From: a bacterium | Lineage (GTDB): Bacteria > Methylomirabilota > Methylomirabilia > CAVQYV01 | Assembly: GCA_043800755.1 (NCBI GenBank) | Contig: JAZDMQ010000159.1 | Span: forward strand, 1-37,261 | DNA: 37,261 bases | Direction of reading: 5' to 3' | Shown: positions 1-37,261 of the stretch, piece after piece | How positions within the stretch are numbered: the stretch's first letter is position 1 | How the letters are laid out: the number at the start of each line of letters is the position of its first letter | Notes under the pieces: generated by a model | Told to the model about the DNA's origin: nothing | What the model saw: only the letters and a program-made list of their open reading frames with translations | The model's database searches: none | Translations under genes and position numbers: made by a program

Positions 1-9
1 TTAGATAGA

Positions 10-80
10 CCTCCGCAAACACAAACGGGCACCGTGCTCTCGTGCTGGAAGATCTTTCCGGTGCCCATTCATCTCTTTGC
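10..80 (-). promoter_or_regulatory. Structured 5' leader (long hairpin abutting RBS) of a gene starting just beyond the left edge
   Basis: Minus-strand RNA GCAAA-GAG-AUGAAUGGGCACCG...CGGUGCCCGUUUGU-G-UUUGC pairs from 80 to 15 and is followed directly by GGAGG (14-10). Confidence 0.55.
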
Positions 81-172
81 CCCTCCTGCAGACAGTGAAG
101 AAGGTTAAGGTCTTAATGGATATGGAGTGTTAGGAAGACTAGGCCTTGGAGAAAAGTTCCACTCTGTTTTGC

Positions 173-201
173 TATTTATACTTCTCAGGTTCTCGTGTCA
201 A
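173..201 (-). promoter_or_regulatory. Putative sigma70 promoter for the gene left of the window
   Basis: TTGACA at 201-196, then an AT-rich TATAAATA (180-173) at 15-17 nt spacing. Confidence 0.5.
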
Positions 202-238
202 TCCCCTTTTTGATGGAGTTGATGGCCGGGGAAGAGAA

Positions 239-1453
239 TTACTTCAGGAAGTGCTCCATCAGACGGTGGCCTTCGGGGAAGAAGACCCCGGAGGCCTTGG
301 CGGCCGCCTCATTGTACCTCGAGCCTTCCTTCGGCTCGGCATCGAGGGAGGAGATCAGGAAGGGGACCGGGTCATCGGTGTGGGTGCGCACAGCAATGGG
401 GGTGAAATGATCGCAGAGCAAGAGGACCTTGACACCCTTCTTGCCCTCGAGGCCCGCAATCACGGGCTGGATGATCCGGGCATCGAATTGCTCGATCGCC
501 TGGATCTTGGTTTGGATGTCCCCGCTGTGTCCGGCCTCGTCCGGGGCCTCCAGGTGCAGGAAGACGAAATCCAGCGCTTCAATGGCCTTCAGGAGCGCCT
601 CCGCCTTGCCCTGGTAGTTGGTATCCAAGAAGCCGGTCGCCCCGGGCACCTCGATCACCTCTAATCCTGCGGAGCGGCCCAGGCCTTTGACCAGGTCCAC
701 CGCCGAGATGATGGCCCCGGAGAGGCCAAATCTCTCCCGAAATGAGGGCAACGAAGGCGGCCTGCCCTGTCCCCAGAGCCAGATGAGATTGGCCGAGCGC
801 TTCCCCTCCTTCTCTCTCTGCTGGTTGAGGGGATGCGGCGCCAGGAGCTCATGAGAAGCATGCATCAGGGAGATGAGGAGATCAGCCCCCTCCCCCTGGG
901 GCAGGTGATCGGAGAGGGGCTCCCCGGAGATATCGTGGGGAGGGGTGCAATCCACCGCCTCCGGCCCATCCTTCACCACCAACAGATGGCGATAGCTCAC
1001 CCCTGGGTGAAACCGCCGGCCGTTGCCGCCCAGCTTCTCATCGAGGAGGCGGATCAGGGTCTCCGCCTCCTGGGAGGTAATGTGGCCGGCGCTGTAATCA
1101 ACCATCACGCCTTTCTGCAGGGGCGCCAGGGGAGAAGGGGTCTGGATGTTGACCAGGTTGCACCGAAAAACGACCTCTTCGGCAGAGAGGGAAAGCCCCA
1201 TGCTCGCCGCCTCTAAGGGCGCCCTGCCGGTGTAATACCGGGCCGGGCCATAGCCCAAGATGGAGAGGTTTGCCACATCCGATCCCTTCGCCATCCCCTC
1301 AGGGATCGTCCTTAGCCGCCCCAGGCTCCCCCTTGCGGCCAGGTAATCCATCCCCGGGGTGGAGGCCACCTCCAGCGGGGTCTTATCCCCCAATTCCGGC
1401 AGGGGATAATCTCCCATCCCATCCCCTAACAGCACGATGAACTTATGTTTCAT
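239..1453 (-). CDS. apgM: Cofactor-independent phosphoglycerate mutase, ApgM family (also proposed as an alternative homoserine kinase)
   Basis: LLGDGMGD, GSDVAN, YTGRAPLEAA, HLEAPDEAGH and DHFTP...HT.DPVP metalloenzyme motifs; overlaps the hom stop by 4 nt. Confidence 0.9.
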   Translation of the reverse strand: MKHKFIVLLGDGMGDYPLPELGDKTPLEVASTPGMDYLAARGSLGRLRTIPEGMAKGSDVANLSILGYGPARYYTGRAPLEAASMGLSLSAEEVVFRCNLVNIQTPSPLAPLQKGVMVDYSAGHITSQEAETLIRLLDEKLGGNGRRFHPGVSYRHLLVVKDGPEAVDCTPPHDISGEPLSDHLPQGEGADLLISLMHASHELLAPHPLNQQREKEGKRSANLIWLWGQGRPPSLPSFRERFGLSGAIISAVDLVKGLGRSAGLEVIEVPGATGFLDTNYQGKAEALLKAIEALDFVFLHLEAPDEAGHSGDIQTKIQAIEQFDARIIQPVIAGLEGKKGVKVLLLCDHFTPIAVRTHTDDPVPFLISSLDAEPKEGSRYNEAAAKASGVFFPEGHRLMEHFLK

Positions 1454-2754
1454 TCCCCATCGACCCTGATGCAGATCGTCTCTGCGGTGATGACCTCCAG
1501 TTGATCGATCTCCTTCAGTGCCCCCCTCGCATCCCCCTCCCGGGCCTCATGGGTCATCATCACCACCGGGACGCTGGATTCTGCGTGGCGCTCCTTTTGA
1601 ATGACCGAGGCGATGCTGATGTGATGATCCCCCAGGATCCCGGAGACCCGGGAGAGGACGCCCGGCTTGTCCAGGGCCGAGACCCTCATGTAATAGCGGC
1701 TGCGGGCCTCAGAGATATCCATGATCTGAATCCCTGCCTCCTCGGCCTTGCGCAACGGCAAGGAATTGGAGCGGGAGGGGCGGCCGGAGAGGATGTCCTG
1801 GGCGATCTCCATGATGTCCGAGACCACCGCCGAGGCCGTGGGCATCTGCCCTGCCCCCTGCCCGTAAAAGAGGAGGGGTCCCACCGCATCGCCCTTCATG
1901 TAGACGGCATTGAAGACCCCTCCCACCGAGGCCAGGATGTAGTGCTCGGGGATGAGCGTGGGATGCACCCTCACCTCCAGCCTCCCCTTGGACTCCTTGG
2001 CGATGGCCAGGAGCTTAATCTTGTAGCCAAACTCTCGGGCGTACTTGATATCGAGGGGGGAGATGGAGGAGATACCCTCCACATAGATTCGATCGAAATC
2101 CACATATCCGCCATAGGCGATGGAGGAGAGGATCTGCAGCTTGTGGGCCGAATCGTATCCTTCCACATCGAAGGTGGGGTCTGCCTCTGCATAGCCTTTC
2201 TCCTGGGCCTCGGCCAGGGCAGAGGCGAAATCGCGCCCCTCCTCCGACATCTGGGTCAGGATGTAATTCGCCGTCCCATTGATGATGCCCATCATCAGTT
2301 GAATCCGGTTGGCCACCAGGCCCTCCCGCAGGGAGCGCAGGATCGGAATCCCGCCGCATACGCTCGCCTCAAAGCCCAGATTCACCTTATTCTGTGCCGC
2401 CGCCCAGTAGATCTCCTGGCCATGGAGGGCCAGAAGGGCCTTGTTGGCCGTCACCAGATGCTTTCCGTTCCGCAGGGCCTTCAGGGAAAAGTCTCGGGCT
2501 GCCTCGATGCCGCCGATGAGCTCCACCACGATCTGAATCTCTTTATCTTCCACCACCTCATTGCCGTCGGTGGTGAGCAGGGAGCGATCCAGCTTGATCC
2601 CGCGAGGGGACTCCAGATTGAGGTCCGCGATCTTCTTGATGCACAAGGAGGCGCCGATCTTCTTGCTCAGCAAATCGGCGTGCTCCTGGATCAGTTTCAC
2701 CACGCCGGATCCTACCGTGCCCAACCCCAAAATTCCCAGATTGATCTGCGGCAT
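1450..2754 (-). CDS. hom: Homoserine dehydrogenase with C-terminal ACT domain
   Basis: GLGTVGSG, VTANKA, FEASVCGGIP, NGTANYIL, GYAEADPTFDVEG motifs; ACT domain DKPGVL. Confidence 0.97.
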   Translation of the reverse strand: MPQINLGILGLGTVGSGVVKLIQEHADLLSKKIGASLCIKKIADLNLESPRGIKLDRSLLTTDGNEVVEDKEIQIVVELIGGIEAARDFSLKALRNGKHLVTANKALLALHGQEIYWAAAQNKVNLGFEASVCGGIPILRSLREGLVANRIQLMMGIINGTANYILTQMSEEGRDFASALAEAQEKGYAEADPTFDVEGYDSAHKLQILSSIAYGGYVDFDRIYVEGISSISPLDIKYAREFGYKIKLLAIAKESKGRLEVRVHPTLIPEHYILASVGGVFNAVYMKGDAVGPLLFYGQGAGQMPTASAVVSDIMEIAQDILSGRPSRSNSLPLRKAEEAGIQIMDISEARSRYYMRVSALDKPGVLSRVSGILGDHHISIASVIQKERHAESSVPVVMMTHEAREGDARGALKEIDQLEVITAETICIRVDGE

Positions 2755-2768
2755 CCTGTTTTGCCCTC

Positions 2769-4574
2769 CTAACAGCTCTTCTTTTCCCGTTCCAACACGC
2801 GCAGAAATGCCTCCACCACCGAGGGGTCGAATTGCTGGCCGGATTTGGCAAAGAGCTCTGCCTTGGCCTTCCCGGTGGAGAGGCCCGACCGATAGGGCCG
2901 GTCCGAGGTCATGGCATCATAGCTATCTGCCACCTGCAGGACCCGGGCGCCGATCGGGATGTGGCCGCCGCTCAGACCATCCGGATAGCCTCTCCCATCG
3001 AAGGACTCGTGGTGATGGCGGATCAAGAACAGATCTTCTCCGGAAAAGGAGATGGGGTGCAGGATATTGGCCCCGATGAGCGGATGCCGCTTCATCACCT
3101 CGTACTCCTCCCGCTCCAAGATCCCCCGCTTGTGCAGGATCCCCTCCTCGATTCCGATCTTCCCGATGTCGTGCAAGAGCCCTGCGCACTGCAGGGCCTC
3201 CTGGAGTTCTTCTCCCAGCCTCATCTCCTCCGCAATCTGCAGGGCATAGGCCGTCACCCGCTCCGAGTGGCCCCGGGTGTAAGGATCTTTTGCCTCCAGG
3301 GCCAGGGCCAGGGATTGGACGCTGCTGATGTAGCTGTCCTTGAGATCCTCGTAGAGCCTCGCGTTTTCCAGGGCGACGGCGATCTGATTGCAGAAGGTCA
3401 TCACCAGATCGCGATCTGCCGGAGAGATGGGAAGGGGGCCGCTCTTCCGATCCGCCACCAGGGCCCCAATCGCCTTCCCCCGGGAGATGAGGGGAACGGC
3501 CATGAAGGATTGCCGATTGAGGATCTGGAACAAGGGATCGGGGAGATCCCTCTCCGGCTCCGGCAGCTCCCCGCCCCAAACGGGCTCCTTCCGATTTACC
3601 ACTTCCACCAGGAGATGGTCCCGGTCCTCCAGGGAGACCCGGTACTCCGGGAAGGAGGATGCGAATCCCTCCAGCTCTCCCACCCCCTGGGCGATCCTCA
3701 GACAGGCCTTGCCCTTATCGATCAAGAAGAGCAGGCCGCGATCGAACCCTAAGAGCGGGAACATGAGGTCCACGATCCTCCTCAGCAGGGCCTTGAGATC
3801 TAAGATCGAGACTATACCCTGGCTCGCCTCATAGATGGAGGCGAGCTGCTCGATTCGCCGCTCCAGAGAGAGGTTGAGCCGGTGGACCTCGTCGAACTTG
3901 GAGCGGAGCAGGGCCTGATCCTTCTCCATCTGAGAGATCGCATTCCGATAAAACCGGCGGGAAAAGGTGAGTCTCGACCAGATCCTCTTGGCGATCGGCT
4001 TCTCGGTCCATCCCCCGTGATACTCGCAGTAGGGGTCGCCCCGGAAATAGCACTTCTCCTCTACCAAGGTCCCGGGAGGCATATCCCAGATGGTGGGGAT
4101 CGCCGTGTAGATCCCCTGGTTGAACAGGCAGAAATCCCGGGAGAGGTCCAGATCCTTTCTCCAGTGCAGGCGGAAGACGGCCACTCCCTTTCCCATCTTG
4201 ACCAATTCCAGCCGGATGGTGCGGTTGAACTTGTCGTTGATCGCCTGGGCCTTGCGCAGGGCCACCTTGGGATGGGCCCGGGCCATGAGATAGATCCGCT
4301 GCACATAGCCGAACTGCTGTCCCCTGATGGCCTCGTAGCCGATCTTATAGGCCACCTCCTCGTCCCCCAAGAGCTGGCGGGCCCGGGCGAACATCTGCTT
4401 CGCCAGGCTGGTAGAGACCCAGTTGTTCAGGTCGGAGAGGTAGGCCTCCGGGTCGGGCAGGGCAGCGAACTCAGGGCCCAGGTCGGTCAGGAGGGATTGG
4501 ACACCTTCCTTCCTCTCTCGCCGCACATATTCGATGATCGCCTTGGTGGTATGGCAGCTGACATCCTTCTGCAT
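2769..4574 (-). CDS. HD-GYP cyclic-dinucleotide phosphodiesterase with N-terminal V4R/HNOB-like sensor and GAF domain
   Basis: KDPYTRGHSERV, HDIGKIG, HHHESFDGRGYP and VADSYDAMTSDRPYR; central GAF (VPLISRGKAIGALVAD...NQIAVALENARLY); N-terminal C..EEKC..GDPYCEY. ATG at 4574 chosen for its AGGTG RBS (track start 4592). Confidence 0.88.
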   Translation of the reverse strand: MQKDVSCHTTKAIIEYVRRERKEGVQSLLTDLGPEFAALPDPEAYLSDLNNWVSTSLAKQMFARARQLLGDEEVAYKIGYEAIRGQQFGYVQRIYLMARAHPKVALRKAQAINDKFNRTIRLELVKMGKGVAVFRLHWRKDLDLSRDFCLFNQGIYTAIPTIWDMPPGTLVEEKCYFRGDPYCEYHGGWTEKPIAKRIWSRLTFSRRFYRNAISQMEKDQALLRSKFDEVHRLNLSLERRIEQLASIYEASQGIVSILDLKALLRRIVDLMFPLLGFDRGLLFLIDKGKACLRIAQGVGELEGFASSFPEYRVSLEDRDHLLVEVVNRKEPVWGGELPEPERDLPDPLFQILNRQSFMAVPLISRGKAIGALVADRKSGPLPISPADRDLVMTFCNQIAVALENARLYEDLKDSYISSVQSLALALEAKDPYTRGHSERVTAYALQIAEEMRLGEELQEALQCAGLLHDIGKIGIEEGILHKRGILEREEYEVMKRHPLIGANILHPISFSGEDLFLIRHHHESFDGRGYPDGLSGGHIPIGARVLQVADSYDAMTSDRPYRSGLSTGKAKAELFAKSGQQFDPSVVEAFLRVLEREKKSC

Positions 4575-4598
4575 GCTGACACCTGAATGCAAGGGTCA

Positions 4599-6827
4599 TC
4601 ACCGGAAATAGGAGGGCAGCGCCTCCTCATAGGCATCGCGCATCCTCTGCGGGTCCACATTGAGGGAGAAGTTCCATCCCTGGAGCTGGAAACGATCCCC
4701 CTTGACCCTTCCTAAGAGGCTTGCCTTGATCCCATGGTGGCAGGCGACCTCCATCAGGTGCTCGATCCGGGACTCCGACAGGGAGATGAGGATGCGGGAT
4801 TGGGATTCCCCGAAGAGCAGGGCGTCGGCCCGCATGTCCTCTTTCAATTCTACCTCGATCCCCCAACTCCTCTCCGGGTGGGTAATGCAGGCCTCGGCCA
4901 GGGCAATCGCCAACCCGCCATCGGAGCAGTCGTGCGCCGATTTCACAATCCCCAGGCGGATCGCCTCCAGGCAGGCCCCCTGCACCGCCCTCTCCTTGCA
5001 GAGATCGAGCTGAGGCGGCCTCCCGCCCTCGAACCCATGGAGGAGCGCCAAATACTCGCTCCCCCCCAGCTCCTCCCGGTTCTCCCCCAAGAGGAAGATA
5101 AGGTCTCCCTCCTCCTTGAACCACTGGGATTGATGCAAAGAGACATCTTCCAGCAGGCCCACCATCCCCACGCAGGGGGTGGGAAAGATCGCCTGGCCCG
5201 AGGTCTCGTTGTAGAAGCTCACATTTCCCCCGGTCACTGGGACCTCCAGATACCGGCAGGCCTCGGCCATCCCCTCTACCGCCTCGGCAAATTGCCACAT
5301 GATCTCCGGATGTTCCGGGTTCCCGAAATTGAGGCAATTGGTGATCGCTAACGGACGCCCACCGGAGCAGACCACGTTGCGCGCCGCCTCTGCCACCGCG
5401 CTCATCCCCCCCAAGCGAGGATCCAGGTAGCAGTAGCGGCCGTTGCCATCCAGGCAGAGGGCAATCCCTTTGCGGGTCCCCTTCAGGCGAAGGACGGCCG
5501 CGTCCGATCCTGGCAGCACGGCGGTGTTTAGAAAGAGCATGTGGTCATATCGCTCCCAGACCATTGCCTTCCGGGCAATGTTGGGGGATCGCAGCAGGCA
5601 GAGGAGGATCTCCTCCAGGTCGAAGGGGATGGGCAAGATCTCCAGGTCCATCTCCTGCAGTCTCTTGAGATAGGCAGGCTCCTTCAGCGGGCGCTGATAG
5701 ACTGGGGCGTCCTCGGCCAGGGACTTGGCCGGGATCTCCGCCACCACCTGAGCCCCCTCCTTCACCCGCAGCAGGCCATCCTCGGTTACCTCTCCCACCA
5801 CCGCGACATCGAGGTCCCACTTCTTAAAGATCTCCTGCACCTTTCCCTCACAGCCTTTGCGGGCCACCAGCAGCATCCGCTCCTGGGATTCCGAGAGCAT
5901 GATCTCATAAGGGATCATCCCCTTCTCTCGGCGGGGGACCTTTGTTAGGTCGATCTCGATCCCGACCCCGCCGCGGCTGGCCATCTCGCAGGAAGAGCAG
6001 GTGAAGCCCGCTCCCCCCATATCCTGAATCCCCACCAGGCAGTCGGTGGCCATCAGCTCCAGGCAGGCCTCGATCAACACCTTTTCCGTGAAGGGATCTC
6101 CCACCTGCACCGTGGGCCTGCGCTCCTCTCCCCCGCTCCCGAACTCCTCGGAGGCCATGGTCACCCCATGAATCCCATCCCTTCCTGTCTTGGAACCCAC
6201 ATAGATGACCGGATTCCCCAGCCCCTGGGCCTTCCCCAAAAAGATCTTCTCCTGCGGGGCGATCCCCAGACAGAAGACATTGACCAGGGGATTCCCCCGG
6301 TAAGTCTCGGAAAAGAAGACCTCTCCACCCACGGTGGGAACCCCCACCGCATTGCCGTAGCCGGAGATGCCCGCCACCACCCCATCCAACAGATATCGGT
6401 TCTTGGGCTCTCGCAGCGGGCCAAAGCGCAGGGAATTGAGCAGGGCAATGGGCCGGGCCCCCATGGTGAAGATATCCCGAATGATGCCTCCCACCCCGGT
6501 GGCCGCCCCCTGGTAGGGCTCAATGTAAGAGGGATGATTATGGCTCTCGATCTTGAAGACCACGGCCAATCCGTCTCCGATGTCCACCACGCCGGCATTC
6601 TCCCCCGGTCCCTGGAGGATCGCCTTTCCCTTGGTCGGAAACCTCCGGAGATGGACCTTGGAGCTCTTGTAGCTGCAATGCTCTGACCACATCACCGCAA
6701 AGATTCCCAATTCGGTGAAGTTGGGCGTCCGTCCTAAGATCGTCTTGATCCGCTCGAATTCCTCCGGGGTCAGGCCATGCTGTTTCGCCAGGGCCTCGGT
6801 CACTTCCGGCTCAAATGCGGATGCCAT
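4599..6827 (-). CDS. purL: Phosphoribosylformylglycinamidine synthase subunit PurL
   Basis: [46 protein letters not shown] at 6827 after GGAGG. Confidence 0.98.
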
Positions 6828-6829
6828 GC

Positions 6830-7528
6830 TCACCCCTCCCCCTTCCATCGCCGAATGATCGAGGAAAAGATCCCCCTTCCCTCCTCGGATCCCAAGATCT
6901 GCTCGCAGGCCCGCTCCGGGTGAGGCATCATCCCCATCACATTTCCCGCCTCATTCATGATGCCCGCGATGTTCTCCAGGGAGCCATTCGGGTTATACGC
7001 CTCGGAGGCCTCTCCCTTCCCGCCGCAGTACCGGAACAGGACCTGGCCCTTTTCATTGATCTGTCGCAGGGTGGCAAGGTCCGCATAAAAGCAACCTTCA
7101 TTGTGATTGATGGGGAGGCGCAAGACCTGTCCCGACTGAAAGGCATTGGTGAAGGCGGTCCTGCCATTTTCCACCCGGATAGGAACCTGCTTGCAGATGA
7201 AGTGGAGGTTCCGGTTGCGCATCAGGGCCCCGGGCAAAAGGTTCGCCTCGCAGAGGATCTGGAATCCATTGCAGATCCCCAGAACCAGGCCGCCTCCGGC
7301 AGCGAAGGCCTCCACCGCCTTCATGATGGGGGAGAAGCGGGCGATGGCCCCGGTGCGAAGGTAATCCCCATAGGAGAATCCTCCCGGCAGGACCATGGCG
7401 TCGTATCCAGAGACCTTCTCCTCTTTGTGCCAGAGCAGGTCCGCCTCTTGGCCGAGGACCTCCCGGAGGACATGCTGGCAATCCCTCTCGCAATTCGACC
7501 CGGGAAAGAGCACAATTCCAAAACGCAT
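6830..7528 (-). CDS. purQ: Phosphoribosylformylglycinamidine synthase subunit PurQ
   Basis: [41 protein letters not shown] at 7528 after AGGTGA. Confidence 0.97.
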
Positions 7529-7533
7529 CGTTC

Positions 7534-7818
7534 TCACCTGTCTCGCTGAGCGGCCGGTTTCCTCTCCGCGGAGGCCTCCTCGACCTCATACCGGTAATCC
7601 TCGATCACCGGGTTAGCCAGGAGCTTCTGGCACATCTCCTCCACCTGGGCCCTGGCCTCCTCGGGAGAGACCCCGTCCATTTTGATTTCCATGACCTTTC
7701 CGATGCGGAGATCGGTCAGGCCCTTGAATCCCAGAGATTCCAGGGCATTGCGAACCGTCTTGCCCTGGGGGTCCAATACCCCTGGCTTCAGCGTCACCAG
7801 CACCCTAACCTTCACCAT
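7534..7818 (-). CDS. purS: Phosphoribosylformylglycinamidine synthase subunit PurS
   Basis: [10 protein letters not shown] and [10 protein letters not shown]. True start is ATG 7818 after GGAGG; the longer track ORF runs into mscS. Confidence 0.96.
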
Positions 7819-7931
7819 GGCCTTCCTCCACTCCAATCTCGCCTGAGGGCTGAAAATGGGTCGGCAGCTGCATCCCCACGGATGGCTGCCAGCAGTCTTC
7901 ACCTCATCCCTCCTCCCTCTGGCCCCGGACT

Positions 7932-8960
7932 TCACTTGCCATCCCAGAGCGACTCCTGCTGAAACCTCTCCCAGATCCGGGAGTAAATCCGATCGATGAC
8001 CTCCCTCTTCTTGCGGGAACTGGTGATCCAAAAGCTGAGGAGGAATTCGCAGACCTGGGGATTCAATTCCTGGATGTAGGCGCGAGGCGAAGGACCCTCG
8101 ATCACCTCCGGGATCCCTCTTGGAATCTCCTCTAGGATGGATCGCGCCAAGGACAAATCCTTTCCCGAGGGCACCTGCACTTTGATGGTGCAGGCCATTC
8201 GCTCATAGGGATAGGACTGATTGACAACCCGGGAGTCCACCAACTGGCTGTTGGGAATCACCATGACCGTCCCTTCCAGGGTCCTCAGTTTGGTGGATCG
8301 CATCCCGATCTCCAGGACATCCCCCTCCTCCTTGGAGGCGAGCTCGATCCGATCCCCGGGGAGGAAGGGCCGGTCCACCATGATGATGAAGCCAGAGATC
8401 ATGTTGCCCAGGGTATCTTTCGAGGCCAGGGCGATGGCCAGCGAGCCGACGCCCAGGGCCGCCACCAGGGAGGTCACACTGTAGCCGAAATGGGAGAGCA
8501 CGATGATCAGGGCCATGGCGAAGATGAAGAAAGTGACCACCTTGTCCACCAGGGGACTGAACTCTCCATAGAGGCGGGAGCCAGTCCTCTTGGCCACCTG
8601 GCCGGCGTGCCTGCCCATCAAGGCATCGAAGATGCGCTTGAAGATCAGGGCCCCCAAAAAGACGCCCAGGGTATAGATAATTCCTTGGATGGTCTGGGAA
8701 AGGAGGGGGGCGAGGTCCAGCTCCTCCGCCGCCAGATAGCCGCCCACCAGCAGGCAGAGAAAAAAGAGGGGCGAGCGCAGGATCGAGACCACCTGATCCC
8801 CCATCTCCGATTTGGCCCTCTGAGCAAAATAGTGGCCGGCCTTCCCCAGGATCCAGGAGAGCACCTTTCCCGTCACCCACGAGGCCAGGAGGACGATCAG
8901 GGCCATGCCCACCTCCTGCCCGCTGCCCGTGATCCCAATGCTTTTCAGCAGAGAATACAT
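7932..8960 (-). CDS. MscS-family mechanosensitive ion channel
   Basis: Several TM segments; LGVGSLAIALASKDTLGNMISG, DRPF..GD.I, G.V.EIGMRST, IPNSQL. Confidence 0.92.
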   Translation of the reverse strand: MYSLLKSIGITGSGQEVGMALIVLLASWVTGKVLSWILGKAGHYFAQRAKSEMGDQVVSILRSPLFFLCLLVGGYLAAEELDLAPLLSQTIQGIIYTLGVFLGALIFKRIFDALMGRHAGQVAKRTGSRLYGEFSPLVDKVVTFFIFAMALIIVLSHFGYSVTSLVAALGVGSLAIALASKDTLGNMISGFIIMVDRPFLPGDRIELASKEEGDVLEIGMRSTKLRTLEGTVMVIPNSQLVDSRVVNQSYPYERMACTIKVQVPSGKDLSLARSILEEIPRGIPEVIEGPSPRAYIQELNPQVCEFLLSFWITSSRKKREVIDRIYSRIWERFQQESLWDGK

Positions 8961-8970
8961 GATGCTCCCC

Positions 8971-10263
8971 TCACAGCCCCAGGCGGGAGAAGATGGCCTT
9001 CACATTGCGAAGGTGGCCCGCCAGATCGAAGCACTCTCTAATCTCCTGCTCGGACAACCTCTCCCGAACCTCGGCATCGGCCAGCAGGAGCCCCAGAAAA
9101 TCCTCCCCCGACTCCCATGAGCGCATGGCATTGCGTTGCACCAGCCGATAGGCCTCCTCCCGGGAGCTGCAGGATCTGGCCAGCTTCAGCAAGACCTGCT
9201 CGGAGTAGATCAGCCCACGGGTGAGCCCCAGATTCTTCTTCATCCGCTCCGGATAAACGAGCATCCCCTCCACCAGGTCCGCAAATTTGACCAGCATGTA
9301 GTCGATCAGCAGGGTGGAATCGGGCATGACGATCCGCTCCACCGAGGAGTGGGAGATGTCCCGCTCATGCCAGAGCGGCACATTCTCCAGGGACGCGACC
9401 GCGTTGCCCCGGAGCACCCGGGCCAGGCCGCAGATCTGCTCCGCCGTCACCGGATTCCGCTTGTGAGGCATGGCCGAGGACCCCTTCTGCCCCTTGGCAA
9501 AAGGCTCCTCTGCCTCCAGCACCTCGGTGCGCTGCAGGTGACGGATCTCGGTAGCAAATCGTTCCAGGGAAGAGGCGGTGAGGGCCAGGACAGAGAGATA
9601 CTGGGCATGGCGATCCCGGGAGATGACCTGGGTGGAGACGGGATCGGGCTTCAGGCCCAGGCGCCGACAGACATATTCCTCCACCCGGGGGGACAGGTTG
9701 GCAAAGGTCCCCACCGCCCCGGAGAGCTTTCCATAGCTGATATCCTCGCGGGCCTGACGCATCCGCTCCCGATTGCGCCCCATCTCTGCAAACCAGGAGG
9801 CCATCTTGAGGCCAAAGGTGGTCGCCTCCGCGTGGATTCCGTGGGTGCGGCCGATCATGGCCGTGTCTCGATACTGGTGGGCCTTCACCTTGAGAGCGGA
9901 GAGGAGGCGATCCAGGTCCTCCAGGATGATTTGGCCCGCATCCCGAAGTTGCAGGGCCAGGGTGGTATCCAGCAAATCCGAGGAGGTCAGGCCCAGATGG
10001 ATATAACGCGAATCCTCCCCCACCCGCTCCGCCACCGCGGAGAGAAAGGCGACCACATCGTGCCGGGTCACCTTCTCGATCTCATCGATGCGCGCCAGAT
10101 CATAGGAGGCCTTCTCCTTGATGCGCGCCACAGCCTCGGCCGGGACTTCACCCATCTCGGCCAGGGCCTCAGCCGCCAAGATCTCAATCTGCAACCAGTG
10201 GTCAAATTTCGATTGGGGCTCCCAGATGGCTGCCATCCGCGGCAGCGTGTAGCGAGCGATCAC
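8971..10263 (-). CDS. purB: Adenylosuccinate lyase
   Basis: MIARY, RHDVVAF, H.GLTSSD, GRTHGIHAE, GSSAMPHKRNP, WHERDISHSSVER. Confidence 0.98.
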   Translation of the reverse strand: MIARYTLPRMAAIWEPQSKFDHWLQIEILAAEALAEMGEVPAEAVARIKEKASYDLARIDEIEKVTRHDVVAFLSAVAERVGEDSRYIHLGLTSSDLLDTTLALQLRDAGQIILEDLDRLLSALKVKAHQYRDTAMIGRTHGIHAEATTFGLKMASWFAEMGRNRERMRQAREDISYGKLSGAVGTFANLSPRVEEYVCRRLGLKPDPVSTQVISRDRHAQYLSVLALTASSLERFATEIRHLQRTEVLEAEEPFAKGQKGSSAMPHKRNPVTAEQICGLARVLRGNAVASLENVPLWHERDISHSSVERIVMPDSTLLIDYMLVKFADLVEGMLVYPERMKKNLGLTRGLIYSEQVLLKLARSCSSREEAYRLVQRNAMRSWESGEDFLGLLLADAEVRERLSEQEIRECFDLAGHLRNVKAIFSRLGL

Positions 10264-10349
10264 GACGGCCTCCTTCGTCTTCCGCCTCGCCCCAGGTCCC
10301 CCTGGGGCAACGGATTTATATCATTGAACAGGCCATAAAGCAAGATGCC

Positions 10350-11783
10350 CTATCCTGCTTTTTCGGGAATCAGGTAGGACTGCCCGAGGGCCGGAAGGTG
10401 GACATTCGGCAATCCCATCTCCCTCAATCCCTGGGCGAGGGCCCGCGTCTCCTCCCTCTCTCCATGCACAAGAAAAACCCCCTTGATCCCCGATCCACAG
10501 CCAGCCACATAGTTGAGCAGGTCTTTACGGTCCGCGTGGGCGGAGAAGTGGTGCATCACCTCAATCCGGGCCCGCACCGGGTATTCCCCCTCCAGGATCC
10601 TCACCCTCCGGGCGCCCTCCACCAGGCGCCGGCCCAAGGTCCCTTCCGCCTGGTACCCCACGAAGAGGATCGTATTGCGAGGATCGGGCAGGCCATGAAT
10701 AAGATGATGAAGGATCCGTCCCGCCTCGCACATACCCGAGGCGGCCAACACCAGAAAGGGGCCGGGCGCCCTGTTCAGCGCCTTCGACTCCTCCACCGAA
10801 TGGACATAACTCAATCGCTTGAAGCCAAAGGGATCCTCGTGGCGGTCGAAGAGCTGCTGCGTCTCCTGGTCGTAGCACTCCGGGTGCCGCTTGAAGATCC
10901 GGGTCACCTCAGCCGTCAAGGGGCTATCCACATAGATGGGGAGGACCGGGATCTTCTGCTTTGTCTCGAGCTGATAAAGCTCGTACAGGATCTCTTGCGC
11001 CCTCCCCACGGCAAAGGCAGGGATGATCACCTTGCCTCCCACGGCGACGGCATGAGAGATGACCTCCTCCAGCCTCTGGCCAGCTTCTTCCGCGGGGGCA
11101 TGCAGGGAACCTCCGTAGGTGCTCTCCATGATCAGGTAATCAATGTCCCTCACCTGATAGGGGTCCCGAAGAATGGGCAGGCGCGGACGGCCCAGATCGC
11201 CGGTGAAACAGACCCGTATCTTGTGGTCCTGCCAGGCCACCTCAAGCAGAATGAGGGCTGAGCCCAGGATATGCCCCGCGTCCAAGAAGGTGAAGGAAAG
11301 CCCAGGCTCAATCCGCACCTCCTGCTGGTAGGGGACCGCCCAAAAATGCGGCAGGGCGGCTGCAACCTCCTCCGGGGTATAGAGAGGCTTCAAGGCCGCC
11401 TCTCCCCACAGGCTTTGTCTCCGATTGAGGTAGCCCACATCCTCGGCCTGGAGGTGGGCCGAATCGGCCAGCATCAGGGAAGCGAGGTCCACTGTAGCGG
11501 AGGTGGCATAGATTTTTCCGGCGAAGCCTTGTTTGACCAGGGTGGGAATATTGCCCGCATGGTCCAGGTGGGCATGGGAGAGGAGGAGCAGGTCGATCTC
11601 CGGGGGCGAGAAGGAAAAGGTGGTATTGACTTCCCAGGCCCTGCGGCGAGGTCCCTGAAACAGGCCACACTCGAGCAGCAGGATGCAAGACCCCAAATCC
11701 ACCAGATGCAGCGAGCCAGTGACGGTGCCCACCCCACCCAGGAACCGGAGCGATATCTGCCCTGAGGACGGCCCTTGCCTCAT
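10350..11783 (-). CDS. MBL-fold metallo-hydrolase, beta-CASP RNA-specificity family
   Basis: LSHAHLDHAG, DAGHILGSA, MESTYG, IPAFAVGRAQE, SGMCEAGRILHH, FSAHAD, LVHGE. Start ATG 11783 preferred over track start 11912. Confidence 0.92.
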   Translation of the reverse strand: MRQGPSSGQISLRFLGGVGTVTGSLHLVDLGSCILLLECGLFQGPRRRAWEVNTTFSFSPPEIDLLLLSHAHLDHAGNIPTLVKQGFAGKIYATSATVDLASLMLADSAHLQAEDVGYLNRRQSLWGEAALKPLYTPEEVAAALPHFWAVPYQQEVRIEPGLSFTFLDAGHILGSALILLEVAWQDHKIRVCFTGDLGRPRLPILRDPYQVRDIDYLIMESTYGGSLHAPAEEAGQRLEEVISHAVAVGGKVIIPAFAVGRAQEILYELYQLETKQKIPVLPIYVDSPLTAEVTRIFKRHPECYDQETQQLFDRHEDPFGFKRLSYVHSVEESKALNRAPGPFLVLAASGMCEAGRILHHLIHGLPDPRNTILFVGYQAEGTLGRRLVEGARRVRILEGEYPVRARIEVMHHFSAHADRKDLLNYVAGCGSGIKGVFLVHGEREETRALAQGLREMGLPNVHLPALGQSYLIPEKAG

Positions 11784-11866
11784 AAGGGGTCCCCTTTCGC
11801 GGTAGCACCCCCTTTCTCTCATCGAGGTGGCATCCGCGCACAGCTTGAAAAGGGGTTTGACGAAAA

Positions 11867-11990
11867 GCAAAGAACCCTGTGCTTCCGCACAGGGCATCAA
11901 AGACCAAAGCAAACTTCAAAAGCCCTTACGGCAAGCGGAACCCTTTCCTCCCCGTGCTTCCGCACGGGGTATCCAGGGTGTCTTTCATGA
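11867..11990. mobile_element. Putative miniature non-autonomous IS200/IS605-type palindromic element
   Basis: Two near-identical hairpins CCCTGTGC-TTCC-GCACAGGG (11875-11894) and CCCCGTGC-TTCC-GCACGGGG (11950-11969); flanks GCAAAGAA and TTCCT...TATCC resemble IS200/IS605 ends. Confidence 0.6.
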
Positions 11991-11997
11991 ATCCGGG

Positions 11998-13266
11998 TCA
12001 GGCGATCGGGCCGATGGCCGTGAGGGTATATGCGTGGGATCCGAAGAGCCGGCGCGCCAAATCTCGAATCCTCTCCGAGGTAATCTCCTCAATGCCCTGA
12101 ATGACCTCCTCCAGGTTGAAGATTTGGCCAAAAAAGATCTGCATCTTCGCCAGTCGGATCATGCGGGAACTGGTGCTTTCCAGCCCTAAGAGCAGGTTCC
12201 CTTTCAATTGATCCTTGGCCCGCTGCAACTCCTCCGGGCTGAGGGGCTCCGCCACCATGCGGGAGAACTCCGTTTCAATCAGCCTCAATACCTCACGGTA
12301 ATGTTCCGGACCCGTGCCCGCATAGACGACCACCAGGCCACTGTCTTGGAAAGAGGCCTGATAGGAATAAATGGAATAGGCCAGGCCACGCCGCTCCCGG
12401 ACCTCCTGAAACAGGCGGGAGGACATGCCTCCCCCCAGGAGGCAATTCAATAGATGGAGGGCATACCGATCTTCGTGGGCATAGGGGAACCCCTCGACCC
12501 CGAGGCAGAGGTGAACCTGGGAGAGGTCCCTCCGATCCTCCCATTGGCAATACTGAGAAAGGGGAGAGGAGGTATTGACCGTCGGCCCGCAACCGGACCA
12601 TGCGCCAAAGGATTCGGCCAGCAACCCTGCCAGCTCCTGGTGGTCTAAATTGCCGGCAGCCGCGATAACGCAATGGTTGGGGCGATAGTATTCGTTGAGG
12701 AAGGAGAGCAGTTCGGTCCTCCCGATCCTGACCAAGGTCTCTCTACTGCCCAGGATGGGGCGACCGAGGGGGTGATTGGGCCAGAGGACCTGGGCGAAGA
12801 GATCGTGGATGAGATCATCCGGCGAGTCCTCTACCATCTTGATTTCCTGCTGGATCACCTGTCTTTCCTTCTCCATTTCCTGCTCCTCCATCAGGGAGCA
12901 CAAGAGAATGTCAGACAAGAGATCCACGGCCAAGGGCAGATGCTCCCCCAACACCTTGGCATAGAAGCAGGTGTTCTCCCTCGTGGTAAAGGCATCCAGG
13001 ACTCCCCCCACCGAATCGATCGCCCGGGCGATCTCCTCGGCCGTCCTTCGTGCGGTCCCCTTGAAGAACATGTGCTCCAGGAAATGGGAGATCCCGGTCA
13101 GATCTGCTGGCTCGTGGCGGGAACCTATCTTGCTCCAGACTCCAATGGAGACTGATTTGACATGGGGGATCTTCTCGGTAAGGAGGGTGAGGCCGTTCGG
13201 GAAGGTCTCCGTGCGAAAGTGCTCTGGGTCCGTGGAGGAGCGGCTAATCCATTTGACTTCGGTCAT
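11998..13266 (-). CDS. M16 (pitrilysin) family zinc peptidase
   Basis: HFLEHMFFKGT inverted zinc motif, LGGGMSSRLFQEVRE.RGLAYSIYS; usual position downstream of pnp. Confidence 0.94.
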   Translation of the reverse strand: MTEVKWISRSSTDPEHFRTETFPNGLTLLTEKIPHVKSVSIGVWSKIGSRHEPADLTGISHFLEHMFFKGTARRTAEEIARAIDSVGGVLDAFTTRENTCFYAKVLGEHLPLAVDLLSDILLCSLMEEQEMEKERQVIQQEIKMVEDSPDDLIHDLFAQVLWPNHPLGRPILGSRETLVRIGRTELLSFLNEYYRPNHCVIAAAGNLDHQELAGLLAESFGAWSGCGPTVNTSSPLSQYCQWEDRRDLSQVHLCLGVEGFPYAHEDRYALHLLNCLLGGGMSSRLFQEVRERRGLAYSIYSYQASFQDSGLVVVYAGTGPEHYREVLRLIETEFSRMVAEPLSPEELQRAKDQLKGNLLLGLESTSSRMIRLAKMQIFFGQIFNLEEVIQGIEEITSERIRDLARRLFGSHAYTLTAIGPIA

Positions 13267-15380
13267 GGGGGAGGCCTACTTGTGGAGTCCAGAGGGGAAT
13301 CTTGACTCCGCAGTACCTCTTTTCGGCTCAAGCGGACCTTCCCCTGGCGGTCGATATCCACCACCTTGACCATGACCTCTTGCCCGAGGGAGAGCTCATC
13401 CTCCACCTTCTTGACCCGATGCTCGGCGATCTGCGAGATGTGGAGCAGGCCATCCGTATTGGGAAGGATCTCCAGAAAGGCCCCGAATTCTACGATCTTC
13501 TTCACCTTTCCCAAGTAGACCTTTCCCACCTCCGGGACCTCCACGATCTTGGAGACCATGGAGAGGGCCTTCTGGGCCGCTGCCTCATCGATCGAGGCAA
13601 TCGTCACCGTCCCATCATCAGAGACATCCATCTTCACGCCCGTCTCGTCGATGATCCCCCGGATGACCTTTCCCCCCGGCCCGATAACCTCCCGGATCTT
13701 ATCCACCGGCACCCGGATGGTAATGATGCGGGGGGCGTAGGGGGAGAGGCTGTCCCTGGGCTCGGAGATGGCCCGACTCATTTCCTCCAGCACCTGGAAG
13801 CGTGCCTCCCGTGCCTGCTGCAAGGCCTGCCGCATGACCTCCTGGGTTACTCCCGCCACCTTGATGTCCATCTGCAGGGCGGTAATTCCCTCCTGGGTCC
13901 CCGCCACCTTGAAGTCCATATCCCCCAGGTGGTCTTCCAGGCCTTGGATATCGGTCAAGACCGCAAAGCGATCTGCTTCCTTGACCAACCCCATCGCCAA
14001 CCCCGCTACCGCGGCACGGATGGGAACGCCCGCATCCATCAAGGAGAGACTGGCCCCGCATACGGTGGCCATGGAGGAAGACCCATTCGATTCCAGGATG
14101 TCCGAGACGATGCGCAGGGTGTAAGGAAACTGCTCCTGCGAGGGCAGAACCCGGAGCAAGGCCTTCTCCGCCAGGGCCCCATGGCCGATCTCCCTGCGCC
14201 CCGGACCTCGCATGAATTTGACCTCCCCCACGCTGAAGGGCGGGAAATTATAGTGCAGCATGAACCTTTTGGTGGTCTCTTCCTCGATATCATCAATCCG
14301 TTGCTCGTCCTCCACCGTCCCCAGGGTAGTGGTCACCAGGGCCTGGGTCTGCCCGCGGGTGAAGAGGGCCGACCCATGAGTCCGGGGGAGCAATCCCACC
14401 TCGATGCTGATGGGCCGGACCTCCTTGAGTCCACGACCATCCGCCCTCCGGGATTCGGAGAGGATCATGCGGCGCATCTCCTCCCGCTCGATGAAATCGA
14501 AGGCCTGCCGGGCCGAAGCCCGGACTTCTTCCGCTTCCTCGGCCAAACGCTCGGAAAGCTCAACCAGGAGATCCTCTCTCCTGCCCTTCTGTTGCTCCTT
14601 CTCCGCTACCAAGGCCAGGGACTTGATTTTCTCCCCTAAGAGCTCCCTCACCCGGGAAATGATGGACTCCTCCAGGCTGAATACGGGAAACTCCATCTTT
14701 TTTACCCCGATTCTTGCCGCCAATTCTTTCTGGATCTCAATGAGCGGGAGGAGGCCCTGATGACCACGGGCAATCGCCTCCAGCATGGTCTCCTCCGCCA
14801 CCTCCTTCGCTCCTCCTTCCACCATCATGACCGCGTCCTCGGTGCCGGCCACGACCACCTCCAGGTCGCTCTCATCCAACTGCGCATAAGTGGGATTGAT
14901 GACAAAATCCCCCTTGACCCGGGCCACGCGAACCGCGGCGACCGGTCCCCCGAAGGGGATCTCCGATTGGTAAAGGGCGCAGGATGCCCCCACCAGGGCG
15001 AGGATGTCCGGATCATTCTCCTGGTCGGCGGAGAGGACGGTGGCAATGATCTGCACTTCGTTCCGGAAGGATTTGGGGAAAAGGGGGCGCAGAGAACGAT
15101 CGATGAGGCGCGAGGTGAGGGTCGCCTTGTCCCCAGGCCGCCCTTCCCTCTTAAAGAATCCGCCCGGGATCTTCCCCGCTGCGTAAGCCTTTTCCTGGTA
15201 GTCCACGGTGAGGGGAAAGAAGTCGATCCCTTCTCTGGACTCCTTAGCGGCGACCGCAGTCACCAGGACGACCGTATCGGCAAACCGGACCCACACGGCC
15301 CCATCGGCTTGCTTGGCAACCTTTCCCGTCTCCAGGGAGAATTTCCTTCCCTCAAAATCTCTTTCAATTTTTTGAACCAT
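13263..15380 (-). CDS. pnp: Polyribonucleotide nucleotidyltransferase
   Basis: FFPLTVDYQEK, PGGFFKREGRP, RREIGHG, LESNGSSSMA, DHLGDMDFKVAG; KH and S1 domains. Confidence 0.98.
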   Translation of the reverse strand: MVQKIERDFEGRKFSLETGKVAKQADGAVWVRFADTVVLVTAVAAKESREGIDFFPLTVDYQEKAYAAGKIPGGFFKREGRPGDKATLTSRLIDRSLRPLFPKSFRNEVQIIATVLSADQENDPDILALVGASCALYQSEIPFGGPVAAVRVARVKGDFVINPTYAQLDESDLEVVVAGTEDAVMMVEGGAKEVAEETMLEAIARGHQGLLPLIEIQKELAARIGVKKMEFPVFSLEESIISRVRELLGEKIKSLALVAEKEQQKGRREDLLVELSERLAEEAEEVRASARQAFDFIEREEMRRMILSESRRADGRGLKEVRPISIEVGLLPRTHGSALFTRGQTQALVTTTLGTVEDEQRIDDIEEETTKRFMLHYNFPPFSVGEVKFMRGPGRREIGHGALAEKALLRVLPSQEQFPYTLRIVSDILESNGSSSMATVCGASLSLMDAGVPIRAAVAGLAMGLVKEADRFAVLTDIQGLEDHLGDMDFKVAGTQEGITALQMDIKVAGVTQEVMRQALQQAREARFQVLEEMSRAISEPRDSLSPYAPRIITIRVPVDKIREVIGPGGKVIRGIIDETGVKMDVSDDGTVTIASIDEAAAQKALSMVSKIVEVPEVGKVYLGKVKKIVEFGAFLEILPNTDGLLHISQIAEHRVKKVEDELSLGQEVMVKVVDIDRQGKVRLSRKEVLRSQDSPLDSTSRPPP

Positions 15381-15482
15381 GATTTTCCTTCCGGCGAAGC
15401 CTTCGTTTTTGTTTCTTCACATTCCCTTTTCCCAAGGGCCCCATGGCATCTCTCTGCCAGTACATCCTCCCAGGCAGACGGG

Positions 15483-15752
15483 CTATCGGCGCATACCCAA
15501 TCGCTCGATCATACTCTGGTATCTCCCGGGATCCTTGCTCTTCAAGTAGTCGAGGAGCTTTCTCCTCCGGCCCACCAGCCTCAACAGACCTCTCCGGGAA
15601 TGGTGGTCTTTCTTATGAATATTGAGATGTTCGGTCAGCTCATTGATGCGGGTATTCAAGAGGGCAATCTGCACCTCCGGGGATCCCGTATCCTGCTGAT
15701 GGATTCGAAATTGGTCAATGAGACCCTTCTTCTTCTCTACGGCCAGGGGCAT
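15483..15752 (-). CDS. rpsO: 30S ribosomal protein S15
   Basis: [26 protein letters not shown] 15752 after AGGAGG gives 89 aa. Confidence 0.98.
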
Positions 15753-15787
15753 GGCACCTCCTCCTTTCACCCAAATCCTTTAGGTTT

Positions 15788-15815
15788 ATTATCACAGAAT
15801 CATCAGTTTGTAAAG
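15788..15815 (-). promoter_or_regulatory. Putative rpsO-pnp promoter
   Basis: TTTACA followed by TGTGATAAT (extended -10-like), ~35 nt upstream of the rpsO start. Confidence 0.55.
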
Positions 15816-15955
15816 CCATTAGTATGGCGGGGCCTCTTCTCTGGGAAACCCCTCCAGCACGCTATGAGATCTGCGCCCACCTTGAATTCTCAATGGTGCC
15901 GCAGGATTCCTGATCCAGACCTTCCTAAGCTAATCCAAGGCCGGCTGAAAGGACC

Positions 15956-16894
15956 CTATCCACTCTGCGCATGCCCCGAGAGCAATTGCGCCACCTGGGC
16001 CGCATCCTCCCGAATGGCTTGAGCCAGTTCCGCCTGGTTAGGAAACTGCCTCTCCTCCCGGACCCTCTCCAGGAAATGGATCTCAATCTGCCGACGGTAG
16101 AGGTCTCCCTCAAAGCCCAGGAAATGCACCTCGATCCGCCGATCTCGATCGGGAAAGGTGGGCGTCCTCCCCACATTAATGGCCACCTGATAAACTTGCC
16201 CCCCCTGATTAGCCCATCCCGCATATACCCCGTCGGGGAGCAGGAAATCTTTAGGCGGCTTGAGATTGGCGGTGGGAAAACCGAGCTCCTTCCCTTGACC
16301 GCGCCCCTTCACCACCACCCCTCGGATCATGTAGGGACGCCCCAGCAAAAGGGAGGCCTCCGCCACCTTCCCCGTACCCAACAGGTTCCGGATCAGGGTG
16401 CTGCTGATCATCCGCCCCTGCAGGGCCACGGGGGGGATGACCTCTACCAGGAAATTCAATTCCCTCCCCAACTCCTGCATCAGGCAAATATCTCCCCGGC
16501 GGTTCCTCCCGAAGGCGAAATCAAATCCCACCCAGATTTCTTTGATCCCCAGGGTTCTCACCAGCATCTCTTCCACGAAGGCGCGTGGCTCCATCTCGGA
16601 GACCTCTTGGGAAAACGGCACCCAGATGAGGAGGTCCAATCCCATCTCCCGCAAGATCTCCTGCTTGATCTCGGGGGGGGTCAGGAGCAAAGGGGCATGG
16701 CCTGGATCGAGGGCCCGCAAGGGATGGTCGCTGAAGGTGAAGAGCATGGAGGTTCCCCGCTTCTCTCTCGCCCTTTCCCTCACTCGACGGATGATCGCCT
16801 GATGGCCCAAGTGGATCCCGTCGAAGGCCCCAATGGTCAGGACCGGGTAGGGATATCTCTGGCTCAACGATTTCAGGCAACGGACGATCTTCAT
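15956..16894 (-). CDS. ribF: Bifunctional riboflavin kinase/FAD synthetase
   Basis: IGAFDGIHLGHQ, ISSTLIR, LGFPTAN, GVYAG, N.G.TPT. Confidence 0.96.
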   Translation of the reverse strand: MKIVRCLKSLSQRYPYPVLTIGAFDGIHLGHQAIIRRVRERAREKRGTSMLFTFSDHPLRALDPGHAPLLLTPPEIKQEILREMGLDLLIWVPFSQEVSEMEPRAFVEEMLVRTLGIKEIWVGFDFAFGRNRRGDICLMQELGRELNFLVEVIPPVALQGRMISSTLIRNLLGTGKVAEASLLLGRPYMIRGVVVKGRGQGKELGFPTANLKPPKDFLLPDGVYAGWANQGGQVYQVAINVGRTPTFPDRDRRIEVHFLGFEGDLYRRQIEIHFLERVREERQFPNQAELAQAIREDAAQVAQLLSGHAQSG

Positions 16895-17850
16895 CGACGG
16901 GAGAAGACCTTCACTGGGCGCAGAATGATCTTTCGGGGATGGAGATTTTGAACCTGATCGGTGTCGACGGTCAGCTCTGCTAAGGAGAGGAGCTTCCTGC
17001 GCACCCCCAATACCCTCACCGTCGCCCCCTCCAGCAGGCCAGTGGGGAGGGTAACGATATCCTGTAGGGCGATGGAGGCTCCATAGAGGATGGACCGGGA
17101 GGAATCCGGCAAGACCCGCACCTCCGGCAGATGCGTCAGGGCTTGCTCAATGGGGAGGAGGACCTCCGCGAGATTGCCCTGCTCCTGGATTTCCTGAAGC
17201 CGAAGAAGGTCAATGGCATCCTCTAACCGAAACTGGCCCGACTTGAGGCGCGTCAGGTTATGCAGGTGGGCCCCGCAGCCCAAGACCCTTCCTATGTCAT
17301 CGCAGAGCGCGCGGGCATAGGTCCCTTTAGAGCAGAAGACCCGAAAGCAAACAAAGGGGGGCTCGAAGGAGATCATCTCCAGCTCGTAGACTTTCACCTG
17401 AACCGGATCGCGGTCCACGGTCTCTCCCCTCCGCGCCAGACGATAGAGCCTCTCTCCCTGATACTTCTTGGCGGAGAACATGGGAGGGATCTGTTTGATC
17501 TCTCCCCGAAATTGGATGAAGGCCTGCTCCACCTTTTCGGCATCCTGCGGGATCTCTGTCTTCTCTTCCAGGACCTTCCCTTCGGCGTCCAGGGTATCGG
17601 TCCGAATCCCCAGCCTCATGCTGATGAGATACTCTTTATCCGCAGCAGTCAGAAACCGGGCAATCTTGGTGGCATTCCCTACACAGATGGGCAAGGCCCC
17701 AGTGGCCTGCGGATCAAGGGTTCCGGTATGCCCCACCTTTCTGATCCCCAGGATTCTCCTCACCTCATCGACCACATCGTGGGAGGTCATCCCGCTCGAC
17801 TTATTGATATTCAAAACCCCTTCCACGCCTTGCTCTAATCTTTCATCCAC
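16891..17850 (-). CDS. truB: tRNA pseudouridine(55) synthase
   Basis: TSHDVV, KVGHTGTLDP.ATG, PPMFSAKK, CSKGTY.R. Confidence 0.97.
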   Translation of the reverse strand: MDERLEQGVEGVLNINKSSGMTSHDVVDEVRRILGIRKVGHTGTLDPQATGALPICVGNATKIARFLTAADKEYLISMRLGIRTDTLDAEGKVLEEKTEIPQDAEKVEQAFIQFRGEIKQIPPMFSAKKYQGERLYRLARRGETVDRDPVQVKVYELEMISFEPPFVCFRVFCSKGTYARALCDDIGRVLGCGAHLHNLTRLKSGQFRLEDAIDLLRLQEIQEQGNLAEVLLPIEQALTHLPEVRVLPDSSRSILYGASIALQDIVTLPTGLLEGATVRVLGVRRKLLSLAELTVDTDQVQNLHPRKIILRPVKVFSRR

Positions 17851-18797
17851 CGCCGAATCTCCCCCAACATCCTCTGCTTTACCTCGGAAAGATCTCCCAA
17901 AAGCGTGCAGCCTGCTGCATTGTGGTGGCCTCCACCCAGAAAGGCAGAAGCCACCCTTCCCACATCCACCGCTCCCTTGGAGCGAAGGCTTACCCGATAT
18001 TCCCCAGGTCCTGCCTCCTTGAACATGGCCGCTACTTCTACTCCCCTGAGGGAACGGGGGTAGTTGACGAAGCCCTCCGTCTCTTCCAGGCTGATCTGGC
18101 CCCGCCGCAGCATCTCCTGAGTGATCAAGCCACAGGCAATCCGACCCCCCTCCTCCAACTCAAGGTGGGAAAGGACCTCGCCCAGCACCTGCAATTGCCC
18201 CAAGCTCCGCTCCTCGTACAGGTGGGAGGCGATCTGCTCGGGGGCAACGCCCATCTTCAGCAGGGAGGCGGAGATGCGCAGCGATTCGGGAGTGGTATTG
18301 GGGAAACGGAAGGATCCGGTGTCGGTCAGGATGGCGGTATAAAGGTTGATGGCCGCCTCCTCGGTGAGGGGAAGGGCCATCCTCTCATAGAGCAGGTGGT
18401 AGATCATCTCTCCGGTGGAGGAGGCCTTTTCGTCTACCCAGTTCAGATCTCCGAATCCTCCATTGCTCTTATGATGGTCGATGTTGATGAGGGGGCCTCC
18501 AAGATCCTCGGAGAGGCCTCCCACCCGGTTGCGATCGCCACAATCCAGGACCAGATAGAGGTCAAAGGCCCGATCCGGGCCCAGCTCCGCTCTGATTCTC
18601 TCGGACCCGGGGAGGAAGGCGAGGTAAGAAGGGACGGGATCGGGATTAAAGAGGGCCACCTCCTTACCCAGGGCCGAGAGGCCAAAATAGGCGCCCAGTG
18701 AGGATCCTATGGCATCTCCTTCCGGGTTCTCATGCGAGATGATGGCAATGCGCTTTGCCTTTAGCAAGGCCTGGGAGATCTCTTGCAGGTCCCTCAT
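17835..18797 (-). CDS. nrnA: DHH/DHHA1 phosphoesterase (NrnA-like oligoribonuclease/PAP phosphatase)
   Basis: H.NP.GDAIGS, NIDHH, TDTGSFRF, VSLRS, GGGHHNAAG; conserved position between rbfA and truB. Confidence 0.9.
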   Translation of the reverse strand: MRDLQEISQALLKAKRIAIISHENPEGDAIGSSLGAYFGLSALGKEVALFNPDPVPSYLAFLPGSERIRAELGPDRAFDLYLVLDCGDRNRVGGLSEDLGGPLINIDHHKSNGGFGDLNWVDEKASSTGEMIYHLLYERMALPLTEEAAINLYTAILTDTGSFRFPNTTPESLRISASLLKMGVAPEQIASHLYEERSLGQLQVLGEVLSHLELEEGGRIACGLITQEMLRRGQISLEETEGFVNYPRSLRGVEVAAMFKEAGPGEYRVSLRSKGAVDVGRVASAFLGGGHHNAAGCTLLGDLSEVKQRMLGEIRRWMKD

Positions 18798-19150
18798 TCC
18801 TCTCTGCTTTCCTTCTTCATCTGGTGGAGGACTTCCTCGATGTGGAAGGCATACTCCACCGAGTTGTCGATGCGAAAATCCAGCTCCGGAATGAAGCGAA
18901 GGTCCAGCCTCCGCCCCAGCTCTCCCCGGATAAACCCCAGGGCGCTGCGTAAGCCTTCCAGGCTTCGCAGCTTCGCCTCCTCGTCCCCGTAGCTGGAGAA
19001 AAAGACCTTCGCGTGCCGAAGATCCCGGCTCAGGACGATCTCGGTAATGGTCACAAAACCAATGCGGGGATCTTTCAGCCCGCGCTGGATCAGTTGGCCA
19101 ATCTCCTCTTTGAGTAAGCCGGAGACCCTTTCTGGACGCTTACTTTGCAT
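18794..19150 (-). CDS. rbfA: Ribosome-binding factor A
   Basis: LKDPRIGFVTIT, LSRDLRHAKVF, LRFIPEL.F..D.S. Confidence 0.97.
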   Translation of the reverse strand: MQSKRPERVSGLLKEEIGQLIQRGLKDPRIGFVTITEIVLSRDLRHAKVFFSSYGDEEAKLRSLEGLRSALGFIRGELGRRLDLRFIPELDFRIDNSVEYAFHIEEVLHQMKKESREE

Positions 19151-19270
19151 TGCCAGTCCCCATCTGCAAGGCCTTTCCCCAGGCCCTTTTTCCTTCCATA
19201 AGGGGAGGCTGGGGCCTTCACGACCTCGATCTCGCGCTGCCAGTGGATGTTGAGCGCAATCCCTGCGGGC

Positions 19271-19555
19271 CTATCTCAGGATTTCGATCTGGTAATCGAG
19301 GAGGGTGGCGTCGGAGGAAGTCTCGATGAGGTGCACCACCTTGGTGAGGATCCGATCGACGAGACCGAGATCGTTGCTGATACAGGCAATGCCCAGGGTG
19401 GCCCTTTGCCACTCTTCCTGGCGATCGACCTCCGCGATCGACACATTAAACCTCGATCGAACCCTATCCTTGATGCTCTTGATGACCTTGCGTTTTCCTT
19501 TGAGGGAGCGGTTATTGGCGATCAGCAGCTCTACCTGGCAAGTTCCGATGATCAT
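19271..19555 (-). CDS. DUF503 (YlxP-like) protein
   Basis: SLKGKRKVIKS...RFNVSIAEV...WQRA; conserved position between infB and rbfA. Confidence 0.92.
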   Translation of the reverse strand: MIIGTCQVELLIANNRSLKGKRKVIKSIKDRVRSRFNVSIAEVDRQEEWQRATLGIACISNDLGLVDRILTKVVHLIETSSDATLLDYQIEILR

Positions 19556-19634
19556 TCTCCCTGGCCCAATTCCGGGTAGTTCACCGACTCCGCGTCGTGG
19601 CGATACCCTACCTTTCCCTTCACCTCTCGCCCAC

Positions 19635-21908
19635 TCACAGCTTCTGGGCTACCCTCTCCAATTCGTAGGTCTCAATGAGGTCCCCGACCCTGAGATCCGA
19701 GAATCCGGCGACGCCCACCCCACACTCGTAGCCTGCGGCAACCTCTTTGACATCCTCTTTGAAGCGCCGGAGGGAATCGATCTTGCCCTCAAAGACGGAT
19801 TTCCCTTCCCGCACAATCCTCGTCGGGGCATCCCTGACCACTTTGCCTTCCAGGACATAAGAGCCCGCAATCATCCCATATCTCGGTACGGAAAAGAGGT
19901 TCCTCACCTCCGCCCGCCCCATCAGCTTCTCCACATACTTGGGATCCAAAAGGCCTTCCATGGCTGCTGCAACTTCGCTAATCGCGTCGTAGATCACATG
20001 ATAGAGACGGATGTCCACTCCCTCCTGGGTGGCCATCTTCTGTACCTTCACCTCCGGCTTCACATTGAATCCCAAGATGATGGCATTGGAGGCCGAGGCC
20101 AGGGCCACATCCGATTCCGTGATGGCCCCCACGGAGCTATGGATCACCTTCAACTTGACGGCGGTGGTGCTAATCCGCTCCAGGGAGTCTTGCAAGGGCT
20201 CCACTGACCCTTGGACATCCCCTTTAATGATCATTCGCAACTCCTTCACCGCGCCCTCTTGGATCTGGCGGTAGAGATCATCCAGGGTGATGCGAGGCTG
20301 GACGGCTATCGATTCCTCTCGATGCTTCTGCATGCGGGCCAGGGCGATCATCCGCGCCTTTTTCTCATCCGGCACCACCAAGAAGGTCTCCCCGGCAACC
20401 GGCACGCCGGAGAAGCCAAAGACCTCCATCGGGGTGGAGGGGCCTGCCGAATCCACCCTCTTCCCCTTGTCATTGAGCATCGCCCTCACCCTGCCGGAAT
20501 GGAAGCCCGCCAGAAAGGAGTCTCCGGTCCTCAAAGTCCCATTCTGCACCAGGACCGTGGCCACCGGGCCTCTCCTCCTGTCCAATCGGGCCTCAATGAT
20601 CGTGCCCTTGGTCTGCGCCTGGGGATTCGCCTTCAGCTCCAAGATCTCTGCCTGTAAGATCAACATCTCCAGGAGATTCTCGATCCCGATCCGCTTCTTG
20701 GCGGAGATCTCCACATAGATGGTCTGCCCCCCCCACTCCTCCGGCATCAGCCCATAGTCAGACAATTGCTGCCGCACCCTGCCCGGGTCGCCGCTGGCTT
20801 TGTCGATCTTATTGACGGCGACCAGGATGGGGACCCCTGCATCCTTGGCGTGGTTGATCGCCTCCACCGTCTGGGGCATCACCCCATCATCCGCCGCCAC
20901 CACCAGCACCACGATGTCGGTCACCTGAGTCCCGCGGGCCCTCATGGCGGTGAAGGCCTCGTGGCCCGGGGTATCCAGGAAGACTACCCTTCCGTTCTCC
21001 AATTCCACCTCGTAGGCACCGATGTGCTGGGTGATCTCCCCATATTCAGAGGCAATGACATTGGTGTGGCGAATGGCATCCAAGAGGGAGGTCTTTCCGT
21101 GGTCTACATGGCCCATGATGGTCACCACGGGGGCTCGGGGCATCAGTTGGGCGGCCTCCTCCTCTGCTCTAACCCCCACCCCAGTCTCGAGGGGAACCAC
21201 CTCCACAGTATAGCCAAACCGGGAGCCTATGGTCTTGGCAACCTCAGTGTCGATCGTCTGGTTGATCGCCGCCATGATGCCCATTTCCATCAGTTTCTTG
21301 ATGACCTCGCTGGGGGTTTTTCCGAACAGGTCGGACAACTCCTTCACCGTGATCGACTCGCTGATGCGGATCGCCGAGGGGGCTGAGGGGATCACCGCCG
21401 CTTTCTCCTCCTCCCGCGGACGGAGTTCTACCACCTTGCCCACGGCCGCTGCCTTCGGCGCAACGGGAGGAGCGGGTTTTACGGAAGGGGGGGGCGGGGA
21501 CGGAGAAGGGGCCTTTGCCCGATCCGCCTCCGACGGCCTGCGAGAAGCCTCTTTGACAGGTAATTCCTTCGCCGCCGGAGCGGCAGGTTTGACCGGGGTT
21601 GGGGTTACACCCGCGGCCGCAGGCGCCCGCTGGGACTTCTCGGGCGAAACCTTCGCCTTCGCCCGCTCTGCCTTCTTCTTCGCCTCTGGCTGGAGGACGG
21701 GCTTGATGGCCTTTTCCGAGGGCGAACCGGGGCCCTTGGCCTTTGTTTTCTTCTCCACGACCGCCTTCAAGGCAGCCCTGGCTTCCTCTTCATCCACGCT
21801 GCTGCTATGGCTCCGGACGATGATACCCGCCTGAGTCAGCTTATCCAGGATCTCCTTATTCGGCAGATCAAATTCCCTCGCTAATTCATAGACGCGAACC
21901 TTGGGCAC
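19635..21908 (-). CDS. infB: Translation initiation factor IF-2
   Basis: RVYELA N-terminus, Pro/Ala linker, [32 protein letters not shown]. Confidence 0.98.
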
Positions 21909-21912
21909 GAAA

Positions 21913-23217
21913 TCACCTCCCGGCTTCCACGATTTTTCCTTCGCCCTCTTCTCTCACTTCTCCAGAGGTCAACAACTCCTGAGCGGCAACAATCATCTTC
22001 TGGGCGGTCTTCTCCCCTACCCCTTTCACCTCTTGCAGCAGGTCCGCCGAGGCATGAGCGATCTTCCCTAAAGACCGGAACCCCGCAGCGGCAAGCCTCT
22101 CCGCCATCTTCTCCCCCACCCCCGGCAAGGACAGGAGAGAACTCAACTGCCTCCGCTCCTGTTCCTTCTGCCTTTCGGCCTCCTTGACGATCTCCGAGTG
22201 ACTCTTGATATCCACCTTCCATCCGACCAGTTTGGAGGCAAGACGGGCATTGCGACCTTTCTTTCCAATGGACAGAGAGAGCTGATCGTCCGGCACCACC
22301 ACATTCAGGGTGTGTGCCTTTTCGTCAACGGTGACCTGGGTTACTTCAGCAGGCCCCAGGGCGTGCTTGATGAAATCGGCCGGGTTTTCCTTCCAGGGGA
22401 TGATGTCAATCTTCTCCCCTTGCAGCTCCTTCACGATCGCCTGCACTCTCACCCCCCGAAATCCGACACAAGCCCCCACTGGATCCACATTGCTGTCCTT
22501 GGAGGCTACGGCGATCTTTGCCCTCTCCCCAGGTTCCCTCGCCGCCGCCCTGATCGTCACAATCCCTTCGTTGATCTCCGGCACCTCCATCTCAAAGAGC
22601 TTGATGATAAACCCGGGATGAGTGCGAGAGAGGATGATCTGCGATCCCTTGCTGGTCTTTCTCACCTCCACAATGTAGGACCGGATACGATCCCGCGGGC
22701 GATATTCCTCATTGGGCAACTGTTCCCTCGGGGGCAACACCCCCTCCGTCTTTCCCAGATCTACAATGATGTTTCCTTTGGTGAGCCGTTGCACCAGCCC
22801 GTTGACAAGTTCTCCCTCCCTGGCCTTGAAGCTGCGATAGAGGCCATCGCGCTCGGCTTCCCTCACTCGCTGAATGATCACCTGTTTGGCGGTCTGGGCC
22901 GCGATCCGGCCAAAGGCCAGGGGCTCCACCTCCATTTCCACCTGTCCCCCAATCACCGCCTCGGGATCGATCTGAAGGGCCTCCTCCAAGGAAATCTCCA
23001 GCTTCGGATTCACCGAATCCTCCACCACCCTCCTCACCGAGTAGAGGCGAAATCTCCCTGAGGGATCATCGAAGCGGACCCTGAGATCCATGGATGAACC
23101 AAGGGTTTTACGGGAAGCCGAAAGGATGGCCGCCCCTACTGCCTCGATAAGGATCGAGCGGTCGATGCCCTTTTCTCTGCCCACCTGGTCAATCGCCTGA
23201 ATCAATTCCTGCCGCAT
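21913..23217 (-). CDS. nusA: Transcription termination/antitermination factor NusA (C-terminal HhH extension)
   Basis: [14 protein letters not shown]1 domain, [36 protein letters not shown] and VKGVGEKTA HhH motifs. Confidence 0.97.
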
Positions 23218-23711
23218 GAATTCTCTGCCCTTCCTTTTCCTGGAAACTCTGGAATGAGGCGCGCTTTGGCAATGTCCGCATACGGTATTTCTACCTTATC
23301 TCCCGTATTCTCCTCAATGAGCACCTTGTGCTCCACCACCCCCAGGATCCTCCCTTGAAAGTTCCTCTGGCGGGAAATCGGGTCGTGGGTTACAATCCTG
23401 GCCCTCTTTCCGGCAAACCGCACGAAGTCGCGCTCCTGAACCAACGGTCGATCCAATCCCGGGGAAGAAACCTCCAGGCGATATTCGCGATCGATGAGGT
23501 CCTCCACATCCAGAAGGTCCCCGACCTGCTCGCTCACCCTTCGGCAATCCTCCAGGGACACGCCTCCTTCCTTGTCGATGTAGAGCCGCAGGACCCAACC
23601 TCTGTTCTCCAGACGATACTCCACCTCCACCAGCTCCACCCCAAAGAAATTCAGGGTCGGGATCAGAACCTTCTTGATTTGGGAAACAACCTCTTGTCCC
23701 GGGTGAGGCAT
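23202..23711 (-). CDS. rimP: Ribosome maturation factor RimP
   Basis: LRLYIDKEGGVSLEDC, Y.LEVSSPGLDRPL. Start ATG 23711 inferred because the upstream part of the track ORF is the leader hairpin. Confidence 0.94.
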   Translation of the reverse strand: MPHPGQEVVSQIKKVLIPTLNFFGVELVEVEYRLENRGWVLRLYIDKEGGVSLEDCRRVSEQVGDLLDVEDLIDREYRLEVSSPGLDRPLVQERDFVRFAGKRARIVTHDPISRQRNFQGRILGVVEHKVLIEENTGDKVEIPYADIAKARLIPEFPGKGRAENSCGRN

Positions 23712-23730
23712 GATCTCTTCGCTCTTCATC

Positions 23731-23764
23731 TGAAAAGGAAAGAGTGGGCATGGCCCACTCTTTC
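23731..23764 (-). terminator. rimP-nusA-infB leader attenuator hairpin
   Basis: GAAAGAGUGGGC-CAU-GCCCACUCUUUC followed by CUUUU; matches the known AGUGGG..CCCACU leader of rimP-nusA operons. Confidence 0.8.
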
Positions 23765-23776
23765 GCAACGATTTTT

Positions 23777-23805
23777 AAATTAACACACCTCCCGGCTTCA
23801 CGCAA
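23777..23805 (-). promoter_or_regulatory. sigma70 promoter of rimP operon
   Basis: TTGCGT-17 nt-TAATTT with extended TG, immediately upstream of the leader hairpin. Confidence 0.65.
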
Positions 23806-23949
23806 GGGAATTTATTGGATAATCAACCCTTCCTTGCCAGGCCCGTTGCAGATCGCCCTTCGCTTGGAGATTGATCTCGGAGGCGAGGCCGAGCCCCTGG
23901 ACCGGGACGATTAGGGGGAAGATCTGCCGCCCCACTCCTCCCTGGCCAC

Positions 23950-26040
23950 TTATTCACCCTCTTCCTTTTCCTTCTTGGACTGCTCTACGATCTTTTCCTG
24001 AATGTGGGCGGGGACCTCCTCATAATGTGAGAAAACCATGCTGTAGTCCCCTCGATCCCCGGTCATCGATTTCAGCTCGGAGGCATACTTGAGCATCTCC
24101 GCCAGGGGGACCTTCGCTCGAATGACCTGGCTCTTGCTCTTGCCCTCCACCCCCTGCACCCGCCCCCGCTTGCTATTGAGATCGCCAATGATATCGCCCA
24201 TGCACTCATCCGGAACGCTGATCTCCACATTCATGATCGGCTCCAGGAGCACGGGGGAGGCCATCAGGACGGCCTTCTTAAAGCCCATGGAGCCCGCGAT
24301 CTTGAAGGCGATCTCCGAGGAATCCACTGTATGGTAGGACCCATCGAAGAGGGTGACCTTCAGATCCACGACGCGATAGCCTGCCAAGGCCCCTTCTTCC
24401 ATGGCCTCGACCACCCCCTTCTCCACCGCGGGGATGTACTGCCTGGGGATGACCCCTCCCACGATCTGGTTGACGAACTCATAGCCACCACCCCGGGGCA
24501 GCGGCTCCACCTTCAACCAGCAGTCTCCGTACTGGCCGCGGCCTCCGGTCTGTTTCTTATATTTCCCCTGCGACTCCGCGCCGGAGTGAACCGTCTCTTT
24601 GTATGGCACCCGCGGGGTCTTTACAGTCACCTCCACCCCAAATTTACGCCGCAGTCGAGCCACGGCGACATCCAGGTGCATCTCGCCCATGCCAGAGATC
24701 AGGGCCTCCTTCGTCTGGGGGTCCCGGCTAAACCGGAGCGAGGGATCCTCTTCCATGAGCCGCGTCAAGCTGGAAGAGAGCTTCTCCTCATCCCCCTTCG
24801 ACTTGGGCTCGATGGCAAAGGAGATGACCGGACTGGGAATCGCGACCGGCGGGATAAGGAAGGGGGTCTTCTCATCGCAGAGGATATCTCCGGTGTTGGT
24901 CTCCTTCAACTTTACCATTGCCCCCATCTCTCCCGGGCCGAGGGAGGAGACGGGCAGCTGGGTCTTCCCCCGTAGCTGAACCACCTGCCCAACCCTTTCC
25001 TTGGCTCCCCGCGTGGCATTGTAGACGCTCGAATCGGAGTTGAGTTGCCCGGAATAGACCCGGAAGAGCGTCATCTTGCCCGCATAGGGATCGGCCAAGG
25101 TCTTGAAGACCAGGGCCACCAGGGGCCCTTCCTCAGACGCCTTCCTCGTCTCTTGCTCCTTGGTCTTGGGATTCTCCCCCGCGACCTCCGGACGATCCAG
25201 CGGAGAGGGACAGCAGGAAAGGATCAGATCCAGGAGGGGTGTAACCCCAATATTCTTGGTTGCGGAACCACAGAGCACCGGCACCAGCTTTTGGGAGAAA
25301 ACCGCACGCCGGAGACCTTGTTCTACCTCCTCCGGGCTCAGGTCCCCTGCCTCCAGGTACTTCTCCAGGAGCTGGTCGTCGCTCTCCGCCACCGCCTCCA
25401 GGAGCTTCCCTCTCCACTCCTCCGCCTTTCCCTTCAGTTCCGCCGGAATCTCCTTCACCTCATATTTCCCTTCCAGGCCCTCTTTGAAAATCAGGGCCTT
25501 CCGGGAGAGGAGATCCACCACCCCCTGAAAGGACGCCTCAGATCCGATCGGGATCTGGGCCGGACAGGCAACCGGACACAGGCCCCCGCGAATCTCTTCC
25601 AAGGTCCGGAAGAAGTCCGCCAAGTCCCGATCCATCTTGTTAATGAAGAGGAGCCGAGGGAGGTCGTATTCGTTGGCGAATTGCCAGACCTTCTCCGTCT
25701 GGACCCTCACCCCGGATACGGCGCTCACCACGACCAGGGCGGCATCGGCCACCCGCAGGCAGATCTTGGTGTCGGCCAGGAAATTGGAGAAGCCTGGGGT
25801 ATCAATGATATTGATCTCGTGCCCCTTCCACTCGCAAAAGGCCAGGGCAGAGCTGATGCTGTTCTTGCGAGCGATCTCATCCTCATCGAAATCGGTGGTG
25901 GTGGTCCCCTCCTCCACCCTTCCCAGGCGATTGATGGCACCCGCACTGAAGAGCACGGCCTCGACGAGCGAGGTCTTCCCCTCACCCCCATGGCCAACGA
26001 TCCCGATATTCCTGATCTTGGATATCTCGAATTTCCTCAT
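23950..26040 (-). CDS. fusA: Elongation factor G paralog (EF-G2-like, outside the str operon)
   Basis: Full five-domain EF-G with GHGGEGKTS, DTPGF, NKMD, GMGEMHL, KKQTGGRGQYG, DGSYH.VDSS. ATG 26040 after GGAGGT. Confidence 0.92.
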   Translation of the reverse strand: MRKFEISKIRNIGIVGHGGEGKTSLVEAVLFSAGAINRLGRVEEGTTTTDFDEDEIARKNSISSALAFCEWKGHEINIIDTPGFSNFLADTKICLRVADAALVVVSAVSGVRVQTEKVWQFANEYDLPRLLFINKMDRDLADFFRTLEEIRGGLCPVACPAQIPIGSEASFQGVVDLLSRKALIFKEGLEGKYEVKEIPAELKGKAEEWRGKLLEAVAESDDQLLEKYLEAGDLSPEEVEQGLRRAVFSQKLVPVLCGSATKNIGVTPLLDLILSCCPSPLDRPEVAGENPKTKEQETRKASEEGPLVALVFKTLADPYAGKMTLFRVYSGQLNSDSSVYNATRGAKERVGQVVQLRGKTQLPVSSLGPGEMGAMVKLKETNTGDILCDEKTPFLIPPVAIPSPVISFAIEPKSKGDEEKLSSSLTRLMEEDPSLRFSRDPQTKEALISGMGEMHLDVAVARLRRKFGVEVTVKTPRVPYKETVHSGAESQGKYKKQTGGRGQYGDCWLKVEPLPRGGGYEFVNQIVGGVIPRQYIPAVEKGVVEAMEEGALAGYRVVDLKVTLFDGSYHTVDSSEIAFKIAGSMGFKKAVLMASPVLLEPIMNVEISVPDECMGDIIGDLNSKRGRVQGVEGKSKSQVIRAKVPLAEMLKYASELKSMTGDRGDYSMVFSHYEEVPAHIQEKIVEQSKKEKEEGE

Positions 26041-26087
26041 CCCTACCTCCCAGATCTCTGGTATGTGCATTAGGACAACAACTTAGA

Positions 26088-26115
26088 ATTATCACAATCC
26101 TGTCAGCATGTAAAG
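26088..26115 (-). promoter_or_regulatory. Putative promoter of EF-G paralog
   Basis: TTTACA...TGTGATAAT, same layout as upstream of rpsO. Confidence 0.55.
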
Positions 26116-26132
26116 GCAAACCAGCCCGGCTT

Positions 26133-26162
26133 TTGACAGAGAGAGGGCATCTGTGGTAAGAG
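26133..26162 (+). promoter_or_regulatory. Putative mutM promoter
   Basis: TTGACA (26133-26138), 18 nt, TG-G-TAAGAG; weak -10. Confidence 0.4.
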
Positions 26163-26287
26163 CAAGTGCAGTAACGTCAGGTCCCTATCCCTGAGAGGGT
26201 CCAAACGGAATACCTTTCCTGTTTGCCCGTACTCTCTTATCACGGATCTTATCATCGATCAATGGACAAATTGACGAGGAGGAGCTG

Positions 26288-27109
26288 ATGCCCGAACTTC
26301 CAGAGGTGGAGACGATCCGCCAGGCCCTGCGGCGGCTAATCCTCGGAAGACGGATCTCCCAGGTGACCGTTCGCGGAAAGAAGGTCCTGAGGGGGACAAG
26401 CGGGAAAGAGCTAAGGGGACGGCTTCTGGGAAGGCGGATGACGGAGTGCCTGCGGCGCGGCAAGTACCTCATCGCCCAAGGGGAGGACTTCTCCCTGCTC
26501 ATCCACCTGGGCATGAGTGGCCGCCTCTCATTCTATCCCGAGGGGAATCCTCCTCAGAGACACACCCATCTGATTCTCGGTTTTGCCGACGGATCAGAGC
26601 TCCATTATGACGATCCTCGGGCTTTTGGACGGATCAGGCTCTATCCCCTTCTCCCCCTCACGCAGATCCCCGAGGTGGCCCGTCTGGGATGGGACCCTTT
26701 GGAGGGAAGGCTTCCGCTGGCCCGGCTGGAAGAGGGGATTCGGCGGCGGAAGGCAGCGATCAAACAGGTCCTCATGAATCAGCGACTCTTCGCAGGCATC
26801 GGCAACATCTATGCCAGCGAGATCCTCTTTCGTTCCTCCATCGACCCCTCCAGGCCCGCCTGCGATCTGACTCGGCCAGAGCTAAAAAAGCTGCAGCGCG
26901 CGACTCGTGAGGTGCTGAGGAGAGCCATCCAAGAAGGGGGAACGAGCATCATCAGCTTTGCCGATGCCGAGGGAAGGAAGGGCGCATATCAGCACCTCTT
27001 ACAGGTCTATGGTCGGGCGGAAGAGGCATGCCCCCGTTGCCAGACCCGGATCCTCAACCGACCAATAGTAGGGCGGAGCACCTATTTCTGCCCCCATTGC
27101 CAGAGGTGA
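26288..27109 (+). CDS. mutM: Formamidopyrimidine-DNA glycosylase/AP lyase
   Basis: MPELPEVET, RRGKYL, HLGMSG, D.R.FG, GIGNIYASE, C-terminal zinc finger CPRC...CPHCQ. Confidence 0.98.
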   Translation: MPELPEVETIRQALRRLILGRRISQVTVRGKKVLRGTSGKELRGRLLGRRMTECLRRGKYLIAQGEDFSLLIHLGMSGRLSFYPEGNPPQRHTHLILGFADGSELHYDDPRAFGRIRLYPLLPLTQIPEVARLGWDPLEGRLPLARLEEGIRRRKAAIKQVLMNQRLFAGIGNIYASEILFRSSIDPSRPACDLTRPELKKLQRATREVLRRAIQEGGTSIISFADAEGRKGAYQHLLQVYGRAEEACPRCQTRILNRPIVGRSTYFCPHCQR

Positions 27110-27176
27110 GGGGATTGGAGGACCTCCAAGAGGACGCCGGGGACGCCCACCCGCGTCTTCCCCCTCTGCAATTCTG

Positions 27177-27205
27177 TTGACTCCGCCATCCGCCTTTAGT
27201 AGATT
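27177..27205 (+). promoter_or_regulatory. Putative sigma70 promoter of the dehydrogenase gene
   Basis: TTGACT-17 nt-TAGATT. Confidence 0.6.
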
Positions 27206-27282
27206 CCTACAGGTAAGCCCTCTCTCCGTGGGCAGGCGTTTGAACTGGGCAGGGGTGATCTCGATCTGGGGAGGATTTCCTG

Positions 27283-28323
27283 ATGGCTCAACCGGCCTTG
27301 GGTAAGGTTCTCATCACCTCTCATATCTTCGGACTCACTAACCAGGAGGCCTTCGACCTCCTGGAGGAATCCGGCCTGGAATATGTGCTGCAGCGCCGCC
27401 CTGCGGGCTCTTGGAGCGAGGAAGCGTTGATCGAGCTCCTCCGCGGCAAGCAGGGGATCATCGCCGGGGTGGAGGAGCCCTTGGGCCGGTCCGTGCTGCA
27501 GGCATGCCCGGAGCTGAGGGTGATCTCCCGCCTGGGGGTGGGGGTGGATAATGTCGATCTGGCGGCGGCCACCGAACAGGGCATCGTGGTAACCATCACC
27601 CTGGAGGCAAATGTCAATGCCACGGCAGACCTGACCTTTGCCTTGATGATGGCGGTGGCACGGAAGATCCCCGCGCTGGATCGGATCGTGCGGGAGGGTC
27701 GCTGGCAATTGGTTATCGCCGAGGATGTCTGGCAGAAGACCCTGGGGATCATCGGGCTGGGCCGGATCGGAAAGGCAGTGGCCAAGCGGGCCAGGGGATT
27801 CGACATGAAGATCCTGGCCTACGATCAGATGCAACACCCCGGCTTCGCCGCCGAATATGGAGTCCGCTATGTCAGTCTGGAGGAGATCCTCTCCGCTTCC
27901 GACTTCGTCACCCTCCACCTCTCTTCCTCCCCTGCCACGGTGAAGTTCATCGGCGAGGCGGAATTAAGACGGATGAAGCCCACCGCCTTCCTGATCAATG
28001 CCTCAAGAGGGGTCATCCTCGATCAGGCCGCCCTGATCCGGGCGCTGCAGGAGGGATGGATTGCGGGGGCCGGACTCGATGTCTATGAGAAGGAACCCTT
28101 GAAGGAAGGGGACTTGCTGCAGCTTTCCAATGTGGTCCTCACCCCTCATATCGGAGGGGCCACCTACCCTGCCCTGCGGGCGATGAGCCTGCGATCCGCG
28201 GAAAATGTCATCCAGGCCCTGCGGGGCGACAGGCCAGAGGGCGTGGTGAATCGAGAAGTATATGTCTCGTGGCCGCCGAAGGAGAGGAAGGCCTCGCCCG
28301 ATCAGGAGGCCGGCCGCCGGTAG
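27283..28323 (+). CDS. D-isomer-specific 2-hydroxyacid dehydrogenase (PGDH/glyoxylate reductase-like)
   Basis: GVGVDNVD, GLGRIG, LINASRG, GAGLDVYEKEP, LTPHIG; no ACT domain. Confidence 0.92.
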   Translation: MAQPALGKVLITSHIFGLTNQEAFDLLEESGLEYVLQRRPAGSWSEEALIELLRGKQGIIAGVEEPLGRSVLQACPELRVISRLGVGVDNVDLAAATEQGIVVTITLEANVNATADLTFALMMAVARKIPALDRIVREGRWQLVIAEDVWQKTLGIIGLGRIGKAVAKRARGFDMKILAYDQMQHPGFAAEYGVRYVSLEEILSASDFVTLHLSSSPATVKFIGEAELRRMKPTAFLINASRGVILDQAALIRALQEGWIAGAGLDVYEKEPLKEGDLLQLSNVVLTPHIGGATYPALRAMSLRSAENVIQALRGDRPEGVVNREVYVSWPPKERKASPDQEAGRR

Positions 28324-28571
28324 ATCAGCATCAGGTTCCGAACATAGACGAAGGTCCCGAAGGCCTGCCCGAGGGTGAAGACTGGGTCGTTGCGATGGAT
28401 GGCGTAGAGAAGGAGCACCAGGCTTCCCGCGATGCTGAAGTACCAAAAGCTAACCGGGATGACGCTCTGTCTCTTCCGCTCCGAAGCGATCCACTGCACG
28501 ACAAAGCGCATCGAAAACAAGACCTGCGCCGCAAAACCAATCAACACCCATAGGTCCCAATTCAGCATCAT
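28302..28571 (-). CDS. Lipid-A-disaccharide synthase N-terminal (LAB_N) domain small membrane protein
   Basis: GF.AQ.LF..RF.VQW.ASE...SVIP..FWYFS..G...LL.YAI.R.DPVF..GQ...YVRNL pattern; 3' end overlaps the convergent dehydrogenase by 22 nt. Confidence 0.88.
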   Translation of the reverse strand: MMLNWDLWVLIGFAAQVLFSMRFVVQWIASERKRQSVIPVSFWYFSIAGSLVLLLYAIHRNDPVFTLGQAFGTFVYVRNLMLIYRRPAS

Positions 28572-28643
28572 TTTCTCTTATTCCCCCAATTGAGTCCAAA
28601 GTGAGGTGCCCACCCACCAGACGGGGCGCAGTGCAGGTCCTGG

Positions 28644-29723
28644 TCAGTCCCTCACCCGTGAAAGAAGGAAGAGGCCTGCGGCCCCAAAAAGGAGATTCCC
28701 TCCCCAGGCCGCCAGGAGGGGCGGCAGTTTCCCCATATGTCCCAAAGAGATCCCCAAGGCCAGCACGATCCAGTACCCCAACCCCACCAGGAGGCTCACC
28801 CCTGCCCCCACCAGCAGGCTTCTCCCCCTTGAACGCAGGGCAAAGGAGGCCCCAAACAGGGACATCACCAGGCTGGTGAAGACAATGCTCAGCTTGGTCT
28901 GCAGGTCTACCCGGTAGGCCTGGGTCCTCACCCCACTGGCGGAGAGCTTCTTGATGTAGGCCTTCAGCTCGCGGAAATTCATCTCCTCTGGCTCCCTCTC
29001 CACCCGGGCAAAATCGAGGGGGCTGGCCGAGATGTCGGCCTCCATTTCCGCAAATTCCTGAACCCCGGAGAGCAATCCATCCTGGAAAGTGCGGAGGTAT
29101 CCATTTCGCAAGATCCAGCGGGAGCCGGTCCATTTGGCCTCCCGGGCATCCCATCTCCTGGCCAGGTCGTTCGACCGGTCGAACTCGAAGAGGGCCAGGT
29201 TGTGGAGCTTCTGGTCTCCCACATCCACCAGCGAGATATAGAGGAATCGGTTGCCCTTGACCCGGTACCAAATGTCATTCTCCTTGGTCAGGCTGAAGGG
29301 AGGAAGGCGTTGGATCTCCGTCCGCTTGATTTCCAAGGCCTTCCGGTTGGTGAAGGGGATCAGGTATTCGCTGGCCAGTGAGGCAATCAAGACGAAAAGG
29401 GCGGAGAAGATGAAGATTGAGGCCCCCAGGCGATAGGGATTGAGCCCTCCCATCTTGAAGGCCACCAGTTCATTGAAGCGGCTCAGGTTCCCCAGGCTGA
29501 GCAGGCTGGCAAAGAGGACGGCGACCGGAAGGACCTGGAGGGCAATGTAAGGGATCCGACAGAGGTAATACTGGAAGACCACCTTCACCGTCGCCCCCGC
29601 GTCGATGAAGCGGGAGGTGTTATCGAAGAGGTCGATGATCACATAGAGGAAGACAAAGACGGCGATTGCCAAGGCGAAAACCCTGAGGAAGGCCTGGCCA
29701 ATGTACCGATCCACCAATTTCAT
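28644..29723 (-). CDS. lptG: LPS export ABC transporter permease LptG
   Basis: DRYI, LP.A.L.A.L..LG.LSR.NEL.A...GG, LPPLLAAW..N; paired with lptF. Confidence 0.9.
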   Translation of the reverse strand: MKLVDRYIGQAFLRVFALAIAVFVFLYVIIDLFDNTSRFIDAGATVKVVFQYYLCRIPYIALQVLPVAVLFASLLSLGNLSRFNELVAFKMGGLNPYRLGASIFIFSALFVLIASLASEYLIPFTNRKALEIKRTEIQRLPPFSLTKENDIWYRVKGNRFLYISLVDVGDQKLHNLALFEFDRSNDLARRWDAREAKWTGSRWILRNGYLRTFQDGLLSGVQEFAEMEADISASPLDFARVEREPEEMNFRELKAYIKKLSASGVRTQAYRVDLQTKLSIVFTSLVMSLFGASFALRSRGRSLLVGAGVSLLVGLGYWIVLALGISLGHMGKLPPLLAAWGGNLLFGAAGLFLLSRVRD

Positions 29724-29735
29724 CTCAAGCCGACC

Positions 29736-30869
29736 TCATCTGCGAAACCAGGAGGACCATTCCGGCCATTTCTCTTTCGCCTCCAGAACGAGAAGGGAGG
29801 CCCCCAACCCTCCCAGCAAGAGATTGGGGGCCCAAACCCCCAGGATGGGAGAGATCCTTGATTTGCCGCCTAAAGTCTCTCCCAGGACGAAGAGCAGGTA
29901 ATAGATGAGGGCCAAGGCGATGCTAAGGGAAAATCCGGAGAACTTCCCGGAGCGCTTCACCCGAATCCCCAGGGGCGTCCCGATGAGAACGAATACGAAA
30001 ACGGAGAAGGGGATGGAAAACTTCTTGTGAAACTCGGTGATATAGTGAGGATGGAGCTTCGCGGTCTCCGGATCTCGGAGCTTGGCCAGGAGTTCGGAAA
30101 AGGTCATCTCCCGGTCGAGCTTCTTCCGCTCCAGCGGATTTCCAGCGAAGCCGCCGAAGTCCATCTCCATTTCATATTGGCTAAAAGAGAGCTCTCGATA
30201 GAGTGCTGGATCCTTGGGAAAGGTGAAGTGAATGGAACCATCCGAGAGGCGGAGCGTGGTCTTCATTCCTTCAGGATCATGGATCAACTCGCCCCTCCGG
30301 GCGATGATCACCTTGGGACTATCCTTTTCCCTCGCATCGGACAAGAGGATGCCCTCCAGGACCCGACCCTCCCGCTTCAGGTTACGGACATAGATCGTCA
30401 GATCCTCGAGGTCACTGTTAAAGACCCCTTCCCGCAGGCCAACGATCACCTGGGAGCGGGCGAGTTGGAACAGGAGGCTCTTGAAACCATGATTCCCCCA
30501 GGGGAGGAGGTACACTGCGGAAAAAAGATTCAAGATGAAGACCACGGTAGCGAAAAGGAGGGGGGCGCAGAGAAGCCGATAGAGGCTAATTCCACTCGTC
30601 TTCATGGCCACCACCTCCCGGTCCGAAGCCATTCGCCCAAAGGTGGTCAGGGTGGCCAACAGGGTTGCCATGGGAATGGTGAGGACCAGGAAAGAGGGAA
30701 GCATGAAGAGGAGGAGGCGAAAGACGACCCAGAGTCCTACCCCCTTGTTGACAATCATCTCGATAAGTCGAATGATCTTGTCCAGAAGCAGGGCGATAGT
30801 AAAGGATCCGATCCCCACCAAGAAGGTGGAGGTCATCTCTCTGAGGATGTAACGGTCAAGGATCTTCAA
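29736..30869 (-). CDS. lptF: LPS export ABC transporter permease LptF
   Basis: ILDRYI.RE, TIPMA.L.A...FGRM.SD.E..AMK.SGIS, E.HKKFSIP, W.PN; TTG start with strong RBS. Confidence 0.9.
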   Translation of the reverse strand: MKILDRYILREMTSTFLVGIGSFTIALLLDKIIRLIEMIVNKGVGLWVVFRLLLFMLPSFLVLTIPMATLLATLTTFGRMASDREVVAMKTSGISLYRLLCAPLLFATVVFILNLFSAVYLLPWGNHGFKSLLFQLARSQVIVGLREGVFNSDLEDLTIYVRNLKREGRVLEGILLSDAREKDSPKVIIARRGELIHDPEGMKTTLRLSDGSIHFTFPKDPALYRELSFSQYEMEMDFGGFAGNPLERKKLDREMTFSELLAKLRDPETAKLHPHYITEFHKKFSIPFSVFVFVLIGTPLGIRVKRSGKFSGFSLSIALALIYYLLFVLGETLGGKSRISPILGVWAPNLLLGGLGASLLVLEAKEKWPEWSSWFRR

Positions 30870-31051
30870 GCGGCCCTTCCTCCTCCCAGCCTGGAATTCA
30901 GTCTAAGGGTTCATGATAGATCAATCTCCCCTGCCTGTAAACCCAGAAAATTCATAGCGTGGCAAGAGCCCGAGAATCATCCCATAATTTTGTTGATCTG
31001 GATCCTCCGGACTGTTAGATTTCACCTGGGCTACCTTTCAGGAGGATGTAG

Positions 31052-33499
31052 GTGAAGAGACCCATCATCGGAATCACCTGTGCTTACGCCCTGGGGATTG
31101 CCTTCGCAGCCCAGATCCAGATGCCCGACCGGACCTCCTCCCTCCTTTTTCTCCTCCTCCTCTTCCTGCTCCTTTTGGGCTTTATCGCCTGGGGATACCT
31201 GGGCCCCAAAAAGCTTCTCGGCCTCATCCTGTCCGCCTTCTTTGCCCTGGGCATCATCCTTTATGACCTCCATGCCCATCCCCCTTCACCGCTGCATCTG
31301 GCCAATCTTCCTCCGGATTCTATCGAGGGTCCCATTCTCTTGGAAGGCACCATCTGCACTCCCCCGGAAGCCCTCTCCCCGACACCAGAAGGGGACGACA
31401 GGGTCCGACTGGTCCTGGATCAGATCATCCTATTCGGCGAGAAGAATGCCCGGGCCACCCAGGGCCGGGCCAGGATCTTCTTGCCGGAGCCGGAGGATCG
31501 GTTCCGCTATGGGGAGCGAATTCGCCTGCCCGTCCAGTTGCGCAGGCCTCGCGGCTATCTCAATCCCGGCGGTTTCTGTCTCTCCCGGTACCTGCAATCG
31601 GAGGGCATCTACCTGGAGGGGCGAGGCAAGTCAGAAGGTGGCCTCCTCCGCCTCGGAAGATTCGGGAAACCAGCCCTCTTGGGGTGGCTTTACGACTTAC
31701 GGCAAAGGATGCTGCAGCAGATGCAGAGGACCATTGCGCCTCCTTACCATGGCCTCCTGCAAGCGATCACCCTGGGGGATCGGTCTCTCCTGGATCATGA
31801 TCTGCAGGAGGCCTTCGTCCGCTCCGGCACCTATCACATCCTCGCCATCTCTGGCCTCAACATCACCCTGGTGGCCGGCGTCCTCTACTTTCTCCTGCGC
31901 CTCCTCCGCTTCCCCCTGCGGCTGCGGGCGGTCCTGACCATCCTCTGGGTCATACTCTACGCCTTCCTTGCCGGAGGAAGCCCCTCGGTGGTTCGGGCCG
32001 CCATCATGACCAGCCTTTTCCTCGGCGCCTTGCTCTTGGAGCGGGAAGCGGATCTTCTGAACACCTTGGCCCTCTCTGCCTTTCTCATCCTGCTCTGGAA
32101 CCCCTCTCATCTCTTGGAGGCAGGATTTCAGTTGACCTTCGGGGCCACCTTCGGGATCCTATTCCTGATGCAGGTCCTTCCGCCTCCCTTCCTCCCTCGT
32201 CCCGGCCGATGGCTGCTGAACTCCCTGATGATCTCTCTGGCCGCAACTCTGGCCACACTCCCCCTCTTGGCCCACCACTTCCACCGCGCCTCCCTCATCG
32301 GGATCCTGGCCAACCTCCCCATTGTGCCCTTGAGTGGCCTCATTACCGCCCTGGGCCTGATCTTCGCCTTCCTCTCCCTCTTCCTCTTCTCCGGCCTCCA
32401 CTGGCTGGCCCAACTTCTCCAGATCCTCATCGCCCTCATGGCCCGGTTGGCCCACTTCTTCTCCCTGTTGCCCGGCGCCTCTCTCCTGATCTATGGCCCT
32501 TCGATGGCCATGATCGTCCTTTACTACGGGTTCTTGATCTCGGCCTGTCAATGGGCCAAGGGCCGCTGGGCGAAGATCAGCGCCATCATATGCCTCTGCC
32601 TGCTCCTCTCCTCCATCGGTGTCAAGCTCTATCATCTGCACCACCGAACTGATCTGCGGGTCACCTTTTTGGATGTGGGACAGGGGGATTGCGCACTCTT
32701 AGAGCTACCTTCCGGAAAGGCGGTCCTGATCGACGGGGGAGGCAGCCGGCAGGGAGACTTTGATGTGGGAGAGCAGGTGGTGAGGCCCTATCTGCTTCAC
32801 CGGTGGGTGGGCAGACTCGATCGCCTCATCTCTTCCCACCCCCATCCCGATCATCTGAAGGGCCTCTTCTCCATTCTGAACGGCTTTCCGGTAGGAGAGG
32901 CCTGGCAGGGCAAAGGGCTTGAGGGCTCTCCCCTAAGCCTTGAATTCCGCTCCCTCTTGCAGCAAAAGGGCATCCCCCTCCATCCCCTGGGTGCAGGGGA
33001 GGTCCTGAAAGAGCCTCCCCTGGAGTATAGAATCCTTCACCCCTCCCCTCCCTACCTGCGGGGCTCTCGCCGGGGTGCCTTCTCCGACGAGAACAACAAC
33101 TCCTTGGTGCTGAGAATCCGCTTTGGAGAAATCAGCCTCCTCTTCGCCGGGGATATCGAGGCAGAGGCAGAGGCGCGGATCCTGCGGCAGAGGCCCCACC
33201 TCGCCTGCCAGGTCATCAAGATCCCCCATCACGGAGGAAGGAGTTCCAGCACCCCTCCCTTCATCCGGGCCGTCCACCCTGCCCTGGCCATCGCCAGCGC
33301 CGGCCCCTTCAACCCCTTCGGTCATCCCTCCCCGGAGACCGTGAGACGGTACGAAAAGGCTGGGGCCAGGGTGCTCCAGACCTCGCGCGACGGGGCGATC
33401 ATCCTGGTGACCGATGGAAAGGCGATGCGCGTCTCGACTGAGCGGGAGGAACGAAGAGGGCGGCGGAACCTCTGGTTGAACTGGCTGGGTTGGGATTAG
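31052..33499 (+). CDS. comEC: DNA internalization competence protein ComEC/Rec2
   Basis: OB-like region with NPGGF, SG.YHILAISGL, SPSVVRA.IM, GFQL.F; MBL domain FLDVGQGD, SHPHPDH, NNNS.VL, PHHGG, NPFGHP. Confidence 0.95.
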   Translation: MKRPIIGITCAYALGIAFAAQIQMPDRTSSLLFLLLLFLLLLGFIAWGYLGPKKLLGLILSAFFALGIILYDLHAHPPSPLHLANLPPDSIEGPILLEGTICTPPEALSPTPEGDDRVRLVLDQIILFGEKNARATQGRARIFLPEPEDRFRYGERIRLPVQLRRPRGYLNPGGFCLSRYLQSEGIYLEGRGKSEGGLLRLGRFGKPALLGWLYDLRQRMLQQMQRTIAPPYHGLLQAITLGDRSLLDHDLQEAFVRSGTYHILAISGLNITLVAGVLYFLLRLLRFPLRLRAVLTILWVILYAFLAGGSPSVVRAAIMTSLFLGALLLEREADLLNTLALSAFLILLWNPSHLLEAGFQLTFGATFGILFLMQVLPPPFLPRPGRWLLNSLMISLAATLATLPLLAHHFHRASLIGILANLPIVPLSGLITALGLIFAFLSLFLFSGLHWLAQLLQILIALMARLAHFFSLLPGASLLIYGPSMAMIVLYYGFLISACQWAKGRWAKISAIICLCLLLSSIGVKLYHLHHRTDLRVTFLDVGQGDCALLELPSGKAVLIDGGGSRQGDFDVGEQVVRPYLLHRWVGRLDRLISSHPHPDHLKGLFSILNGFPVGEAWQGKGLEGSPLSLEFRSLLQQKGIPLHPLGAGEVLKEPPLEYRILHPSPPYLRGSRRGAFSDENNNSLVLRIRFGEISLLFAGDIEAEAEARILRQRPHLACQVIKIPHHGGRSSSTPPFIRAVHPALAIASAGPFNPFGHPSPETVRRYEKAGARVLQTSRDGAIILVTDGKAMRVSTEREERRGRRNLWLNWLGWD

Positions 33500-33557
33500 G
33501 GCGGAAGGATATAGAGCTCAGAGAGGGATGAGAATCTTCCCTTGCCAAGCCACTGAA

Positions 33558-33596
33558 CAGCTATTGACAACAGGAGATGGAAAGAGTAAATAGCTG
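33558..33596 (+). promoter_or_regulatory. Putative promoter bracketed by an inverted repeat
   Basis: TTGACA (33564-33569)-17 nt-TAAATA; CAGCTATT/AATAGCTG arms overlap the -35 and -10. Confidence 0.5.
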
Positions 33597-33638
33597 CTGA
33601 AACGAAACAGGAGACTTGGGTCTAAAGGAGTGGTTATT

Positions 33639-33692
33639 GTGAAAAAGCTGATAGGCATTCTTGTGGCAATAATCATGGAAATCAACATTTAG
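33639..33692 (+). CDS. Putative 17-aa small ORF MKKLIGILVAIIMEINI (leader peptide or truncated signal peptide)
   Basis: AAGGAG RBS, GTG start, basic-then-hydrophobic peptide; TAG overlaps the AGGAGG RBS of the next gene. Confidence 0.4.
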   Translation: MKKLIGILVAIIMEINI

Positions 33693-33702
33693 GAGGTATC
33701 AT

Positions 33703-34683
33703 ATGAACTACGTCAACCTGGGCCGGACCGGTCTCAAAGTTTCGCGGATCTGTTTGGGCACGATGACCTATGGCTCGAAACAGTGGCGCGATTGGGTGCT
33801 TCCTGAGGAAGAGAGTCGCCCCTTCGTCCAGCGCGCACTGGCATTGGGCATCAACTTCTTCGATACCGCGGACGTTTATTCCATAGGGGTCAGCGAGGAG
33901 ATCTTGGGCCGTGCCCTGCGGGATTTCTGCCAGCGCGATCGGGTGGTCATCGCTACCAAAGTGAACCAGCCCATGGGCGAAGGGCCTAACGAGCGGGGGC
34001 TTTCAAGGGCACACATCATGAATTCCATCGAGGCCTCCCTCCGCCGCTTGGGCACCGATTATGTGGACCTATACCAGATTCACCGCTGGGACAGCGAAAC
34101 GCCCATAGAAGAGACGTTGGAAGCCCTCCACGACCTGGTGAAGGCGGGCAAGGTGCGTTACCTCGGGGCCTCCAGCATGTATGCCTGGCAGTTCGCCCAG
34201 GCCTTGTACCTGGCCGATTTGCATGGGTGGAATCGTTTCGTCTCGATGCAGAACCATTACAACCTCGTCTACCGAGAGGAGGAGCGCGAGATGCTGCCCC
34301 TCTGCCGGGCAGAGAAGGTCGGTGTCATTCCCTGGAGCCCGCTGGCGCGCGGCTTTTTGACCGGGACCCGCCAGCGTGCCGGCGGCGGGGAAACCACCCG
34401 CTCCCGCAGCGATGACTTCGCTGCCAGCATGTACTTCAAAGAGACCGATTTCCAGATCGCAGACCGAGTTCTGGATCTGGCCAAGCGCCGGGGCGTCCCG
34501 CCGGCTCAAATTGCCCTGGCGTGGCTGCTTCGTCAGCCGGGAGTTACGGCTCCCATCATTGGTGCCAGCAAGATGCATCACCTGGAAGATGCGGTAGCTG
34601 CCTTGGAAATCGCATTGACCGACGACGAGTGTCGTTTTCTGGAGGAGCTCTATCAGCCCCACCCGGTATTGGGGCACAGCTAA
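33703..34683 (+). CDS. Aldo/keto reductase (YajO-like)
   Basis: LGRTGLKVSRICLG.M, FFDTADVYS, IATK, DLYQIHRWD, GKVRYLGASSM, QNHYNL.YREEEREM, PWSPLARG. Confidence 0.94.
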   Translation: MNYVNLGRTGLKVSRICLGTMTYGSKQWRDWVLPEEESRPFVQRALALGINFFDTADVYSIGVSEEILGRALRDFCQRDRVVIATKVNQPMGEGPNERGLSRAHIMNSIEASLRRLGTDYVDLYQIHRWDSETPIEETLEALHDLVKAGKVRYLGASSMYAWQFAQALYLADLHGWNRFVSMQNHYNLVYREEEREMLPLCRAEKVGVIPWSPLARGFLTGTRQRAGGGETTRSRSDDFAASMYFKETDFQIADRVLDLAKRRGVPPAQIALAWLLRQPGVTAPIIGASKMHHLEDAVAALEIALTDDECRFLEELYQPHPVLGHS

Positions 34684-34757
34684 GGGGCGCTGAATTCACC
34701 TATATCATTAGTTCGCTCACCCGGCGGCAAGCCGTTGGAATGCGCTCGCTATGCATC

Positions 34758-34780
34758 TTCGATTCGCGCTGGGGCCACGA
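34758..34780 (+). other. Degenerate tRNA 3'-end-like fragment (possible att scar)
   Basis: TTCGATTCGCGCTGGGGCCACGA resembles a T-loop plus acceptor 3' strand plus CCA-like end of tRNA-Glu type; no 5' half is visible. Confidence 0.4.
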
Positions 34781-34786
34781 AGAATC

Positions 34787-34822
34787 AAGGGGTTGCGAAA
34801 TCGCAACCCCTTTTCTTTTTTT
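34787..34822 (+). terminator. Rho-independent terminator
   Basis: AAGGGGTTGCGA-AA-TCGCAACCCCTT followed by TTCTTTTTTT. Confidence 0.85.
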
Positions 34823-34986
34823 GCGGTGGACAATTAGTCAGTTAGGCCTGGGACCACTCCCCCATCGCAAATGACAAATGAAGATGCGCCCCTCCTTCCT
34901 CCTTCCCGCCCAAGGGTCCAAAGACCGCGCCAGCCATCGTGGCTTCCGTCACCACCAAGCTCTCGCCAGCAGGATGAAAAGAACAC

Positions 34987-35015
34987 TTGACAGAGCCACT
35001 TTTATTTCCTATAGT
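34987..35015 (+). promoter_or_regulatory. sigma70 promoter of ArsR operon
   Basis: TTGACA-17 nt-TATAGT, near consensus. Confidence 0.85.
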
Positions 35016-35046
35016 TAAGCAGTTGATAAAATACTTAACCACTTAA
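35015..35046. promoter_or_regulatory. Putative ArsR operator 1
   Basis: Imperfect palindrome TTAAGCAGTTGAT-AAAATA-CTTAACCACTTAA spanning the predicted transcription start. Confidence 0.7.
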
Positions 35047-35063
35047 AAGGAGAGAAGGGAAAC

Positions 35064-35477
35064 GTGAAGTTAGAACCCTCCGAATTGTTGAAGGTATTGG
35101 CCGTGGAAACGCGGGTCAAAATAATCGATCTCCTGAAATCCAAGGGCCCACAGGGCACCAAATATCTTGCAAAGGGTCTTAATATCACACCTGCTGCCGT
35201 GTCACAACACCTCAAGATATTAAGGCAAGCAGGTCTTGTAACGAGCGAAAGAAAGGGGTATTGGATACCTCATTCAATAGATGAGGAAGCATTGGAGGAC
35301 TGCCGGTGCGTGTTAAATGAAATTTGCACATGCGAGTGCCGAGAAACAAGTAAACTTCGGGAGAGAAAACCGAAAGATGGGAGCTTAGACTCACTAAAGA
35401 AATATGAAATGGAGCTGCGAAATGAGCTTAGAATCGTCCGAGAGAGGATAAGAGAAATGGAGTCCCGAAAGAGGTAG
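35064..35477 (+). CDS. ArsR/SmtB-family repressor with C-terminal Cys-rich and coiled-coil extension
   Basis: LKVLAVETRVKII.LL, ITPAAVSQHLKILRQAGLV..ERKGYW winged HTH; tail CRC..CTCEC plus LKKYEMELRNELRIVRERI. Confidence 0.92.
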   Translation: MKLEPSELLKVLAVETRVKIIDLLKSKGPQGTKYLAKGLNITPAAVSQHLKILRQAGLVTSERKGYWIPHSIDEEALEDCRCVLNEICTCECRETSKLRERKPKDGSLDSLKKYEMELRNELRIVRERIREMESRKR

Positions 35478-35486
35478 TTTTTTTAC

Positions 35487-35518
35487 TCAAGTAGTTAATT
35501 TATTGCTTAACTTCTTAA
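35487..35518. promoter_or_regulatory. Putative ArsR operator 2
   Basis: TCAAGTAGTTAAT-TTATTG-CTTAACTTCTTAA, 23/32 identical to operator 1, directly before the RBS of the small gene. Confidence 0.7.
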
Positions 35519-35542
35519 GTGGAAGGGAGGTGAAGACCTAAA

Positions 35543-35731
35543 ATGTGTCAACCAGGTAGGGGCCAAAGGGGGTTTGCAGCCTCGCAGTGTGACTGCAGCT
35601 GTGGATGTGGATCCTTCCGGCGCTTCATTTCTGCAAAGGAGCAACAGGAATGGCTGGAAGAATACGGAGACCAACTGCGGAAGGAGCTTGCAGGGGTAGA
35701 GGAGCGGATCCAAGAGTTTAAGAGCAAGTGA
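35543..35731 (+). CDS. Small Cys-rich coiled-coil protein (DUF5320-like)
   Basis: GGAGGTG RBS; CDCSCGC, RRFIS..E..EWLEEY...L.KEL.GVEERI.E pattern. Confidence 0.85.
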   Translation: MCQPGRGQRGFAASQCDCSCGCGSFRRFISAKEQQEWLEEYGDQLRKELAGVEERIQEFKSK

Positions 35732-35748
35732 ACTCAAGCTCCAGAGGG

Positions 35749-35779
35749 GGGGGTGGGAGCACGCAGGGCTTCCACCCCC
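35749..35779. terminator. Hairpin between convergent genes (probable terminator)
   Basis: GGGGGTGGGAGC-ACGCAGG-GCTTCCACCCCC; U-tract is weak. Confidence 0.6.
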
Positions 35780-35802
35780 TTACTTCACATAATTCAATAG
35801 CA

Positions 35803-36933
35803 TTATATCTTGATCCATTTGCCTTGAAGGCCATAGTAAAGAAACAATCCCGCCAGGTAAGCCACGCCCATATTCCACATCGCAACCCCTGCGGTCACCA
35901 CGAGGACGAACAGGTTCTGCTTTTCTAACTTGAGATCGCGAATGACGAGGGCGAGTTCCACTCCGGCGAAAAAGAGGATCACCCCCAGAATCGAGCGAGG
36001 CAAGACCTGAAAGAGGAGGACCACCGAGTCGCTCAGGAAAAGGCCGGTGAAGAGCACCAACACCCCTAAGATCACCAGCGCCCCTCCGGTCCGGGCGCCG
36101 AAACGGATATGGCCCGCCCTGCCCCCTGCCCCATGGCACATGGGGACTCCTCCCAGGCAGACGCTCACCAGATTCATGAAGCCGTGATCGATGCTGATCG
36201 CCTTGGCCGTCACTTTGCGGTCCGGGAAGTAGGCATTGTTCTCCGCCACCGTGCCGATGATGGCGTTGCCTAAGGTGAGGGGGGCCTGGGGGATTCCCAG
36301 GACCACCATGCCGGAAAGGAGCTCCCTCCACGACATGCGCCCCAGCGAGACCTCGGGCCAGCGGAAGCGAAGGGAGAGATGGGAGAGCTCCTTCATCAGC
36401 TCCGGCCTCTGGGCGAGGGCCAGGGCGATCCCATATCCCAGGAGAACTAACATGGCGGGAAGGCGCTGATTATCAAAGAGGAGCAGGGTGAGGATGACGG
36501 CCCCGACGGCAACCAGGGGCTGCTCCTTCATCATCCCCAGCCCCTCGGTCACGAAGCTCAATCCCAATCCCAGCATGATCCCCCGGACCACCGGCTTGGG
36601 GGTGATTTTCTCAATCCAGGTGATCGCCCCGGTGACCCCCATAGCCAGCCAGAACAGGCTGGTGAACAGGCCCGATCCCCAGATCATGCCGTGAGTGATC
36701 GTCCCCGCATGGGAGATGGCCATCCCTCCGATCGCCTTCATGGGCTGGATCGGAACCGGGGTCCGGAAGTAAAGTCCCACGAAGATTTTGAAGAGGCCGA
36801 AGGTGACCAGGATCCCCAGGGGGTCCATCCGGTTGAGGGTGATGTATCCCACCACGAAGGGGATCAAGGTCGCCAGGTCGCCGAAGGCCCCGGCAAACTC
36901 CGTTCGGTTGTATTCGTTGCCCCCCAAGCGCAT
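35803..36933 (-). CDS. MOT1-family putative molybdate/sulfate transporter
   Basis: AGAFGDLAT, PVPIQPMKAIG, PQAPLTLGNA, GG.PMCHGAGG.AG..RFGARTGG. ATG 36933 chosen; the longer track ORF overlaps the upstream gene. Confidence 0.88.
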   Translation of the reverse strand: MRLGGNEYNRTEFAGAFGDLATLIPFVVGYITLNRMDPLGILVTFGLFKIFVGLYFRTPVPIQPMKAIGGMAISHAGTITHGMIWGSGLFTSLFWLAMGVTGAITWIEKITPKPVVRGIMLGLGLSFVTEGLGMMKEQPLVAVGAVILTLLLFDNQRLPAMLVLLGYGIALALAQRPELMKELSHLSLRFRWPEVSLGRMSWRELLSGMVVLGIPQAPLTLGNAIIGTVAENNAYFPDRKVTAKAISIDHGFMNLVSVCLGGVPMCHGAGGRAGHIRFGARTGGALVILGVLVLFTGLFLSDSVVLLFQVLPRSILGVILFFAGVELALVIRDLKLEKQNLFVLVVTAGVAMWNMGVAYLAGLFLYYGLQGKWIKI

Positions 36934-36991
36934 CTGCCACCCCCCTGCCCTGCCCCCTCGCCCCGAGGTCTCCCAGCAGGCTCTCTTCAGA

Positions 36992-37261
36992 TCAGTCCGG
37001 CACCTCCATGACCCAGATGTCGAAGTTGCCCATGCGGTCCGAGTCGAAGGCAACCCTCTTGCCATCCGGGCTCCAGGCAGGAAACATATCCCAGGCCAGG
37101 TTGTCGGTCAACTGGGTGAGGCCAGACCCATCTGGAGATACCAGGAAAAGCTCTGGGTTCCCGGTCCGCCAGGACCAGAAAAGGATCCGCTTCCCATCCG
37201 GGCTCCAACGATTGGACATCTCGTTAACCGGGGAGGGAATCAAGGTTTTCTTTTCGCTGCC
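36992..37261 (-). CDS. TolB-like PD40 beta-propeller protein, C-terminal part (truncated by window edge)
   Basis: Two WSPDGKR repeats, FDSDR.GNFDIWVM; frame is open to position 37261. Confidence 0.85.
   Translation of the reverse strand, partial: GSEKKTLIPSPVNEMSNRWSPDGKRILFWSWRTGNPELFLVSPDGSGLTQLTDNLAWDMFPAWSPDGKRVAFDSDRMGNFDIWVMEVPD

Follow-up and report, generated by a model that had tools for sequence, protein, structure and literature searches.

A tailed ArsR/SmtB-type repressor and the small cysteine-rich protein that resembles its tail: a candidate sense-and-sequester unit

What is the function of a bacterial repressor that ends in a likeness of the small protein encoded right behind it? 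The question is posed by a locus in the 37,261-nucleotide stretch of DNA analysed here (the window), where two same-strand open reading frames (ORFs) are flanked, according to the window annotation, by an aldo/keto reductase gene on one side and the convergent gene of a transporter on the other. An earlier note on this DNA had described an ArsR and a 62-aa protein downstream of it within 35064..35731, and the ORF listing confirms both, at 35064..35477 and 35543..35731. The features of the locus are:

33703-34683: aldo/keto reductase gene, upstream neighbour of the unit
34787-34812: hairpin plus T run, 3′ of the aldo/keto reductase gene
34987..35015, + strand: sigma-70-type promoter, TTGACA-17-TATAGT, 11/12 matches
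35015..35046, + strand: putative operator 1, a 24-bp quasi-palindrome (35015-35038) plus an extra CTTAA half-site, abutting the -10 element
35064..35477, + strand: arsR, 137 aa, GTG start; ArsR/SmtB winged-helix repressor with a C-terminal extension
35301..35339, + strand: candidate sensing site: helix 5 residue C80 and, where this helix ends, the CTCEC triad (C88, C90, C92)
35385..35471, + strand: ArsR tail helix, residues 108-136 (29 residues), heptad pattern, pLDDT 83-91
35478..35484, + strand: T run directly after the arsR stop codon
35487..35518, + strand: putative operator 2, preceding the small gene, with its best copy at 35495-35518
35525..35533, + strand: strong Shine-Dalgarno sequence of the small gene, GGGAGGTGA
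35543..35731, + strand: small partner gene, encoding 62 aa; the N-terminal half of the product is predicted to be disordered and is rich in Cys (CDCSCGC), and a single long helix follows (31-61)
35749..35779, no strand assigned: GC-rich hairpin in the gap that separates the small gene from the convergent transporter gene; 12-nt arms, 92% complementary; -30.8 kcal/mol, z -4.0
37065-35803: MOT1-type transporter gene, convergent to the unit

Control signals of a self-contained unit

The pair has the promoter of its own that had been ascribed to it, a near-consensus TTGACA-17-TATAGT at 34987-35015, and TTGACA occurs no more than 90 nt upstream of arsR in 69/76 related loci. The twin operator-like repeats were likewise recovered (35015-35038 and 35495-35518), each with one mismatch to the 24-bp pattern TTAAG-N6-CTNAA-N3-CTTAA. 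At ≤1 mismatch, this pattern lies upstream of arsR in 61 of 76 loci, 54 of 80 have it in the gap from arsR to the gene that follows (73 of 80 at ≤3 mismatches), and it did not occur on either strand of the remaining 936,852 background bases. Conservation of both operator and promoter holds across the 80 loci, which come from many phyla, and judging from its sequence the unit is probably autoregulated via an inverted-repeat operator at the arsR promoter. In the locus consensus, a -10-like ATAnT precedes operator 2 as it precedes operator 1; a -35 element, as expected for a second promoter serving the small gene, was not seen near operator 2.

Signals between and behind the genes are conserved as well. 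A run of at least six T lies within 40 nt of the arsR stop codon in 70/80 loci. A GGAGGTG-like site follows arsR in 66/80 loci, with the long form AAAGGAGGTGA present in 50/80, and the long Shine-Dalgarno sequence of the small gene matches the 3′ end of 16S rRNA. Such a very strong site would suit a protein that is needed in bulk; arsR itself, inspected by eye in the related loci, mostly has no good ribosome-binding site. As for the terminator that had been assigned to the pair, the hairpin at 35749-35779 is indeed strong, but it has no U tract and was not called as a terminator.

Contigs from a sediment RNA library cover positions 34910-35241 and 35311-35729, with possible DNA carry-over; the second bridges arsR and the small gene, although a contig cannot prove a single transcript. 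The window's genome holds a single copy each of the tailed ArsR and small protein genes. Also in line with the first description, Pfam and ORF annotation of the window place no efflux or detoxification gene beside the pair, and ars genes are absent there too.

The ArsR tail, its cysteines and its small relative

The 137-aa protein matches PF01022 in Pfam (47.5 bits against a threshold of 22, E 1.7e-12) and NF033788 in NCBIfam (73.7 bits against a cutoff of 55). Profile matches in the PDB to CzrA, SmtB, CadC, NmtR and others span residues 5-89; solved structures thus match the DNA-binding core only, and the tail alone gave no Pfam family match. An AF2 model based on a 73-sequence alignment (pLDDT 83.6) predicts the five-helix plus beta-hairpin fold of ArsR/SmtB proteins with the elements in the expected order (helices 5-12, 15-27, 32-39 and 43-55, hairpin 60-67, helix 5 at 74-87), followed by the triad (88-92), a low-confidence linker (93-103) and the long helix 108-136.

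Each of the two proteins contains five Cys (C80, C82, C88, C90 and C92 in ArsR; C2, C16, C18, C20 and C22 in the small protein), and in both a CxCxC run precedes the helix, just as had been pointed out. Among 73 aligned ArsRs, C88 and C90 are invariant (73/73 each), C92 is kept in 71/73, C80 in 62/73 (with Tyr at this position in 10/73) and C82 in 10/73. No further conserved Cys was found in this alignment, and its sensor core has the consensus triad C-T-C-G-C. The tail is retained in all 73 proteins; L111, L118, L122, V125 and I129 are conserved in it and Y114 is almost invariant.

Where would such a repressor bind its ligand? Neither of the described types of ArsR/SmtB site (CxC in helix 3 or the N-terminus; Asp, His or Glu on helix 5) was found: the first Cys of the window ArsR is residue 80, and a conserved pattern of His and Asp was not apparent in its helix 5. 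The ligand site would therefore be of a different, C-terminal kind. There are precedents for ligand Cys in this part of the protein, as the ArsR of Acidithiobacillus ferrooxidans has three Cys after helix 5 and CmtR has C-terminal Cys. As in these two, the candidate ligand residues here are placed where helix 5 ends or past that point instead of in a helix 3 CxC, and a three-thiolate site is plausible. Unlike in these two, the motif and its spacing are different and ars or efflux genes do not adjoin. The NCBIfam equivalog matches of the window ArsR are far under cutoff, both for CmtR (30.2 bits against 150) and for BigR (25.2 against 155).

Is the tail related to the small protein, or does it only look like it? 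BLASTP aligns ArsR with the small protein at 16/48 identities (E 1e-5). Profile-profile comparison of the ArsR tail with the small protein, using alignments of 73 ArsRs and 38 small proteins, returned a probability of 97.4% (E 1.1e-11) over 51 columns that include CxCxC (96.4% with smaller alignments), and the match runs from this motif to the C-terminus, that is, over the last ~50 ArsR residues. While the real tail scores 61.6, reversing it lowers the score to 17.9, and shuffling its columns (60 shuffles) gives a mean of 10.6 (sd 2.3, maximum 17.3). An HMM of the small protein picked up ArsR ORFs and small ORFs only from among the 5333 ORFs of 80 loci, and in six-frame scans of four whole genomes it matched the ArsR tail alone. 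Given these controls and the specificity of the HMM, the resemblance points to homology rather than to a bias in coiled-coil pattern or composition: at the level of sequence, the tail of ArsR and the partner protein are genuinely homologous.

In the helix, the 12/24 identities first reported (counted by eye) stand. The alignment had also been called gapless, which it is within the helix only: in the BLASTP alignment, the two proteins have spacers of unequal length from CxCxC to helix, the difference being 3 residues. The heptads, with their register set by eye, line up between the ArsR tail and L38, Y41, L45, L49, V52 and I56 of the partner. Complex predictions for ArsR residues 72-137 with the small protein scored 0.22 and 0.21, below a mark of 0.32, values that weigh neither way on binding.

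AF2 predicts the small protein to consist of a disordered Cys-rich half and a helix from 31 to 61 (pLDDT 95-98). Its coiled-coil family numbers 956 representatives at E ≤1e-3 and 188 at E ≤1e-10, with the best 150 of the 956 being 39-124 aa long. The commonest Pfam match of the family is DUF5320 (PF17253), obtained for 19 of 38 members at E ≤0.1 (best 5.2e-5) alongside many weak coiled-coil matches. Like DUF5320 proteins, the partner is small, with a low-complexity N-terminal half and a C-terminal helix. Unlike with true members, all matches seen in the family are weak: the window protein, which had been called DUF5320-like, does match, but at 18.4 bits (E 0.0049) it stays under the Pfam threshold of 27 bits. 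DUF5320 has no known function, and a literature search for it returned unrelated mentions only. A look-up in the ESM Atlas yielded only unnamed or 'DUF5320 domain-containing' small-protein clusters. No metallothionein family was matched in Pfam and NCBIfam scans, and with 5 Cys in 62 residues (8%) the protein has a low Cys content for a metallothionein. It may act like a metallothionein; it is not a member of the metallothionein family.

Spread of the unit and variation in the partner's slot

How widespread is this arrangement? Searches with ArsR gave 2324 matches at E ≤1e-3, counted over the whole of ArsR, with the tail not confirmed for all; the best 120 of them have sizes of 130-148 aa and share 68-100% identity across 91-100% of the length. 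In contigs from one genome per species, at least 268 species-level genomes encode a relative, and the loci of the best 80 of these 268 were examined, with ORF calls in related loci being crude. According to the genome records, the hosts of these 80 comprise Desulfobacterota-type 'Deltaproteobacteria', Planctomycetota/Brocadiaceae, Atribacterota, Nitrospinota, Aminicenantia, Spirochaetota, Chlorobium, Zixibacteria, Calditrichota, Thermotogae and Acetothermia. We take these hosts (sulfate reducers, syntrophs, anammox bacteria, Atribacterota, Chlorobium and similar) to be anaerobes.

The co-occurrence survey that the earlier note had called for supports conservation of the gene pair. Among 48 metagenome loci with the small protein, ArsR lies upstream on the same strand in 35; six loci have too little upstream DNA and two break off within a gene for an acyl-CoA dehydrogenase upstream, which leaves 40 evaluable loci and five without ArsR. 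In two of these five, a PadR-family regulator with a Cys-rich N-terminus of its own is present; in one, the coiled-coil protein is encoded behind an ECF sigma factor, which is accompanied by a zf-HC2 anti-sigma factor and a 'Heavy-metal resistance' protein (PF13801), and another has the TTGACA promoter and operator alone. Of 251 genomes from the phylum to which the window belongs, two encode the small protein; the tailed ArsR is found in exactly these two, and the two genes are neighbours in each. In another class, the small protein was found in 3 of 401 sampled genomes.

Other genes join the unit in some loci. A membrane protein of ~165 aa with a CopD domain (PF05425, 40.6 bits against 32.1) follows on the same strand in 15/80 loci. 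An acyl-CoA dehydrogenase gene follows in 11/80 and in four lies between arsR and the coiled-coil gene. We compared 149 of 201 neighbours with Pfam, leaving out 52 (genes already counted as CopD-like or dehydrogenase, loci that nearly duplicate others, and short ORFs). No efflux or detoxification gene recurs among the 149. Metal-related proteins among them are one P-type ATPase, one ZIP, one CDF, two chromate transporters and two MerR, and thiol or redox proteins are AhpC/TSA (L004, L006), DsbD-thioredoxin (L054, L061, L064) and rhodanese (L031, L061). Further ArsRs are also present among these neighbours. Neighbour genes thus give no consistent metal signal, and the CopD-like gene and the PF13801 context are metal hints only.

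The gene in the partner's place is itself of two kinds. A strict scan (ORF of 20-110 aa with C.C.C and a strong Shine-Dalgarno sequence, ≤2.6 kb downstream on the same strand) found a small C.C.C gene downstream in 74 of the 80 loci, and one elsewhere in the loci. Three more partners missed by the Shine-Dalgarno rule or the regular expression (L024, L025, L070) bring the total to ~77/80. Loci L003 and L005 have no small CxCxC gene, and L036 has ACG at the expected start. The coiled-coil class seen in the window (57-71 aa) accounts for 23/80 loci. The majority of loci carry a second class, a Lys-rich peptide of ~33 aa (~29% Lys) without a helix, with the consensus M-A-x-K-K-x-x-C-G-C-G-C-I-P-L-K-Q followed by a Lys-rich end and with exactly three Cys in 53 of 59 peptides. 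It takes the slot of the coiled-coil partner, with the identical arrangement of operator and very strong ribosome-binding site ahead of it, and both classes occur together in 8 of the 80 loci. The CGCGC motif is the sole feature that they have in common.

One Lys-rich peptide was scanned against Pfam and gave no match, and neither two coiled-coil proteins nor three Lys-rich peptides had a match in NCBIfam. A search for the Lys-rich peptide in the window's own genome gave no match, an empty answer that is uninformative. Conversely, a free coiled-coil protein was not found in any of six genomes, possibly incomplete, in which the Lys-rich peptide is the only partner. The small protein had been proposed as the only output of the repressor. 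It appears to be the main output of a conserved, self-contained unit; the type of partner varies and extra genes are present in some loci. Taken together, the shared triad, the tail in 73/73 ArsRs and the six negative genomes suggest a conserved logic in which a CxCxC repressor controls a highly translated small CxCxC protein.

Possible functions and relation to known systems

What, then, could be sensed, and what is the small protein for? With about an even chance of being right, we propose that the ArsR is a sensor of a thiophilic metal or metalloid and its partner a metallothionein-like sink, which together would form a two-gene, self-regulated sense-and-sequester unit following SmtB/SmtA logic. 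The ligand-free repressor would occupy both operators, the one abutting its own -10 element and the one ahead of the small gene. Binding of a thiophilic ligand to the Cys triad would loosen the repressor from DNA, as with other family members; the likeliest ligands are soft metals or metalloids, for instance Cu(I), Cd/Zn, Pb, Hg or As(III). The small protein would then be made in bulk and bind the same ligand through the same CxCxC chemistry, and its helix might gather several copies. In the window, the small protein may be an evolutionary copy of the sensor tail, or the tail a fused copy of the small protein; if one was copied from the other, sensor and sink would have matched ligand sites. 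Several observations stand against this reading, namely the low Cys content, the missing match to metallothionein families, the inconsistent neighbours, the dehydrogenase gene in 11/80 loci and the replacement of C80 by Tyr in 10/73 ArsRs.

The unit might instead respond to redox state, oxygen or persulfide or sense through an Fe-S cluster, an alternative that we regard as unlikely. Here, the triad plus C80 would hold an Fe-S cluster or form di- or polysulfide links, and the small CxCxC proteins would be thiol buffers or carriers of clusters or sulfur in anaerobes rather than metal sinks. The apparently anaerobic hosts would fit an oxygen or redox sensor equally well, and some of the neighbours (AhpC/TSA, DsbD-thioredoxin, rhodanese) are thiol or redox proteins. 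BigR and SqrR are ArsR-family members that sense persulfide through Cys pairs, and there is a match to BigR, yet a weak one, its 25.2 bits being far below the cutoff of 155. Moreover, CX7CXCXC is to our knowledge not a usual Fe-S cluster motif, no Fe-S assembly or sulfide-oxidation genes recur in the neighbour survey, and the CopD-like gene in 15/80 loci and the 'Heavy-metal resistance' context point to metals instead. The first description had offered, as one of two options, that the small protein is a decoy without a helix-turn-helix that pairs with the ArsR tail via the shared helix and feeds back as anti- or co-repressor. In favour of a decoy, tail and partner are homologous with the same heptad register, and the partner is made from the repressor's own unit. 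Yet 57 of the 80 loci do without a coiled-coil partner and have the helix-less Lys-rich peptide alone or none, while the ArsR tail is nonetheless conserved in 73/73 aligned proteins and no free coiled-coil homologue turned up elsewhere in 6/6 such, possibly incomplete, genomes. The near-perfect Shine-Dalgarno sequence would also imply amounts beyond the stoichiometric need of a regulator of a weakly translated repressor. With a helix-less CGCGC peptide in the partner's place at most loci, a coiled-coil decoy is improbable as the general mechanism, and we give it a low probability overall.

It could finally be argued that the similarity is a generic one of coiled coils and Cys motifs and that the adjacency of the genes is functionally meaningless; after all, the helix is short (~3.5 heptads) and the small family has many weak coiled-coil matches in Pfam. 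The shuffle and reversal controls, the specificity of the HMM, the conserved adjacency, the operators and the co-distribution contradict this explanation, which we find hardly credible. The partners found in the slot share the Cys triad and not the coil, and this favours a metal sensor with its sink over a decoy anti-repressor. The second option of the first description, a metallothionein-like sink sharing the sensor's ligand motif, thus appears to fit the data best, with the Cys triad common to both partner classes. Most likely, the unit is an unstudied system by which many anaerobes sense and soak up a metal. Building on this sensor-and-sink reading, a bolder version seems rather unlikely: that a cassette of CxCxC and coiled coil is used twice per operon, once fused to the repressor as sensor and once as free effector, so that the set point is tied by descent to the buffering of the sink, ligand-bridged mixed oligomers tune or reset repression, and the two small proteins form two new families of mini metal-binding proteins.

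How does the unit compare with systems already characterised? The founding case is SmtB/SmtA of Synechococcus, in which an ArsR/SmtB repressor targets a small Cys-rich metal-binding protein. Another ArsR/SmtB repressor, AzuR of Anabaena, is described as controlling the metallothionein NmtA (PMC8790569). Consequently, the claim that no characterised system has this design needs narrowing: the plan of repressor and sink is shared with SmtB/SmtA and AzuR/NmtA, whereas homology between tail and target is undescribed in the literature searched. As in these two systems, an imperfect inverted repeat precedes the gene of a small Cys-rich protein that is the main or only target. Unlike in both, the candidate site is a C-terminal CxCxC triad and not a His/Asp/Glu site on helix 5, the repressor has an extra coiled-coil tail that is homologous to the target, the target has no metallothionein family match, and the genes stand in tandem with two operators instead of being divergent or remote. 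The ArsR core is that of an ordinary ArsR/SmtB family member, and the unit appears to be SmtB/SmtA-type logic built from different parts. Copper offers a further parallel, since MymT and Csp are Cys-rich cytosolic copper storage proteins under the control of Cu sensors (PMC11672702). They likewise are small or helical proteins rich in Cys thiolates, some under a metal-sensing repressor. Unlike with our proteins, the regulators there are members of another family; a relation in sequence was not found, and copper is only one of the candidate ligands here. Our literature search, with subscription journals outside its scope, found no description of this ArsR subfamily, its sensing site or tail, either small-protein family or the homology of tail and target.

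Little is known of how metals and thiols are kept in balance in strict anaerobes, among them sulfate reducers, syntrophs, anammox bacteria and many candidate phyla, and the unit occurs in at least 268 species-level genomes. If its ligand is identified, the ArsR/SmtB family would gain a new sensing site, two new families of small metal- or thiol-binding proteins would be defined, and a repressor, its operator and a strong ribosome-binding site would be ready for use in biosensors for anaerobes. If the cassette is indeed used twice, this would be a sensor-as-copy-of-target design, undescribed for bacterial metal regulators. The homology of tail and target offers a testable example of a regulator that gains specificity via fusion with a copy of the protein it regulates.

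A second partner class and additional genes of the unit

Besides the coiled-coil type present in the window, a second class of partner is encoded behind arsR, namely a family of Lys-rich peptides of ~33 aa with the consensus M-A-x-K-K-x-x-CGCGC-IPLKQ...KKSK (alignment A5). Their genes lie immediately 3′ of the second operator, the copy located downstream of arsR, and have a near-perfect ribosome-binding site. No NCBIfam family was matched by the three members tested, nor any Pfam family by the one member tested, and peptides this short may be overlooked in annotations.

The unit can also contain larger genes. Among the 80 loci (the best of 268 species-level stretches with an ArsR relative), 15 carry a gene for a CopD-domain membrane protein 3′ of the small gene and on the same strand, and 11 have within the unit an acyl-CoA dehydrogenase-family gene, whose top NCBIfam matches all fall far below the cutoffs. 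In four loci, the latter is placed between arsR and the coiled-coil gene.

Genes associated with the unit
L010:4481-4579, Lys-rich peptide; about 60 further loci (alignment A5)
L014:4671-5159, CopD-domain membrane protein, ~165 aa, PF05425 above threshold; 14 other loci
L029:4714-5847, acyl-CoA dehydrogenase-family gene; also in L044, L052, L057 and L072

In one locus (L005), the CopD-domain gene directly follows arsR and the small gene is missing. A single metagenome locus (L114:663-1463) has a CbiA/MinD-type P-loop ATPase gene 3′ of a coiled-coil small gene.

Right behind the arsR stop codon, a run of at least six T (window 35478-35484) recurs at the same place in 70 of the 80 loci, in some as part of an A/T palindrome (GGCAAAAA/TTTTTTGCC); this run could be an UP-like element, a site where the DNA bends or a terminator of low strength.

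Small-protein genes without an adjacent arsR

Distant relatives of the small protein are preceded by a PadR-family regulator in two loci (L137:2061-2680 and L140:1851-2596). Its N-terminal extension is rich in Cys and includes a GCGC stretch, making this what looks like a second example of a Cys-motif regulator adjoining a DUF5320-like partner. At L107:884-2677, where ArsR is absent, the coiled-coil small protein is encoded behind an ECF sigma factor, an anti-sigma factor of the zf-HC2 type and a protein assigned to PF13801 ('Heavy-metal resistance'). In L139, a TTGACA promoter and the unit's operator lie ~150 nt upstream of position 2483, ahead of a small gene with no arsR in cis, which suggests that this gene is controlled in trans.

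Genomic surroundings, spread and possible decay

Two genes flank the unit in the window:
33703-34683 (+), aldo/keto reductase
35803-37065 (-), MOT1-type molybdate-transporter-like permease, convergent with the unit

The reductase gene has its own terminator-like hairpin (34787-34812), and we saw no link in the window between the unit and either neighbor. Within the window's phylum, only two of 251 genomes (G000 and G047) harbor the unit, which is also found in many other phyla; this patchy spread is compatible with horizontal transfer. Possible decayed copies occur in L036 (after arsR), L092:1495-1686 and L135:1903-2341: L036 has ACG at the expected ATG position of the small gene, the small gene of genome G447 contains an in-frame TGA, and in L135 the ArsR is divided between two frames.
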